A stretch of DNA of 64,000 bases, from sequence record MG592456.1. One strand, 5' to 3'. This document shows, piece after piece, positions 1 through 64,000 of the stretch (positions are counted from its first letter, which is position 1; each line of letters starts with the position of its first letter). The translations under genes were made by a program, and so were the position numbers. Under the pieces are notes generated by a model. That model was not told the DNA's origin. It searched no databases and was given only the letters and a program-made list of their open reading frames with translations.

Positions 1-357
1 ATCGAACATTTTACCTGTACCCTTGCGCTGAATACGCATAGACACAGCATTGGCACGAGTTTTCAACATGAAATCTTGAACAACCTTGACGATTGTTTCT
101 TGGAATTTCTGTGGGTTCTTAGTTTCGCGTATAGTAATGCCGCCTTTCTTGCCGCGCATTGCTGATACAGTACAGAACCAAGCACGTTTACCGCGATTCG
201 CTACGTCTGATTTTGTTTTATTCGTGAACGTAACGACCACATCCCTTGATTCGCCGTTCATGTCGACAACAAAGAACTTGTTTTCTTTCGTCGAGCGAGC
301 CGGATAGTAATCGTAGGTATCGCCCATGCTTTCATTTAGTTGTTGAAATCCAATCAT
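1..357 (-). CDS. Partial CDS running off the window edge; Alt-like N-terminal domain, putative internal head protein
   Basis: Not in ORF track. Open minus frame from ATG 357: MIGFQQLNESMGDTYDYY...KGGITIRETKNPQKFQETIVKVVQDFMLKTRANAVSMRIQRKGTGKMFD, resembling by eye the T4 Alt N-terminus; late-like CATAAATA upstream. Confidence 0.6.
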   Translation of the reverse strand, partial: MIGFQQLNESMGDTYDYYPARSTKENKFFVVDMNGESRDVVVTFTNKTKSDVANRGKRAWFCTVSAMRGKKGGITIRETKNPQKFQETIVKVVQDFMLKTRANAVSMRIQRKGTGKMFD

Positions 358-389
358 TTTAGACTCATCTCCAGTGTAATTTATAAGTG

Positions 390-397
390 TATTTATG
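390..397 (-). promoter_or_regulatory. T4-type late promoter (CATAAATA; second TATAAATT at 378-385)
   Basis: 1 mismatch to TATAAATA, upstream of minus-strand CDS. Confidence 0.6.
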
Positions 398-437
398 CGG
401 TTTGTATTGAGCAATTAAAAAAAAATGTAAAAAGTGG

Positions 438-467
438 TTGCGTCTTTCACCAAATGGCGATTACTAT
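438..467 (+). promoter_or_regulatory. sigma70-type early promoter
   Basis: TTGCGT-18bp-TACTAT, followed by TCGAAAC leader. Confidence 0.55.
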
Positions 468-507
468 AACTACATCGAAACGAGACATTCAACGAAGCGA
501 GAAAATT

Positions 508-1008
508 ATGACAAATCTAAAAGCAAAAGCAACAACAATGACACCTGAGCAAATCGCAGCACACTTTGACATGACTGTTATGTCAAACGGTTTTCAAGCA
601 ATCGATAAAAACAATCGTATGCACTTCTTATCAGATTTACGCTCACAGCTTCGCAAAGCATCGTCTAAGAAAGCAAACAAGAAAGCTGTATTGCCAACTG
701 CTCAAGAGAACATCATGCGCTTAAACGCTGATTTTAGCGAGTACAATTGGTTTATTCGCGACACACAGCCTGGCTTAGATATTGAAAAACTTGGTTTACG
801 TTTATACTTCATCGGTGGTGTTAACGTTCATCAGCTAAACATTCGTTCAACGTTGTTCAGCACGAAAGAATTGAACAAGATGTTTGAGAGTAATAAAGTA
901 CTGAAAAATCATACCGGCAAGGGTTCTGTGACTATTGGCTCACTTTCATACGATGAAGTTGTTCATATAACTAACAAAATCATCTTTGAGAGTAAAGAAA
1001 TGCAATAA
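508..1008 (+). CDS. Hypothetical early protein (start re-assigned to ATG 508)
   Basis: GAGAAAATTATG initiation context downstream of promoter; the track start lies upstream of the promoter. Confidence 0.75.
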   Translation: MTNLKAKATTMTPEQIAAHFDMTVMSNGFQAIDKNNRMHFLSDLRSQLRKASSKKANKKAVLPTAQENIMRLNADFSEYNWFIRDTQPGLDIEKLGLRLYFIGGVNVHQLNIRSTLFSTKELNKMFESNKVLKNHTGKGSVTIGSLSYDEVVHITNKIIFESKEMQ

Positions 1009-1033
1009 TTTTGGTTATTTAGTGAATCGGGTA

Positions 1034-1062
1034 TTGACAGTAACATCGAAATACCCGATAAT
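1034..1062 (+). promoter_or_regulatory. sigma70 promoter within a 10-bp inverted repeat
   Basis: TTGACA-17-GATAAT; ATCGGGTATT 1026-1035 / AATACCCGAT 1050-1059. Confidence 0.8.
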
Positions 1063-1112
1063 AAACACATCAAGTCGAGACAGACTTACTAATCAACTTA
1101 AAAGAGAACATT

Positions 1113-1913
1113 ATGACTATCACTAAAGCAGAAATGAACAAAATCGCACTAGACATCATCGGTGGCAACAACTTGCTTAAACGTGACTTGCTTGCAGAAG
1201 GTTGGACATTCACTTTCTCTAAGAGAAAATCTGCTTTAGGTGATTGTAGTTACGGAAAAAAGGTTATTCGTCTTTCTGAAGTTTATTTGAATGCACGTAC
1301 TAAAGACGAGCAAATCAACACAATCACTCACGAAATGGCACACGCTATTTCGTTCACAGACAACAGAGAACGTGGTCACGGGGCGGGATGGAAGCGTATT
1401 CATCGCTCACTTGGTGGCGATGGTCAGCGTTGTTCTGATGTGTCTAATCCTGAAGCAGTTAAAAGCAAGTATGTTGCTTTTTTCGAAAACTCAAACGGCG
1501 AGCTTGAAATTCTTGCTAACGTTGATAAACGCACTCGCAAGTTTCACCCACAGCATATTCATCACATTTATGTGAAGGGTCGTAAAGCTGAAACTCAAGG
1601 TAAAATTCGTCTTGTAGCCTCTGAGACTTTCGAAATTCTTCGTTCTGAAGCGACTCAACAGCCAGTCAGAGAGCCGATTCAGAAAGTAGAAGCGAAGAAA
1701 GTAGAAAAGAAAGCTGCACCTGCTAAGAAAGCAACTGTACGTGGCGAAGCGGGTCGACTAGAAATTGCTGCTCAAGCTGCTGCGATACTTAACTTCACTA
1801 ACATCAGCTTTGACCGTCGTGGCAAGTATCAAGACTGGTACATCAATGCTACTGTTAACGGGGCTGAGTTTAATCAACGTCTAGACACTTTCAAGAAAAA
1901 ACATAGCTTCTAA
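1113..1913 (+). CDS. SprT-like zinc metalloprotease
   Basis: LGDC..KKVIRLS, TITHEMAHA (HExxH), GHGAGWKRI. Confidence 0.85.
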   Translation: MTITKAEMNKIALDIIGGNNLLKRDLLAEGWTFTFSKRKSALGDCSYGKKVIRLSEVYLNARTKDEQINTITHEMAHAISFTDNRERGHGAGWKRIHRSLGGDGQRCSDVSNPEAVKSKYVAFFENSNGELEILANVDKRTRKFHPQHIHHIYVKGRKAETQGKIRLVASETFEILRSEATQQPVREPIQKVEAKKVEKKAAPAKKATVRGEAGRLEIAAQAAAILNFTNISFDRRGKYQDWYINATVNGAEFNQRLDTFKKKHSF

Positions 1914-1929
1914 GCTAACGAATTACATT

Positions 1930-1955
1930 AAGCCACTCGATTGAGTGGCTTTTTT
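1930..1955 (+). terminator. Intrinsic terminator
   Basis: AAGCCACTC-GATT-GAGTGGCTT plus T-run. Confidence 0.85.
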
Positions 1956-1963
1956 CGGTCTCC

Positions 1964-2040
1964 GAAAAATACCGTCTCACTTTAGTAATATTAGGGACTT
2001 TAGTGTTATTAGTAATATTAGGGACTTTAGGGTTATTAGT
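1964..2040. repeat. TTAG 9-nt-period array, copy 1 (includes 2 x 27-bp tandem repeat)
   Basis: TTAG at 1982, 1991, 2000, 2009, 2018, 2027, 2036; leader GAAAAATACCGTCTCACTTTAGTA. Confidence 0.9.
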
Positions 2041-2067
2041 TTAACAAAACGCATTGTACGCTATAAT
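2039..2067 (+). promoter_or_regulatory. GTTTA-class promoter
   Basis: GTTTAA-17-TATAAT. Confidence 0.65.
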
Positions 2068-2087
2068 ACAGCCACAAGGAGACATGA

Positions 2088-2327
2088 ATGATAACGATAT
2101 ACACTATCCCTAACTGTGACGGGTGTCGTCACGCTATCGCATTCTGCAAGTTTAAGAAAATCCCCTATGACGTAGTCGAGTTAACTACTCAAGACGCTGT
2201 CGACAAACTTCATGTCAAGCTTGGTCAAAACATGAATGTGCGTGTTCCACTCATCATGCATGAAGATACATTAATTGGTCATCTGCCTGAGTTAAAGAAA
2301 TGGGTTAATGACAACTTGTATAAATAA
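2088..2327 (+). CDS. Glutaredoxin (NrdH/NrdC-like)
   Basis: IYTIPNCDGC (CxxC), VPLI, thioredoxin-fold size. Confidence 0.85.
   Translation: MITIYTIPNCDGCRHAIAFCKFKKIPYDVVELTTQDAVDKLHVKLGQNMNVRVPLIMHEDTLIGHLPELKKWVNDNLYK
2319..2326 (+). promoter_or_regulatory. T4 late promoter TATAAATA
   Basis: Exact consensus upstream of gp24-like gene. Confidence 0.85.
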
Positions 2328-2380
2328 AAGAAATCACAAACATTCTCCGCTGAAATGCGGCAATAAATTAAGGAAATAAC

Positions 2381-3277
2381 ATGACAATTTCTATTGGTAA
2401 TGGCTTACCAGACATTGTTTCTGTTCAAAAGCGTCTATATCCATTGATTTTTACGCATATCGTATCAGAACAACCAACGTCGCAGCCAGTTGCTACTGCG
2501 TTTGGATTTAAGTCACAGACTGAAGCCGACGACGGCAGTGGTTGGAAACTATTAGGGTTCTCACTCGATCGTTGGTTTACTAATGTAAAAGCTAGTAAAT
2601 TAAAAACTGAAATCTCAATCGAAGCAATTCAAGATCTCGCTGCACTTGGTATGGGCGATGACATCATCACAACGAACCTAGCTGATTCAATCGCTGATGA
2701 CATTAACACTGATATCATTACATCGCTCAATGCAATCTCTCAGGTCGGTGCACCCCTGACTCTTTTAGGTGCGACTGATGGCGACAAGTCGTGGGACTTG
2801 TACACTAAAGTGCATGTGGCAGCGGCTGCTCTTGAGAAAGAAACAGGGTGTCATGCATCTTACGCTGTGGCAGGTGGTGACATATTTGGGATGTTAACGG
2901 GGTCGGGGTATGTCTCACAAATCGGTGACAGTAGCATATACGTTTCTGTAGCGGGATTGACCATCGTTCATGATAAGTATTCAACGACTGATTACTTCAC
3001 AGTCGGTGTTAAAAAAGATCTTGGTGAATTTGAACTTTCGAGCTTAGTATTCAGTCCATACAATTTTGATGGTGAATTTGATTCAGGTATTGCATATCAG
3101 CAATTGGCTATTGATCCATCATCATTTAATCCGACTGTGGGTGTTATTGCTCGTTATGCTCTAACTGTTGCCCCTCTAGATTCATCGCAAAAAGGCGCAG
3201 TCGAAATCGACTGGGACAATTTAGGTGCATTAGCCAACAGTTCAAAACTTTCTGTGACATACGACGTTACGGTATAA
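2381..3277 (+). CDS. 24: Capsid vertex protein gp24-like (gp23 family)
   Basis: YPLIFTHIVSEQPTSQP, KLKTEISIEAIQDL, VFSPY, PTVGVIARYAL resemble gp23/24 motifs; late promoter. Confidence 0.7.
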   Translation: MTISIGNGLPDIVSVQKRLYPLIFTHIVSEQPTSQPVATAFGFKSQTEADDGSGWKLLGFSLDRWFTNVKASKLKTEISIEAIQDLAALGMGDDIITTNLADSIADDINTDIITSLNAISQVGAPLTLLGATDGDKSWDLYTKVHVAAAALEKETGCHASYAVAGGDIFGMLTGSGYVSQIGDSSIYVSVAGLTIVHDKYSTTDYFTVGVKKDLGEFELSSLVFSPYNFDGEFDSGIAYQQLAIDPSSFNPTVGVIARYALTVAPLDSSQKGAVEIDWDNLGALANSSKLSVTYDVTV

Positions 3278-3286
3278 GGTTATATT

Positions 3287-3802
3287 ATGAATAATCATTA
3301 TGTAGATAATAAAGCTCTGTACGCATCGCTATGCGAATGGAAAGATGAAATGAAGAAAGACTCCGACGTATCTGTGCCCGTGCCGGACCTAGTGGCAGTA
3401 AGCATCATGAAGATTAGCGAGAATTTAACTCGTCGTTACAACTTCAGCGGTTACACGCTAACGTGGAAAGAAGAAATGGTCGGGGATGCGATTGAGCACT
3501 GCTTGCGCTACATCAAAAATTTCGATACTGATAAATATAACAATCCACACGCTTATATCACCCGGATTTGTTTTAATGCGTTTGTGCAACGTATTAAGAA
3601 AGAACGTAAAGATACTGCGATTAAATATAAAGTATTCTTGTGCGATTCGTCAAATTACATCACTGAGGGCGAAGAGGAAGCGGATTTTGAGTTTCTTCAA
3701 CAAATGCTTGAGCGAGTCAACTCTTACGAATCTGGCAAAGCACCGAAGGTCTCTGCTGAAGATAAGAACGAGCCACTTAACTTACAAAAATTTTACGATT
3801 AA
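3287..3802 (+). CDS. 55: Late-transcription sigma factor gp55
   Basis: HYVDNKALY, NFSGYT..WKEEMVGDAIE, NPHAYIT..CFNAFVQRIKKE. Confidence 0.95.
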   Translation: MNNHYVDNKALYASLCEWKDEMKKDSDVSVPVPDLVAVSIMKISENLTRRYNFSGYTLTWKEEMVGDAIEHCLRYIKNFDTDKYNNPHAYITRICFNAFVQRIKKERKDTAIKYKVFLCDSSNYITEGEEEADFEFLQQMLERVNSYESGKAPKVSAEDKNEPLNLQKFYD

Positions 3803-3811
3803 GGAATAAAC

Positions 3812-5254
3812 ATGATAGGTAACTTTGACTCATTTTTGAGTGCAAATCGCCGCGGAACGCAGGGTGGTAAAATCTACCCTAAATTCGGTCAGGTTGTCGT
3901 TGAGCTGGGTACTAAAGCCACAGCGTTCAGCAAAGACAAAGGCGCTGAAACAACAATACGTATGATGGAAAAGGCGAACGAGCTAAAATCTATCATGCAA
4001 ACTAAATTAATTGAAGACGCTAACGTAAATCACTCGGAATTTGATATCAATTTGAGTGAAAATGTCAGCGTTGCCAACTTACTAATGGAACTTGAATTCG
4101 CTGCAATGCCAGCGCATGAATTGTATCAAGTTAAGTCGTTTATCATGTGTCATGAATCTCGTTTGCCGAGTATCGTGATTAAAGGTGGTGAACTGTCAGA
4201 CATTGTTAACGAAGCTGTGAAGCTTGGCTATAAGAAGAAAGACATTCACGTCGTATTCCCTATGGATGAAATGATTATTGACCTTGCTGACAGTGACAAG
4301 TTGATTATTGAATCACTGTCGTTTGACGGTCAGTCGGCGTCGGATGTACTATCAATGGCGAAAGATATCGAGCTTGGTGATGTTTACGTAACTATGAATC
4401 GTGTGGCATCAGATGCGAAATTATCTGAAATGACTGAGCTGAAGATCAAATCTGGCACGAAAGAGCTTAGTATCGGTTTATTGAATCGTCATATCATGGA
4501 CAATTTCATTGTTAAGCCAGCCGCGGATGTTTCTTACGCTCGTGTGATTGAGAGTCACACAGATCGCCCTATGCTTGAAGGCTTCAAAGCTTACGATTGG
4601 CGTCGTAACATGACCCTGCTTGAATCGAAGCAAAATATCTTTGCGGGTTATCAAACAAAGGCACCGATGACTGCTACATCATGGAGAAATCTAGTTGATG
4701 TGCAAGAATCGTATTTCACCAATGGTTGGAAATTAAAGCATAACAACAAAAGTATCGTTCTTACAAATGCTGAAAACGCTATGAGAGGCGGTCAAGTGTG
4801 TGAAGAATATCGAGTTGAGCTGTCAGAATCTGGCTATCCGATTCTTGACGTAGTTGCAATGCTTGAGTCAGCCGGAACTTCGATGACTTGTGCTGAATTT
4901 GCCAAAGCCATGATGAAACTTGATGGTCTAGTCACGCCAGAACGCCAGACAATCACTGCATTTGTGACGGAGTCTGCAAGTAATCGCGTGTACCACCCAC
5001 AGGCAATGCTTGGGTTGCGTCCCGTTGTTGAAGCCGTGGATGACGTCAATTCATTAATTAAAGCTATTTCGAATGGTCAATTTAGTCAATTCAGAGTGAA
5101 TCAATCTTTTGCAGACACTATGTTAGACCAAGAAACTTTAAATTCAATGATGGAACACATCGTATCTGATGGTATTGATGTTAGCGTCGATGGCGATATG
5201 GTTGAGTTCAAAGTAAACGAAACCAAATACGTGATTAAGACCGACATTAAGTAG
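3812..5254 (+). CDS. Hypothetical 480-aa protein, possible prohead core or internal protein
   Basis: Long ORF with RBS; many [ILVM]-x-E-[SAG] motifs. Confidence 0.6.
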   Translation: MIGNFDSFLSANRRGTQGGKIYPKFGQVVVELGTKATAFSKDKGAETTIRMMEKANELKSIMQTKLIEDANVNHSEFDINLSENVSVANLLMELEFAAMPAHELYQVKSFIMCHESRLPSIVIKGGELSDIVNEAVKLGYKKKDIHVVFPMDEMIIDLADSDKLIIESLSFDGQSASDVLSMAKDIELGDVYVTMNRVASDAKLSEMTELKIKSGTKELSIGLLNRHIMDNFIVKPAADVSYARVIESHTDRPMLEGFKAYDWRRNMTLLESKQNIFAGYQTKAPMTATSWRNLVDVQESYFTNGWKLKHNNKSIVLTNAENAMRGGQVCEEYRVELSESGYPILDVVAMLESAGTSMTCAEFAKAMMKLDGLVTPERQTITAFVTESASNRVYHPQAMLGLRPVVEAVDDVNSLIKAISNGQFSQFRVNQSFADTMLDQETLNSMMEHIVSDGIDVSVDGDMVEFKVNETKYVIKTDIK

Positions 5255-5261
5255 GAAGCAC

Positions 5262-5984
5262 ATGAAAACTTTTAACACTTTTTTCGAGACGCTGCATGAA
5301 GCTGCGGCTGAAGTAGAGGGGCAATACCCAGCCCCATTTGACTATAAATTTCACAAATACACAGCCGATGCTAAATTCACATCCGCTGCAACTAGTATTA
5401 ACAGCAAAGTAAACGCCGGTTTCTTATCTGCCGTTGCTTCGCACTTCAAACCCGGCTCTACGGTCATCGACTACGGTGCGGGTAAATACGGTCGTGTTGC
5501 TCAAGCATTGCGTGAGCAGGGATTCAGAGTGTTTGCGTATGATCCGTATAACGGCAAAGCAGGCGCTGATGGGTGGACTGACGTGTCGAAGACGTTACCG
5601 AATGGTATTAAATTCGATCATGGATTTAGTTCATTTGTGTTAAACGTTGTGGATTACGACGTTCAGGCTCACATTGTTAAAGAGCTTGAGAGTTACGTTA
5701 CCGGTACTAAAATTCACATCGTACGTGGTTCGGACATTGTAGACACGCTGGTCAAAGTTGTTACTGGCAAATCAAAGAACCCGTATGTTATGGGTTACGT
5801 TGAATTGCATTATCCTGACTTGTTGCAGAAAATTGTAAACGGTCACGGTACAAAAGCTGATGCGAAATGGCTTGCTCAACATGGTGTTGCGACGAAATTA
5901 GATTCGTTCCAACGCTGGCCTGACTTATCGGAGATGGGCTATAAACGCTCTGGCCCCGCTGCGTCGAGCATGTGGATCAAGTAA
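5262..5984 (+). CDS. Class I SAM-dependent methyltransferase-like protein with capsid-targeting-like N-terminus
   Basis: VIDYGAGKYG motif I, VFAYDPY, FSSFVLNVV; N-terminus MKTFNTFFETLHEA. Confidence 0.75.
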   Translation: MKTFNTFFETLHEAAAEVEGQYPAPFDYKFHKYTADAKFTSAATSINSKVNAGFLSAVASHFKPGSTVIDYGAGKYGRVAQALREQGFRVFAYDPYNGKAGADGWTDVSKTLPNGIKFDHGFSSFVLNVVDYDVQAHIVKELESYVTGTKIHIVRGSDIVDTLVKVVTGKSKNPYVMGYVELHYPDLLQKIVNGHGTKADAKWLAQHGVATKLDSFQRWPDLSEMGYKRSGPAASSMWIK

Positions 5985-5988
5985 AAAC

Positions 5989-6017
5989 AAAGGGTTGACT
6001 TCGGTCAGCCCTTTTTT
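5989..6017 (+). terminator. Intrinsic terminator (UUCG loop)
   Basis: AAAGGGTTGAC-TTCG-GTCAGCCC-T6-GTGTCTG. Confidence 0.9.
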
Positions 6018-6040
6018 GTGTCTGAAATTCAAGAAAGTGG

Positions 6041-6069
6041 TTGTGTTCATGCTCGATAAAGCCTATTAT
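6041..6069 (+). promoter_or_regulatory. sigma70 early promoter
   Basis: TTGTGT-17-TATTAT, then TATCGAAAC leader. Confidence 0.65.
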
Positions 6070-6098
6070 AGCTCTATCGAAACGAATTGGAGAATATT

Positions 6099-6344
6099 AT
6101 GACTACATTAGCTATTGGTACTAAAGTTCGAAGCTTTGATTTTTTCTCACGCAACGATTGTTACATTGATGGTACAATCTGTGCTGTCGATGAAAATCGC
6201 GGCTTGTATACGCTCGATGGTGCTACTCGTATATGGGAAGGCGAAGTTTTTCCACACTACGAAAAAGTCGAATGTCAGATTAATAACATGTTTGATGACC
6301 TGTTTCATGCTGAATTTGGTACTAATATGGTAACTGCACTCTAG
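6099..6344 (+). CDS. Hypothetical protein
   Basis: GGAGAATATTATG start. Confidence 0.7.
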   Translation: MTTLAIGTKVRSFDFFSRNDCYIDGTICAVDENRGLYTLDGATRIWEGEVFPHYEKVECQINNMFDDLFHAEFGTNMVTAL

Positions 6345-6353
6345 GAAAATATT

Positions 6354-6635
6354 ATGAGTAAATTAGACTGGTCGAAAAAGTTAGTTCTAGACGCAATGGC
6401 AGATCCAGAACTAATGAAAAAGTTTTGGTCTGAAGAGTTTTTAATCGTGCCTGACGAAGATCTTGTAATCAGCGGCAATACGTGTTCAGCAACGTTTCAT
6501 TTGAATCGTACAGTCGAAGTGACTGTGTTTTTGGATGACACGCTTGAACGTCTTGAACATCTGTTCGGTATCGAGTTACGCAAATCTGTCGCTATGATCC
6601 GTGCAAGACATGCAACTGCACTCGATTACGTATAA
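6354..6635 (+). CDS. Hypothetical protein
   Basis: ORF with AGGA RBS. Confidence 0.7.
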   Translation: MSKLDWSKKLVLDAMADPELMKKFWSEEFLIVPDEDLVISGNTCSATFHLNRTVEVTVFLDDTLERLEHLFGIELRKSVAMIRARHATALDYV

Positions 6636-6638
6636 ACT

Positions 6639-6667
6639 GTTTAAAAATTGTATCGTCGTGATACAAT
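6639..6667 (+). promoter_or_regulatory. GTTTA-class promoter with inverted repeat
   Basis: GTTTAA-17-TACAAT; ATTGTATC/GATACAAT. Confidence 0.6.
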
Positions 6668-6692
6668 ACATTCAACTTATGAGAGAAATATT

Positions 6693-7172
6693 ATGACATT
6701 TATCGAAATTAGCGACATCCTTTCTGATGACACTCTTGGTTTTGCTATGGCTGGTGTCCAAAACATCGAAGCTCTTAGTGCGAAAGAGCGCGATACCGTC
6801 TTAAACAAGGCGATTGAAGTCAAGCTCTACGAGAAACTACCAGCAACTACACTATTTGATGACGTGCTTTCTTCTAAAACTCCAATCACCGTGATTTTAA
6901 GTGACATCGAGCCAATTGCTGCACAGCAACAAGCTTGGATTTCTGCTGTAGAAGCGCACGCTAAACTAACAATCCCTACTATTCGATTTGCTGACATTGA
7001 AACTATCGAAGGTGATTTAATGATTGCGAGTCGTTCATCAGCGCTTATTAAGCACGGTGCACGTGGCGGTCGAGTCTTAGCATTTTCAACACACACACAA
7101 TTCCCATTCATTATTGACAAATTAAGTGAGCAATCATGCAACCAACCGCCCCAATTGAAAACGACGGCTTAA
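6693..7172 (+). CDS. Hypothetical protein (start re-assigned)
   Basis: GAGAGAAATATTATG context. Confidence 0.7.
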   Translation: MTFIEISDILSDDTLGFAMAGVQNIEALSAKERDTVLNKAIEVKLYEKLPATTLFDDVLSSKTPITVILSDIEPIAAQQQAWISAVEAHAKLTIPTIRFADIETIEGDLMIASRSSALIKHGARGGRVLAFSTHTQFPFIIDKLSEQSCNQPPQLKTTA

Positions 7173-7495
7173 TCAAAGACGTACAAGCCGACCCAGAAGT
7201 CATGGAATACATGGATACCATGCGTGAACAGCGCGACGCGATGGTTAAAAAAGAAGCCAATCGTCGTATTAAGAAAAATCAACGTGAGATCACACGTCTA
7301 CGCAAACATGCTGAAGAATGTCTGATCTCTAATAACAAAGCGGGTTACATCTACGCAATTGGTAAACTACGTGCATTCACGGGTCAATCTGTTGCTGAAG
7401 ACGTGCTTGAAGTGCTGTGGACGACTAGTCGTGAGCAAGTCATGAGTATTGTCACTAACTTTTCGGAAGCACGCGACGCTCACTTTGAGGGCTAA
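7136..7495 (+). CDS. a-gt.4: T4 a-gt.4-like conserved protein
   Basis: KKEANRRIKKNQREITRLRKHAEE..NNKAGYIYAIGKLR. Confidence 0.7.
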   Translation: MQPTAPIENDGLIKDVQADPEVMEYMDTMREQRDAMVKKEANRRIKKNQREITRLRKHAEECLISNNKAGYIYAIGKLRAFTGQSVAEDVLEVLWTTSREQVMSIVTNFSEARDAHFEG

Positions 7496-7497
7496 TT

Positions 7498-7959
7498 ATG
7501 GATATTAAGTCAGGGAATGGCTACCCCGCTAGTGCTCTGTCAAACTTCGCACCTCATGCATTTACATTGCATGGGGTGGAATGCGCTTCAATGGAAGGCT
7601 TTTTGCAAGGTCTGAAGTTCAAAAACCCCGAAATGCAACGCGAAGTCTGTACACTAACGGGCAAAGTTGCTAAAGCTCGTGGTGCAAAGAAGAACTGGCA
7701 ACGAACACAAACCCTTTATTGGCAAGGTACGCCAATTCAACGCAACTCAGTTGGATATCAGACGTTACTTGACGATGCATTTGCGGCATTGGCTGAAAAT
7801 GTTAAGTTTCAAAAAGCTTTGCTTGCAACTGGAGATGCTAACCTTACGCATTCAATCGGGCGTAAGAAGCAATCTGAAACGGTATTGACTGTGCAAGAAT
7901 TTTGCAGTCGATTGATGACAATTCGAGATTGGGTGAAACAACTTGATGAATATAGTTAA
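7498..7959 (+). CDS. 30.3: NADAR-family ADP-ribosylhydrolase (T4 gp30.3-like)
   Basis: YPASALSNFA, MEGFLQGLKFKN, TLYWQG, KALLATG..LTHS, LTVQEF. Confidence 0.8.
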   Translation: MDIKSGNGYPASALSNFAPHAFTLHGVECASMEGFLQGLKFKNPEMQREVCTLTGKVAKARGAKKNWQRTQTLYWQGTPIQRNSVGYQTLLDDAFAALAENVKFQKALLATGDANLTHSIGRKKQSETVLTVQEFCSRLMTIRDWVKQLDEYS

Positions 7960-8449
7960 ACTCGCACTCAACGCAGTGTATCGAGCACAGAAGACAGATA
8001 AGCCAATTCTATACTTTGATATGGATAACGTTCTTATCGACTTTCAGAGTGGCATTGACGCACTCTCTGTTAGCGAACGACAACGTTATGCTGGCAAATT
8101 AGATGAAGTTCCGGGGATTTTTGCTCATATGCGCCCAATGAATGGTGCAGTTGCTGCATTTCATTTGTTGAACAAGCACTTTGATTGCTATATACTGTCT
8201 ACTGCGCCATGGGACAATCCGGGAGCATGGCAAGATAAACGCAACACTGTTGAAATGTTCTTCGGTGAAGCAGCACGCAAGAAACTCATTCTATCTCATA
8301 ATAAGAATCTGAACTTTGGTCATTATCTTATTGACGATCGAACCGCTAATGGTGCAGGTGAGTTCATGGGTGAACACATACATTTCGGGACTGACAGATT
8401 CCCAGATTGGCCATCTGTAGTTTCATATCTTTTGAAGGAAATAAAATGA
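7946..8449 (+). CDS. 5'(3')-deoxyribonucleotidase, HAD family
   Basis: ILYFDMDNVL, YILSTAPW, YLIDDR. Confidence 0.85.
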   Translation: MNIVKLALNAVYRAQKTDKPILYFDMDNVLIDFQSGIDALSVSERQRYAGKLDEVPGIFAHMRPMNGAVAAFHLLNKHFDCYILSTAPWDNPGAWQDKRNTVEMFFGEAARKKLILSHNKNLNFGHYLIDDRTANGAGEFMGEHIHFGTDRFPDWPSVVSYLLKEIK

Positions 8450-9486
8450 AAGTTGCATTTATAGGCGACACACATATCGGCATTCGTGATGACGATCTGT
8501 GGATTCAAGCATATCAGAAAAAATTCTTCGAGTTCTGCTTTGCGGAAATGGAAGCGCGTGGTGTTGATAAGATAGTACAGACGGGCGATTGGTTTGATGT
8601 TCGTCGTGGTCTATCTCAAGACACATTGAAATTTCAACGTGAAGTCTTGAACCCGATGTTTAACAAGTATGAAACTCATGTACTCGTCGGGAATCATGAT
8701 GCTCACTTGAGAGAATCATTGACCCCTAATTCATGTACTGAAGTTTTAGGTCAGCATGGCTACTATGTCATCCATCAATCGCCATCGACGGTCGACTTTG
8801 ATGGTGTTAAACTCGACATCATCCCATGGATTTGTAAAGAAAACGAAGCTGAGGTTGCCGAGTTCATTGAAAATTCAACTAGTGAATACTGTGTAGGTCA
8901 CTTTGAATTAAATGGATTTGAGTTCCATAAGGGTCAGAAAGCGACGGGTTGTCTTGATTCTGGCTTCTTGAAGGGTTACAAGCAAGTTTGGTCTGGTCAC
9001 TTCCACACTCAATCTGATGCTGGTAATATTCGCTATCTCGGTACACCGTATACGCTAACGCTCGGTGATGCTGATGACAAACGTGGATTCTGGATTTTCG
9101 ACACTGAAACTCATGAAATGGAGTTTATTGAAAACCCTGATTGTTGGCACACCAAGATGTATTTTGATGCTGCTACGTTTGACACGAAGACAATTGATTC
9201 ATACGCTAATAAAAACGTTAAAATCATTGTGGAGCGTCGTTCGTGTGATACTCGAAAGATCTCTTTTGATGTAGTCGAAGATCGAATTGCAAGTATTGCT
9301 CATGCTTGTCAAACTTTAGACGAACTGGACATTATCTCAGATGTGTCGAATGATGTCAAATCGATCAAAGATATTAATGAATACGTGGCTGACTATGCGG
9401 ATACGCTTGAAGAGTCGACTGAAGTTCGCGAAAAGATTAAAGTGATCTTTGCTGCCCTACGTAATGAAGCCTTGGAGAACGCATAA
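8446..9486 (+). CDS. 47: Recombination nuclease subunit gp47 (Mre11/SbcD-like)
   Basis: GDTHIG, GDWFD, GNHD, GHFH; start re-assigned to ATG 8446. Confidence 0.95.
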   Translation: MKVAFIGDTHIGIRDDDLWIQAYQKKFFEFCFAEMEARGVDKIVQTGDWFDVRRGLSQDTLKFQREVLNPMFNKYETHVLVGNHDAHLRESLTPNSCTEVLGQHGYYVIHQSPSTVDFDGVKLDIIPWICKENEAEVAEFIENSTSEYCVGHFELNGFEFHKGQKATGCLDSGFLKGYKQVWSGHFHTQSDAGNIRYLGTPYTLTLGDADDKRGFWIFDTETHEMEFIENPDCWHTKMYFDAATFDTKTIDSYANKNVKIIVERRSCDTRKISFDVVEDRIASIAHACQTLDELDIISDVSNDVKSIKDINEYVADYADTLEESTEVREKIKVIFAALRNEALENA

Positions 9487-11717
9487 TGATTCGGTTCAAA
9501 GATGTGACATATAGTAATATTATGTCTGTTGGTAATACGCCAATTACAGTTGATCTCGCAGCGTGGAATAAGACGTTGATTACAGGCACGAATGGTGCTG
9601 GTAAGTCTACATTCATTGAGGCTGTTTGTTACGCGCTATACGGTAAGCCGTTTCGTGATATCAAAAAGACTCAAATTGTAAACTGTGTCAACAAGAAAAA
9701 GATGCTAGTTGAGATTAATTTCCAAGACAATAAGCACGTTTACAAGGTGATTCGTGGCATTAAGCCAAACAAATTCGAAATCTGGAAAGATGATGAGTTA
9801 ATTCCTCAAGACGCATCGACGGCTGAGTATCAAGCAAGACTCGAAAAGAACATTTTGCAAATGAGCTTGAGTACGTTCAAGCAGATTGCAGTACTAGGAA
9901 CCGCGGGTTTCACACCATTCATGCTACTTCCAGCGGCTAAACGTCGTGAAATTGTCGAAGATCTACTGGATATCGGCATTTTCAGTGACATGGCAGCGTT
10001 GAACAAAATTGAGCAGAAAAAGCTCAATGAGAAAATCAAAGACACTGAAGCAGATATCGAAAAGCGAATGAGTGAACTTAGACTACACGTCGAGTTCCAA
10101 AAAGAGCAAAAAGAAAATCGTGATGGTGATTTGCAGCTTCTTGAAGATCGCAAGGCAACTGCTGAAAAAGACCTGAGTGCGCTCAATGAGCCGATGTCAT
10201 GTGCTGAAGAACAGATTTTTGCTGATACGAAGGTGTTGAAAGAACTGGAAAGCACTCTTGCTGCGTCTCTAGCCGCTGCTAAAGAGCTTCAATTGATTGC
10301 GGGTACACTTTTAACTGACAAGCACAATGCGCTTGTCACAGAGCTAGACACGAAGCATACGACGATCATGCATGACCTTAGTGTATTGCAAACGACCGAA
10401 CAAAATGCCATGGACTCATTGCACGAAGACGAGTTGCTTGAAAAAGATCGTGAAAATGCGCAGAAAGTTGTAGATCATGACGCTGAAACGAGTGATAATA
10501 CTCCAGCGAAGAACGACGATGAAATCGGCGAGTTATCAGCGACTATCATGTCGAACAAAATGGAACTGGGTAAGCTCAAAGAAAACCGTAAGTTCTATGA
10601 AGATCACACTGATTGTCCATGTCCGACTTGTCACCAAAGCATTTCAGCGAAATTTGCCGGTGAGTTCTTAGAACTTGCAAACAAACAGATTGATGAAATG
10701 ACGGCAGAGACGAATGCGGCAGGTAAAGCGCTTAAAGCTGCTATGGCAGATAAAGCTGCTCGTAAAACGTATATTGAAGACCGTGCTAACGACCGTAGAT
10801 TGTTGGAAACATCTAACAGCGCTGACCGGGCTACATTAGTTAAGTCTCATGCTGCTGCTAGACGTGCGATGATTGACAGTCAACAACTTGCTACATCGAC
10901 TGCACGCGCGGCTAATAACTCTGAAATGGACGAGCTTCGTGCAGTCAATTTGAGTGAGATAACGGCTCTTCGTGAAGAACATGCTGCAACTAATGAAGCC
11001 ATCACCACTGCTGACGTGAAAACGCGCACTGAAATCGCTGAGTGTATTGCAAACGATCGGGCTGAACTTGCTACTATGACAGCAAATTCGACTAGTTTGA
11101 CTCGTACAATTGCTACAATAGAAGCAGATCTGGCAGATGTTAAGATGAAGGCTAGCGCGGAAGACCGTTCTGAATTGATTAAGTCTCTTACGAAAGAAGT
11201 TAAGGACGTGAAATCGGCTTTAGCAGTCGACATGCAGACCAAGCACTGTCGTAATATTGTCGGTACGCTGTTGAAAGATGATGGTGTGAAATCGATGATT
11301 GTTCGTCAATACATCCCGATGATCAACAAGTACATCAATGAGTATTTGAAGACAATGGGCGCAAACTATAACTTTGTCCTTGATGAAGAGTTCAACGAGA
11401 CGATTAAGTCACGTGGACGCGATGATTTCAGTTATACGTCATTCAGTCAAGGTGAACGTTGTCGTATTGATTTGGCATTGTTGTTCTCTTTCCGAGATTT
11501 GGTAAGTGCTCGAACGGGTTCAATGACTAACTTGCTAGTATTCGATGAAATCTTAGATGGTCCAAGCGACGTAGATGCAGTCGAAGCATTCAACATGATT
11601 CTGGACAACGTTGATTCAAACGTATTCGTAATCTCCCACAGTGATAAGCACGATCAATCGTCTTATGACAAACACATTAATTTTGTCAAAAAAGGCAACT
11701 TTACAAGAGAATCCTAA
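9486..11717 (+). CDS. 46: Recombination ATPase gp46 (Rad50/SbcC-like)
   Basis: GTNGAGKS, CPCPTC zinc hook, FSQGE, VFDE, VISH. Confidence 0.95.
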   Translation: MIRFKDVTYSNIMSVGNTPITVDLAAWNKTLITGTNGAGKSTFIEAVCYALYGKPFRDIKKTQIVNCVNKKKMLVEINFQDNKHVYKVIRGIKPNKFEIWKDDELIPQDASTAEYQARLEKNILQMSLSTFKQIAVLGTAGFTPFMLLPAAKRREIVEDLLDIGIFSDMAALNKIEQKKLNEKIKDTEADIEKRMSELRLHVEFQKEQKENRDGDLQLLEDRKATAEKDLSALNEPMSCAEEQIFADTKVLKELESTLAASLAAAKELQLIAGTLLTDKHNALVTELDTKHTTIMHDLSVLQTTEQNAMDSLHEDELLEKDRENAQKVVDHDAETSDNTPAKNDDEIGELSATIMSNKMELGKLKENRKFYEDHTDCPCPTCHQSISAKFAGEFLELANKQIDEMTAETNAAGKALKAAMADKAARKTYIEDRANDRRLLETSNSADRATLVKSHAAARRAMIDSQQLATSTARAANNSEMDELRAVNLSEITALREEHAATNEAITTADVKTRTEIAECIANDRAELATMTANSTSLTRTIATIEADLADVKMKASAEDRSELIKSLTKEVKDVKSALAVDMQTKHCRNIVGTLLKDDGVKSMIVRQYIPMINKYINEYLKTMGANYNFVLDEEFNETIKSRGRDDFSYTSFSQGERCRIDLALLFSFRDLVSARTGSMTNLLVFDEILDGPSDVDAVEAFNMILDNVDSNVFVISHSDKHDQSSYDKHINFVKKGNFTRES

Positions 11718-12160
11718 TGAAAATAGTCCCTATGACAGTGGACTTCAGCCGAGATATTTACACGATGTGTGAATATCTCATTAAGGTTGATGCATATCCA
11801 AATTGTCCCGAAGTAAAAATCGGTCGATTCATGCTTGGAAGAGCAACTGGCCACACCACCGCGGTTATCGCTGCTGCTGAACGTCTCAGAAGTGAAGGTA
11901 AAGTCGTACACCTTGTGCTGCATACAAGTACACTGACTCGCGAACTGCGACATCACGCTGACAATTTCAGCCTGAATTCGTATAGCGTTGATGTGATGCA
12001 CGGGTGTCGTGAGAGCTGCGTACCTGATATTATCATATTTGATACGTGGACGTGTATGCAGCGTGGAAATCACAGGAAAGCGGATGAGATCGAAACTCAT
12101 ATGCTCCCTGCATTGCATTCACATTTTAAGAAAAAAACTGCAATGTTATTCGTTCAATAA
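11717..12160 (+). CDS. Hypothetical protein (degenerate P-loop-like GRATGHTT)
   Basis: TAATG coupling to gp46. Confidence 0.6.
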   Translation: MKIVPMTVDFSRDIYTMCEYLIKVDAYPNCPEVKIGRFMLGRATGHTTAVIAAAERLRSEGKVVHLVLHTSTLTRELRHHADNFSLNSYSVDVMHGCRESCVPDIIIFDTWTCMQRGNHRKADEIETHMLPALHSHFKKKTAMLFVQ

Positions 12161-12161
12161 G

Positions 12162-12190
12162 TTTAAAACTTTAAATACTAGTGCTAAAAT
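12162..12190 (+). promoter_or_regulatory. GTTTA-class promoter with inverted repeat over -10
   Basis: (G)TTTAAA-17-TAAAAT; GTGCTAA/TTAGCAC 12181-12196. Confidence 0.6.
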
Positions 12191-12214
12191 TAGCACAGCT
12201 TTTGAGGAAACAAC

Positions 12215-12424
12215 ATGAACTTAGATAATCACGTGTCAATGCCTGATGTAAAACATTGGGTTATAATCGACTCATTCACTGGCGAAGAAAAGATTCTGCC
12301 TGAGTCTCAACTTAAAGAAGCGTTCTCACCTGACCGATGGTTGAAAATCACTTCTGGGCTAGACGACTACTTTACAGCTTACGAGTATAATTACGATTTT
12401 AAAGCTCGTAGCTTTAAACTTTAA
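12215..12424 (+). CDS. Small protein, positional and size equivalent of T4 45.2
   Basis: Between 46 and 45; GAGG RBS. Confidence 0.55.
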   Translation: MNLDNHVSMPDVKHWVIIDSFTGEEKILPESQLKEAFSPDRWLKITSGLDDYFTAYEYNYDFKARSFKL

Positions 12425-12461
12425 CTGAACAATATATCATAACAATTCTGAAGGTAAAATA

Positions 12462-13127
12462 ATGAAAATTAACAAGTCTACAATCGAAGTATTAAAGAAC
12501 TTTGCTGGTATCAACAACGGCATGGTAATCCATGCGGGTAATCGTCTACGTACACAAGATAATCTAAACAAGCAAATCGCATATGCTGACATCGAAGATT
12601 CATTTCCTGCTGAATTCGCAGTGTATGATCTGGGTGAATTCTTGAGCGCATTGGCGTTGCTTGAAAACGCAGAACTCGATTTCAAAGAGAGCTATGTGCT
12701 TGTTACGGGTGATGGTGGTACTAAGCTGACATTCCAGTATGCAAACGCTGAATTCGTAACCGAAGCGCCAGATAAAGTCAACTTCCCGACCGACTTGGCT
12801 GGTGGTGCGGACTTTGACTTGAAGGGCGAAGATTTACAGCGCGTCAAGAAAGCGTCGGCGACGCTTGGTCTTTCTGACATCTGTGTTCGCACTGAAGTTG
12901 GAAGTGCGGATATCATTCTATCTGCTACTGATGCACAAGGCACAAGTAAGCACACGTTCGAAATTGTTGTGGGTACGGCTGCGGAAGACGATGAACACAA
13001 ATTCTTCTTCAAGTCAGAGCGTTTGAACATCGTTGACCAAGACTACAAGGTGCAGATTCACCCGGCTGGGATTTCTCGCTTTACCGGTCTTTCGATTGAA
13101 TATTTCATCGCGACTGAGTGTTTATAA
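12462..13127 (+). CDS. 45: Sliding clamp gp45
   Basis: MKINKSTIEVLKNFAGIN, FAVYDLGEFLS; synteny. Confidence 0.92.
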   Translation: MKINKSTIEVLKNFAGINNGMVIHAGNRLRTQDNLNKQIAYADIEDSFPAEFAVYDLGEFLSALALLENAELDFKESYVLVTGDGGTKLTFQYANAEFVTEAPDKVNFPTDLAGGADFDLKGEDLQRVKKASATLGLSDICVRTEVGSADIILSATDAQGTSKHTFEIVVGTAAEDDEHKFFFKSERLNIVDQDYKVQIHPAGISRFTGLSIEYFIATECL

Positions 13128-13143
13128 AATCATTCATGTGCTT

Positions 13144-13167
13144 GGGGCTTAATCAGCCCCTTTTTTT
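13144..13167 (+). terminator. Intrinsic terminator
   Basis: GGGGCT-TAATC-AGCCCC plus T-run. Confidence 0.8.
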
Positions 13168-13193
13168 GACTAAATTATAATGGGAAATACACA

Positions 13194-14150
13194 ATGGCAA
13201 TCGCATCAGTAGCAAATGAACTTCTTTGGGAACAAAAATATCGTCCTGTCTCAATCAAAGACTGCGTTTTACCCGAACGAGTTCGTAAAATATTCACTAA
13301 GATGGTAGACGACGAGCAAATTCCGAACATGCTTTTGACTAGTTCATCACCTGGAACAGGTAAAACTACGGTTGCACGTGCCGTACTTGCCGACATGGGT
13401 TATGATGTGTTATTCGTCAATGCATCAGCCGACAACGGGATTGGGTTCATCAGAGATCGACTACCGGCATTCTGTTCAACTGTATCATTCTCGGGTAAGC
13501 CGAAAGCGGTCATTCTAGATGAAGCAGATAACATGTCTGTTGACGCACAAAAAGCACTGCGCGGCATGATTGAGCAATACAGTAAAAACGTTCGTTTCAT
13601 TTTAACGTGCAACTACGCACAAAAAATCTTAGGTCCGATTCGTTCACGTCTGCAAGAATTTGAGTTTGTATACAGCAAAGAAGAGCAATTATCTTGCATC
13701 AAGCAAATGATTGTGCGTTCTATGCATATCTGCAAGCAGGAAGGCATTCCGGTTCAAAACGCGATGGTTCTAAAAGAGCTAGTGAAACGCAATTATCCTG
13801 ATAACCGCAAATGCATCGTTTCACTGCAAAATTATTCACGCAATGGTGTCATTGATGAAGGTATTTTGTCAGAAATCACGGCAAACGATGATATCTCGAA
13901 AATGATTTCAGCGCTGAAAACGAATGATTTTAAAGCGGTTAGAGCACTGATTCCGAACTACACTGGCGACCTTGCAGCATTTTTACACAATCTATACAAA
14001 GCTGCATACACGGATTTAGATCCAAATAGCATTCCCGTTTTCATTCAGATTGTAGGTGAAGCGAACAACAACGCAACATCGTGCATCGATACTGAAATCT
14101 TACTGGCGTACACGCTTGTGCAAATCATGCTTGAGTGTAAGTTCGTATAG
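13194..14150 (+). CDS. 44: Clamp loader large subunit gp44
   Basis: LWEQKYRP, PGTGKTT, ILDEAD, IRSRL. Confidence 0.95.
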   Translation: MAIASVANELLWEQKYRPVSIKDCVLPERVRKIFTKMVDDEQIPNMLLTSSSPGTGKTTVARAVLADMGYDVLFVNASADNGIGFIRDRLPAFCSTVSFSGKPKAVILDEADNMSVDAQKALRGMIEQYSKNVRFILTCNYAQKILGPIRSRLQEFEFVYSKEEQLSCIKQMIVRSMHICKQEGIPVQNAMVLKELVKRNYPDNRKCIVSLQNYSRNGVIDEGILSEITANDDISKMISALKTNDFKAVRALIPNYTGDLAAFLHNLYKAAYTDLDPNSIPVFIQIVGEANNNATSCIDTEILLAYTLVQIMLECKFV

Positions 14151-14158
14151 GGGTGATT

Positions 14159-14656
14159 ATGGATATTTTTGAAATGTTGGCAAAAGGTGAGGCGGCACAA
14201 GTCGCTCACGATGCCGAAGTGGCTGAAGATGAGTTGCTGGTCAAAAGTGCGAAGCGTAAGAAAATGTCTCCGTTCGATGCACTAACTGGCATTACCATGA
14301 AGAAATATGGGTTGAACTTACCGGAAGATGTTCGTGATTACGAAGGTGTGAAGTTCATGGTCAATCGTGGTCTGTCGCAAGAAGTTGATACACTCGTTCA
14401 TGCTTATATCATGTCGACTAGTGGCGCGAATCTACCACCCGAAATGCATTATGATTACTATTATCATGCGGTTCGAAAGGGTAAGCGATACACGAAGTGG
14501 GCTAAGGCAGACAAGTATGAGAATGTCGACTTAATCATTGAGATTTATCAAGTTAGTAAGCCAAAGGCAATTGCCATCCTTGATCGTCTTACTGACGAAG
14601 ACTTGACCCGTCTTGTGACTTGGTATGAGTCAAGATCGGGGGGCTTAACACGATAA
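14159..14656 (+). CDS. 62: Clamp loader small subunit gp62
   Basis: FMVNRGLS, HYDYYYHAVRKGKRYTKWAK; synteny. Confidence 0.85.
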   Translation: MDIFEMLAKGEAAQVAHDAEVAEDELLVKSAKRKKMSPFDALTGITMKKYGLNLPEDVRDYEGVKFMVNRGLSQEVDTLVHAYIMSTSGANLPPEMHYDYYYHAVRKGKRYTKWAKADKYENVDLIIEIYQVSKPKAIAILDRLTDEDLTRLVTWYESRSGGLTR

Positions 14657-14689
14657 TAAATACTGTTTTATTGCTGTTGAGATTTAATC

Positions 14690-15070
14690 ATGGATATTAT
14701 AAACAAACTAAAGGTTCAGCTTGTCGATGACGAGTCGTTTCTGAAAATTAGAGAAACGCTGACGCGAATCGGCATTGCGAACAACAAGACCAGTACTTTG
14801 TATCAGTCTTGTCATATACTCCAGAAGCGTGGTGTTTACTACCTCGTCCATTTTAAGGAGCTGCTAGCCCTTGATGGTCGTTGTGTCGAGATCACATCCG
14901 AAGACATTGAACGTCGAAACAACATAGCGAAGCTGCTCGAAGACTGGGGATTGTGTGTTATTGCACATCCGGAATCTCACGATTTTTCGGGTGATAATAA
15001 ATTTCGCATTATCTCTTTCCGTGAGTCGAAGGACTGGACACTCAGATATAAGTACAAAATAGGCGGGTAA
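14690..15070 (+). CDS. regA: Translational repressor RegA
   Basis: FLKIRETLTRIGIAN, LYQSCHILQKRG.YYLVHFKEL. Confidence 0.97.
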   Translation: MDIINKLKVQLVDDESFLKIRETLTRIGIANNKTSTLYQSCHILQKRGVYYLVHFKELLALDGRCVEITSEDIERRNNIAKLLEDWGLCVIAHPESHDFSGDNKFRIISFRESKDWTLRYKYKIGG

Positions 15071-15195
15071 CTATGATCACAAACGAAGAACTATGGGATT
15101 AATTAATATGATTATTAGACCAGTTCACATTGATGAGCACGACCGTGGTGGATTTTGCGGTGATGACCAAGGTTTAGACTACTTGAGTTGATATT

Positions 15196-15217
15196 AGGGG
15201 CTTTCGGGCCCTTTTTT
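15196..15217 (+). terminator. Intrinsic terminator (UUCG loop)
   Basis: AGGGGCT-TTCG-GGCCC-T6 with G-U pairs. Confidence 0.75.
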
Positions 15218-15231
15218 GAGGGAAATATATT

Positions 15232-15753
15232 ATGAATGACCAACAATTTAAAGAACAATTAGAAAAGGGTGGTAAGTTCGAAGATGCCGCTGAGCCGTTA
15301 ATTGCTAGACTGTTCACTCGTCAAGATGAACACGCAATGATCATCAACACTGCCACTTCCAAAACAGATCAAAAACATAAACGCGGTCAGCGTCTTATGT
15401 ACTGCCAAGACACATCCGCTAGTTACATGCTCCCTGACGTATTCATTTTCTCTAACGGGAAACAGCTCTGCATCGAAATCAAATACAAAAACAAATTTTA
15501 CCGACACACCGATGGTGAACTGTATGGGTACATCGACACGTACAAAGTCGAAGAGTACGAAGAAGCCGTCAAGAAGATGGGTTTTGATGGGATTTACTAC
15601 GTGTTTGGTGAGAAAACGGACCGTAATGTGTATTTCGGTAGTCCAGTTCAGGCAGTCGACATGGTAATTCCTCAATTTGCTGAATATAAGAACCCAAAGG
15701 GATTGTTTAATTGCTGGAAAATTTCTGAATTGCATACAATCGGGAAATGGTAG
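15232..15753 (+). CDS. PD-(D/E)XK-type nuclease-like protein
   Basis: GGKFED, LPDVFIF, CIEIKYK. Confidence 0.65.
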   Translation: MNDQQFKEQLEKGGKFEDAAEPLIARLFTRQDEHAMIINTATSKTDQKHKRGQRLMYCQDTSASYMLPDVFIFSNGKQLCIEIKYKNKFYRHTDGELYGYIDTYKVEEYEEAVKKMGFDGIYYVFGEKTDRNVYFGSPVQAVDMVIPQFAEYKNPKGLFNCWKISELHTIGKW

Positions 15754-15782
15754 TTTAATCATAAGCATATCTTTGTTATCAT
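15754..15782 (+). promoter_or_regulatory. GTTTA-class promoter for gp43
   Basis: (G)TTTAAT-17-TATCAT. Confidence 0.6.
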
Positions 15783-15822
15783 TCATATCGAAGCATATTT
15801 AAAATACAGCGAAAGGAATATC

Positions 15823-18381
15823 ATGGCAATTTATACATCAGTCGAACGAATTGGGTCTAAACTTTGTGAGCGCTATGTCGATGACGACGGCAAAGAGCAT
15901 ATGAGGAAAGTCCCATATACGCCGACACTATTCATGCACTGCAACGAAGAAACAGGTTATACCGACATTTACGGGCGCAACTGTCGACCGAAGTTATTTG
16001 ATACGATGGGCGACGCAAGTCTTTATATGAAAGAAACGAAGCAATATCATGACGTACTTGGCATGGATGACTTCGTTGTATCGTATATCTCAGATGTTTA
16101 TAAAGATCGCAACTTCGATATGAAACAAATTCGCATCGCTAATATCGATATCGAGACGCCTTCTGTTGAATTCCCCGAAGCGAAAGACGCTCCTGTTCCA
16201 ATCACTTCGATTGGTCATTATGACAACATCGACGACATATTTTACGTGTATGGGATTCCGAGTAACTGTGAATGGTCACGCACTGCATCAAACGTCAAGC
16301 CTGAGTTGCTTGAAAAGACGGTGTACATTCGATGTGAAACCGAAAAAGAACTGTTGATCAAGTATCTGCAATTCTGGCGTGAGAAAACTCCTGCAATCGT
16401 TACTGGGTGGAACATTGAATCGTTCGATATGCCATACATTGTCAATCGATACAAGAACCTATTCGGTGAAAAGGTGATGAACAGCTTATCTCCTTGGGGT
16501 AAAGTTCATATTTCAAACACAGTGAACGACTACGGTCAAGAAATCTGTAAAGTCAACATCGTTGGCGTGTCGGAGCTTGATTACATTCAGTTGTATAAGA
16601 AATTCACTTACATCACTCGCCCATCATATCGCTTAGATTACATTGGTGAAGTTGAACTAGGTGAAAATAAAGTTGAATTCTCTCAGGCGAACTATCTTGA
16701 TTTTTACAATGAAGATTATCAGACCTTTATTGATTACCAGATTCAAGACGTGAATCTAGTCAAACGACTGGACGAAAAGCTTCAATTGCTGATGCTGACT
16801 GTTACAATGGCGTATTACGCTGGGATTAACTATCAGACCGTTCTTGGGACAATCAAGCCGTGGGATGCCATCATCTTCAACTCTCTGAAGTTGCAGAAAA
16901 AGGTAGTTCCTATGATGCAGTCTCATGAAGGTGGTCGATTCATGGGTGCGTTTGTTAAAGCACCGCAGGTTGGATATCACCGTGGTATTGGCTCTTTCGA
17001 TTTTACGTCACTATACCCAAAAATCATTGGCGAATGTAACATTTCTCCTGAGACTATCGTGGATCAACTCGATTACAACGGTACATTAGAAGATAGAATT
17101 GACAAAATTGTCGATTATGCTGTATCATTTGAAGCAGATGAGTTGTCCAACAGTGCTAACGGCATGCAATATCGCAAAGACGCACTTGGTGTGATTCCCA
17201 TTGAAATTGACAAAGTATTCAATCAGCGTAAAGCGAACAAGAAGAAGTCATTCGAATACAAGAAACAAGCACTTGATCTCCAACATGCGATTGAGCGTGG
17301 TGAGCGTGAAGATGATGGCGCAGCACAAGCTGAGTTCGACGAGCTGATGCATCAATCAAAAGTATACGATGTTCAGCAAATGGCAAGAAAAATTTTAATT
17401 AACTCATTGTATGGTGCGTTGGGTAATCAGTACTTTAGATTCTATGATTTGCGTAATGCCGAAGCTGTTACAGCTTACGGTCAGCTTGCAATCAAATGGG
17501 TTGCTCGTGATGTAAATATCTGGCTGAACAAGGCATGCAAATCGACTGACGTTGACTACGTGATTTATGGCGATACCGATTCGATTTACGTGAATTTCGA
17601 CCCGTTACTTGAAAAACTTGGTATTAACAAGCTAGAAGGTGACAAATATACTGATAATTTCAGTAAAGTGTGTGAGACTGTTGAAGCGAAAGTGATCAAC
17701 CCGTCTTGTATCTCTCTGCATGAGTATATGAACACGTATCAGCGTGGTATGTTCATGGATCGTGAAGTTCTAGCACGTACTGGGTTCTTCTTAGCTAAGA
17801 AGCGTTACGCGCTCGACGTGCAAGATAACGAAGGCATTCGTGAGGGTAAGCTTAAAATCATGGGAATTGAAACCCAGCGTTCAAGTACCCCGCCACTTGC
17901 TCAAAAAGGGTTGAAAGAATCCATTCGATTGATTCTTCAGAAGGGTCAAGATGAACTTCAGACATACGTGAAAGGGTATGAGACCGAGTTCAAGCGTGCT
18001 CCATATCAAGAAATTTCATTCGTTTCGAGTGCTAATAACTTGAAGAAGTACTCTGATGCTAAGGGAAATCCCGGTAAAGGTTGTCCCGGGCACGTTAAAG
18101 GCGCGTTGTATTACAACAAACTTGCTGAACAGCACGGATTTGACAAGATCAACGAAGGTGATAAAATAGCGGTTGTGTTCTTGACTCGAAACAAGCATGA
18201 TATTGATCGCATTGCATACCCGAGTGGTGGCAAATTGCCTGATTCAATTTCATATTTGCTTGAGCACATCGATTACAATCGCTTGTACGATGAGAAGTTC
18301 ATCAAGCCACTATCGGGAATCTCAGACGCTATTAAGTGGGATTATAAGAAAACATTTACACTGGAGAGTTTCTTCGGTTAA
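15823..18381 (+). CDS. 43: Family B DNA polymerase gp43
   Basis: DIET exonuclease, [28 protein letters not shown]; C-terminus TLESFFG. Confidence 0.98.
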
Positions 18382-18387
18382 TTTAAA

Positions 18388-18414
18388 GAGCGGCAGAATC
18401 TGTCGCTCATTTTT
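18388..18414 (+). terminator. Intrinsic terminator
   Basis: GAGCGGCAG-AAT-CTGTCGCTC then ATTTTT. Confidence 0.7.
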
Positions 18415-18426
18415 GAGGAATACATC

Positions 18427-19581
18427 ATGTTGAACAAAGAAACAATCGAATTGTACTCGAACTTGATGGCATTGACTGCATCAGCGGAAGGTAAGTTCTA
18501 TTTCAACGACCACGTATCGCCGCAGGGTGAGACGTTCCGAGTGTTTGCATATCACATTGCATCATACTCAGATTGGTTGATCCCTGACGCGCTTGAAGCT
18601 CGTGGTATCATGTTCTTAATTGAGCCGGATGGTACATTGCTGGATATTGTGTCACGCCCAATGGAAAAATTCTTCAATCTGGGTGAAAATCCATTCACGA
18701 TGGGTCTGGATTTGACGAAAACTGTATCTTTAATGGATAAAGCTGATGGTTCGCTGATCAGCACGTACTTGACAGGTGACGTATTTGCGCTGAAGTCAAA
18801 GACCTCAATCTATTCAGAGCAAGCAGTTGCAGCAAATCGATACATTAAATTACGTGAACATCGTGATCTATGGGAATTCTGTGATGATTGTTCACAAGCA
18901 AAGTGGACAGTGAACATGGAATGGTGCTCACCTCTGAATCGCATTGTTCTTGAGTACACCGAGCCAAAGCTAATCATCTTGAATATTCGCCACAATATCA
19001 CCGGTGAGTACATGGATCTAGCCGACATCCCATCAGGGACGTTTTCGCGAGTTGCGAAGTATTTCGTCGATGAATTCGACCCGACTGTTGCACATGCTGA
19101 TGACTTTGTCGATGTATTGCGCGAAAAGAAAGGTATCGAAGGCATGATCGGTCGCTTGGAGAATGGTCTTTCTTACAAGATCAAGACTCAGTGGTATGTT
19201 GATTTGCATTGCCAGAAAGATTCTGTGAATGTTCCGAAGAAGTTGGTAACGACTATCTTGAACAACAATCACGATGACCTCTATGCATTGTTTGCAGATG
19301 ACAAGCCAACGATTACGCGCATTCAAGAGTTCGATTCGCATATCTCTGAGAGTTTGCGTGTTGCTCTACAAGACGTTGTTACGTATTACCGTGATAATCG
19401 TCATAAGAGCCGTAAAGACTTCGCTATCGACGGTCAGAAAGCGCTAGACCCATGGTTATTTGGTTCAGTTATGATTGCATATCAAAATCAGTCAACATCC
19501 GGTGTGTTTGAGAACCTGAAAACGATGTTTTTGAAGAAGCCAGAGTTATTAATCCCTGAAAAATATTTAAACGAGGTGTAA
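18427..19581 (+). CDS. rnlA: RNA ligase 1
   Basis: RPMEKFFNLGEN, KADGSLI, GIEG, KIKT.WY. Confidence 0.93.
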   Translation: MLNKETIELYSNLMALTASAEGKFYFNDHVSPQGETFRVFAYHIASYSDWLIPDALEARGIMFLIEPDGTLLDIVSRPMEKFFNLGENPFTMGLDLTKTVSLMDKADGSLISTYLTGDVFALKSKTSIYSEQAVAANRYIKLREHRDLWEFCDDCSQAKWTVNMEWCSPLNRIVLEYTEPKLIILNIRHNITGEYMDLADIPSGTFSRVAKYFVDEFDPTVAHADDFVDVLREKKGIEGMIGRLENGLSYKIKTQWYVDLHCQKDSVNVPKKLVTTILNNNHDDLYALFADDKPTITRIQEFDSHISESLRVALQDVVTYYRDNRHKSRKDFAIDGQKALDPWLFGSVMIAYQNQSTSGVFENLKTMFLKKPELLIPEKYLNEV

Positions 19582-19583
19582 TA

Positions 19584-19835
19584 ATGCAGGTTAATCAAGG
19601 CCAGCCAATGATGGACCCGAATCTATTTGTCACTAAGTTCAATGATGAATTCTTACCGAAACTGCAAGCTGCACTAGCTGCTGACTCGCGTGGGGGTCAA
19701 ATCACGTATGTTGGTAATAGTCGTTGTCCATCAGTGCAAGGTATAGACGTCGACATTGAAGACAAGAACGGAATAACGTCGTCATTTTACTTAGATCCAT
19801 TCACGTGGACGTTCTCCGCAGTGTTTAATCGCTGA
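19584..19835 (+). CDS. Hypothetical protein
   Basis: GAGG RBS, in operon. Confidence 0.65.
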   Translation: MQVNQGQPMMDPNLFVTKFNDEFLPKLQAALAADSRGGQITYVGNSRCPSVQGIDVDIEDKNGITSSFYLDPFTWTFSAVFNR

Positions 19836-19868
19836 TAAATACCCCTGTAGTCAAATACAGGGGTATTT
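19834..19868 (+). promoter_or_regulatory. Late promoter (GATAAATA) in the 5' arm of a 13-bp RBS-sequestering hairpin
   Basis: AAATACCCCTGTA 19837-49 / TACAGGGGTATTT 19856-68. Confidence 0.7.
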
Positions 19869-19870
19869 TT

Positions 19871-20254
19871 ATGTTTGCACAATACAAATTATATTTTATA
19901 GCTGCGTCTGTGGCTATTGCACTTGGTACAATCGGGTACCTAAAGTTCAAAAACATGAATCTTGAAACGACGATTCTTGAACAGACACACACCATTCAGC
20001 GTCTCACTGACAGAACGCATGAATTAGAGGCGGTTATTGTTAGTAAAGACACCACCATTGATTCTTGGAAGACAGTTTACGTCGAGCAAGAGAAGTTCAG
20101 AAAAGACCTGCAATTTGAACTCGACAAGAAAACGGCATTGATTGAGGGCTATAAAGGTCGTCAACACATAGTGTTTGCCAAACCGACGTTAGTCGAGCGC
20201 ATGGAACAAACTGCACTTAATAAGTTTTTCGAGGAGGTGCGTGATGCGAAATAA
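19871..20254 (+). CDS. pseT.3: Inner-membrane spanin (pseT.3-like)
   Basis: N-terminal TM plus coiled coil; overlaps lipoprotein gene; between rnlA and pseT. Confidence 0.8.
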   Translation: MFAQYKLYFIAASVAIALGTIGYLKFKNMNLETTILEQTHTIQRLTDRTHELEAVIVSKDTTIDSWKTVYVEQEKFRKDLQFELDKKTALIEGYKGRQHIVFAKPTLVERMEQTALNKFFEEVRDAK

Positions 20255-20597
20255 AGCCATTTTAGCCATACTAATGTGTTTTACACTATCGTCGTGTGCG
20301 CTATTCGCCAAGCCAGAGCCGGAGATTGTCTATGTGGAAAAGAAGGTCAGTCTAGCTCATCCATCTATGCCAACCCCGCCTGATGATCCGGGTGTGAAAA
20401 TTCGTGTCATCACAACTGATACCATCAAACAAGACCGAGCTTATGTTGGGTTTGAGTATGATGTGTGGCTGGAGTTTGCACAGTGGATGCATACGTATAA
20501 GGCACACCAATCGGATTTGCTGGAAGTCATCAGGTTGTACAAAGAACAAGATGAGACTTTATATCCGGTTGTCGAAAAAGAAATCGAAAAAAACTAA
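20244..20597 (+). CDS. pseT.2: Outer-membrane spanin lipoprotein (pseT.2-like)
   Basis: Lipobox LSSC, Pro-rich segment, GAGGAGG RBS. Confidence 0.8.
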   Translation: MRNKAILAILMCFTLSSCALFAKPEPEIVYVEKKVSLAHPSMPTPPDDPGVKIRVITTDTIKQDRAYVGFEYDVWLEFAQWMHTYKAHQSDLLEVIRLYKEQDETLYPVVEKEIEKN

Positions 20598-20599
20598 AA

Positions 20600-20634
20600 A
20601 AAGGGTTGCTTATGGCAGCCCTTTTCTATATCAT
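20600..20634 (+). terminator. Terminator overlapping a sigma70 promoter
   Basis: AAGGGTTGC-TTATG-GCAGCCCTT; TTGCTT-17-TATCAT; TATCGAAAC leader. Confidence 0.75.
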
Positions 20635-20674
20635 TCTCTTATCGAAACAAAACACAGACGAAAGAGAGAACATT

Positions 20675-20995
20675 ATGACTATTCAATTCAAACGCATTAA
20701 CCTATGTCCTGATTCAAAATACCCACTTTATTCTTACGACGCTGTCGATGAATTTGAATCTGAGGATGTAATCAAGCAGTGCGACGATTTCAACTTCGTA
20801 AGTTGTATTGTTGCAGATGCTCGTTCTTTGCGAATTTGCAAAGAAGCGGACGGTAAAACGTGGATGCTTCGGGCTAGCAATTCTTATAACCCGAGCGAAT
20901 GGTTCATGTTAAACAAAGTTCAAGGTAATTTCAAGACAAAGAAAGAAGCGATTGAATATGCAAATCAAATGTTCAGAAACGAACAAACTAACTAA
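20675..20995 (+). CDS. Hypothetical early protein (start re-assigned)
   Basis: GAGAGAACATTATG. Confidence 0.7.
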   Translation: MTIQFKRINLCPDSKYPLYSYDAVDEFESEDVIKQCDDFNFVSCIVADARSLRICKEADGKTWMLRASNSYNPSEWFMLNKVQGNFKTKKEAIEYANQMFRNEQTN

Positions 20996-21006
20996 GTGAG
21001 CAAATA

Positions 21007-21915
21007 ATGAAATTGATCTTAACAGTAGGCGTCCCTGCGTCGGGTAAAACAACATGGGCTGAAGAGTATTGCCGACTGAATCAAAATACAGTCAACATTA
21101 ATCGCGATGATACTCGCCAAGCTCTATTCGGGCCGTTCAAACCCGGTGAATATCTATACAAGAAAGCTGATGAAGCACTTGTCACGAAAGCTAACAAAGA
21201 CAAAGCACTAGTTGCATTGGGTCGTGGTCAAGACGTTATCATTTCTGACACTAACTTGACACCAGATCGTCGTCAAGTATGGGAGAGTATTGCTGAACAG
21301 TACGACGCTGAGTACGAAATGCGTTTATTTCACATCAGTTTTGATGAAGCAAGTCGTCGTGATCAAGCTCGGGAAATGAAAGTCGGCAACAAAGTACTGC
21401 AAAACATGTTCAAAACGTATCATTCTCAGAATCGTGACTTGATTGTCGCTGATTTCAAACTTAAACTTGAAAACACGTGGGTAATTAACGACAAACCTTG
21501 TGTTTTGTCTGATATCGACGGCACAGTAGCAGAAATGCACAAAGGTCAACCGGGTAAGCGTTCTCCGTTTGAATGGTTACGTGTGGGTGAAGATACACCA
21601 CGTCCGAACGTTCTAAACGTGCTACGTTTGCTATCTGAAGAATATCCGATCATCTTCATTAGTGGTCGTGATGGGGTATGCGTACATCAGACTTCAGACT
21701 GGCTTGGTCACTATGCTGAGTATTACGAAACACTAGTGATGCGCGGTGCGGGTGATAGTCGCCCAGATTGGGTAATTAAGCTCGAATTACTACGTGATTT
21801 AGCGCTAGATGGTTGGTCAAAACCAACTATTATGTTCGATGACCGTGATCAAGTCGTCAATACCATGCGTGATGTTGGTATCGAGGTCTTCCAAGTCCAA
21901 CCAGGTAACTTTTAA
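21007..21915 (+). CDS. pseT: Polynucleotide 5'-kinase/3'-phosphatase
   Basis: GVPASGKTT, INRDD, SDIDGT, FDDR. Confidence 0.95.
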   Translation: MKLILTVGVPASGKTTWAEEYCRLNQNTVNINRDDTRQALFGPFKPGEYLYKKADEALVTKANKDKALVALGRGQDVIISDTNLTPDRRQVWESIAEQYDAEYEMRLFHISFDEASRRDQAREMKVGNKVLQNMFKTYHSQNRDLIVADFKLKLENTWVINDKPCVLSDIDGTVAEMHKGQPGKRSPFEWLRVGEDTPRPNVLNVLRLLSEEYPIIFISGRDGVCVHQTSDWLGHYAEYYETLVMRGAGDSRPDWVIKLELLRDLALDGWSKPTIMFDDRDQVVNTMRDVGIEVFQVQPGNF

Positions 21916-21943
21916 ACACTTTTAAACTTTTGAGGGAAATACA

Positions 21944-22585
21944 ATGGAATTAATGACAATTGGTATCATCGCTGGGGCTGTATTCGTAATATTAATCGGC
22001 ATTGCAATCTATCACAGTACAAAACTCCCGAATCAATCTGCCGCTGAAAAAGCGAAAGACCTAGCAGAAGTCAAACAGCGAAAGATTGCTGAAGACGCTA
22101 TTCGTCGTATGCCGACGATTCCGCCAGAGGCGATCCGAACAACTCAGCCGCATAATCGACATGCCGCCCCGCGCACTCGACGTAACAATCGAGATCAGGG
22201 TCACCATGCTAGTCGTACCAATGATATTGACGCGGTCGACGTAATGGTAGCAGGTGTTGTAGTCAATAGCTTGCTTGGTGACGATGAAATCGCAGATGAT
22301 TGGGAGCCAACTGGGTATCGCCAAGACTCAGTTGATGAACGAGTCGAGCCTGTTTGGGAGCCAACTCTATCTGGCGAAACTCCTGTTGCTGACCCTACCC
22401 CAGTTTATGAAGCGCCTGAGCCAACTCGTTCTTCATATCGTGAGCCTGAGCCGACTTACGAAGCGCCTACTTACACGCCAGAGCCGAGTTCAAGTTACAG
22501 CTCTAGTTCTAGTTACAGCTCTAGTTCAGACTACAGCTCAAGCAGTGACTACAGCTCTAGCTCTAGTTCAAGTAGCTGCGATTAA
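21944..22585 (+). CDS. Membrane-anchored protein with Pro/Glu-rich region and Ser-rich tail
   Basis: N-terminal TM; SSSYSSSSSYSSSSDYSSSSDYSSSSSSSSCD. Confidence 0.75.
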   Translation: MELMTIGIIAGAVFVILIGIAIYHSTKLPNQSAAEKAKDLAEVKQRKIAEDAIRRMPTIPPEAIRTTQPHNRHAAPRTRRNNRDQGHHASRTNDIDAVDVMVAGVVVNSLLGDDEIADDWEPTGYRQDSVDERVEPVWEPTLSGETPVADPTPVYEAPEPTRSSYREPEPTYEAPTYTPEPSSSYSSSSSYSSSSDYSSSSDYSSSSSSSSCD

Positions 22586-23100
22586 TGATTACGGCAGAGA
22601 TATACGGCGACTTAGTCGCCACTCTGCGATCAGTAATCGCAGAGCCAAAATGGAACAAGCCATTCTTGATGGCGCAGGGATGCAACTGTTTTATTGCTCA
22701 AGGTAGCGGGATTGCAGGTCAATTGCGCGAATTCCCTGAAGTCTATCAAGCTGACATCGACTATGGGCGCAAGGGTGACGTCACCAAACTTGGTGAATTA
22801 TCAGTTGCATTATTTGCAGATAACACGCCCGGGCATCTAGACGCTGCTGTGTTCAACTTGTATACTCAATTCAGCATGGGAACTAACAAGCAACATGCTG
22901 AATACGCTGCTATCAAGATGGCGGTTGAAGCCATGTGTCGTGATGCTTACGCTGCTCACAATCCGATTTATGTGCCATTAATTGGTGCTGGTCTTGCTGG
23001 GGGTGACTGGGAGCTAATTCGTCAGATTATAGATAAAGCTAGCGGGACGACTGAAATTATCATCGTTCATTTCGATAAAGGTACAATAATCGACTGGTGA
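22585..23100 (+). CDS. tk.4: Macrodomain protein (T4 Tk.4-like)
   Basis: QGCNCF..GSGIAGQL, FNLYTQF, PLIGAGLAGGDW. Confidence 0.88.
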   Translation: MITAEIYGDLVATLRSVIAEPKWNKPFLMAQGCNCFIAQGSGIAGQLREFPEVYQADIDYGRKGDVTKLGELSVALFADNTPGHLDAAVFNLYTQFSMGTNKQHAEYAAIKMAVEAMCRDAYAAHNPIYVPLIGAGLAGGDWELIRQIIDKASGTTEIIIVHFDKGTIIDW

Positions 23101-23104
23101 TTCT

Positions 23105-23242
23105 ATGTTACTTGTTTTATTAATTCTGTTTTTTGCAATAGCGGGGGGTGTGCTCGTATACTATTTCCATATGCACAACTTAAAACAATTCCATCGGAGA
23201 CATAAATATTTGCAAGCGAGGGCAAAAAAGAGACTACCGTAA
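23105..23242 (+). CDS. 45-aa single-TM microprotein (not in ORF track)
   Basis: MLLVLLILFFAIAGGVLVYYFHMHNLKQFHRRHKYLQARAKKRLP; TAATG-coupled to next gene. Confidence 0.55.
   Translation: MLLVLLILFFAIAGGVLVYYFHMHNLKQFHRRHKYLQARAKKRLP
23201..23208 (+). promoter_or_regulatory. Late promoter-like CATAAATA
   Basis: 1 mismatch to consensus. Confidence 0.55.
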
Positions 23243-23472
23243 TGGGATTCAGATTTAATAAAAAGCTAGCAGATGCTGTGGATGAGTGGCGAATCGTTCC
23301 ACGTATCTTAGTTGGCATGTATTGCTATTTGCTTTACTATACCGCGATGTGGTTTATGGCTTTGCCAGACCCATCCGGAACTCAGGCGGCTTTTGTGTCT
23401 ACTATTGTAGGTGCAGCAGCCGCTATTTTCGGTTTATATACAAACGCAGGCAAAAACAAGTCTGGCGAATAG
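23242..23472 (+). CDS. Two-TM membrane protein, holin-like
   Basis: WRIVPRIL..two hydrophobic helices..FGLY, basic tail; late promoter upstream. Confidence 0.5.
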   Translation: MGFRFNKKLADAVDEWRIVPRILVGMYCYLLYYTAMWFMALPDPSGTQAAFVSTIVGAAAAIFGLYTNAGKNKSGE

Positions 23473-23480
23473 GAAGAAAA

Positions 23481-24953
23481 ATGAAAAAAAGATTTTCAGA
23501 ATTTTACGCTGAAGTTGAAGAAACTCAGATATTCGAAGTGTCAGATCGGTCAAACGTCCCCATCACATGGCACGATCCTTTGAATGCTACATTTAGTGCA
23601 GGTGGCGAGAAAGTCGCCGTTTCATTGGATGACGATCAAGATGGTGAGTTTACCATTATGTTCTCCAACAATGGGTCATATTCCCAATCCGGTCAAAGCA
23701 AAGGCGCCGCCGCGATATTCTCGGGGGTTTTGACTACTCTGCGTGAATTCACCGAAACATATGAAGAAGAAGTGGGTCTGAAGCCATATCAATACACGTT
23801 TTCAGCCGCATATGAGTTGCCGATGGGACATCCACACAAAAGGGACATCATTTCCCTGTCAGTTGGAAATTCAACGCTCAGTCTCGATGAAAAGAAAGCA
23901 GTATTCAAAGATTTGATATCCAGACCGATGTTGTATTACGCACTGTCATTGACGTTTGGTGCTTCGTATGGTTACAAGACTGACATGAACGACATCTATT
24001 TACTGAAACTAGCGGGTGGTGCTAATGATTTTCGTTCAGTTCGTCGCAATGTAAACAAATCGATTGCTGACCTGTCTGAAGACCAAATGGACCGCCTGTT
24101 TGTTAGTATGAAGGGTTCAGTTCATTTCAAATTGACGAATGCAAGTACAAGCAGTAGCGACTACGACGGTGCTTATATGGATAGTGAACTCAGCCTTGAA
24201 GACAATATCGACGATGCGAGTGATGAACAGCTAGAAGATTGGATCAACGCTGGACGCGAAGCCGATATCATTGAATATGCTGGCTGGCAAACACTTGTTA
24301 GGATTGCTGGCATGGAATATATGCATAGTAATTTAATAACCCATTCTGACAAAGACGTCCGTGACGCAGTAATCCAATCAGATCCCGACATGGTAGATGA
24401 ACTGATTGATTCAGAACACCCAGAAATGCGTGCTCATGCTGCTGAGTACGGTGCGGGTATTGAGAAACTAATCACTGATGACGAAGAAGAAGTTCGTGAC
24501 GCTGCGTGGGACTACGCAACTGAGAACTATGACTTCGATCAACGCATACCGCTGATGAAGTACGTAATTCGTAACGGCGATGAAGAACAAATCGACGCGA
24601 TGGCTGAGTGGGTGATCGACTACGGTCATTGGCAAGAGCGTTTATTCCTTGCAGAAGAAGGTCGAAACATAGAGAAATTGATGATTGACGCATCGGAAGA
24701 AGTTCGTCAAGGTGCTATCAACTCGGTGTTTAGTCAAATGGGGTTTGAGGGCGAAGAAGCCGCTAGCTATATTTCTGATGTGTCGGCTAATACCGACTAC
24801 AGTCAGGAAAACTTTGAATACGCGATGGAAGGCAACTTCGGGTCGGACTTCGAAGATAAGCTGCTTGAACTTGCACGAGACGAAATGCTTGACGTTAGCA
24901 AGTACTCACCCGACGAAGATGAAGACGAAGATGAAGACGACATATATTCGTAA
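23481..24953 (+). CDS. Acidic protein: CTS-like N-terminus, paralogous domain, HEAT-like C-terminal repeats (start re-assigned)
   Basis: MKKRFSEFYAE; repeats such as LIDSEHPEMRAHA, LITDDEEEVRDAA, LMIDASEEVRQGA; AGGA RBS. Confidence 0.75.
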   Translation: MKKRFSEFYAEVEETQIFEVSDRSNVPITWHDPLNATFSAGGEKVAVSLDDDQDGEFTIMFSNNGSYSQSGQSKGAAAIFSGVLTTLREFTETYEEEVGLKPYQYTFSAAYELPMGHPHKRDIISLSVGNSTLSLDEKKAVFKDLISRPMLYYALSLTFGASYGYKTDMNDIYLLKLAGGANDFRSVRRNVNKSIADLSEDQMDRLFVSMKGSVHFKLTNASTSSSDYDGAYMDSELSLEDNIDDASDEQLEDWINAGREADIIEYAGWQTLVRIAGMEYMHSNLITHSDKDVRDAVIQSDPDMVDELIDSEHPEMRAHAAEYGAGIEKLITDDEEEVRDAAWDYATENYDFDQRIPLMKYVIRNGDEEQIDAMAEWVIDYGHWQERLFLAEEGRNIEKLMIDASEEVRQGAINSVFSQMGFEGEEAASYISDVSANTDYSQENFEYAMEGNFGSDFEDKLLELARDEMLDVSKYSPDEDEDEDEDDIYS

Positions 24954-24961
24954 ATAAACCG

Positions 24962-25006
24962 TTGACAATAGCTCACAATTAGATTATTCTAACTGTGAGC
25001 TTTTTT
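24962..25006 (+). promoter_or_regulatory. sigma70 promoter whose -10 lies in a terminator-like hairpin
   Basis: TTGACA-17-TATTCT; GCTCACAATTAGA/TCTAACTGTGAGC plus T6. Confidence 0.75.
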
Positions 25007-25024
25007 ATGAACTAAGGAAAACAC

Positions 25025-25306
25025 ATGGGAACTTTACCAAACGAACTATTTATCGGATTTCATCCGGGCTATGATGAAGACAATGCTATGGATCGAATCG
25101 AAGCAACAATCGATCGTGACGACATTGAAGGTATCATGCTGCCGTTTGCTCAAGGTGTTAGTATCTTCATTCACGATGCACCAGAAGACCTTGACGTTGA
25201 AGCATACAAAGCTCACGTGACGGCTGCACTTACGGCAGAATTCGGTGACGAAATGTCAATGCCACCACAATTTATTCACAGAGGAGAAACTCCAGAATGC
25301 GATTAG
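25025..25306 (+). CDS. Hypothetical acidic protein
   Basis: AAGGA RBS. Confidence 0.7.
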   Translation: MGTLPNELFIGFHPGYDEDNAMDRIEATIDRDDIEGIMLPFAQGVSIFIHDAPEDLDVEAYKAHVTAALTAEFGDEMSMPPQFIHRGETPECD

Positions 25307-25923
25307 AAACACACATCAAATCATCAATGGTTGAATTTGCGTTAATATTCCCAACTCGTTTTTCAGTGTTAGAGCACATGTTTGCTGTTAACGGCAACGG
25401 ACTGGAAATCAATAAAGACGGGTTTCTTGATGAACATCGTGAAAAAATCTACAATCGCGATGAAGTGACCCTGATCGTGGCTGGCTCGTACCAAAGTCAG
25501 GCCGACATGTATGCTGAGTTTATTAGTGAACTTGAACTCGACGAACAAGAACTTGACCCCGACGAGAAGATTTCGAATTATTATGCCCGAGCGCTTGATG
25601 ACCTCCGCGTTGAATCCGAAGCTGAAATCGATCGTCTCACTGACATCGACGCTGCATATGCGGTCGACCCTGACTTCGATGATTTGTCCGTGTACGGGTG
25701 GGGTTCTAATAAAGATTACATCCCGTTTTACAAGTTTGAAAATGCAAAATACGAAGATCTAGTTGAGCAACTTGAGTACTTCCGTGATTGTATCATGCAA
25801 GCTGCGGAGCTCCCGGTCCCTGAAAATGCCAGTTTCATTGATCAGTATCGCCCGGAAGCACTTGCTGACTGGAAAGCAAACATCGGTGAATTGAACGCAT
25901 TTATCGAGAAAGTGAAACAATAG
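25297..25923 (+). CDS. Hypothetical acidic protein
   Basis: GAGGAG RBS; FPTRFSVLEHMFAVNGNG. Confidence 0.7.
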   Translation: MRLETHIKSSMVEFALIFPTRFSVLEHMFAVNGNGLEINKDGFLDEHREKIYNRDEVTLIVAGSYQSQADMYAEFISELELDEQELDPDEKISNYYARALDDLRVESEAEIDRLTDIDAAYAVDPDFDDLSVYGWGSNKDYIPFYKFENAKYEDLVEQLEYFRDCIMQAAELPVPENASFIDQYRPEALADWKANIGELNAFIEKVKQ

Positions 25924-25926
25924 TTG

Positions 25927-25965
25927 TTTAAAACCCCGAAAAGTGAAACTATAGTTTCACTTTTC
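25927..25965 (+). promoter_or_regulatory. GTTTA-class promoter with perfect 28-bp palindrome centred on -10
   Basis: TTTAAA-17-TATAGT; GAAAAGTGAAACTATAGTTTCACTTTTC 25938-25965. Confidence 0.7.
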
Positions 25966-25984
25966 AACATAGAGAGGGAATGTA

Positions 25985-26206
25985 ATGAGTTGGCAACCGA
26001 GAGTTGTATACACGAAGAATCAAGAATACGTAATCCGTGATGTTTATGTCACAGATGAAGGCACCATCGACGGGTCTAGTAAGAATCTAGCTGCATTTGG
26101 TTCAACAAAAGCTGAACTTGCAGCCGATTTCAATCGAATGGCTGCTGCATTTAAGGAAAAAATTGTCATAGAAAATGACGATGAATCACTGGTGATTGGT
26201 AAATAA
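25985..26206 (+). CDS. Hypothetical protein
   Basis: GAGGG RBS. Confidence 0.65.
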   Translation: MSWQPRVVYTKNQEYVIRDVYVTDEGTIDGSSKNLAAFGSTKAELAADFNRMAAAFKEKIVIENDDESLVIGK

Positions 26207-26213
26207 TAGACCT

Positions 26214-26240
26214 AAAAAAGGGAGCTAATTGCTCCCTTTC
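26214..26240. terminator. Bidirectional terminator between convergent genes
   Basis: AAAGGGAGC-TAATT-GCTCCCTTT. Confidence 0.8.
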
Positions 26241-26242
26241 TT

Positions 26243-27286
26243 CTATGAACGATATATAACGTTATTAGTGCCGAGTGTATCCCAATCTCCTGCACGAATC
26301 TTGTCACGCATAGCAGCATCAAAGGCAGAGTCGTTTTTGAACGCTGTGAGCGGTATAGTTATCGTGCCGCTTGTTTTAATCGCTAGCAGCTCTAGTTGCT
26401 CAAGCAAAGCACGATACTTATGCCCGTCATACTCAAACTTGCTAAACCAATACCCCATCGCTGAATACTTCGAGTCTATTGTAAAATCGACATCAAATCC
26501 ACGTAAGGCTCGCTTCAAATCACTCGGTTTACCATGAAATTTCTTTCTAGATGCGCTATGTTCAGCACCAGCACGTGCTAAAAGTCGTTTTTGTTGGTCT
26601 GCGGGGATATCATCCCACCCCTCGAAATTATCTCGAAATGCGTCCATGAAGATGTTGCCCTTCACGTGCGTTCTGAAGCGTGCTTTGGTGTCCGCAATGG
26701 CTTGTGTATAACGTGCGTTGATCTCATGTGAGTAGTTCATATACTCTTCGTGTGATGCTTGTGTGCCGTTGACGACATGGTCAAGCATTTTCTTGTCGAC
26801 CCATGCGTTATTCTTACCACGCAAAGTCTTAGTCCCTACTTGTATATCTTCATTATCGCCACTACGCCAGTTGTCATACGCATGTTGTAACTCATGACTT
26901 AGAGTACTTTCCATTGCCATTCGCTCGAAATCGAACATACCAGAGAGGGATTCTATGTCGCTCACGCCTGCCACGTTGAACGATAACTTAATCGATCCGA
27001 CGGCAGTTGGATGTGGGTTTGCAATTCGGCTGAGCCATGCGCCAAGTTCCATGTCACTTCCTGACTCGTCTAGTTTCATGAATACAGCGATGCCGGCTTC
27101 TAATAGTGAATTCAGTTCACGTTCTGTTGTTCTTATATTCAAGCGACTTGTGTTGACGGCAAGTCCTTGTTGTGAGAAGTCACCTGTTTGGATTGCTTGG
27201 TCTAATCGACGACTTAGCGCGTCCATGATTTCACGCGAAGCCTGTTCTATCGCGGCTTGTGATTGTACGTTTTCGAATATTATCAT
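26243..27286 (-). CDS. Zincin-like metalloprotease, minus-strand (late orientation)
   Basis: LSHELQHAYD (HExxH), downstream HEINAR; TCTAAATA upstream. Confidence 0.7.
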   Translation of the reverse strand: MIIFENVQSQAAIEQASREIMDALSRRLDQAIQTGDFSQQGLAVNTSRLNIRTTERELNSLLEAGIAVFMKLDESGSDMELGAWLSRIANPHPTAVGSIKLSFNVAGVSDIESLSGMFDFERMAMESTLSHELQHAYDNWRSGDNEDIQVGTKTLRGKNNAWVDKKMLDHVVNGTQASHEEYMNYSHEINARYTQAIADTKARFRTHVKGNIFMDAFRDNFEGWDDIPADQQKRLLARAGAEHSASRKKFHGKPSDLKRALRGFDVDFTIDSKYSAMGYWFSKFEYDGHKYRALLEQLELLAIKTSGTITIPLTAFKNDSAFDAAMRDKIRAGDWDTLGTNNVIYRS

Positions 27287-27303
27287 TATTTTCTCTAAAT
27301 GAC

Positions 27304-27332
27304 TTGACTGGATGATGTATTTAGATTAAGAT
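27304..27332 (+). promoter_or_regulatory. sigma70 promoter overlapping a divergent late-like TCTAAATA (27318-27325, minus)
   Basis: TTGACT-17-TAAGAT. Confidence 0.7.
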
Positions 27333-27361
27333 GTTCGCATCAGAAACAAAAAGAGAAAATT

Positions 27362-27979
27362 ATGCAAGTATCACTACAACAATTTCTATACGACTGCTTA
27401 GTTCCTAAAATTAAACCGCCATTCATATGTGAAGATCGACTAGCTGAAGCGAAACTTGCCGCAAATCCACCTAGAACACTTTATCACTTGATATTCGGTA
27501 CGACAAATGAAGAAGATTACAAGGTGCAGCGAGCACAGGAACGGATTGACCGTTATGAAGCAGAGATTGCATCATATGAAGCGTTTAAGGCAAAACCGGT
27601 AGATGCGTATACGTTTGAAAACGTCAATGAACCCGCGTTGAAGATCATTGATAAAATGCTCAATCAACAAAATCGATTCAGCGTGGTGTCTGAATTGCAA
27701 ACCCACGGATATCCATTATCGCAGCGCGTAATGGTTATTATAGACAAAGACACGAATGTTAAATTTGTCGGGAAAGTTGCAATGAACTCGAATGGCAATG
27801 TATATGCGGCTGCGGTAGTATTGCCGTCGTGTTTTACTCATGACGAGCAGATCGTAATCACACACGCAATGGATACAATTATCAACGATACTAGAGACGC
27901 ACGCGCTGAAAAGGCACGCAAAAAAGAAGATGATCTCACTGCGAAACATCGCCAAGAACTTTCAGACCTCTATTCATAA
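27362..27979 (+). CDS. Hypothetical protein
   Basis: GAGAAAATTATG. Confidence 0.75.
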   Translation: MQVSLQQFLYDCLVPKIKPPFICEDRLAEAKLAANPPRTLYHLIFGTTNEEDYKVQRAQERIDRYEAEIASYEAFKAKPVDAYTFENVNEPALKIIDKMLNQQNRFSVVSELQTHGYPLSQRVMVIIDKDTNVKFVGKVAMNSNGNVYAAAVVLPSCFTHDEQIVITHAMDTIINDTRDARAEKARKKEDDLTAKHRQELSDLYS

Positions 27980-27988
27980 GGAATCATT

Positions 27989-28378
27989 ATGTCATATACA
28001 ATCCGTAACGGTAAACTCGTTAAAGAAAAGAAAGCTGGAAACCCAGAAAAGAAAGCTGAACAACAGTGGGCTGAACAAGAGCGTGTTTTGAAGCGTTGGA
28101 ATGAGCGTCAAGAGATTGATCGTATGGGCACTATGGATCGCCACAACGCAATGTATAAGCTTGCTGAACGCAATGAGCGCAAAGGTAAGAAAGGCGGTGA
28201 TTGTAACGTCACTCAGTGCCAGAAACCCGGTGCTAGCTGCTGGAATCCGCCGATGCGCGCATGGTACTGCTACGAATGTGCTTCGGATATTCGTGAAAGC
28301 TCTATTCGATTTGGGGATGAGCCGTTCATTCGCCCACAAGATCTACACTGCGACCACCACTTCAAGTACGAGGGGTAA
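27989..28378 (+). CDS. Hypothetical zinc-finger protein
   Basis: CNVTQC...WYCYEC. Confidence 0.7.
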   Translation: MSYTIRNGKLVKEKKAGNPEKKAEQQWAEQERVLKRWNERQEIDRMGTMDRHNAMYKLAERNERKGKKGGDCNVTQCQKPGASCWNPPMRAWYCYECASDIRESSIRFGDEPFIRPQDLHCDHHFKYEG

Positions 28379-28380
28379 CT

Positions 28381-28611
28381 ATGATTGTATTATCATTATT
28401 TGGGCTTGCGTCATTCCTCATTGGATTTGGAACATCAATAGAAGTCGATGCACGTGACCCCGGGAAACAAACGACATTCCGTGGGCTATGGGAATACGCG
28501 ACGCGAGTGCAACAAATGATGTTAGTAGTCGGGTTCGTTGGGACGATGACCAGCATGTTTGCTTCTCAAATAGAACGACTTTTAAAATCGGATTGGAATC
28601 ATAAAAAATAG
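28381..28611 (+). CDS. Small membrane protein
   Basis: Two hydrophobic segments; GAGGGG RBS. Confidence 0.55.
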   Translation: MIVLSLFGLASFLIGFGTSIEVDARDPGKQTTFRGLWEYATRVQQMMLVVGFVGTMTSMFASQIERLLKSDWNHKK

Positions 28612-28619
28612 GGCTTGCC

Positions 28620-28802
28620 ATGACTGAATATATTCTCAGAGAAAAAATCACCAAAGCTGGGTTTGAGTATGACTACCAACTGAATGAGTATAACGAAACT
28701 CGACATCAGTTAATCAAAGACGGGAAGGTTATTTACGAATCGTATAATGGGTATTGCGTGGAAGCATTCATTGCAGGTATTGCATTTGCAACTAGTAATT
28801 AA
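28620..28802 (+). CDS. Hypothetical protein
   Basis: Short ORF ending at terminator. Confidence 0.55.
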   Translation: MTEYILREKITKAGFEYDYQLNEYNETRHQLIKDGKVIYESYNGYCVEAFIAGIAFATSN

Positions 28803-28823
28803 GCGCCTTTTGGCGCTTAATTA
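28796..28823. terminator. Bidirectional terminator
   Basis: TAATTAAGCGCC-TTTT-GGCGCTTAATTA. Confidence 0.8.
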
Positions 28824-28832
28824 CTCTTTTCA

Positions 28833-30305
28833 TTACTCTTTTCGAATGCGCAAACCGTTGATGTACCCCGTTGTTGAACCAACTTCAGCTTCAATAGTTA
28901 GCAATAGTGTACCAATTTCACCCACAGTGACGCCCGTGAATGTTAATATCTCGGGGATTGCTGGGTCAAGTAGATCAACAGCACATTGTATGTTCCCACT
29001 TTGTGCACCAACCGTGTACTTCCCAACACGGGTAGTTGACGTGCTATAAGCTCGACTGCCCGTCATAGAAACTTCATAACTTGCTGATGGGTCAAGCCCG
29101 TCGACTAACGTCACGTGCGCCATATCAGTCGAACAGTTTTCTTTATTCAGAGCATAGTTAAGTAATGAAATATCACTACTTGAGTGTCCGGCATACCCAT
29201 TTTTTCCACCAAAAAATCCATCATCAATTTCTAATGTCGCACCGGTGACTTTCGTCCCGTTGCGATTATAAAGTTCAATCGGCGTATTAGCAGCGCTAAT
29301 ACTGTTGCGGTGACGCCCCATCCATTTTGAGTGATATGCGCCAGAGTTAAATCGAACAACGACATCTTCAATATATTGTGTTTCTGGAATTGTTTGCTCA
29401 ATTCGATCACATATCAAATCGACAATATCACTACCTGCGACCAATCGCCCGGGGTCCGTCATATGTATGCCATCTAAATTGTATTCAGGGTGTTCGAATG
29501 TCCATTTGTGTAAGTTATATACAGGCTGACCGTCCTCAACCCAATTAGGGGTCAATTCTTGTATAGCGGGCAGCATATGATTGCTATTATACTCTTCCGC
29601 TGGCATTGACGCTGGTGGAATTCGATAACTGATTGGCGATGCTAAAACTTCAAACTGTGCAGCTAGCCCAGCTTGAATAATACCGCGGAAATTTGCCTCC
29701 ATCGAAGCTGCCGCTGTTGGGTACCCTTCAAATGCACTTGTTAGATCATTGCCGTTTGTATGCACAGTCATGAAATTCACACCATCACGTTGTTGTACTT
29801 CAGCGATGTGAGTTGACAAGGTCGACAGTGTAGTTGCTGATTTAGTTCCGCCAACAGCGCGGTCAAAAATCTTCGCATAAACACCTTTAGCAGCGAATAA
29901 ATCTTCAAGATGTTCTTCGTTGTCATATATTCCATGTTGAATTGACGCACCGACAGCTAGTATATTCAATGGTCCCGTTATCTGCATCTTTGGAGAATTA
30001 ACCACAACCTTGATTCGAAAAAATCGACTGTTGTGTGATTCTCGAATAAGCAGAGAATTATCACCGAATTGCGCACTTGACATCACTTCTTTAACCCAGT
30101 CTGGGGCATCTAATGTGATTTCTCGGGGAAGTTGTGATATAGTATGGTATGATTCTTGTATATTTGCGTATTTTTCAGCAATTCGAGTAAATGAAGTTGT
30201 CCTCATTGAATATCGGGGAAATCCCTGTATAATAAACGAATTGAGTACATCAGATGGCATCGTAAAATCAATAATATCCATTTCTTGATTGATAGGAATA
30301 GTCAT
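28833..30305 (-). CDS. Late protein with SGNH/GDSL hydrolase-like domain and C-terminal beta-rich domain
   Basis: ILAVGASIQ (block I variant), AVGG, HTNGND (block III), DGIHM (block V); exact late promoter. Confidence 0.7.
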   Translation of the reverse strand: MTIPINQEMDIIDFTMPSDVLNSFIIQGFPRYSMRTTSFTRIAEKYANIQESYHTISQLPREITLDAPDWVKEVMSSAQFGDNSLLIRESHNSRFFRIKVVVNSPKMQITGPLNILAVGASIQHGIYDNEEHLEDLFAAKGVYAKIFDRAVGGTKSATTLSTLSTHIAEVQQRDGVNFMTVHTNGNDLTSAFEGYPTAAASMEANFRGIIQAGLAAQFEVLASPISYRIPPASMPAEEYNSNHMLPAIQELTPNWVEDGQPVYNLHKWTFEHPEYNLDGIHMTDPGRLVAGSDIVDLICDRIEQTIPETQYIEDVVVRFNSGAYHSKWMGRHRNSISAANTPIELYNRNGTKVTGATLEIDDGFFGGKNGYAGHSSSDISLLNYALNKENCSTDMAHVTLVDGLDPSASYEVSMTGSRAYSTSTTRVGKYTVGAQSGNIQCAVDLLDPAIPEILTFTGVTVGEIGTLLLTIEAEVGSTTGYINGLRIRKE

Positions 30306-30347
30306 GTGTGACCCTCTGTTAATAATTGTATCGAGTTTGATACAAGT

Positions 30348-30355
30348 TATTTATA
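30348..30355 (-). promoter_or_regulatory. T4 late promoter TATAAATA
   Basis: Exact consensus on minus strand; divergent ACTAAATA at 30371-30378 (+). Confidence 0.85.
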
Positions 30356-30378
30356 TGAATAGTAAAAGAGACTAAATA

Positions 30379-30663
30379 ATGGTAGTAAATCTGTCTAATC
30401 ATTCATACGACGTCTACATCGGCCGCGGCTCCTCATACGGAAATCCATACAAAATCGGGGTTGATGGCACAAGATCAGAAGTCATTGAGCTATATCGAAT
30501 ATGGTTACGCCACAAGCTTAATGACCCTGAGTTCATGGAATTGTTTCTCACACTTAGAGGTAAGATTCTCGGGTGTCACTGCAAACCTAAAGCTTGTCAT
30601 GGTGACGTGATTGAAGAGGAGTTGAGTCGATTAGGCAGCCCATTAAACAATTTTATAGGTTAA
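30379..30663 (+). CDS. DUF4326-like protein
   Basis: YDVYIGRGSSYGNPY..G.DGTR, LGCHCKPKACHGDV. Confidence 0.8.
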   Translation: MVVNLSNHSYDVYIGRGSSYGNPYKIGVDGTRSEVIELYRIWLRHKLNDPEFMELFLTLRGKILGCHCKPKACHGDVIEEELSRLGSPLNNFIG

Positions 30664-30665
30664 TT

Positions 30666-31613
30666 ATGAAATTTTCAACATACACTAATGAAACACAGTC
30701 GCTAGACGAAGCGATGGACAGAGCAGCACATTTTGTGTGGGATCAGAGTAGTAATCGATGGTGGCTAGCAAACTTCCGAGTCAGTGGGGTTGAGTATCAT
30801 ACTGTAGTGATTCGCTCTGAATACCAACACGCAAGTGGTTATCAATATGAAAACGCGGAAGTGTCGTTTCAAGTCAGAGACGCTACCGGTACGTGGTCTC
30901 ATAAACTGGTAAAGGGAAACTCCGCTGATGCAATGACAGTACTTGCTACTGTACTCGCAAGCACATTTGATTATATCGATACGAATAAACCAGAACGTGT
31001 TGAGTACACCGCATATCAAGATGCTGACCCAGCCGACGCCAAAAAGCGCTTGAGATTGTATGAGACGATGACGAGGCGTGGTATCAAAGGCACTGATTAT
31101 GAATATACTCGCAATGGAAATAAATTTGTCGTAGTACGTAAAGGCTTCGCGCAGCGTGTTGCTGATGCAGTTGGTAGCAGTATAGAGCCAGTTGGGATGC
31201 GAACGACGGGAAGATCAGGCATATCGATTAACATTGCGCAGGCGAACGCCGCAGCATTTGCGACCGCGTTTGACGCCTTAGATAGCAAGAAATCGGGCCG
31301 TCTGGCGCAAGGTAGAGCCGCAGTTGGTGCGGGTTCATACGGACAACTACAGGCTGAATTACTCACGCCCCGTGGCGAGCGAGTACCAATGACAGACGAG
31401 TTTAGCTGGAAACAGGTATTAGTACATCCAATATGGACGTTTGACGACGACACTCCTGACACGAAAGACCCGTATTATATGGTGGGTGAATTTCAAGGCA
31501 CGTACGTTGTTCTCGATGATGGCCTTTTAAGAGTGTTCAATGATGAGACGTTTTTCATTAGATATATAACTCCCGGGAGTGGTGCTAAACTACGTAATAG
31601 GAACGAGATATGA
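30666..31613 (+). CDS. CTS-bearing paralogous protein
   Basis: MKFSTYTNETQSLDEA; LVKGNSADAMTVLATV...KKRLRLY. Confidence 0.75.
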   Translation: MKFSTYTNETQSLDEAMDRAAHFVWDQSSNRWWLANFRVSGVEYHTVVIRSEYQHASGYQYENAEVSFQVRDATGTWSHKLVKGNSADAMTVLATVLASTFDYIDTNKPERVEYTAYQDADPADAKKRLRLYETMTRRGIKGTDYEYTRNGNKFVVVRKGFAQRVADAVGSSIEPVGMRTTGRSGISINIAQANAAAFATAFDALDSKKSGRLAQGRAAVGAGSYGQLQAELLTPRGERVPMTDEFSWKQVLVHPIWTFDDDTPDTKDPYYMVGEFQGTYVVLDDGLLRVFNDETFFIRYITPGSGAKLRNRNEI

Positions 31614-31909
31614 GACAAGTCATCGAATTGCTCAACAAGACAAAACTATCCTACACTGACATCAGCGCATTTGGTCAGCCTTGCATATACGTACACGCAG
31701 GGGTGGAGACTATTCTGCGTGTAACATACAACGAGGACTGTTTTTCATTTTATGATTATCGAAGTCAGTATCTATACGAAGAACAGTCGGTTGACGATCT
31801 TGAACTACACTTAAAATCAATTGACGTAGGTCTACCGAACGATATCGTTCTAAACCTGAACGGAAATATTGACAGAGACACCATTCCTCATGGGGCATTT
31901 TTAAAATGA
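31610..31909 (+). CDS. Hypothetical protein
   Basis: ATGA overlaps on both sides. Confidence 0.65.
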   Translation: MRQVIELLNKTKLSYTDISAFGQPCIYVHAGVETILRVTYNEDCFSFYDYRSQYLYEEQSVDDLELHLKSIDVGLPNDIVLNLNGNIDRDTIPHGAFLK

Positions 31910-32745
31910 AATTTTCAGAATATCAAGAACTCAATGAAGCATTTGATCGAGCAGCACCTGACTTGGTGATTAAACGCAATAGAAGCAAATTCAGTGTTGA
32001 TGGTCAAGAATACGTGGTTAGTACTTCTATTGGGTTGTCACGTACGGCCATGTCGGTTGCATTTTCGGCTATTGACGAAGACGGAACTCCCAGCTATGAG
32101 CTAGTTAAAGGTGATGCCCGCACAGCCATGACTGTGTTCGCCACCGTGATTAAAGTCGTACAGCATCACATTGAGAAATACGACTTAATTCGCGTACATT
32201 TTTCGGCATATGCTGACGACATTACATCCGACGCGAAGAAACGAAAGCGACTGTACACGTCATTGACCAAACGTTATGCCGAACAAATGGGATGGGAATG
32301 GGAAGAAGTCGGCGGGGATTTCAGCATCAAAGCTCCAGTGGTCAAAGAAGAGCCAGCGGGATATTCTACAAGTTGGGGTACTGAGTCTCTAGATTTGTTC
32401 GAAGTGAATGCAGCAGCGGTGATTAAAGCAGCGAATGATATTAACATGCGATGGGATTTGTATGATGGCGCGGTTTTGGAAATTATCACTGCAAGTGGCA
32501 GAGCCAGATTGTCTACTGGCTCGATTAATAGCGTAGACTCATGGGCAGACGCATTTGCGCCCCTTATATGGGGCCCGGGGGAGTTTGAGGGAGTGGACGA
32601 CATGCAGAGAATTGCAAGAATTGCAGGTAAGATCTGGGTCCAAGGTGATATGGAAGTGACAATCTATAAAAATATCGAGCACTTCGAGCGTGACGCTGAA
32701 AATCCGGTGTCATCTGAGACAAAATTGATATTAGACCTGATGTAA
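31906..32745 (+). CDS. CTS-bearing paralogous protein
   Basis: MKFSEYQELNEA; LVKGDARTAMTVFATV...KKRKRLY. Confidence 0.75.
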   Translation: MKFSEYQELNEAFDRAAPDLVIKRNRSKFSVDGQEYVVSTSIGLSRTAMSVAFSAIDEDGTPSYELVKGDARTAMTVFATVIKVVQHHIEKYDLIRVHFSAYADDITSDAKKRKRLYTSLTKRYAEQMGWEWEEVGGDFSIKAPVVKEEPAGYSTSWGTESLDLFEVNAAAVIKAANDINMRWDLYDGAVLEIITASGRARLSTGSINSVDSWADAFAPLIWGPGEFEGVDDMQRIARIAGKIWVQGDMEVTIYKNIEHFERDAENPVSSETKLILDLM

Positions 32746-32749
32746 AAAC

Positions 32750-32777
32750 AAAAGGTTAGCTTCGGCTAACCTTTTTT
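32750..32777 (+). terminator. Intrinsic terminator (UUCG loop)
   Basis: AAAAGGTTAGC-TTCG-GCTAACCTTTT. Confidence 0.9.
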
Positions 32778-32798
32778 CGGTCTAAAACAAAGAAAAAC

Positions 32799-32827
32799 TT
32801 TACAACAACCCAGAAATCGCCTATTAT
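32799..32827 (+). promoter_or_regulatory. sigma70 early promoter
   Basis: TTTACA-17-TATTAT; TATCGAAAC leader. Confidence 0.75.
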
Positions 32828-32859
32828 AGCTCTATCGAAACAACAGAGAGAGATATCAC

Positions 32860-33165
32860 ATGAACGTAACAGCAACTTTAAAATTAATCGAAACAGATTT
32901 TGTTCGAGCGGCTATGAGCAGAAGAAAGACGCATTGTCTTTACGCGAAAATCATGGGTGACTCACTAGGTCGTTTCGATTCGGGTGACACCATCTTCACA
33001 TCAAACGTCGAACGTGTTGAAGTCATCAACGATGTCGTATACGCAATTACTCATACAGGTAGTGTGTATCAGCTTGAAGGTGTAAATCAAGCAACGGTAG
33101 ACGGGATGTGTGAACGTGCAGCCTTAAATGGTATAACAATCATGCGCATGACATCTACTGTTTAG
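32860..33165 (+). CDS. Hypothetical protein
   Basis: GRFDSGDTIFTS..VYAITHTGSVYQL. Confidence 0.7.
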   Translation: MNVTATLKLIETDFVRAAMSRRKTHCLYAKIMGDSLGRFDSGDTIFTSNVERVEVINDVVYAITHTGSVYQLEGVNQATVDGMCERAALNGITIMRMTSTV

Positions 33166-33218
33166 AAATATTTCAGAAGTAACAATCATTCATCGAATTC
33201 ATTAGAGAGAAAATCATT

Positions 33219-33548
33219 ATGTCGACAACAATCGTTAACGTTACTGCTGCAATCGAACTTACTTCTAAATTTTTAGTTAAAGATGGCCGAATTGAAGGTC
33301 GTTTTTATAATTCACGTCTTGGTCATGAGAATGGCGAAGTCGGCTTAACTCAGCCAATCCAATCATACAAAGTCGTTGATAGTAAAGTATATGCTGAAAC
33401 TACATGTTGTGTATTTCACTTGCGTAATCTATCAGCGAATCAATTAAACGAATTCAATTCAAACAATGTTTTCGTTCACGTTAAGAAAAAAGATCCGAAG
33501 GGTGACGAACTAATTCGCAGTGCGCTATTCGCATCATTCGAAGTTTAG
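33219..33548 (+). CDS. Hypothetical protein, possible paralogue of preceding gene
   Basis: GRFYNSRLGHENGEVGLT..VYAETTCCVFHL. Confidence 0.7.
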   Translation: MSTTIVNVTAAIELTSKFLVKDGRIEGRFYNSRLGHENGEVGLTQPIQSYKVVDSKVYAETTCCVFHLRNLSANQLNEFNSNNVFVHVKKKDPKGDELIRSALFASFEV

Positions 33549-33599
33549 TTTTTATCGAATATAAGTATATCGGATTTTCATCAATTTAAGAGAAATAAC

Positions 33600-34514
33600 A
33601 TGAAAAGTACAATGTTCCTGCAAAATATCAGCGTAATAGACCACGCATATGTCTGCGACGAAGGTAAAATCAACGGCATGAGCTACAACTTGTGTGTTGA
33701 AATCACAGGTGAAGTAGACGAAACCGAGCAAGTCGTCATTGACTTCAGCGGTTGTAAGAAAGCAATCAAAAATTTAGTCGATGAATCAGAGCACGCGATT
33801 GATCACAAACTTGTAATCATCGACGGCTACAGCAAAGCACATCTTGATACAGTCGAAAATCGCGACCGAACTAAGATCACATCACCTGAGTTTATCGCCG
33901 TTGCATCAGTTGAAGACTGGTTCAAAGTTGTCGAAAACATCACTATGTTCGAAGATAAGCATCAAATTCCATCAGATGTGAAGTACATGAACTATCTGAC
34001 GCAATATCTTGAAGATATGCTAGTAGAACAGCTTCGAGCACTGGGATATCCCGTCACTGAAGTGCTTGTAGAGCTGTCAGAGAAGTTTGATCTGCCATCA
34101 TGGGCAAACGCTCACGCTGAGTTTAACTACGCTCACGGGCTGCGTTCAAGCACGTCTTACGGGTGTCAGAACATTGCTCACGGTCATCGTTCGTTTATTG
34201 CGGTAGATGTACACTTAGGTACGAATGGTCGCAAGGTACTGAAGCGCATTGCAGAAGAAATGACCGGGTATTTCGCATGGTCAGAAAACATTCGATCTGA
34301 TGATGGCGCTGTATCGTATACGTCACAGCGTGGCAATTTCCACTTGCAAATACAAGACCCAATCATCATCCCGACTGAAACTACAGTTGAAAATTTAACA
34401 GCATTCATTGCCGACAAATACATGAATGAACTTCAAGACATGGGTGTTGAGCGTCTGTGGGTTTCTGAAGGGTTATCAAAAGGTGCGGTAATCAATATTC
34501 CACTAAGGAAATAA
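33600..34514 (+). CDS. queD: QueD / 6-pyruvoyl-tetrahydropterin synthase-like, tandem T-fold
   Basis: DHA, VIDF..KK..K..DHK; AH..HGH; ETTVENL; adjacent to folE/queC/queF. Confidence 0.8.
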   Translation: MKSTMFLQNISVIDHAYVCDEGKINGMSYNLCVEITGEVDETEQVVIDFSGCKKAIKNLVDESEHAIDHKLVIIDGYSKAHLDTVENRDRTKITSPEFIAVASVEDWFKVVENITMFEDKHQIPSDVKYMNYLTQYLEDMLVEQLRALGYPVTEVLVELSEKFDLPSWANAHAEFNYAHGLRSSTSYGCQNIAHGHRSFIAVDVHLGTNGRKVLKRIAEEMTGYFAWSENIRSDDGAVSYTSQRGNFHLQIQDPIIIPTETTVENLTAFIADKYMNELQDMGVERLWVSEGLSKGAVINIPLRK

Positions 34515-34515
34515 T

Positions 34516-35205
34516 ATGACTGTGATTTACATAGACGAAGTTCTTGGTGGGTTTGACATTGGGTACACGAAAGGTACGCACAGCGGCAAATGTACGTCAT
34601 TCACATGTGGCGAGTGGGGTACAGATTTCCCATTCATCACTGATGAACATCAATTTCGTCAGCAATTGAATGCGTCTATGTTATCACATGATAGTTCTAT
34701 CTATATTACCGGTAAAGAAACATATGTGTGTGATGATACGTTCGACAACGTTGTTGCGATAGTCAAAAAGACACTAAACGACACAAATTACAGGTTGCAA
34801 TGTGAATGTGTCATTGATGGTGCTGAGTTGAAACGACGCACTGAAGCCGCGAAACACCCGATTAAGGTGTTGACTACAGTCAAGGGTGAAGTCAAAAAGG
34901 TTTGGCCTTACCTGACTGCTGACGGTCGATGTGCAATGCGTAATATGAATCAGTATCATACTAGTGGCGGGTTCTTGGGCATACCTCAGACAATGCAGCC
35001 AAATCACCCATCTGAAGTAACTCAAGATTTAAAAATGTTCGATGGTGATGTCTATAAAGAAGGCACGGCTAATTATCTAAATCGCCCACAATCGAGCTTA
35101 TTCGTTCTACCTACGATAGAACTCCCTGATGCAGAAGTCATCAACATGTTGCAGGGGAACATTAGCAATCCAAACGATACAGGATTGCTTGCCTTTTTCG
35201 GGTAA
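34516..35205 (+). CDS. Unknown protein in deazaguanine locus; C-terminus LLAFFG
   Basis: AAGGA RBS; coupled to queD. Confidence 0.75.
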   Translation: MTVIYIDEVLGGFDIGYTKGTHSGKCTSFTCGEWGTDFPFITDEHQFRQQLNASMLSHDSSIYITGKETYVCDDTFDNVVAIVKKTLNDTNYRLQCECVIDGAELKRRTEAAKHPIKVLTTVKGEVKKVWPYLTADGRCAMRNMNQYHTSGGFLGIPQTMQPNHPSEVTQDLKMFDGDVYKEGTANYLNRPQSSLFVLPTIELPDAEVINMLQGNISNPNDTGLLAFFG

Positions 35206-35221
35206 CAATCTGAATAACAAG

Positions 35222-35250
35222 TTTAATAGCACGCGGTTGCGTGCTATTAT
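35222..35250 (+). promoter_or_regulatory. GTTTA-class promoter with 10-bp inverted repeat
   Basis: (G)TTTAAT-17-TATTAT; AATAGCACGC/GCGTGCTATT. Confidence 0.7.
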
Positions 35251-35276
35251 TGTTTCTAGTCAATGAGGAAAATTAA

Positions 35277-35951
35277 ATGTTAGACACGAAAAAAACCGAC
35301 GCTGTATTAGGCGCTCAAGTAGAAGCACATTTACAATCAATCGGCATGAATACGCCGATGATGGAACACAACATACACACCGATGCAAGTAAAAAGCGCA
35401 TCTTAGAAGTGAAGTTTGCAGAAATCATGGAAACTCTTGGTCTTGACCTTGACGATGACTCGCTAGCAGACACACCACGTCGTTGGGCTAAGATGATGGT
35501 TGAAGACTTAATGTCGGGCTTATCGCCAGATATGTTCCCGAAGTGTACGACTGTTGATAATAAAATGAATTATGATCAAGTAGTTTGTGAAAAAGGCATT
35601 TCGGTCATGTCACAATGTGAGCATCACATTCAAACTATCGACGGCTTTGCGACTGTTGCTTACATTCCTAAAAATAAAGTGCTCGGGTTATCTAAAATGA
35701 ATCGCATCGTTGAGTATTTTTCTCGTCGACCGCAGATTCAAGAACGATTAACGGTTCAAATCGCTGAAACGCTCAAGTTTATTCTTGATACTGAAGACGT
35801 TGCGGTTATGCTAGATTGCAAACATTATTGCGTGAAAGCACGTGGTGTTGAAGACTCGGGATCAACGACGGTTACAAGTCATCTATCTGGTGCCTTCCGA
35901 AACGAATCAAGTTGCCGAGCTGAGTTCATGGGTCTGGCGGCACGTTCATAA
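35277..35951 (+). CDS. folE: GTP cyclohydrolase I
   Basis: SQCEHH, LGLSKMNRIV, RPQIQERLT, CVKARGV. Confidence 0.97.
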   Translation: MLDTKKTDAVLGAQVEAHLQSIGMNTPMMEHNIHTDASKKRILEVKFAEIMETLGLDLDDDSLADTPRRWAKMMVEDLMSGLSPDMFPKCTTVDNKMNYDQVVCEKGISVMSQCEHHIQTIDGFATVAYIPKNKVLGLSKMNRIVEYFSRRPQIQERLTVQIAETLKFILDTEDVAVMLDCKHYCVKARGVEDSGSTTVTSHLSGAFRNESSCRAEFMGLAARS

Positions 35952-36118
35952 TGAAGAACGAGCAATGTTGCAGCAGAAATTGTGACAACACGGTAGACGT
36001 CCCTGATGATTTTGAATTTCAGGGATGTTGCTCTGGGTTTGAATGTGGGTGTATGGGAATGATGATCAATCCCGTATTCTGTGATGAATGTATTAAACAA
36101 TACGAAGGAACCGCATGA
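35951..36118 (+). CDS. 55-aa Cys-rich microprotein (9 Cys; not in ORF track)
   Basis: MKNEQCCSRNCDNTVDVPDDFEFQGCCSGFECGCMGMMINPVFCDECIKQYEGTA; TAATG and ATGA overlaps. Confidence 0.75.
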   Translation: MKNEQCCSRNCDNTVDVPDDFEFQGCCSGFECGCMGMMINPVFCDECIKQYEGTA

Positions 36119-37671
36119 TTATTGAATATGTTATGTCTGCTACGGGTCATGCTCGTATTGGCGCGGCACACAAGCTAATGAACGTAGTAGATACCAAGTA
36201 TCTTAGAGACGTTCTAGACGCAGCGCAAGACATGGACGGCGTTCACAAGATCAGTATGCTTTATAACGCCTACACTGAGAAAAAGGTTGGTATTCAAATC
36301 AACGAATTGTTCGGTGATAGCGTATATAAAGTTCATGTTGACTCGGGTGGACTGCAAATCGTCAACTTAGGTTTAGAGAACACACCAGAGTTACGTCAGG
36401 CTGTCTACGAAAATCAGGCAGCGTCTGGTGACATTGGGATGTGTTTCGACGAAATCCCGCTTCATAATGAAGCAAAGGGTGGTGGTTCAGCTCGTATCAA
36501 CACCAAAGATAAAGTGTTCATGTACGATCTCGCGTTCGAGTACGGACGTAAGACGGGTCAGAACATTCGCGCTCAAATCGAAACATACATCGCGACTAAG
36601 AGTGAGTGCAAACCGTATATCATTTTGCAAGGCAACTCTGATGACGATTTCATTGCATTCAGTGATGGGATTATGTCTGAACTCAATGGGTTAGAAGACT
36701 ATATTGCGGGTTGTGCTGCTGCCGATACATGTATTGGGAATGGTGTTCGCGAATCTATTGACATGATGTCAGTAATTCGCAAGCTGAACATACCAGAAAA
36801 GGCAAAGAAATCAGTGCATTTACTGGGTGTTGGGTCAGTTAAACGTCTCTTGCCGGCTGTTGCGCTCGTGCGTAGTGGTTATTTTGGTGAAGATTTCCAT
36901 ATGAGCTATGATTCGTCAACTCATACGGGTTGTTTAACCAATCGCGAATACACTGATAAGCTAGGTCGCCGTAAGAAGATTTCAGGTCATGGTATTATGC
37001 GCAATGGCATTAAACAGCCATCGCGTGAATTAGATGAAATGCTCGACGAAGTATGGGGACGATTTGGTCACGTATTGCCACGTTCTAAGGTTGAGTTCAA
37101 AGAGTTCGCAACTCGATTGTGGTTGAAGGACTTAGACAAAGAAACGATGACTGATGACGATATTGTGTTTGAAGTTGCGTGTAACTTGTGTATAATCTTA
37201 TCTCAAGTCAACAACTTCCAATCGATTATCTCTGAAACATTCGATTTGAACACCCCAAAGGCAGTTGATTTATCAGCATTCTTTGGAAACGCGGTTGAAG
37301 CTAAAGAATCCCAAGAAGGGTTCAAGAAATGGTCAGCGATTCGTCGTCTTGATGTTCTTGACAAGCTGCTTGATATTGACACAGTTGAAGGTTACAATCG
37401 CTGGCATACGAGTTATGTTGATCGACTACCGTCAATGCGTATTCGTCGCGGCTTAACAACCGATTTCCCTGCGTTTAAAGTCGCAGAGAAAGACGTTGTT
37501 GAAGACGTTGTTGAAGACGTTGTTGAAGACGTTGTTGAAGACGTTGACGCTATCAAATATAAGCTCAAGTTGAAAATACTAGAGTTTAAGCAACTGCATG
37601 GTAGTAACATGGTAGAAAAGAAAGCTACTGTATTAGCCGAAATCAATGAGCTGAAAGCAAAATTAGGGTAA
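36115..37671 (+). CDS. dpdA: TGT-fold 7-deazaguanine DNA transglycosylase (DpdA-like)
   Basis: VDSGG, MCFDEIP, ILQG, HLLGVG, SYDSS in TGT order; locus context. Confidence 0.75.
   Translation: MIIEYVMSATGHARIGAAHKLMNVVDTKYLRDVLDAAQDMDGVHKISMLYNAYTEKKVGIQINELFGDSVYKVHVDSGGLQIVNLGLENTPELRQAVYENQAASGDIGMCFDEIPLHNEAKGGGSARINTKDKVFMYDLAFEYGRKTGQNIRAQIETYIATKSECKPYIILQGNSDDDFIAFSDGIMSELNGLEDYIAGCAAADTCIGNGVRESIDMMSVIRKLNIPEKAKKSVHLLGVGSVKRLLPAVALVRSGYFGEDFHMSYDSSTHTGCLTNREYTDKLGRRKKISGHGIMRNGIKQPSRELDEMLDEVWGRFGHVLPRSKVEFKEFATRLWLKDLDKETMTDDDIVFEVACNLCIILSQVNNFQSIISETFDLNTPKAVDLSAFFGNAVEAKESQEGFKKWSAIRRLDVLDKLLDIDTVEGYNRWHTSYVDRLPSMRIRRGLTTDFPAFKVAEKDVVEDVVEDVVEDVVEDVDAIKYKLKLKILEFKQLHGSNMVEKKATVLAEINELKAKLG
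37490..37546 (+). repeat. In-frame 12-bp tandem repeat (AAGACGTTGTTG x4.75) encoding (DVVE)n
   Basis: Direct reading. Confidence 0.9.
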
Positions 37672-37673
37672 GT

Positions 37674-38585
37674 ATGAGCGAAAATTATGATAAAGTCTCT
37701 GCCATTGCGGCAGAGCATTTGGGCAAGAAAGCAGGCGATTATAGTGATTTCGTCGATATTAAAGACGTAAAGTCTGATTTACTCGTGGCAATCCCGCGTG
37801 AATTAAATCGCGTGGACTATAACATTGATAACGACACATTCGTCGGGATTGATGCATGGCATGGCTTTGAAGTATCTGCACTGACTAAAAACGGGTTGCC
37901 TGTATCAGGTATGGTTAAAGTTGTATACCCAAGCAACTCACCCAACATCGTTGAAAGTAAATCAATGAAGTTGTACTGGAATAGCTTCAACATGGCTAAG
38001 ATTGCAGACAACAGCCGCGATATACGCGCTGAAATCGAGCGAATCGCTACTGCTGATCTATCAGAATGTATGCAAGCGCCTGTACAAGTGACGTTCTTCA
38101 CTGAGCGCGTGGGTCAGCCACACGGTATGAACGGATTTGCTGAAATGAGTAAGTACCTTAGCCCTGATCTTGTATTTGATGCAGACGGTGCAGACACGGG
38201 CTTGCTTGTGAGCGCAGGTCGTGGTGGACAGCTTAAAGTGATGACCAACAACTTGCGTTCTAATTGTCGCGTGACACATCAGCCAGATTTTGGTGATTTG
38301 TACATCGATATGATTGGCACTGACGTGCCGACGATTGATAGCTTGATGCAATACATCGTGTCATTCCGCAAAGAGAATCATTTCCACGAAGAATGTGTTG
38401 AAATGATTTACAAGGCATTACAAGATACGTTTGAGCCATCCGGATTGATGGTCACTGCACTGTACACACGTCGTGGTGGTTGGAACATCTGTCCAAGCCG
38501 CGCATCACATGAAAGTTTGTTACCTGATACACTCAAAAGTGCATCAGTCTCGCACACTAACGGAAGTTGTTTATTCCGTCAGTAA
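37674..38585 (+). CDS. queF: PreQ0 reductase QueF (two-domain type)
   Basis: IVESKSMKLY, SNCRVTHQPDFG (catalytic Cys), FHEECVE, LYTRRGG. Confidence 0.93.
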   Translation: MSENYDKVSAIAAEHLGKKAGDYSDFVDIKDVKSDLLVAIPRELNRVDYNIDNDTFVGIDAWHGFEVSALTKNGLPVSGMVKVVYPSNSPNIVESKSMKLYWNSFNMAKIADNSRDIRAEIERIATADLSECMQAPVQVTFFTERVGQPHGMNGFAEMSKYLSPDLVFDADGADTGLLVSAGRGGQLKVMTNNLRSNCRVTHQPDFGDLYIDMIGTDVPTIDSLMQYIVSFRKENHFHEECVEMIYKALQDTFEPSGLMVTALYTRRGGWNICPSRASHESLLPDTLKSASVSHTNGSCLFRQ

Positions 38586-38620
38586 TAAGCGTATAATGAG
38601 TGCTTGTCGTGAGCACTCAT
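38569..38620 (+). promoter_or_regulatory. GTTTA-class promoter with downstream 9-bp inverted repeat
   Basis: GTTTAT-17-TATAAT; ATGAGTGCT/AGCACTCAT. Confidence 0.6.
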
Positions 38621-38638
38621 ATATTGAGAGGAATTAAA

Positions 38639-39355
38639 ATGAAAGTAGTATCAGTACTAAGCGGTGGCTTGGACAGCACCATATTGACGTACAAACTAGT
38701 AGAATCATTCGGAGCTGAAAACGTCTTCGCGTTGTCATTCTACTACGGTCAAAAGCAATCAATTGAGCTTGAAAAGGCTAAATTGACTTGTTCCAAGCTC
38801 GGTATCGAGCATCGTCTTATCGACATTTCATTTCTTGGTGAAGTAGTTGCACCTGTGTGTGCAAATATCGCTGGATCAGACGTTGCAATGCCAACCATCC
38901 AAGATGTTCTCGGAGATCCTCAGCCACCGACTGAAGTCCCATATCGCAATATGCTATTGAATACAATTGCATTTTCATTTGCTCAAGCGAATGGCTGTGA
39001 GCAAGTATTCACCGGTATTCAAGTGCATGACGCTTACGGCTATTGGGATTGCACTCAAGATTTTCTTGACAATATGAATGCTATATCAGCATTGAATCGC
39101 CAACATGAAATCAAACTTCGAGCGCCATTCGCTCATATGTCAAAGGCAGATGAAATTGCAATTGGTGTCGAGTTAGGTGTTCCATTTGAAGATAGCTTAA
39201 CATGTTACGATCCGAATGCAGCAGGCGAAAGTTGTGGTGTCTGTCCGTCATGTGCTGAACGTATCATGAATTTCGGTAAAGCAGGGATAATCGATCCTGC
39301 ACCATACTCTAAGCACATCCCATGGGATGTTGTCATGAAAAGGAATGGTCACTAA
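38639..39355 (+). CDS. queC: 7-cyano-7-deazaguanine synthase QueC (start re-assigned)
   Basis: LSGGLDS, YGQK, VPYRN, TCY..CGVCPSC. Confidence 0.96.
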   Translation: MKVVSVLSGGLDSTILTYKLVESFGAENVFALSFYYGQKQSIELEKAKLTCSKLGIEHRLIDISFLGEVVAPVCANIAGSDVAMPTIQDVLGDPQPPTEVPYRNMLLNTIAFSFAQANGCEQVFTGIQVHDAYGYWDCTQDFLDNMNAISALNRQHEIKLRAPFAHMSKADEIAIGVELGVPFEDSLTCYDPNAAGESCGVCPSCAERIMNFGKAGIIDPAPYSKHIPWDVVMKRNGH

Positions 39356-39954
39356 TGTGCGGATTATTTGCAGCTAAATCGAAAGAAGATCTGCTTGAAC
39401 TCGCGAAACTGAACATTCACCGCGGCTCGCGTACTCATTCAGTGAGTACGTTCGTCGGCGGCGAACTCACCATTGCAAAGTTCGATGGTGAGTTTAATGC
39501 AGAGAATGTGCCTGATAAAGCAGATTACTATATTTGTCACATTCAAGCACCGACTAGTCAGAGCGCGAAAGCGCATCCTGCAATAGTGGGGCCGATAAAT
39601 GGCAAATGTTCACACGTTTGGCACAACGGCATTCTAAAATCAGACTACATGAATGATTGTTCATTCAAGTGGGACACTGCTCATATTGCAGAAATGATGT
39701 ATCATGATCGTGATATCGGCACACTCGATGGGTCATTTGCTTGCTTTCACTATCAGGACGGCAAATTAAATGTGTTTCGCAATGAGATCAGCCCGTTATT
39801 CGTGGGCACGGACGGTCAATTCAGTAGCACGAAGACTAAACTCACTCCTGTTGCATTAGATGCAAATAAAGTGTTTAACATCGAGCTTTTCCCGTTTACA
39901 CTCACAGTCGTTAAAGAGTTCAAAACTTTGAATAATCCATATTTTTTCATGTGA
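39355..39954 (+). CDS. Stand-alone class II (Ntn) glutamine amidotransferase-like protein
   Basis: Start re-assigned by TAATG coupling: MCGLF, HRG, HPA, WHNG, WDT, DGSFA. Confidence 0.8.
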   Translation: MCGLFAAKSKEDLLELAKLNIHRGSRTHSVSTFVGGELTIAKFDGEFNAENVPDKADYYICHIQAPTSQSAKAHPAIVGPINGKCSHVWHNGILKSDYMNDCSFKWDTAHIAEMMYHDRDIGTLDGSFACFHYQDGKLNVFRNEISPLFVGTDGQFSSTKTKLTPVALDANKVFNIELFPFTLTVVKEFKTLNNPYFFM

Positions 39955-39961
39955 GGTACCA

Positions 39962-40249
39962 ATGATAGAAGTTAACATTGACGACTGTTTACAAAACGGT
40001 AAAGTTGAGTTTACATTTGAAAAGGCTGACGGGACAGTAAAGACCGTAACCGGAACTCGAAATTTCGATTTTATCCCGGTTGAGTTTCACCCTAAGCCTA
40101 AAGCCCCGCTAGCCGAAGGTGAAGTTGCACCAGAGCCTAAGCCTAAAACTGAAGCACAACTGGCAACTTGTCGTTATTTCGACTTAGATGCTCTGGGTTG
40201 GCGTTCGTTCAAGCGTGGCAACTTACGCGAAATCGTGCATTTCGAATAA
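39962..40249 (+). CDS. WYL_2/DUF2693-like SH3-fold protein
   Basis: VEFTFEKADGTVK..GT, YFDLDALGWRSFK. Confidence 0.65.
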   Translation: MIEVNIDDCLQNGKVEFTFEKADGTVKTVTGTRNFDFIPVEFHPKPKAPLAEGEVAPEPKPKTEAQLATCRYFDLDALGWRSFKRGNLREIVHFE

Positions 40250-40303
40250 TACAATGGCACGCATGTCGTGCCACATAAATCAACTGTTCGTGAGTACTAT
40301 ATA

Positions 40304-40507
40304 ATGGCTACAACTAAAGAAATTTCTGATGACGTGAATAACTATTGGATTGGATGGGATCAGCGTGGCCCTGAATATCGTGAGTACGACGTATCAGATG
40401 GTGAAATGAGAGCAAAATGCCGTGAGTTCGAGAAGCGCAAAGCAGAAGTGGACGCACGAGTACTTGAATTTGAAAAGTTACGAAACAAATATAAAAAGCG
40501 AGATTAA
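40304..40507 (+). CDS. Hypothetical protein (start uncertain)
   Basis: Charged small ORF. Confidence 0.55.
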   Translation: MATTKEISDDVNNYWIGWDQRGPEYREYDVSDGEMRAKCREFEKRKAEVDARVLEFEKLRNKYKKRD

Positions 40508-40509
40508 AA

Positions 40510-40851
40510 ATGACATTAGAAGTAATTGCACTAGGTGAGCAGATCATCATCGATACCAAAGCCATTAAAGAGGGTGAAGAAGTCAAATCAGCCGGTGGTA
40601 TTGTGATCGGGCGTGCAACTGAGGGTGAAGTCCCACTTCATGGTATTGTAATTGCAGTTGGTGAAGAAGTCAATACTGACATCATCAATATCGGTGACAA
40701 GGTGTTACTACCTCAAGGTTCTATTAGAAATGTCCCTGATCCGCGCATTATTGCGGGTGAAATGTCACAAAATGACAATAATCGAGTATTGTGGGTAAGT
40801 ACACATTACAAAAACATCACAGCGGTTTACCGCGAAGCCACAGAGGTTTAA
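40510..40851 (+). CDS. 31: Co-chaperonin gp31 (GroES-like)
   Basis: ALGEQII, KSAGGIVIG, GIVIAVG, GDKVLLP. Confidence 0.88.
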   Translation: MTLEVIALGEQIIIDTKAIKEGEEVKSAGGIVIGRATEGEVPLHGIVIAVGEEVNTDIINIGDKVLLPQGSIRNVPDPRIIAGEMSQNDNNRVLWVSTHYKNITAVYREATEV

Positions 40852-41241
40852 ATGAACGAAAACGTAAGATTACTCGAAATTACAGCGACTGGACATTACA
40901 GCGATGCTACGGCAGCTCAAACATGTTGGGTTACTCAAGAATTCGTTGAGAAATATGAAGAGCCAATCGGCGAGTGGTCATTCACTTTCAGTGAGCTTGA
41001 CGGCAAACACTCTGAAACTGAAGGTGAGCTGTTTATCCACTCAACCCCACGTGACATGGCTCTTGCTTGGAGCGTATCGCAAGGTGAGCACTGGGCATTC
41101 ACTGAAGACATGTTTGACCATGAAGAATTCGAATCAGCCGACGTGTCAGAAATGATTTCGCTGAATGAAGACTTGAACAGCATGATTGATGTGAAGACAG
41201 AAACGATTATCACTATCGGTGATCATCGCATCGTAGTCTAA
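40852..41241 (+). CDS. Hypothetical acidic protein
   Basis: GAGG RBS. Confidence 0.7.
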   Translation: MNENVRLLEITATGHYSDATAAQTCWVTQEFVEKYEEPIGEWSFTFSELDGKHSETEGELFIHSTPRDMALAWSVSQGEHWAFTEDMFDHEEFESADVSEMISLNEDLNSMIDVKTETIITIGDHRIVV

Positions 41242-41246
41242 ACCAT

Positions 41247-41274
41247 AAAAAGCCGACATTTAGTCGGCTTTTTT
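41247..41274. terminator. Bidirectional terminator
   Basis: AAAAAGCCGAC-ATTTA-GTCGGCTTTTTT. Confidence 0.85.
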
Positions 41275-41281
41275 GTGTCTG

Positions 41282-41785
41282 TTATTCAGCAGACTCTCCA
41301 TATTTCCCATTATCGAAGTCGCAGCGTGGATCATCTAAGAAACTCTTGCGATACAGCTTCTCTAAGTCGGCTTTCTTGCACTTTTCTGGATATTTGATAC
41401 CCAAGCTAGTTAAATGATCTTTTTGCTCTTGTAGCTTCAGTCTCGCGAAGATTTTAGTCTGGTCTTTCGGATGCTGTGGGTGGAAGTCGTTATCGCTGTA
41501 GTCTGCTTCAAGGTAATCAACTAAATTTCTCAGCCACTGCACGTAGTTGATGCCGCGACCTTTGAGTCCAGACCTCCCAAACTTGTGAATAACCACGCCC
41601 TCGTAAGTATTGCACCCCCGGCAGAGAACCCCGCGTATGTGTCCCGTGTTGTGATCGTGGTCGGTATGCGGTGTGCTAGTCTCTTCACTTAGCTTGCAGT
41701 TACACAACACACATCTATCAAGTTGACCCATTATTAAATCGTTACGTGTCTCTACCAAATCTGATTGTTTTAGTTGTTTGCTCAT
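41282..41785 (-). CDS. 49: Endonuclease VII (Holliday junction resolvase)
   Basis: CVLC, HTDHDH..GHIRGVLCRGCN..EG; late-like TATAAACA at 41816-41823. Confidence 0.88.
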   Translation of the reverse strand: MSKQLKQSDLVETRNDLIMGQLDRCVLCNCKLSEETSTPHTDHDHNTGHIRGVLCRGCNTYEGVVIHKFGRSGLKGRGINYVQWLRNLVDYLEADYSDNDFHPQHPKDQTKIFARLKLQEQKDHLTSLGIKYPEKCKKADLEKLYRKSFLDDPRCDFDNGKYGESAE

Positions 41786-41802
41786 GTTTTTCTCAAAATA
41801 GG

Positions 41803-41831
41803 TTGCTTGAACTCTTGTTTATATGTAAAAT
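41803..41831 (+). promoter_or_regulatory. sigma70 promoter (divergent from gp49)
   Basis: TTGCTT-17-TAAAAT. Confidence 0.7.
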
Positions 41832-41860
41832 AATCCCACTAACACGAAACGGAGAACAAC

Positions 41861-42382
41861 ATGTTATCTTCAACAGAATATGTGAAAATGTTTACACAAA
41901 CTCAAGAAAAAGATGCTTTGCAGAAAGCAAAAATGAACCCAGATTCGACAATACGGCTCATTAATAAACTTGAGCACGATTTAAAAGTCTGTATCGACCG
42001 AGCAAATGAGAACGCCCCTATGCTAATCGAGTATATGATCGCCATTAAAGACGAATCGCCGACGTTCAAAAAGCTGGATTTCAGTGGGTGGGGTAACAAC
42101 CATGAAATCAGCAATATTGAAGTCACGGTCAGTGATGATACGTTCTTAATCACATATGATTCTGAGTACACGGGGCGACACAGCGAGGGAACTGTTGAAT
42201 ACTACTCGATGGTTGTTCCGTTCGAAGCAATCGACGACCGAGAAAAACACGTGTTACGTCGTAATTTCGAGTTTGTGACTGAACAAGCGGCTGATATCGA
42301 TGCAGATATAATCGATATCAGCAACAAACTGACAGAATTAAACACAAAACGAGATAAATTAAGGGAAGATTATGGAATTTAG
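41861..42382 (+). CDS. Hypothetical protein
   Basis: GGAGAA RBS. Confidence 0.7.
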   Translation: MLSSTEYVKMFTQTQEKDALQKAKMNPDSTIRLINKLEHDLKVCIDRANENAPMLIEYMIAIKDESPTFKKLDFSGWGNNHEISNIEVTVSDDTFLITYDSEYTGRHSEGTVEYYSMVVPFEAIDDREKHVLRRNFEFVTEQAADIDADIIDISNKLTELNTKRDKLREDYGI

Positions 42383-43373
42383 AAAATATTCATCACTAGA
42401 GAACAGCTACCGCGAAGCATTCGTGGCTCGCTGTCATGGACTCGCACGCACCGAATGGGTAGCGCTAGAGAAGATTCATGGAGCTAATTTCAATTTCACT
42501 ATGGAATTTGACGTCGAGCAAGATGAAATGTTCAACGTGACCGTCGGAAAGCGCACTCAAGCGATTAGTCCGAACGCGACTGGTGATTACTCATTCTACG
42601 GCTGTACTTCGGTCGTGGAACAGCATATGCTACCGCTGCGACGACTTAATAACTACTTATGGGCACGTGGTTACATCCAAGGCGATGAAACCATCATTGT
42701 CTATGGCGAATTGGCAGGGAAAGGCACACTCAAGACATCGATCAATTACGGTGAGAAGTGCTTCATCGCATTTGACATATATTCACCATCCCGTGACATC
42801 TATCTTCCGTGGGATTTAGTCAAAGAAGCGTGCGAATACGCAGAAATTCGTCATGTGAAAGAGCTTGGACGTGGCACGTTAGACGAAATGCTAGCTATCT
42901 CGCCTGAGTTTCGAAGCCTTGAAACGCCTGAAGATCACGTTGGTGACAATCTTGCTGAGGGATTCGTGGTCAAGCAGTTGCGTGGCGAAATGTTCTTGCC
43001 TACTGGTTCGCGTGCTTGCCTCAAGGTGAAAAGCGAGAGTTTTCAAGAAAGAAAGCAAAATCGTTCTAAGGTGAAAAAAGCTCCAGGTGCTTTCACTGAA
43101 GAGCAGAAAGAATTGCACGCAGAATTCACCTTATACTTGACTCCTAACCGTTTGAGTAACGTACTAAGTAAGATTGGAAAGGTTGAAGCAAAGCAGTTCG
43201 CGATGGTAAGCGGAATGCTTATGCAAGATGCCAAAGCGGAGTTCGAGCGTGATGAACTCAACGAAGTGCCAATCAAACGCAGTGAGTGGGATGCAGTCAA
43301 ACGCTCTTTAAACAATGTAGCCAACGAACTCATACGTAAGGACTGGCTAAACATAGTCGACGGGAATTTCTAA
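42372..43373 (+). CDS. rnlB: RNA ligase 2
   Basis: FRKYSSLEN, WVALEKIHGANF, YGELAG, AEGFVVK, KVKSESF. Confidence 0.95.
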   Translation: MEFRKYSSLENSYREAFVARCHGLARTEWVALEKIHGANFNFTMEFDVEQDEMFNVTVGKRTQAISPNATGDYSFYGCTSVVEQHMLPLRRLNNYLWARGYIQGDETIIVYGELAGKGTLKTSINYGEKCFIAFDIYSPSRDIYLPWDLVKEACEYAEIRHVKELGRGTLDEMLAISPEFRSLETPEDHVGDNLAEGFVVKQLRGEMFLPTGSRACLKVKSESFQERKQNRSKVKKAPGAFTEEQKELHAEFTLYLTPNRLSNVLSKIGKVEAKQFAMVSGMLMQDAKAEFERDELNEVPIKRSEWDAVKRSLNNVANELIRKDWLNIVDGNF

Positions 43374-43375
43374 TA

Positions 43376-43558
43376 TTGAAAAAAAGAACTAGCTTTGCAA
43401 TACTTTGTGTCATCGGGGCGATCATTTACTTGGGAAGTCTATTCTCAGTGGTGTGGTGGGTAGCTGGTTCAGTAACAACAGCGTTATTTTTCATAATTGC
43501 TCTGATAATTGCTCTTTTAAATAGTATAAGAGCAGCCATCGAATACGATGAGCAATAA
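43376..43558 (+). CDS. Small two-TM membrane protein (TTG start, uncertain)
   Basis: Hydrophobic ORF filling the gap before a terminator. Confidence 0.5.
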   Translation: MKKRTSFAILCVIGAIIYLGSLFSVVWWVAGSVTTALFFIIALIIALLNSIRAAIEYDEQ

Positions 43559-43562
43559 CAAC

Positions 43563-43587
43563 AAAAGCTCCTTCGGGAGCTTTTTTT
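43563..43587 (+). terminator. Intrinsic terminator (UUCG loop)
   Basis: AAAAGCTCC-TTCG-GGAGC-T7. Confidence 0.9.
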
Positions 43588-43600
43588 ATGGGGTGATTAA

Positions 43601-44140
43601 ATGGCGTTTATTAGTAAAGAAATCGAAACAAAGAACATGACTGAAAAAGACATGCAATACGCAATCGCCGTACAGAGCGTGTGGATCAACAAGCGATACA
43701 GTGCAATCATACCAAACTGTTACACTCAATACGACAATGAAGCCGACTTATTTGCAATTCGCCCAAGTGGGCTGTGTGACGAGATAGAAATCAAGGTATC
43801 GAAAGCAGATTATCGAGTTGACGAGCAGAAATCGGTCAAAGTCATCAATGAGAACTCAAAATCACGTCGATATCCATACACAGACGTTCCTAAACGCTCT
43901 GCATTGCAAGATGGTAAGATGACGAACTACTTCTGGTATGCGTTTCCGAAAGGGCTTGTAGACCACGCTGACGTCCCAGAGTGGGCTGGTATCATTGAAG
44001 TGGATGGGTACTTGAACGCAAGGGAAGTCAGAATGCCCAAACGACTACATGGTGGTAAGATGACTGCTGAAGAGCAGATCAAGCAGATCAAGAAGCTCGG
44101 CTATCGATTCTGGAACTTATTAACAAAGGTACGAGCATAA
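43601..44140 (+). CDS. MmcB-like PD-(D/E)XK nuclease
   Basis: EADLFAI..G..EIEIKVSKADY, NYFWYAFP, VPEWAGII. Confidence 0.7.
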   Translation: MAFISKEIETKNMTEKDMQYAIAVQSVWINKRYSAIIPNCYTQYDNEADLFAIRPSGLCDEIEIKVSKADYRVDEQKSVKVINENSKSRRYPYTDVPKRSALQDGKMTNYFWYAFPKGLVDHADVPEWAGIIEVDGYLNAREVRMPKRLHGGKMTAEEQIKQIKKLGYRFWNLLTKVRA

Positions 44141-44227
44141 TGACTAAAGAACAAGAAGATTTCTTGCGGCTCATGAATAAAATGCAAGAGTACCGAGATA
44201 TCGCAAAAACATTGGTTTAAAATGATG

Positions 44228-44257
44228 AAAAGGGTTGACATTAGTCAGCCCTTTTTT
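44228..44257 (+). terminator. Intrinsic terminator
   Basis: AAAAGGGTTGAC-ATTA-GTCAGCCC-T6-GTGTCTG. Confidence 0.85.
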
Positions 44258-44303
44258 GTGTCTGGAGGAAAATCAAGCGAAGCGGCAGGATCTGTCTGTG
44301 GCG

Positions 44304-44370
44304 GAAAAATTCCGTCTCATCTTAGTAGAATTAGTGATTTTAATGGTATTAGAGAAATTAGAAATATTAG
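44304..44370. repeat. TTAG 9-nt-period array, copy 2
   Basis: Leader GAAAAATTCCGTCTCATCTTAGTA; TTAG at 44322, 44331, (TTAA 44340), 44349, 44358, 44367. Confidence 0.85.
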
Positions 44371-44386
44371 AGAAAATGATTTTTTG

Positions 44387-44415
44387 TTGACTTGTGATTG
44401 ATTGTCGTTTATCAT
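44387..44415 (+). promoter_or_regulatory. sigma70 early promoter
   Basis: TTGACT-17-TATCAT. Confidence 0.8.
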
Positions 44416-44444
44416 CTGTCACGTTAACTCAATAAGGAATAGAC

Positions 44445-44972
44445 ATGAGTAGTATTAAACAACTTGAAATTGAACTAGCTGATATGCATATGGAGTCGGT
44501 AGATGACTATGATTGTGCCGTAACCGTATCTTGTAAAGGTATGAGCCGAACATACACAGTCGACGTACTATCCTTTGAACAGTTCATCAACTTGAACGAT
44601 GATGCTGAGTATTGTGCTTTTGAATGGCATGGTATTCATGAGTCGTTGCATGATGAAGAGCTTGATTTCCGCGCAATCAACGAATGGGCATCACTTGACG
44701 ACGACGAACGCGAAGTCGTTGAAGCACTGATGGATCATAACGTCTGTATGAGTGTTGAAGATGCAGTCGAGAAGATGTCTGATGTTCAGTTGTTCACTGG
44801 CTCGAAAGAAGCATATGCTCAAGATCAGTTTGAAACTAGTGGTATCCTCATAGCCGACCTGCCGTATATGGTCAGACATAACATCGACTGGGATGCGGTA
44901 TACGACGACTTAGAAGCTAGCGAACACATCATTGAACTTGCGAATAACCGTCGACTAACGGTGATTGGATGA
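44445..44972 (+). CDS. ardA: ArdA-like antirestriction (acidic DNA mimic) protein
   Basis: Very acidic; EWHG, INEW..LDDDERE.VEAL, LP..V..NIDWDAV..DL resembles ArdA C-terminus. Confidence 0.6.
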   Translation: MSSIKQLEIELADMHMESVDDYDCAVTVSCKGMSRTYTVDVLSFEQFINLNDDAEYCAFEWHGIHESLHDEELDFRAINEWASLDDDEREVVEALMDHNVCMSVEDAVEKMSDVQLFTGSKEAYAQDQFETSGILIADLPYMVRHNIDWDAVYDDLEASEHIIELANNRRLTVIG

Positions 44973-45535
44973 GTAGTACAAATCAAACAGTCAACAAAGA
45001 CGACTATTACGCAACACCAACATGGATCGTAGAAGAGTTTTTCGAGCGGTTCGTTCGCGAGTACTCATTAAACATCAGCAATATGAACATACTTGACCCA
45101 TCAAGTGGTGGTTGTGCTAATCATGCAGCGGCTTATCCTATTGTACTTAAAGAGTCTTATGGTGTTAGTGCAGCAACAATGGACATAAGGGAAGATAGTC
45201 ACGCTCAAGTAATAGCTGATTATCTTCAAACACCCGTTGCCATCAACTATTACGACATGATTGTGACTAATCCGCCATTCAGCTTATCAGTTGACTTCGC
45301 GACTAAAGCAATCAATGAAGTGAAAGACGACGGGTATGTGGTCATGCTACAGCGCTTGAATTGGCTAGGTACTCAGAAACGCAAACCGTTCTGGGACGCA
45401 ATGCCACTGAAATCAGTGATGGTTCACCACAAGCGACCGTCATTTCATGGCACAAAGGGCACAGACTCGATAGAGTATGCGCATTTCGTATTCCAAAAGG
45501 GATACGCAGGTACAGCAGAGATTGTGATTATATGA
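44969..45535 (+). CDS. N6-adenine DNA methyltransferase-like protein
   Basis: DDYYATP, ILDPSSG, IVTNPPF, TDSIEYAHF. Confidence 0.8.
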   Translation: MSSTNQTVNKDDYYATPTWIVEEFFERFVREYSLNISNMNILDPSSGGCANHAAAYPIVLKESYGVSAATMDIREDSHAQVIADYLQTPVAINYYDMIVTNPPFSLSVDFATKAINEVKDDGYVVMLQRLNWLGTQKRKPFWDAMPLKSVMVHHKRPSFHGTKGTDSIEYAHFVFQKGYAGTAEIVII

Positions 45536-45741
45536 TATCAAAAATGAAATACTACAGCGCTATACTTGATACTCCAGAAGCGGACACTCCAGATATGACA
45601 GTTGACGGTGTAGTGCTTTATTACTTGTGGGGTCATCAGATCATGAAGCGCAAGGTTAAATTCTTGCTAACAACCGTAGTCGTCGCTGAAGATATACCTG
45701 TCGGTAGCGTCTGCATGTGGAAAATAGTGAAAGAAGTATGA
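45532..45741 (+). CDS. Hypothetical protein (start re-assigned)
   Basis: ATGA overlaps on both sides. Confidence 0.55.
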   Translation: MISKMKYYSAILDTPEADTPDMTVDGVVLYYLWGHQIMKRKVKFLLTTVVVAEDIPVGSVCMWKIVKEV

Positions 45742-46121
45742 GCAGTTTATTAAGGAAAGTTATGAAACAATTGAGTGTAAGCACGGGTAATTCTGTGAAA
45801 ATCAACGGGCAAACTTTTAAAGGTAACAACGTATCAATCTCTAATGGGCGTGTTATTGTTGATGGGGTCGAACAGACCTCCGAGCAGCAATACAAATTTG
45901 AAATCACGGTCAATGGTGATGTTGATAAGCTCGAATTAGAGTCGGGTACAGTTGTGGTCAAAGGTAATGTTAACTGTTCGTTGAACACCACAAACGGCGA
46001 TGTCGAGTGTGGTGATGTATCGGGTGATGTAAAGACTACCAATGGTGATGTCGATTGCGATAATGTCGCGGGTCGTGTTTCTACCATTAATGGCAATGTT
46101 AAGCATAGAGGTACGAGATAA
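45738..46121 (+). CDS. Beta-solenoid (DUF4097-like) protein
   Basis: Repeated TTNGDV.CG.V.G. Confidence 0.7.
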   Translation: MSSLLRKVMKQLSVSTGNSVKINGQTFKGNNVSISNGRVIVDGVEQTSEQQYKFEITVNGDVDKLELESGTVVVKGNVNCSLNTTNGDVECGDVSGDVKTTNGDVDCDNVAGRVSTINGNVKHRGTR

Positions 46122-46414
46122 TGGCAACTACAAATCCTGATAACATGATGATGAATGAATATATCGATTATATCATTGCAGGTATCGAAGCGGGTGAAAC
46201 ACAATCGTTCTGTGTGTTGAAATACACTCCGTCCGAGATTGTCAAACGTATGGAAGAGCGTGGCTACAGTTATGAAATGGAAACAAACGGCTGGCAGTGT
46301 GATTTCTGGATTGAATTTAGAAAAGACGACTGCAAGGTCATTCAGTTGAATGGTTGCTGGTACTACGGGCAAGCTCAGATGGAATGGGCTGAAGAGCCAC
46401 ACTTCAATGTTTAG
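46121..46414 (+). CDS. Hypothetical protein
   Basis: TAATG coupling. Confidence 0.65.
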   Translation: MATTNPDNMMMNEYIDYIIAGIEAGETQSFCVLKYTPSEIVKRMEERGYSYEMETNGWQCDFWIEFRKDDCKVIQLNGCWYYGQAQMEWAEEPHFNV

Positions 46415-46425
46415 AAAATAACCGC

Positions 46426-46454
46426 TTGACAACGCATGTCCCGTATGTAATAAT
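46426..46454 (+). promoter_or_regulatory. sigma70 promoter for rII operon
   Basis: TTGACA-17-AATAAT with TG extension. Confidence 0.7.
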
Positions 46455-46481
46455 GAGTCTCGAATCAACAAGGAGAACATT

Positions 46482-46619
46482 ATGATAGACAATATGATAC
46501 GCGACATGCTTGAATCTGAATACAGCTATGCTGATATTCTTGATCGACTTGTGTATGAACTTGAAATGCCATTTTCTGATGCATATGATGCATTGCATGA
46601 AATAATTCGAGAAATGTGA
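46482..46619 (+). CDS. 45-aa acidic microprotein (not in ORF track)
   Basis: AGGAGAACATTATG; MIDNMIRDMLESEYSYADILDRLVYELEMPFSDAYDALHEIIREM. Confidence 0.65.
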   Translation: MIDNMIRDMLESEYSYADILDRLVYELEMPFSDAYDALHEIIREM

Positions 46620-46626
46620 GAAATAT

Positions 46627-48702
46627 ATGATTATACAAACACCAGAATCTACTGTCCAAACCAGCGGGAAAATGCGTACTGCTGGTTTTAAAATGAAAGC
46701 CAGCGCAAAAGGCTTCCGCATTATTTCAACCACGCTTTACAAAGATCCGATCTTAGCGATCGTACGTGAAATCACGTGTAATGCATGGGATGGTCATCAA
46801 GCCAACAAAAACACGGATACTCCAATTCAAGTTCATTTACCGAATGCACTTGAGCCATGGTTTAGTGTGAAAGATTTCGGTTGTGGTATGTCGGATGATG
46901 AAATCTTCGGTGTGTATACAACTGTGTTCGACTCAACCAAAGACGGCGATAACGACGCTATTGGTGCGATGGGACTTGGTTCCAAGACGCCATTTAGCTA
47001 CAACAACGGTCAATCGTTCACTGTCAAGTCAATTAAAAACGGATTAAAAGCTGTTTACTCTGCCTATCTTGACAGAGGTGAGCCAGCAATCACGTGTATG
47101 TCGGAGCCAACTCCCACCGATGAACCAAATGGTGTGGAAGTCATAGTTCCTGTGCGTGCTGATGACTTCGGTCGATTCCAACGCTGTGCTGAAGCAGTAC
47201 TGCCGTACTTTGAATCGCCTAGCGTTGAATGCAACTATGACATGCCAGATCTTAATTTCACTGAAATGAATGGTTATAAAACGCGAGAACGCTGGTCTGG
47301 TACTGCTGTATATGCGCTGATGGGAAATGTGTGTTATCCGTTGAACAGCGACTACATCAAAGACATGAGCCGGACGCGCAATTATTTCCGAAGCACTGGC
47401 ATATACATCGAATTTCCGATTGGCGATCTAGATGTGTCTGCGTCTCGTGAAGAGCTTCACTATGACGATCGCACGATCGCTAACATCAATGCCCGTGTTT
47501 CTGCTATCAATGAGAGTTTCATCGTTGATTCGCAAGCTTGGGTAGACGATCAGAATTTTGAGCACGAATCTAATGCATATCGCGCAATACAGAGACGATT
47601 CAGTGCCTATGTTGTCGGTGAGTTGATGTACAACGGGAACCCAGTGAACGATTATCGTGACGCGATGATGAAACATTTCGAGTTGCAAGGTAAAGTCGTT
47701 ATCTACCGACCGGCGCGTGATACTATCGAAGGTGCCCGACGCAGAACTAGCTTCAGTCGCACAAGTTGTATATTGAGTGCTGAACATGATTATATCAAGG
47801 ACCCACTGAAAATCATTGTTGATGATTTGAAAACAGGTGGTGTTGGCATTACCAAGACATATGTCAAAAACACTGGGACCAGTTGCTACTATCATCATGA
47901 CGGCAAACCGTCAACAACTGGTACATTAGAGCTATTGACTGAACGTTTGCGACCTGAAGAGTTCACGATACTCAAGACGAGTGACTTAAAAGCCGAATAC
48001 TCACCGCCAAAAAAGGTGCGCGTACAGGCTCCAGTATCACCAACGATTCAACTGTACAAGTATACACTTGACGATGGACTTCGAACGGCTAACGTTGATC
48101 GTAATGTATTGAAGAATGATAATATTGTGTACGTGAGTATGTTCCGCGATATTATTGAACGGACGGTCGGTAGAGAACATGGCCCTACCCTATCTAGCAC
48201 TCAAGCTATGATGAGTACTATCATGGAGATGCGTGGTATTGATGTGATTTATGTTGCTCGACGCTCTGAGATTAAAACACTTGTTGGGAACAAAAACGCA
48301 GTGAATTTCTTCGATATGAAGTTTAACAAGGCGGAATTGCGTAGTAAAATCAACTGGAAATCATACATACTTTCTCGTGGGCTGTCATATCATTCATACA
48401 GTTTGCGACATAATGATGCATGGCGTAATAGTGAAGTGCGAAAACACTTTGGTTATGGACGTTCTCATCAAAGCCGACATCAAGAGCGCGGTAATCTAGA
48501 CTTATGCTGTGATTACTTCTCAGATATTAAAGCGATGCGAGAAGTCGTCGAGCCACAAATCGATGAGAAGATTTGCAAAATTGAGAAACAACCAAAATAT
48601 GAACTGCTGTTCCGTCTAGTTGACGATGACACTCGCGACACAGATGCAGCAGAATTGATTACTATATTAAAAGGAAGACGCAATGGTAAACCTACCAATT
48701 GA
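46627..48702 (+). CDS. rIIA: rIIA protein
   Basis: LYKDPILAIVREITCNAWD (GHKL), DFGCGMS, IGAMGLGSKTPFSY, SREEL. Confidence 0.92.
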   Translation: MIIQTPESTVQTSGKMRTAGFKMKASAKGFRIISTTLYKDPILAIVREITCNAWDGHQANKNTDTPIQVHLPNALEPWFSVKDFGCGMSDDEIFGVYTTVFDSTKDGDNDAIGAMGLGSKTPFSYNNGQSFTVKSIKNGLKAVYSAYLDRGEPAITCMSEPTPTDEPNGVEVIVPVRADDFGRFQRCAEAVLPYFESPSVECNYDMPDLNFTEMNGYKTRERWSGTAVYALMGNVCYPLNSDYIKDMSRTRNYFRSTGIYIEFPIGDLDVSASREELHYDDRTIANINARVSAINESFIVDSQAWVDDQNFEHESNAYRAIQRRFSAYVVGELMYNGNPVNDYRDAMMKHFELQGKVVIYRPARDTIEGARRRTSFSRTSCILSAEHDYIKDPLKIIVDDLKTGGVGITKTYVKNTGTSCYYHHDGKPSTTGTLELLTERLRPEEFTILKTSDLKAEYSPPKKVRVQAPVSPTIQLYKYTLDDGLRTANVDRNVLKNDNIVYVSMFRDIIERTVGREHGPTLSSTQAMMSTIMEMRGIDVIYVARRSEIKTLVGNKNAVNFFDMKFNKAELRSKINWKSYILSRGLSYHSYSLRHNDAWRNSEVRKHFGYGRSHQSRHQERGNLDLCCDYFSDIKAMREVVEPQIDEKICKIEKQPKYELLFRLVDDDTRDTDAAELITILKGRRNGKPTN

Positions 48703-49774
48703 AGTAAAACAAGCGATTGTTCGTGATGCAGCGAATGGTATGACTCAGAAAGACAACGCAGCGAAGAATGGTACATCGTGTACCACGCTTCGACGTGTAT
48801 TAGCAGAGCATCGCGAAGGCAAATTCAGCTTGAATACTGCAAAAAACGTTGCTTTGGCTGCTAAGTCGAAGCGAAAGGCGAAATCTCCTAAAGCCTCGAA
48901 GCCTAAGTCGAAGCGAAAGGCAAAGGCGAAAGCAGTTCCGTCGGCCGTTGCTGAAGCGTCGGATCAGTTCAATAAGAACTTAGCAGCAATGATTGCAGAG
49001 CCAAAGTCCGATACTGTTGCTGAAGTGTCTGCTAATATTGTTGACGATACGAAAGAGCCGGTCGAGAAGTTTGCATACGTGATTACGCCAATGAATGTGT
49101 CGTTTACCGTCGATGGTGATGCGTATTCTGCTGACATCACGACCAAGAACTATCAAGACATTGTGCTTGCATTACTGTCTGGCGACGGTGCAGGGGCGAT
49201 TGCATTACTTGATATTGCTACTGGCATTGAAGAATTCATGCAAGGTCACGTGAGTGTTAAAGGTGGTGTGGTCAAATACAGAAATCTAGCCGTTGATGGC
49301 GGCATGACAGGTCGTATTCTCGAAGCAATGGCAGCAGGTGATGAGACAAAGGTTGCAGTTATGGTTAAGTTCTTCGAGAACTTGATTCAGAATCCATCTG
49401 AGCGTGCTATTAACGAGCTGTATGGGTTCTTAGAAGCTACGGACATCGAATTGACTGATGATGGTCACTTCTTAGCGTTCAAGCGTGTTAGAGACAATTA
49501 CACTGACGTTCATAGTGGTAAGTTTGACAACTCACCGGGTCAAACTGTGTGGATGCAGCGACATCATGTTGATGACAACAAAGAACAGACTTGTTCAAGT
49601 GGGCTGCATGTATGCGCGAAGAGCTACTTGCCGTACTTCAGTGGTGCTCGTGTTGTCATGTGCAAGGTCAACCCGCGTGATGTAGTGTCTGTACCCGTCG
49701 ATTACAACAACGCGAAGCTCCGCTGTAATGAGTACACCGTGACTCATGAATGCAAGCCAAGCGAATACGCATAA
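48683..49774 (+). CDS. rIIB: rIIB protein
   Basis: FFENLIQNPS, ELYGFL, DGHFLAFKRV, CSSGLHV, PRDVVSVP. Confidence 0.93.
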   Translation: MVNLPIEVKQAIVRDAANGMTQKDNAAKNGTSCTTLRRVLAEHREGKFSLNTAKNVALAAKSKRKAKSPKASKPKSKRKAKAKAVPSAVAEASDQFNKNLAAMIAEPKSDTVAEVSANIVDDTKEPVEKFAYVITPMNVSFTVDGDAYSADITTKNYQDIVLALLSGDGAGAIALLDIATGIEEFMQGHVSVKGGVVKYRNLAVDGGMTGRILEAMAAGDETKVAVMVKFFENLIQNPSERAINELYGFLEATDIELTDDGHFLAFKRVRDNYTDVHSGKFDNSPGQTVWMQRHHVDDNKEQTCSSGLHVCAKSYLPYFSGARVVMCKVNPRDVVSVPVDYNNAKLRCNEYTVTHECKPSEYA

Positions 49775-49784
49775 GCAATATATT

Positions 49785-49821
49785 AAAAAGGTTGACTTCG
49801 GTCAACCTTTTTGCGTATTAT
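49785..49821 (+). terminator. Terminator containing the -35 of the next promoter
   Basis: AAAAAGGTTGAC-TTCG-GTCAACCTTTTT; TTGACT-18-TATTAT. Confidence 0.85.
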
Positions 49822-49851
49822 GCGTTATCGAAATCAAATGAGAACAATATT

Positions 49852-50382
49852 ATGACAGCAACAGAGCAACGTAGAGCTAATAGAGCGAACAAAACGGCTG
49901 AGACATACAATCACCTTCAACGTCAGTATATCGCTATGAAAGAGCGTTGTGCAGAGCTTGAAGCACAGCTTGAAGCACAGCTTGAAGCACAGTCTGAGTT
50001 CAGCCCATCGACATTCGACATCAACTTGCTTGATAGTGATGATCCACGTGTGCATATTCAAATGCTGCGCACTCTTATGGAAGAAAATCGTGAATTGCAA
50101 TCTACAATTGCCTATGAAGGTGTCGTTGAAGCGCATCATCAGACACTAATTGCCCAATTAAAGGCTGAGGTGAAATCGCAGAAGGCAGACCATGAGTTTT
50201 GGTTTGATGCTTACACGCGCTATCGTGAGAAAACAGATAGGTTGGAAAGTATTGAAAAGATCCTGACGCGACGTTGTTACGAACTGCAATCAGACGTTGA
50301 GGCGAACAACACCAAGAACATCTTTGGTGCGCTTGTTGCTTCTAGCATAACTGCTGTTGTAATGTTCTTTATTATGAAATAA
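49852..50382 (+). CDS. Coiled-coil protein with C-terminal TM (start re-assigned)
   Basis: GAGAACAATATTATG; AGCTTGAAGCAC x3 at 49955-49990. Confidence 0.7.
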   Translation: MTATEQRRANRANKTAETYNHLQRQYIAMKERCAELEAQLEAQLEAQSEFSPSTFDINLLDSDDPRVHIQMLRTLMEENRELQSTIAYEGVVEAHHQTLIAQLKAEVKSQKADHEFWFDAYTRYREKTDRLESIEKILTRRCYELQSDVEANNTKNIFGALVASSITAVVMFFIMK

Positions 50383-50395
50383 TTTCAGAAAGTGC

Positions 50396-50425
50396 TTGCT
50401 ATTATCATCATGATAGATGATAATA
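50396..50425 (+). promoter_or_regulatory. sigma70 promoter within a 10-bp inverted repeat
   Basis: TTGCTA-17-GATAAT; TATTATCATC/GATGATAATA. Confidence 0.75.
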
Positions 50426-50466
50426 GCTCTGTCGAAACAAAACAACTACTTAAAAGTGAGAAAAAT

Positions 50467-50796
50467 ATGACTTCAATCAATACTGTAAAACAACTTATCG
50501 TTGCTGATGACGCTGCAATTGTTAATCAATCTGAATTTCGCATTGCATTTGCATTTGCATTCGGTTGTATGACCGAATCAGATCGTACTGTGTTTGTTGA
50601 TATTCATAAGCCACTACTTGTTGAATATTTCTGTCCAAGTTACTGCACATCCGATGAAGTCGTATTGAGTTCTGACGCTGTACTTGATGCGATTGCTTAC
50701 ATCAAAGAATGTCTAACCATTCATGACTATGCGCTTCTTAAAACCGACTTTCAATTCAACATCGCACAGCTAACAGGTGAATTCAATGAAGTTTAA
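50467..50796 (+). CDS. Hypothetical protein (start re-assigned)
   Basis: GAGAAAAATATG. Confidence 0.7.
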   Translation: MTSINTVKQLIVADDAAIVNQSEFRIAFAFAFGCMTESDRTVFVDIHKPLLVEYFCPSYCTSDEVVLSSDAVLDAIAYIKECLTIHDYALLKTDFQFNIAQLTGEFNEV

Positions 50797-51445
50797 GTCA
50801 TACGATAGCTTCGGTGTTGTTGAATACAACATTGGGATGATCTTTGCTGGGCTGATGGCTTTATCATTCACAATCGCACTGACAGCAGCATCATTGCTAT
50901 ATCGATTTGAATCTGGGGCTGATGGTTCGAACATCAACAGCGCTGGAGACGCTCTGTGGACGATTTGGATGTCAATGAGTACGATTGGGTTCGGGGATCA
51001 TTATCCCGTCACTGTGGGTGGCAGAGTCATCGTAGGGTCTATGTTTGCAGTCGGTGCTACTCTAATCGGGTTAAACATTGGTATTGCATCGGCATGGGTG
51101 ACATCTAAGTTCGACAAGAGCGTTCAAAATCGCGTGTTGAAGCTGCAAAGCGATACATTGATACAGAAGATAGATCGTCTTGAGACATTCTTGAATGTAG
51201 ATCAGACCGTTTACTTTGGCCCTGATGCTCATGGGATAGATGAAACTCTTAAACAGAAGCAATTTGACGTTTCGCAAGGTAAAGCGATTGTTACGCTTGG
51301 ACGTGATGACGGTGGCAGATTCATTGTAGCTACTAATACACAGACTGACAGCGGAAGAAACAAGCTGAAATGGATCAGTTACTTGAAATTTGACGACGCA
51401 TTAGACTTTTACAATGACGTAGCTGTCGAATTAGACGCAGTCTAA
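50786..51445 (+). CDS. KcsA-like 2-TM potassium channel
   Basis: TM1, pore helix GDALWTIWMSMS, filter TIGFGD, YPVT..GR, TM2, coiled coil. Confidence 0.9.
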   Translation: MKFKSYDSFGVVEYNIGMIFAGLMALSFTIALTAASLLYRFESGADGSNINSAGDALWTIWMSMSTIGFGDHYPVTVGGRVIVGSMFAVGATLIGLNIGIASAWVTSKFDKSVQNRVLKLQSDTLIQKIDRLETFLNVDQTVYFGPDAHGIDETLKQKQFDVSQGKAIVTLGRDDGGRFIVATNTQTDSGRNKLKWISYLKFDDALDFYNDVAVELDAV

Positions 51446-51450
51446 CAAAT

Positions 51451-51484
51451 CGCAGACAGTAAAAAGGAGTCCGAAGACTCCTTT
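51451..51484 (-). terminator. Minus-strand intrinsic terminator
   Basis: Minus strand: AAAGGAGTC-TTCG-GACTCC-TTTTT-ACTGTCTG. Confidence 0.8.
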
Positions 51485-51554
51485 AGTGAAAGCGCGACGA
51501 TGTTTAACCAATCGCAGTGACCGACTACTGCTTTCGCATAGTCGAACTCTCACT
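51461..51554 (-). ncRNA. Candidate structured small RNA (three-way junction plus terminator)
   Basis: P1 AGUGAGAG/CUUUCACU; P2 CGACUAUGC-GAAA-GCAGUAGUCG; P3 GCGAU..AUCGU; no ORF. Confidence 0.5.
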
Positions 51555-51663
51555 TATATTTAGAACTATTGTACGCCCTATTACTCATAAAGAAGTACAA
51601 TAATGAGACGTTCGCACTGAAAATTAACTGAAGTGCTTGAAAAACAACTAAAGGAAAAAAATC

Positions 51664-52089
51664 ATGACACCGAAATCAATCTTACGCGCCGCTAACACCG
51701 TAGTGAAAGAGATCAAAGTCTTTCAAGGCGAGCGCACCACTACAGTAGTGGGTCGTGCGGGATGTGGTAAGAACGCAATGCTAATGGGAATGCTGTGTCA
51801 ACGCGGTGCTAAAGATTCAGTGTGGATTTCAACTGAACAAACACCCCTGCAAGTAGCACCAAAGCTGCCGAAGGACAACATCGTGGTCGGCGCTAATGAC
51901 CCATCATTAGAAAGTATAATCAAGGCTGTCATGATCGCATTGTCGACGGGTCGTAAGTATATCTTCATCGAGCACATGGTCTCTTACCGTGAACTGAATG
52001 TATTAGAAGTATTAGAAGCAATCGTGCCTAACGATGTACAATTGTTCATCGGCATGGCAGCAAACAGAGACGGGAGCGTCAAATTATGA
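51664..52089 (+). CDS. P-loop-like protein (possible NrdC.10-like)
   Basis: VVGRAGCGKN; adjacent to nrdC.11-like gene. Confidence 0.55.
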   Translation: MTPKSILRAANTVVKEIKVFQGERTTTVVGRAGCGKNAMLMGMLCQRGAKDSVWISTEQTPLQVAPKLPKDNIVVGANDPSLESIIKAVMIALSTGRKYIFIEHMVSYRELNVLEVLEAIVPNDVQLFIGMAANRDGSVKL

Positions 52090-53135
52090 AAGTACTATTC
52101 CAGAGCCTATTTGGTTCTAAATTATATGGCTGCGACACGCCAGAGTCCGATACTGATTACAAAACCATCTATCAGCCTGAACTATGTCTGCTATTGCGCG
52201 GACGTGACATCAAAAACAGTGTTGTGAGTACGGGCAACTCGAAAGGCAAGAACACTGTCGATGACGAAGACCAAGAGTTTATTCCGGTTCAGGTGTTCAT
52301 GCGTGATTTCCTTGGTGGTCAATCGTATGCTATTGAGCTTGCGTTCAATGCATTGTCAAACCCTAATGATTGTAATGATACGTTCCTACAGTTATGTCAA
52401 GAACTTACAAGCAATTACCTGACGTCGAATGTGAAATCCATGGTTGGATATGCGATCAATCAGGCTCAGAAGTATGGTATCAAAGGCACTCGACTTAATA
52501 GTCTGATTGAATTCAAGACACTAGTCGATGAACATGCAGGTGATATGAACCAAAAGCTTAAAGATAACACAGCTCTGTGTCAGAAGTTGCATGAGTTAGT
52601 CGAGACTGACCAACATGTTGAGTTTCTTCACTATCATGGGCCACTAACGACGGATCCTGCACACCTGTTAGACCCTGCTTTCTCTGTGCTTGGGAAAGTA
52701 TTCGGACTTGAAATTGACTTTACTGAAGCGACCAAACGTCTTGACAATATGGTAGGTAAGTATGGTAGTCGTGCGAAGCAAGCTCGTGTATCATCTGGCA
52801 ATGACTGGAAAGCGATCTCACATGCGGTTCGTGTCATCGATCAGGCGATTGATATCTTAGATCGCCAAGAACTTGTGTTCCCGTTGCGCAACGCTGAGTT
52901 TTATCGAGACATTAAGCTTGGTAAGTATGAGTGGGAATACATTTCAGAGGTGTTATCCGCGCGTATGCGTGTACTCGAAGCAAGCCAGCTCACAAGCACA
53001 TTGCCTGTTCATTCGCCAGAACTCGTTGCTGATTTCTATGAGTGGCATGACAGAAAACTTGCCATAATGTACGCTCCCGTTGACACGTTGCAGGAATACT
53101 TCGACGCGAAAGAAGAAGACGAGTTTAACTATTAG
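52086..53135 (+). CDS. nrdC.11: Pol-beta-superfamily nucleotidyltransferase, T4 NrdC.11-like
   Basis: FGSKLYGCDTPESDTDYK, KYGIKGTRL, YGSRA, DWKAISHAVR. Confidence 0.85.
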   Translation: MKVLFQSLFGSKLYGCDTPESDTDYKTIYQPELCLLLRGRDIKNSVVSTGNSKGKNTVDDEDQEFIPVQVFMRDFLGGQSYAIELAFNALSNPNDCNDTFLQLCQELTSNYLTSNVKSMVGYAINQAQKYGIKGTRLNSLIEFKTLVDEHAGDMNQKLKDNTALCQKLHELVETDQHVEFLHYHGPLTTDPAHLLDPAFSVLGKVFGLEIDFTEATKRLDNMVGKYGSRAKQARVSSGNDWKAISHAVRVIDQAIDILDRQELVFPLRNAEFYRDIKLGKYEWEYISEVLSARMRVLEASQLTSTLPVHSPELVADFYEWHDRKLAIMYAPVDTLQEYFDAKEEDEFNY

Positions 53136-53177
53136 TGTATTCGAATTTGAATACACTATTATCGAAGTGTATTCAAA

Positions 53178-53185
53178 TATAAATA
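53178..53185 (+). promoter_or_regulatory. T4 late promoter TATAAATA
   Basis: Exact consensus. Confidence 0.85.
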
Positions 53186-53210
53186 CGTTAAACTAACAAT
53201 GGAGTTTAGG

Positions 53211-53456
53211 ATGAAAGGTTTTAACGATTATCACAAGAAAGGCGAAGTCAAGCTTCAAGAAACTGAACAAGAGTTTCATGAACGTGTAGTCAAGCATCGT
53301 CAAGTGGACAGCAAACGCTATCCAAAAGTACAAGGTCTTGAGGGCCCGTACACTGACTTGAATGGCAAAGTGTACTACTATGATCCACGCGAGGGGCTTT
53401 ATTATGACCCAGACACGGACATTTACTTGAAAGCTAAAGACTTGCGCTTACCATAA
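53211..53456 (+). CDS. Small late protein with OCRE-like aromatic repeat (start re-assigned)
   Basis: MKGFNDY; YYYDPREGLYYDPDTDIY; GGAG RBS. Confidence 0.75.
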   Translation: MKGFNDYHKKGEVKLQETEQEFHERVVKHRQVDSKRYPKVQGLEGPYTDLNGKVYYYDPREGLYYDPDTDIYLKAKDLRLP

Positions 53457-53469
53457 GCGGTAAATCAAC

Positions 53470-53495
53470 AAAAAGCGCTTAATTGCGCTTTTTTT
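53470..53495 (+). terminator. Intrinsic terminator
   Basis: AAAAAGCGC-TTAATT-GCGC-T7-GTGTCTG. Confidence 0.8.
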
Positions 53496-53519
53496 GTGTC
53501 TGAAATATGAGGTGAGTGT

Positions 53520-53903
53520 ATGTTTAACCCGCGTGTGGTTGTAACAGGGGGCAGAGACTATAAAAACAGAAAACTTGTTTATGCAGCGCTCGATCGAATA
53601 TATAATAGTAACTACATAGGGCGTATGACGCTCATTGAGGGCGGTGCACTTGGCGCTGATAGATTTGCTCAAGACTGGGCTAAACAAGCTCACATCGACG
53701 TTACGCTGCTTACAATGGATGCTGATTGGGACAAATACGGTGACAGTGCTGGATTTCGTCGCAATGTCGACATGGTGAATCAATGTCCGGACATATGCAT
53801 AGCATTTAAAGGTGGCAAGGGAACGAAGGGCATGGTAGATCTATGTCGTGAGCGAAAGATCAGAACACATTTAATCGGATGGAGCTATCGAGCTTTATCC
53901 TAA
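53520..53903 (+). CDS. SLOG-family (DUF2493/YspA-like) protein
   Basis: VVTGGRDY, EGGALGAD, ADWDKYG..AG..RN, AFKGGKGT. Confidence 0.85.
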   Translation: MFNPRVVVTGGRDYKNRKLVYAALDRIYNSNYIGRMTLIEGGALGADRFAQDWAKQAHIDVTLLTMDADWDKYGDSAGFRRNVDMVNQCPDICIAFKGGKGTKGMVDLCRERKIRTHLIGWSYRALS

Positions 53904-55180
53904 CTCGTGAGGACTACAAATTGGGATTAACTAACTGCCAAGAGGGTGCATTGAATGCATTCATGGAATCTGAAGGCAACATGACCATTTCCGGGCCCGC
54001 TGGGTCAGGTAAAACATACTTGATGAAATCTATTTTAGAGGCATTGAAATACGAAAACGTTGCCATGGTAGCGCCAACACATCAGGCAAAGAACGTACTG
54101 CACAAAATGACTGGCTGTGAAGTGTCAACGATTCATAGCTTGCTAAAGATTCACCCTGACACATACGAAGACCAGAAGCATTTCAAGCAAGCTGGTGAAG
54201 TAGAAGGGCTAGAAGACATCGACGTGCTAATCGTTGAAGAAGCGAGTATGATCGATGATGAAATCTATAAGATCATGGGCGATACAATGCCACGCAAGTG
54301 TCGGATACTCGGTGTTGGTGATAAGTATCAGCTACAGCCTGTGAAGCATGACCCGGGTGTGATATCACCTATGTTTACTCGTTTCGATTGCTTTGAAATG
54401 ACTGAAGTTGTACGTCAAGCTAAAGACAATCCACTGATTCAAGTGGCTACTGAAGTGCGCGAGGGTGGTTGGTTACGTTCGAACTGGTCTAAAGAGAGAA
54501 AGCAAGGTGTTTTGCGTGTGCCAAGCGTCACTAAGATGCTTGACACCTATCTGTCCAAGATTAAAACTCCTGAAGATCTCATGGACTATCGCATACTAGC
54601 GTACACCAATGACTGTGTTGATACGTTCAATGGCATCATTCGTGAGCACATCTACAAAACATCAGATCCGTTTCATGTTGGCGAATATGTTGTTACGCAA
54701 GCACCCGTGATGGTTAGTGGTGGCAAATTTCCCGTGTGTGTCATTGATAACGGTGAAGTGGTTAAGATTCTCAACATCAGACAAGAAACAGTATCGGGCG
54801 GGTTGCCGGTTGTCGATGATGAAGTGTTCGACGTTGCTGTATTGACGATTGAAAAAGACTGCGGTAGCGTGTTTGAATTCACAGTGCTGTGGGACGATCT
54901 ACAGAAAGAGCGTTTTGCTCGTTATCTGTCTATCGCTGCGGGTACGTACAAGTCAACACGTGGTAATACTAAACGTTACTGGCGTGCGTTCTGGGCATTG
55001 AAAGAACAAATGATCGAGACTAAGTCACTTGGTGCATCGACTATTCACAAATCGCAAGGTTCAACAGTCAAAGGCGTGTGTATCTACACACCAGACATGG
55101 GATACGCTGACCCAGAGCTAGTTCAGCAACTTGCATATGTTGGACTGACTCGACCAACTGATTGGGCACTCTATCATTAA
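53879..55180 (+). CDS. dda: SF1B DNA helicase Dda
   Basis: GPAGSGKT, APTHQA, VEEASM, GDKYQL, VRQA, TIHKSQGST. Confidence 0.95.
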   Translation: MELSSFILTREDYKLGLTNCQEGALNAFMESEGNMTISGPAGSGKTYLMKSILEALKYENVAMVAPTHQAKNVLHKMTGCEVSTIHSLLKIHPDTYEDQKHFKQAGEVEGLEDIDVLIVEEASMIDDEIYKIMGDTMPRKCRILGVGDKYQLQPVKHDPGVISPMFTRFDCFEMTEVVRQAKDNPLIQVATEVREGGWLRSNWSKERKQGVLRVPSVTKMLDTYLSKIKTPEDLMDYRILAYTNDCVDTFNGIIREHIYKTSDPFHVGEYVVTQAPVMVSGGKFPVCVIDNGEVVKILNIRQETVSGGLPVVDDEVFDVAVLTIEKDCGSVFEFTVLWDDLQKERFARYLSIAAGTYKSTRGNTKRYWRAFWALKEQMIETKSLGASTIHKSQGSTVKGVCIYTPDMGYADPELVQQLAYVGLTRPTDWALYH

Positions 55181-55193
55181 TGTGAAATAATGC

Positions 55194-55233
55194 TTGACTG
55201 GATCGATATGAGGCTGTAATATGTCTCATATCG
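55194..55233 (+). promoter_or_regulatory. sigma70 promoter with -10 in the loop of an inverted repeat
   Basis: TTGACT-17-TAATAT; CGATATGAG/CTCATATCG. Confidence 0.8.
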
Positions 55234-55252
55234 CTTCACAACAGAGAATAAT

Positions 55253-55570
55253 ATGAAACTTCCAAAATTAAACTTAACCGAACGTCTTGAAGACGCGAGT
55301 ATCTACTTTGATATGGCGATGGAACACAAGAAGAAATTAATCTTCGTGCTTTTACTGTGTGTCGCTGCAATCTACGGTGCATACACTCGTATCCCAGTGC
55401 TACTATCATGCACATGGACGGCTGTTGTCGTTCAATCCGTCCCGTCCGATCTATGGCGTCACAATGCACTTGACAACACATGTCAGTATTATAATGGCAC
55501 ACGTTGGATTGACTTGAAGAAAGTCATGGACGTCGGGGTTGGTACAGACGAGCTTGAGGACGTACTATAG
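55253..55570 (+). CDS. Membrane-anchored hypothetical protein
   Basis: GAGAATAATATG; one TM. Confidence 0.7.
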   Translation: MKLPKLNLTERLEDASIYFDMAMEHKKKLIFVLLLCVAAIYGAYTRIPVLLSCTWTAVVVQSVPSDLWRHNALDNTCQYYNGTRWIDLKKVMDVGVGTDELEDVL

Positions 55571-55634
55571 CGTCATAAATTTGACGTAAGTCAACAAAAG
55601 CATAACATTCACTAAACATTGAGAATAAATAACT

Positions 55635-56405
55635 ATGAAGAACACTAAAATCACGACCGCTATCGGCCATCGCTTCGGCATGTTCGTTGAATCAATTACT
55701 ACTGGCATTCAAGGCACAGTCGTTGGCATCACCCAGTGTATTGCTGGCTGTGAAATCTTAGAGATTAAAGTCAAGAACGACAAAGGTGCAATGAAGTCAA
55801 ATTATCTTAGCTCTAAGCTAGTTAAGATCATTAACAGTGACAAAGTCGCTGAGTATGAAAAGCTATTTGCGCAAACGAGTCATGACATGCCATTTCGTCT
55901 TGGTGATGTAGTCACTGACACTGTGAGTGAAGTCACTGGTACGATTGGTGAGATTCAATACAGTGTGAACACTGATCCGGGCGTACTTCTAATCAAGAAG
56001 TGGTCTGAAGACGACGTTGAGGTGTATGAAACAGCTCGTGTTATGAGCTGTACATCAACGGGTCAGTCAATTCATGACCAACTGCTTGAAAACCGAAAGA
56101 AACGCGAACGTGGTGAGCTTAAAGTTGAGACGCTTCAACGTGCTCGATGCATGGCAACAGGTGTGACTGGCTTGATTACAAGCGTATTCAATCAAGCATC
56201 TGGTACGATATCAGTTGGGATTCAACCAAAAGGCGCACAAGGAAAGTTGCTTGAGTCTCACTTCACTGACATCGAACTGGTTGAAGTTCTTGAAGAAAAA
56301 ACGAAAGAGAATGTTCAAACGAAAAAGGCACGCAAAAAGCCAAGTGGCTGTGTGCGTTCTCATGAACTCTCATGTATGAAACGCAAAGGAATGCGTGCAG
56401 TGTAA
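55635..56405 (+). CDS. Hypothetical protein with three internal repeats of a small beta domain
   Basis: TTGIQGTVVGI / VSEVTGTIGEI / ATGVTGLITSV. Confidence 0.7.
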   Translation: MKNTKITTAIGHRFGMFVESITTGIQGTVVGITQCIAGCEILEIKVKNDKGAMKSNYLSSKLVKIINSDKVAEYEKLFAQTSHDMPFRLGDVVTDTVSEVTGTIGEIQYSVNTDPGVLLIKKWSEDDVEVYETARVMSCTSTGQSIHDQLLENRKKRERGELKVETLQRARCMATGVTGLITSVFNQASGTISVGIQPKGAQGKLLESHFTDIELVEVLEEKTKENVQTKKARKKPSGCVRSHELSCMKRKGMRAV

Positions 56406-56445
56406 TTAGCGACCTCGTTGGTTACGTCTGCACAGAGGTAATACA

Positions 56446-56910
56446 ATGAAGACTCTACTATTTTTAGCACTACTGATATGTTCAGCAACAGCAACAGCGC
56501 ATTTACACGAAGATTGGGCAACTGTCCATCGTGTAAATGCAAAAACACATGAACTCATTCACACTGCAAGCACTAGCAGCTCAAATCGACTTGCAGTGCT
56601 TACATTGTCGTGTGATAAAACGCTCACTATGCACGAAACACGCACTCACTCTCAAACTCAACAGGTCGAAACGTTCTGGTACTCTGTTGATGGTGAGTTC
56701 TACAAAAAGATCCCGAATGAAAAGACGTTAAACGAGTACAGCACTATTCGGATTCAAAGCAATTCAGATAAAGTCGTTGCTAATCTTGAAGATGGGCGGG
56801 ATCTTCGCGTCCTTGTACGTGGACTCAATGATGGTGAGCACTCATACACCTTCAGCCTACGTGGCATGAACGATGCATACCACACGCTAGGGCTATTATG
56901 TAAGTGGTAA
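56446..56910 (+). CDS. Secreted/periplasmic hypothetical protein
   Basis: Signal peptide MKTLLFLALLICSATATA. Confidence 0.75.
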   Translation: MKTLLFLALLICSATATAHLHEDWATVHRVNAKTHELIHTASTSSSNRLAVLTLSCDKTLTMHETRTHSQTQQVETFWYSVDGEFYKKIPNEKTLNEYSTIRIQSNSDKVVANLEDGRDLRVLVRGLNDGEHSYTFSLRGMNDAYHTLGLLCKW

Positions 56911-56913
56911 CTA

Positions 56914-57426
56914 ATGAAAATTATATTTTTAGATATCGATGGTGTGTTAAATAACGCAATGGATATCGACGAGCACCAAGACGTGATGTTGAATGGCGAG
57001 TATTATGGTTTCTATAGTCCTCGTTGTGTCGACCGACTCAACTCACTGACCGAGAAGACGGGTGCCAGCATTGTGTTAGGCAGTGTCTGGCGCTCCGGTC
57101 TCACCATTGATGAAATCAATGAACTGTTCACGAACATGGGGATCAACGCTAAGTGTATCGGTAAGACGGATGAACTGCACCAACGCTGGGCGTTTCGTGG
57201 TAATGAGATACACAAGTGGATGATCGATAACAAAGAATTGATTGGGTCATACTATGACTTTCGTTCATATGTTATCTTAGACGATGATACTGACATGCTA
57301 ATGTGGCACAATAATAACTATGTTAACTGTGATCCAGAGATTGGTATGACAGACCGCACAGTTTCAAAGGCACAAGCCATACTAAACCATGCGCCATGTC
57401 ACGATGCAGGTCAAGAATTCATTTAA
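56914..57426 (+). CDS. HAD-like 'Swiss Army Knife RNA repair' family phosphatase
   Basis: IIFLDIDGVLN, SVWR, RGNEI..W, YVILDDD. Confidence 0.8.
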   Translation: MKIIFLDIDGVLNNAMDIDEHQDVMLNGEYYGFYSPRCVDRLNSLTEKTGASIVLGSVWRSGLTIDEINELFTNMGINAKCIGKTDELHQRWAFRGNEIHKWMIDNKELIGSYYDFRSYVILDDDTDMLMWHNNNYVNCDPEIGMTDRTVSKAQAILNHAPCHDAGQEFI

Positions 57427-57430
57427 ACTG

Positions 57431-57467
57431 TTTACAACGCAAGACGAGCGTGTGATAATACACGCTC
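57431..57467 (+). promoter_or_regulatory. GTTTA-class promoter with -10 as the loop of an 8-bp inverted repeat
   Basis: (G)TTTACA-17-GATAAT; GAGCGTGT/ACACGCTC. Confidence 0.8.
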
Positions 57468-57498
57468 AAACAATCACTGACAAAATGGGGAGTCCAAT

Positions 57499-58536
57499 AT
57501 GTCAACTAAACAAAACACTGCTATTTTTATCGGAAGATTTCGCCCGTTCCATCGCGGACATCTATCTGCAATCACTCAAGCATTTGCTGAACTCAACCTC
57601 GATCGCATGACGATTCTAGTTGGCTCAAGCAATCGCCATCGCTCACCTAAAAATCCATTCAACTTCGATGAAGTATTCGAAATGATGACTGCATCAATCC
57701 CAAAAGAGCTATTGAACAAGATTCACTTCGCTCCGCTGTCTGATCATGCGAAAGATGATGCATGGGCAGCACAAGTGCGCGAACGTGGTAATCATGCAAC
57801 ACACATCGTCGGCTATGACAAAGACGAGTCGAGCTATTACTTGAAGATGTTCCCTGAAATGAAACTGTTTCAGCCAGTACCGTGGTCGTTACATCACACG
57901 CTGGTGAATGCTACTGACGTACGCAATCTATACTTCGATGACTATCTGTTCAATTGTAATGGTCTAATCAACATGCTACCTCAAGGAACAATTGACTTTC
58001 TTGACAAATGGCGCAGTACTGAGCACTTCGACTTGATGAAAGCTGAGTATGAAAGCTCATTGCGTGAAGTTGAAAAGCTATCTGTGTATCCGTACAAAGA
58101 TCACTTGAACATCGCTTGTGCTGATAACGTTGTGATTTGTGCTGGTCATGTGCTACTCGTTGAGCGTAAGTTCTCACCGGGCAAAGGCTGTTTAGCAATC
58201 CCGGGTGGTCATAAGTCTGAGCATGAAACGTTCTTGACTGCGGCTGTTCGTGAGTTGCAAGAAGAAACAAGCATCAAAGTGCCAGAGAAAGCACTGCGTG
58301 GCTCTGTTGTTGGTGAGAAGATGTTCGATGACCCTAAGCGCTCATTCCCACATACTCGTATCTCAATGGCATATCACTATGATATTAAGCTGAACCCAGA
58401 TGGTACGTTGCCAAAAGTGACTGCTGGTGATGACGCAATGTCTGCACGATGGTACACGTTGAGTGATGTCACTGCTATGCAGTCAAACATATATGACGAT
58501 CACTATCAAATAATTCAGCATTTCACTGGCATTTAG
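57499..58536 (+). CDS. natV: Bifunctional NMN adenylyltransferase / Nudix hydrolase
   Basis: IGRFRPFHRGH, NATDVR, PGG...AAVRELQEET Nudix box. Confidence 0.92.
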   Translation: MSTKQNTAIFIGRFRPFHRGHLSAITQAFAELNLDRMTILVGSSNRHRSPKNPFNFDEVFEMMTASIPKELLNKIHFAPLSDHAKDDAWAAQVRERGNHATHIVGYDKDESSYYLKMFPEMKLFQPVPWSLHHTLVNATDVRNLYFDDYLFNCNGLINMLPQGTIDFLDKWRSTEHFDLMKAEYESSLREVEKLSVYPYKDHLNIACADNVVICAGHVLLVERKFSPGKGCLAIPGGHKSEHETFLTAAVRELQEETSIKVPEKALRGSVVGEKMFDDPKRSFPHTRISMAYHYDIKLNPDGTLPKVTAGDDAMSARWYTLSDVTAMQSNIYDDHYQIIQHFTGI

Positions 58537-58537
58537 G

Positions 58538-58580
58538 TTGCAATCATAAGTCAGTGTGTTAATCTATACACACTGACTTA
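58538..58580 (+). promoter_or_regulatory. sigma70 promoter with -10 in the loop of a 13-bp inverted repeat
   Basis: TTGCAA-16-TAATCT; TAAGTCAGTGTGT/ACACACTGACTTA. Confidence 0.7.
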
Positions 58581-58598
58581 CTGACTACCGAGAACAAT

Positions 58599-58832
58599 AT
58601 GACTATGCAAACTGAATTCGTTGTTATGACTGATGACCAACAATACCTTTACCTTGACATGGGATTTCTCATGTCGTCAATTGATATTCGCCCAAGATGG
58701 GTTCGCTCTACACTCGAAGACGCGAAGAAACTCGTAATTCGATACGAAAAAGCACGAGCGAAGCACTCTGACTTCTATCAAGGTGAGATACACGTTTATG
58801 AAATCATCAAACAAATGAAAAAGGTGGCATAA
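58599..58832 (+). CDS. Hypothetical protein
   Basis: GAGAACAATATG. Confidence 0.65.
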   Translation: MTMQTEFVVMTDDQQYLYLDMGFLMSSIDIRPRWVRSTLEDAKKLVIRYEKARAKHSDFYQGEIHVYEIIKQMKKVA

Positions 58833-58833
58833 T

Positions 58834-59379
58834 ATGACTTCAACTCAAGAAATCTACTCAGTCATCCCAGCACCAATCCTCAAAGACCTGTTTAGTACTT
58901 TCAAACTAGACATCAAAGGCGGCACTCATGGCTTTGCTCATTGGGCACGTGTCATCGACAACGGTCTGTTGTTAGCTAAAACAAATCATGCAAATCGTAA
59001 AGTCATCATCGCATTTGGTCTGTTTCATGACATTTGTCGCGAGAATGACAAAGTAGACCCTGAGCATGGCGCTCGTGGTGCTGCACTGATGCTTAAAATG
59101 CGCAATCTAATCAACTTAACACCAGACGAAATAGCAACTGCTGCTATCGCTTGCATCGGTCATACTAACGGGCAAGTCGACCGTGCTAACGTAACGATTG
59201 GGACGTGTTGGGACGCAGACCGTCTTGACTTATGGCGTGTGGGTGTATTCCCATCAACTGAGTTCATGAGCAATGAAATCAGTGAACCGCTGCTCGACGA
59301 AGCAAGTGATCGAGCTGAAGCAAAACACATGAGTGAATGGGCTATTGAACTCGCTGCTGACTTACATTTGGAATTATAA
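58834..59379 (+). CDS. HD-domain metal-dependent phosphohydrolase
   Basis: HGFAHWARV, FHD, EHG, DADRLD. Confidence 0.85.
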   Translation: MTSTQEIYSVIPAPILKDLFSTFKLDIKGGTHGFAHWARVIDNGLLLAKTNHANRKVIIAFGLFHDICRENDKVDPEHGARGAALMLKMRNLINLTPDEIATAAIACIGHTNGQVDRANVTIGTCWDADRLDLWRVGVFPSTEFMSNEISEPLLDEASDRAEAKHMSEWAIELAADLHLEL

Positions 59380-59380
59380 T

Positions 59381-60001
59381 ATGAATACTTATGCACTTTT
59401 GAGAAAAATGGAAGCCGTCGTCGATAGCTGTGAAACTGAGGCGCAATGTCGTTCAGCACGCAACTATCTCAATCAAGCAATCAAATACATCTATGCGCAA
59501 GACGCAGTGTGGATGTGGCTGCTTGAAGACATTGACCGTCTTGATAATGTACTGACTAACAAGATCACTGAAGTCTCAACAGAGCGTGGTGCTTACACGT
59601 TAGAGACGGGATTGATTAAGCTTGGACTAGACATCCATGGTGTGATTGATCGAGCACCAGAGTTGTTCACGTTGATTAGTCAGTTACCCGTCGAGATTCA
59701 TATCATTACTGGCATTAAAGAAGAACTCGACAAAGAAGTCCCTGAGGGATTGCGTTATGACCATTGGTTTAGCATTCATCAGCAGTGTGAAGACGAAGGG
59801 ATAGACATCACTATCGACGAGAACGGTCGCCCATGGGTTGATGAAGAAGTATGGAACAACAAGAAAGCTGAGTACTGCAAGCGTGAGAACATCACAATGC
59901 TTATAGATGACTCACCGTTCTATGCTCCTACGTTCGTTGGTCATGACACGCTATATCTCCAGTTGACGAACACTATTCGTGACACATGGAGACGCAAATG
60001 A
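59381..60001 (+). CDS. Hypothetical protein with C-terminal HAD-like domain (start re-assigned)
   Basis: LGLDIHGVID, LIDDS. Confidence 0.65.
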   Translation: MNTYALLRKMEAVVDSCETEAQCRSARNYLNQAIKYIYAQDAVWMWLLEDIDRLDNVLTNKITEVSTERGAYTLETGLIKLGLDIHGVIDRAPELFTLISQLPVEIHIITGIKEELDKEVPEGLRYDHWFSIHQQCEDEGIDITIDENGRPWVDEEVWNNKKAEYCKRENITMLIDDSPFYAPTFVGHDTLYLQLTNTIRDTWRRK

Positions 60002-60068
60002 CACAATAAGAGTATTGTGTTATGACTGAATATGAAAATAAAGCGCATATGTATTGCGAGGGAGAGAT

Positions 60069-60386
60069 ATGAAACAAACACCAGATGCGTTCAGCAAGTA
60101 TTGTGTTGAGATCACAGCACGCTTTCAAGTAAGCTTTGGCGGGGATACTGAGTGGAAGCGCAATGTTGAAAGGCAATACAGCGATGAACTTGATGAACTG
60201 CACGACTTTGAGTACCGTCGAAACTGCGATACAACAGTCGAGTATTTTATGCAGACAGTTGAGTTAGTACCAACCATTGTGCGTACTCCCGTCGACTCTA
60301 GTGGACATACTGAAGCGATGCGTAAAGAAATCGAAAAGACGATTCGATACGAGAAGTACCTTGAAATGAAAAAAGAGTTCGAATAA
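60069..60386 (+). CDS. Hypothetical protein
   Basis: GAGGGAGAG RBS. Confidence 0.7.
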   Translation: MKQTPDAFSKYCVEITARFQVSFGGDTEWKRNVERQYSDELDELHDFEYRRNCDTTVEYFMQTVELVPTIVRTPVDSSGHTEAMRKEIEKTIRYEKYLEMKKEFE

Positions 60387-60388
60387 TG

Positions 60389-60427
60389 AAAAAAGGGTTG
60401 ACATCAGTCAGCCCTTTTCTGTATCAT
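60389..60427 (+). terminator. Terminator containing the -35 of the next promoter
   Basis: AAAAGGGTTGAC-ATCA-GTCAGCCCTTTT; TTGACA-18-TATCAT; TATCGAAAC leader. Confidence 0.8.
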
Positions 60428-60456
60428 TCTCTTATCGAAACAAAACAGAGAATATT

Positions 60457-60651
60457 ATGACATCAGTAGAATGGAAACTTTGGTTAGACAGCGGCACGCT
60501 TAGTCAAGTTGGTAAGTCTCATGCGTTTGATGAAGACACGGGCAAGACAATGTGTGGTCGTGAAGTCCCTCGCAATGCAGAAGCAGATTATGGTAGCTTC
60601 TCAATCAACTGCAAAGCATGTCAAAAAGCTATTGCTAAACGTGACCTATAA
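60457..60651 (+). CDS. Small zinc-ribbon-like protein
   Basis: SH..MCG..CKAC. Confidence 0.65.
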   Translation: MTSVEWKLWLDSGTLSQVGKSHAFDEDTGKTMCGREVPRNAEADYGSFSINCKACQKAIAKRDL

Positions 60652-60659
60652 GGATTATT

Positions 60660-60974
60660 ATGTTCTTAACAACTATGTTAGTCGTCGCACTCGCGGCAAT
60701 CGCGTATGAACGTTATCAAGCACATTTGAAATACAAACGTCTCGTGGAAACTGTATTCGACTTACGTCATGAGTTGAGGGATGCCAATGAACGATGCATC
60801 GAGTATATCCGTGCTCAGGTTACTCATGACGCTGAACAAGCAGAATGGCTTGAGCAAGCCGCACAAGCAAATGATGAAATCAATGCACTGACTGAAGCAC
60901 TCAACGAATCAGAGAAGCTTATTCGCAAACTCGAACATGAACTTGACCGGGAGCCAAACACTAATGAATATTAA
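60660..60974 (+). CDS. TM-anchored coiled-coil protein
   Basis: AAGGA RBS. Confidence 0.7.
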   Translation: MFLTTMLVVALAAIAYERYQAHLKYKRLVETVFDLRHELRDANERCIEYIRAQVTHDAEQAEWLEQAAQANDEINALTEALNESEKLIRKLEHELDREPNTNEY

Positions 60975-61380
60975 CAATGACGTGAAAATTATCCTCAAAG
61001 GTCTTGGCGCAATCGTGCTGTTTGTAACACTAATGTGGCAAGCACTAGGCTTCTTCATGCCGAAAGCACAAGACGGCGATGACTATTACATCATTGACCA
61101 TAACTATGGCACAGTTCAGTCAATCGCTAACTGTCAATCAGGCAGGCATTCTTATCGATGTGATGTGACAACTGACCGTTCGCAGTATCGTCTTGACCTA
61201 AGCCGATGGCCACATGATACTGTCAGTATTGGCGATAAACTACGTTATAGCACTATCGTGTATGAAGAACGTGGAACGTATAGCACTCGCAACTGTAATG
61301 AAAACTACTGCACCGGTGTCGGTACATGCTCATGGGCAATGCCATGCTGGGACAAACGACCTATTCAACGGGATCACTAA
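60964..61380 (+). CDS. Membrane protein with Cys-rich exterior domain (start re-assigned)
   Basis: TM plus six Cys. Confidence 0.7.
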   Translation: MNINNDVKIILKGLGAIVLFVTLMWQALGFFMPKAQDGDDYYIIDHNYGTVQSIANCQSGRHSYRCDVTTDRSQYRLDLSRWPHDTVSIGDKLRYSTIVYEERGTYSTRNCNENYCTGVGTCSWAMPCWDKRPIQRDH

Positions 61381-61820
61381 TGAATATTGAAGAATACAAC
61401 GCAATGATCAATCTAATCGATAACAACGTCAGGCGCATAGGCGAGGCTATTGCTAAACATGTGTTTGACTTGAATGGAAGCACCATGCTTGCAATGCGAG
61501 ATACGCCCATCAAGTATGACAGCTATCAGTATTCCACCGATGATGGTACTATCGTGATGACATTCGCTACCAACGGCAGCGACCACACATACGATATTAA
61601 TATCGTGAACGTGCTAACTGATGAATCAGTCGAACAACAGATTGCATTCTTGAACATACTCGCTGGCGTGAGACGTGATCGAATGGTCGAACACATTAAC
61701 CAAGCGATGAAGTCTAAAATAAATCCATCAGTCGCTAACTGTACTAAATGTGGCGGCAAAGGGTTCTTGACCACACCCACTGGATGTTATATCAAAAGCT
61801 GCCCTTGCAGAAGGAAATAA
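61380..61820 (+). CDS. Hypothetical protein with C-terminal CTKCGGKG zinc motif (start re-assigned)
   Basis: TAATG coupling. Confidence 0.7.
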   Translation: MNIEEYNAMINLIDNNVRRIGEAIAKHVFDLNGSTMLAMRDTPIKYDSYQYSTDDGTIVMTFATNGSDHTYDINIVNVLTDESVEQQIAFLNILAGVRRDRMVEHINQAMKSKINPSVANCTKCGGKGFLTTPTGCYIKSCPCRRK

Positions 61821-61821
61821 A

Positions 61822-62097
61822 ATGAACAGTAAAAAAATAATGACAGCGTATCAAGACATGCAAATGAACATATTTGCTATCGTTGCTATCAAATTAGAAA
61901 AGCAACATGGTATCAACAAACGCAAATTCGATCACGTCACATCATTTGAATACAACACAAACACGAAGGAATTCGAAGTCACGTGTCAGTGTCTTGTAAG
62001 AGAGAACAGACACGAGTTGATCACTGTCTATGTCAATCACCCAGAACTCGATCGCTATGTCAATCAACAACAACTGTATCTGGTGACTAATGGATGA
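61822..62097 (+). CDS. Hypothetical protein
   Basis: AAGGA RBS. Confidence 0.65.
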   Translation: MNSKKIMTAYQDMQMNIFAIVAIKLEKQHGINKRKFDHVTSFEYNTNTKEFEVTCQCLVRENRHELITVYVNHPELDRYVNQQQLYLVTNG

Positions 62098-62230
62098 TCT
62101 ACGTTGCAGTAGCTGCCAGACTCATGTAGCATGGATGTCTGACTGTGGCCCACATGGCTATGTGATGTGTGACGAATGTTACGCATGGGAACAAGAACAA
62201 GAAGCAGAGGAAGATGATGAACATAGTTGA
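62090..62230 (+). CDS. 46-aa zinc-finger microprotein with acidic tail (not in ORF track)
   Basis: MDDLRCSSCQTHVAWMSDCGPHGYVMCDECYAWEQEQEAEEDDEHS. Confidence 0.6.
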   Translation: MDDLRCSSCQTHVAWMSDCGPHGYVMCDECYAWEQEQEAEEDDEHS

Positions 62231-62429
62231 AATCGTTGCAGCTCATGAACGACTGCGACTCGCTGTGCTTGAACTCGCAAATCAACGAATTGAATCGTAC
62301 GAGCACGCTGAAAGCTTCACTATGGACGAAGACCACGAATGGTTTCTCGTTAAAGTGTATTACCTTAATCGCCATTTACGTAACATAACCGTTACCTTTC
62401 AATCAATCGAAGCAAGGATGAACAAATGA
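62214..62429 (+). CDS. Hypothetical protein (start re-assigned)
   Basis: GAGG RBS. Confidence 0.65.
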   Translation: MMNIVEIVAAHERLRLAVLELANQRIESYEHAESFTMDEDHEWFLVKVYYLNRHLRNITVTFQSIEARMNK

Positions 62430-62647
62430 ACTTACTTCAAGTAATCGAACTCAATGAAAAGATTCTCAATACTGTGTATGATATCGCTGCACATCATATT
62501 AGCCCTGCTGAATACATTGAAGATATATTATGGGACGAAGACAAATATAATGTCGTAATCGCAGACGATCCGTTTGACGGCTGCCCACCCGAGACACGTG
62601 TACTCGTAATCTCTCTTGAACAAGTCGAAAGGGAAATTGAACTATGA
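62426..62647 (+). CDS. Hypothetical protein
   Basis: AAGGA RBS; N-terminus resembles preceding gene. Confidence 0.65.
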   Translation: MNLLQVIELNEKILNTVYDIAAHHISPAEYIEDILWDEDKYNVVIADDPFDGCPPETRVLVISLEQVEREIEL

Positions 62648-62829
62648 CAAAGAACTTACCTTCCTACCTGCAACATCTAACTGTCGTCGACGGCAATAAA
62701 GTTATTGTCTCGTGTCACATGGACGACTGTCTGTTGCGCGAGTGGTTGAATACAAGCAAAACAAAGTTCACCACACACAGCCCATTCGGGAACACGTGTG
62801 TTACATTCACTATTAAATGGAAAAGCTAA
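62644..62829 (+). CDS. Hypothetical protein
   Basis: ATGA overlap. Confidence 0.55.
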   Translation: MTKNLPSYLQHLTVVDGNKVIVSCHMDDCLLREWLNTSKTKFTTHSPFGNTCVTFTIKWKS

Positions 62830-63389
62830 TGGAAAAGCTAATCAACTGGAAAGACGCAAGCAACTTAGGGCTGATGTATCGCATCAACAATGAAATACTA
62901 CACCCACTCGGGTTTGCAGTGAGTCGTAACGAAGATGGATCAAGCTCAGGGTTATTACAGAACGTGACCATGAACGAACCAATCTCTTACGATGAACATG
63001 TTCACTCGAAGTACAGCACGAATGTAATGGATAACTTACTGAAGAGCGAAACATCTATTCGCACACAAATCGGTAAGATGTTCGACCTGCCTGAACTATG
63101 GCACAATCTAGCTAATGAAACAAACGCAAGACTGTTTATCAACTCACAAGCATGTAGTGTCGATGAACTCACACCAGAATTCCTTGCTAGCATACGTGAG
63201 TTTACATATGCAGATACCGACCAAAACATCATCAACGGCGAATGCTACTCATGTGATGTCTATGGCACATCAGCATGGCTAAGCAAAGACAAACAGTACT
63301 TGTTGTTCGTTGCAGACGGATGCGGCAATCGCGATATGTATATCTTCCGTACCGCAAACATCGTAACAGAAGATTTAGAACAACACTAA
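62829..63389 (+). CDS. Hypothetical protein (alternative start 62817 from a 12-bp duplication)
   Basis: ATGGAAAAGCTA x2; TAATG coupling. Confidence 0.7.
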   Translation: MEKLINWKDASNLGLMYRINNEILHPLGFAVSRNEDGSSSGLLQNVTMNEPISYDEHVHSKYSTNVMDNLLKSETSIRTQIGKMFDLPELWHNLANETNARLFINSQACSVDELTPEFLASIREFTYADTDQNIINGECYSCDVYGTSAWLSKDKQYLLFVADGCGNRDMYIFRTANIVTEDLEQH

Positions 63390-63394
63390 AACGC

Positions 63395-63423
63395 TTGACT
63401 CCCCTCCCAAACAATGTAATAAT
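63395..63423 (+). promoter_or_regulatory. sigma70 early promoter
   Basis: TTGACT-17-AATAAT with TG extension; GTCGAAAC leader. Confidence 0.7.
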
Positions 63424-63453
63424 CTCTCTTGTCGAAACACAAGAGAGAATATT

Positions 63454-63681
63454 ATGCATATCACATTACTATCAACACTCGTTATTGCTATCATCTTATT
63501 AGCAATGACCCAACTTAACTTACGCTCAAGCGACGAATTAGAAGCGTTGACTGATGAGATCCACCCAACCACAATTCGTCCAATGACATTACTCGTTATC
63601 GCATTAGCAATGCAAGTCGGTCTAACGTGTATCATCTTCTTACTCGAAACAAAAATCGAAACACTAATGGGAATGAACTAA
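63454..63681 (+). CDS. Small membrane protein
   Basis: GAGAGAATATTATG; two hydrophobic segments. Confidence 0.7.
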   Translation: MHITLLSTLVIAIILLAMTQLNLRSSDELEALTDEIHPTTIRPMTLLVIALAMQVGLTCIIFLLETKIETLMGMN

Positions 63682-63842
63682 TGGAACATATCACTGGCAG
63701 CTTAATCATCATCACGCTAATTGTATTGGCACTGGCATTCAATCACGTCAAAACATACATGAGCAAATTCGTATATGAATTGACTATGGCTCTTCTAGTA
63801 GGCTGTCAACTCGGACTAACCATCAGAGTACTAATGTCATGA
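63681..63842 (+). CDS. Small two-TM membrane protein (start re-assigned)
   Basis: TAATG coupling. Confidence 0.6.
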   Translation: MEHITGSLIIITLIVLALAFNHVKTYMSKFVYELTMALLVGCQLGLTIRVLMS

Positions 63843-63976
63843 CCTATCTGACCATCCTCTTTATACTAACTCTATTCTGTCTCGTCATCGGCACAGTCAA
63901 TATAATCGTTATCCTGCTAATGACTAAAGAAGAAAAGAAAATTCACTTAAACCTAGACTTAGAGGAAAACTCATGA
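63839..63976 (+). CDS. 45-aa single-TM protein (not in ORF track)
   Basis: ATGA overlaps; MTYLTILFILTLFCLVIGTVNIIVILLMTKEEKKIHLNLDLEENS. Confidence 0.6.
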   Translation: MTYLTILFILTLFCLVIGTVNIIVILLMTKEEKKIHLNLDLEENS

Positions 63977-64000
63977 TACCCATTGCCATCGCATTCGCTA

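Follow-up and report, generated by a model that had tools for sequence, protein, structure and literature searches.

A conserved, previously undescribed structured RNA element of about 67 nt, confined in our searches to KVP40-like phages, is encoded on the minus strand of Vibrio phage 1.081.O._10N.286.52.C2 (MG592456.1; KVP40-like, Schizotequatrovirus). The stretch of 64,000 nucleotides of this record that was analysed will be denoted as the window. One copy of the element per genome is present in 48 phage records, which fall into seven sequence lineages. In 44 of these records the element forms the 5' leader of a gene for a two-transmembrane protein, phrog_14713; the gene is absent from exactly four records (MG592456, QD01, VS1 and VS2), in which the element directly abuts a strong hairpin terminator. 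The reading favoured here, with a probability of roughly 0.6, is that the RNA is real, is transcribed and retains a role.

The family thus defined is compact, with a clearly covarying closing helix and invariant unpaired motifs, and by sequence comparison it belongs to no described family. Structured regulatory RNAs have, to our knowledge, rarely been described in T4-type phages, and for the KVP40 group, which is used in aquaculture-vibrio work, no earlier one was found. The same RNA with the gene (44 genomes) and without it (4 genomes) provides a natural comparison, through which one can ask if a leader RNA is able to survive on its own once its gene has been lost.

Setting and fold of the window copy

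The element sits in a 218-nt gap (51446-51663) separating two plus-strand genes, a potassium-channel gene and a gene referred to here as gp159. The preliminary description had all flanking genes on the plus strand, which holds for every annotated neighbour. The features of the locus are, in order of position:

50777-51445, plus: potassium-channel gene (Pfam Ion_trans_2, 1.8e-9; filter-like stretch TIGFGD)
51453-51460, minus: tail ACUGUCUG; a TGTCTG tail also follows four plus-strand terminators
51461-51484, minus: intrinsic terminator with 9-bp stem, UUCG loop and U5, read from the sequence and folded in every prediction
51486-51553, minus: structured core of 68 nt, a three-way junction (minimum-energy and centroid folds)
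51494-51498, minus: GUCGC, 3' strand of P3, in 7/7 lineages (raw sequences and hand alignment)
51494-51515, minus: P3, 7 bp, from the fold
51506-51511, minus: UUGGUU, in P3 and its loop; UUGGU is invariant in 7/7 lineages
51512-51522, minus: invariant GGUCACUGCGA (GGUCAC-N-GCGA), from comparison of the seven lineages
51521-51545, minus: P2, 10 bp, with GAAA loop at 51532-51535, from the fold
51546-51553 with 51486-51493, minus: P1, 8 bp, two of them wobbles (G-U and U-G), from the fold
51551, minus: predicted transcription start (± 2 nt), sixth base past the promoter motif by T4-type geometry (PMC1524935)
51557-51563, minus: CTAAATA, late-promoter-like, invariant in the seven lineages; core of an octamer at 51557-51564
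51664-52089, plus: gp159, the homologue of which in KVP40 is KVP40.0151

The channel gene is common to KVP40-group phages, its homologous stretch being unannotated in the KVP40 RefSeq record; no relatives of the channel protein were found in IMG/VR. On the element strand of the window no gene follows downstream, the phrog_14713 ORF being absent, and a 40-codon GTG ORF (51431-51553) reads through the terminator and is not conserved. No conserved peptide was found within the element across the lineages. ARAGORN detects 0 tRNA or tmRNA genes in the whole window. Comparison with Rfam by Infernal, proposed in the preliminary description as a check, matched no family: Rfam 15 (4227 models, with riboswitches, ribozymes, CRISPR repeats and phage RNAs among them) gives 0 matches in the window at gathering thresholds, just chance-level snoRNA and miRNA matches with E above 1 within 51300-51800, and no match on the element in four relatives at E up to 1. 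As a separate annotation, GenBank marks a 24-nt 'CRISPR spacer 1' in rIIB of MG592456 (110880-110903, corresponding to about 48880-48903 of the window).

A minus-strand three-way junction with an 8-bp P1 including a G-U pair, a GAAA-capped P2 and a P3 had been suggested from the window alone and is indeed present, with a length of 68 nt. The core ends one base upstream of the terminator hairpin on the minus strand. The predicted transcript (51553-51461, minus) folds with -38.5 kcal/mol and a z-score of -5.22, and the same segment folded as plus strand (51461-51553) yields -30.9 kcal/mol and a z-score of -4.57. Within the window copy the first two bases of GGUCACUGCGA close P2, GUCAC-U constitutes the unpaired junction J2/3 and GCGA opens P3. 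The motif is the same in 6/7 lineages, F86 carrying A at the seventh base. The combined pattern of GGUCACUGCGA, UUGGU and GUCGC has one match in the window versus none in 100 shuffles. Sites complementary to the exposed conserved motif show no excess in the window (12 with up to 2 mismatches versus 14.5 expected). An H-type pseudoknot (GUGAC:GUCAC plus UCGCA:UGCGA) was rejected on geometric reasoning, as no bases are available between its second and third strands.

Related elements, covariation and the downstream gene

A BLAST search of the window intergenic region against phages returned only the region itself and chance matches to the terminator hairpin. The family was located via the syntenic region of KVP40, in which the minus-strand gene KVP40.0150 precedes KVP40.0151 and the leader of KVP40.0150 has ordered motifs in common with the window element. 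Relatives were then collected by searching with the KVP40, D480 and F86 leaders, and the resulting lineages are the KVP40 group, the VH7D/ValKK3 group, QD01/VS1/VS2, F86, nt-1/CZ01, the D480/6E35 group and the window phage. Every copy lies on the strand opposite most genes, directly upstream of and divergent from the gp159 homologue. In 7/7 lineages CTAAATA is followed, after 3 to 27 bases, by P1 enclosing GGUCAC-N-GCGA, UUGGU and GUCGC. Six further lineages thus carry, in syntenic position, a homologue of the minus-strand structured RNA suspected from the window, with covariation in the closing helix.

With the window copy included, a covariance model detects just this one copy in 64 kb. A three-way-junction model built from the six relatives only (R2) aligns 51478-51557 (minus) end to end with 7.5 bits, which corresponds to an E-value of 9.2 over 64 kb and of 0.031 within the 218-nt gap, and a second relatives-only model (R1) gives 7.2 bits in a different register. 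With such weak scores the homology of the window copy rests mainly on synteny and motif order. The window copy is more diverged than those of D480 and F86 despite similar divergence of gp159, the identity of which is 33-52% among the outlying lineages. The motifs of the element and P1 are retained while the remaining intergenic region has lost BLAST similarity.

Wider searches agree with a narrow distribution. A loose 15-base pattern gave at least 120 chance matches in IMG/VR, none of them real among the matches listed, and an 18-base pattern recovered KVP40 and VH7D only. In metagenomes the 18-base pattern yielded 22 chance matches in coding DNA, and in 185,579 bacterial and archaeal genomes it yielded 15, about the number expected by chance; none of either set was confirmed by the model.

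Covariation among related phages, likewise proposed beforehand as a check, was assessed on the seven lineages and is found in P1. Model-based and hand alignments were used for the counts, because MAFFT misplaces P1 in three lineages. In the model-based alignment 6/6 P1 pairs show changes on both sides and 42/42 cells are paired, counts that come from only seven independent sequences, an alignment fitted to the model and a model that included the window copy. A hand alignment with the window copy in another register has both-sided changes in 4/6 P1 positions, none of them broken. The whole structure is 96% paired in the model-based alignment, column shuffles giving 89% and slid partners no more than 56%, and RNAalifold gives the same three-way junction. 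The interior helices display hardly any decisive covariation.

Two mutually exclusive folds, each retaining P1, are available to the interior. Fold A is a long hairpin in which GUGACUAUG pairs with UAUAGUCGC and the inner hairpin loop is UUGGUCAC; fold B is the three-way junction, with GUGAC paired to GUCAC and GCGA to UCGC. The energy gap between them is at most 0.5 kcal/mol in 5/7 lineages, 2.0 kcal/mol in F86 and 1.8 kcal/mol in the window copy. Near-equal exclusive folds, a feature of riboswitches and attenuators, are thus found in the family; an exchange between folds A and B that would remove a terminator is not seen, P1 staying in both. One or two both-sided changes favour each fold, and covariation is therefore undecided between them. 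In the window copy P2 has a new 3' strand and the GAAA cap, which favours fold B and leaves GUCAC unpaired. Since GGUCACUGCGA is invariant although its GUCAC is unpaired in the window, the motif must matter beyond pairing within P2.

The strand of the element is indicated by several observations. Among the P1 cells of the seven lineages G-U pairs are present and A-C never occurs, and the element strand is more stable than its reverse in 7/7 lineages, by 0.3 to 12.7 kcal/mol. U-runs and terminator tail likewise point along the element strand. The core is partly palindromic, as the reverse strand of the nt-1 element reaches 23 bits with the element model.

In five of the seven lineages the phrog_14713 ORF begins 14-36 nt downstream of the element on the same strand, after a U-rich run. 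The encoded protein has 158-188 residues and glycine-rich membrane segments, and its likeness to a holin family is weak and sub-threshold. Judged by gp159 identity, QD01 falls within the gene-bearing phages, and the outliers are the window phage, D480 and F86, two of which (D480 and F86) bear the gene. The gene was thus most simply lost twice, independently. Promoter motif, element and a terminator were retained in both ORF-less lineages; the window copy has lost the GUA that follows GCGA and the U-run that follows P1.

In the ORF-bearing relatives the folds show no uniform occlusion of the ribosome-binding site, the Shine-Dalgarno regions being mostly unpaired (0.45-0.78). UUGGU and the next two bases could pair with codons 2-4 of the ORF, over 9 bp in KVP40, where U and G of the AUG start codon take part, and over 6-8 bp in the other four ORF-bearing loci, with two possibly compensatory changes. 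This pairing appears only in the minimum-energy fold of KVP40 and is put forward as a weak idea. An origin as a homing-endonuclease remnant was rejected, the GIY-YIG gene of KVP40 being located 2 kb off and not adjacent.

Terminator and promoter motif

The terminator hairpin (51484-51463, minus) consists of the stem AAAGGAGUC/GACUCCUUU closed by a UUCG loop, and is followed by the U5 run at 51465-51461 (minus), of which three U belong to the stem. The preliminary description had assigned it to the minus strand on account of the UUCG loop, the U5 run and a (C/G)TGTCTG tail, and this assignment is confirmed: the hairpin has the make-up of an intrinsic terminator on the minus strand with U5, versus U3 only on the plus side of the stem. 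A simple terminator scan did not list it, because the scan extends the stem into the U-run and counts three U as stem.

TGTCTG follows within 10 nt of the T-run at 5/18 sites of the window that combine a hairpin with a T-run, namely 6012, 41269, 44252 and 53489 on the plus strand and 51453-51465 on the minus strand, and the hexamer has only 46 occurrences in the 64 kb, both strands counted. Being one-sided on hairpins able to act both ways, the tail marks orientation, which is minus in this case. Its consensus can be written as a T-run plus (G/AC)TGTCTG, and GGTCT is seen at three more sites (1950 plus, 32772 plus and 26219 minus). The tail is absent from those KVP40 and QD01 terminators that were inspected. 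In KVP40 a symmetric two-way terminator, A6-GGGAGC-ATTC-GCTCCC-T5, is located at 87415-87440 between the converging genes 0149 and 0150, and the minus-oriented terminator of the window may descend from a site of this type.

Upstream of the core the octamer TCTAAATA is found at 51557-51564 and again at 27318-27325, both on the minus strand, a bare count not above chance (2.2 expected). For its core CTAAATA, all 4/4 window copies are intergenic, compared with 11.5% of heptamers with identical base composition (p about 2e-4), and the motif is unchanged across the seven lineages although the flanks have diverged beyond alignment. The late-promoter consensus of T4 is TATAAATA at -13 to -6, and for the related Aeromonas phage Aeh1 a late consensus CTAAATA from -12 has been reported (PMC1524935; PMC2988020). 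TCTAAATA matches the T4 octamer in 7/8 positions, with C in place of the A of T4, as in Aeh1 (PMC1524935). By this analogy CTAAATA probably acts as a promoter here. The predicted start at 51551 lies within the 5' strand of P1 and would leave 6/8 P1 pairs. In nt-1 the predicted start is the first base of P1, and in five lineages 17-27 unstructured bases precede P1.

Of the two promoters considered in the preliminary description, TCTAAATA is retained, its core being conserved and intergenic, and TACAAT is discarded: it is an arm of a palindrome, has a hexamer spacing of 20 nt and lacks conservation among the relatives. The palindrome itself (ATTGTAC-N20-GTACAAT, 51566-51604) lies upstream of CTAAATA, is unconserved in the relatives, contains TTGTAC and TACAAT hexamers on either strand and can form a 10-bp hairpin on either strand. 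The hairpin containing TACAAT extends over 51565-51604. Possible roles of the palindrome are a hairpin at the 5' end of the gp159 mRNA and a site for protein binding.

Proposed role and alternative explanations

In the proposed mechanism the T4-type late-promoter-like CTAAATA would start a noncoding RNA of about 91 nt, running from 51551 to about 51461 (minus) and ending at its own intrinsic terminator, probably late in infection. This RNA would be an ORF-less copy of the 5' leader of KVP40-like vibriophages, and its P1-closed core would present conserved unpaired bases to a partner. Two near-equal folds, a U-run and a gene 14-36 nt further on point to a cis-acting leader in the relatives, which would act in an attenuator-like or factor-binding manner on a late phrog_14713 gene; helix and U-run would halt a fraction of the transcripts ahead of the gene, or the leader would set its expression in another way. 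In the window phage the gene is gone, and the GAAA-capped P2 would lock the three-way junction and expose GUCAC. The RNA would persist because it still binds the same partner, which may be a protein, a small ligand or another RNA, and it would work stand-alone and late. Of the dedicated noncoding RNA put forward in the preliminary description, the structured minus-strand RNA with its own promoter-like motif and terminator stands, whereas its dedicated nature does not, the window RNA being an ORF-less copy of what is a 5' leader in 44/48 records.

A more far-reaching version, tentative and as a whole unlikely, is a two-state phage RNA switch that would sense a late-infection signal (a phage or host protein, or a metabolite) via GGUCAC/UUGGU and gate a holin-like protein beside rIIA/rIIB; the sensor would have outlived the gene and titrate its partner in trans.

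The window copy might also be a decaying relic, i.e. promoter, leader and old terminator left behind after deletion of the gene, with an RNA that is perhaps made and functionless. The ORF is most simply ancestral, being present in 5/7 lineages including the outliers D480 and F86, and the window copy is the most diverged, has lost both the GUA after GCGA and the post-P1 U-run and scores weakly with relatives-only models. Its divergence above that of the D480 and F86 copies, together with this weak score, speaks for relaxed constraint, as would fit loss of the ORF. However, P1 of the window copy is 8/8 paired via several both-sided changes, P2 has 10 bp and a GAAA cap, and the z-score is -5.2. 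The 11-nt motif, UUGGU, GUCGC and CTAAATA are intact in a gap that is otherwise without similarity, and QD01/VS1/VS2 likewise retained promoter, element and terminator after ORF loss. Intact helices, intact motifs and a second ORF-less lineage argue that the window copy is still under selection, and a mere relic appears unlikely, if far from negligible. Transcription in the antisense direction could alternatively be what counts, the RNA pairing with read-through transcripts from the channel gene to gp159 and marking them for late cleavage, with its fold secondary. The plus-side U3 makes the hairpin a poor plus-strand terminator, so that plus transcripts probably cross the region, and a late minus RNA would be fully complementary to them; in T4-type phages late promoters are set against early genes, and a second orphan CTAAATA (1016-1022) points into a plus-strand gene. 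But the covarying P1 and the invariant unpaired motifs are left unexplained by pairing with such transcripts, and in KVP40 the two-way terminator separates the plus-strand gene from the locus, so that no plus transcript is there to pair with, which renders a purely antisense role improbable.

That no minus-strand RNA is made at all seems distinctly improbable. The hairpin would then end the channel-gene transcript and the inverted repeats would be DNA sites serving the gp159 gene as promoter or for regulator binding. A sigma-70-like TTCGCA-16-TATATT (51533-51560, plus) does overlap the element, the plus strand folds well too (z -4.6), and the element is partly palindromic, as seen from the 23 bits of the nt-1 reverse strand. 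Yet the G-U and U-G wobbles would turn into A-C mismatches on the plus strand, the element strand is the stabler one in 7/7 lineages, U-run and tail motif point to minus, and the plus promoter of the relatives lies elsewhere (TTGACT-17-TATCAT). Moreover, five lineages have a same-strand ORF 14-36 nt further on, and the element strand must therefore be transcribed there. The layout of KVP40 is also that of classical attenuators, with a 13-codon ORF whose AUG lies 8 nt past GAGGG, within the exclusive folds and followed by a U-run, as if a short ORF were translated and the ribosome position picked the fold, or as if the locus were a tiny protein gene. This reading is barely credible and was rejected because the ORF is in different frames, three of them, among the lineages. 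In addition, D480 is without AUG, the ORF of the window copy has 4 codons, 19 successive bases are invariant with no synonymous variation, and the GTG ORF 51431-51553 crosses the terminator and is unconserved.

Some terminated leader or riboswitch RNAs are known to serve as small RNAs as well, such as the SAM-riboswitch RNAs SreA/SreB of Listeria and the B12-riboswitch RNAs EutX/Rli55, and are probably the nearest analogues of the element. Like these, a helix-closed 5' leader plus terminator would give a short stable RNA, and the element occurs with and without a downstream gene. Unlike them, it has no Rfam riboswitch match, P1 is part of both folds with no classical terminator/antiterminator exchange visible, and it is phage-encoded with a late-type promoter motif. 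The motif resembles T4-type late units with gp55 promoters in being conserved, in having the proper upstream spacing and in lying on the other strand from the early genes, and differs from them in that the window motif drives no protein-coding gene and has C where T4 has A. The stable RNAs C and D of T4 are encoded among its clustered tRNA genes, and their processing accompanies that of the tRNAs. The analogy to them drawn in the preliminary description extends to a small phage RNA and is otherwise unsupported, as the window is without a tRNA gene (ARAGORN), no Rfam match was obtained and the element carries a promoter motif and a terminator of its own. Structured 5' ends also stabilise mRNAs, as in ompA-type 5' hairpins. 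A stable helix at or near the transcript 5' end is shared with them, the predicted start being at P1 in nt-1 and the window, whereas such stabilisers need no invariant unpaired motifs and five lineages have the unstructured bases ahead of P1. Taken with the gene-bearing relatives, the element points to a membrane protein beside the rII genes, with late expression predicted, and to CTAAATA as a predicted working promoter variant in the window phage.

Similar motifs occur elsewhere in the window. CTAAATA at 27318-27324 (minus) is 32 nt ahead of the minus-strand gene 26243-27286 (phrog_15811), and TATAAATA at 30348-30355 (minus) is 43 nt ahead of the minus-strand gene 28833-30305; from their positions both look like late promoters of the few minus-strand genes. 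The copy at 1016-1022 (minus) is located in a gap (1009-1112) with no ORF downstream, and the 133 nt that follow it are not unusually structured (z -0.3). It has the context CACTAAATA, as in five element lineages, points into the 3' end of the plus-strand gene 454-1008, and may be a late antisense start.
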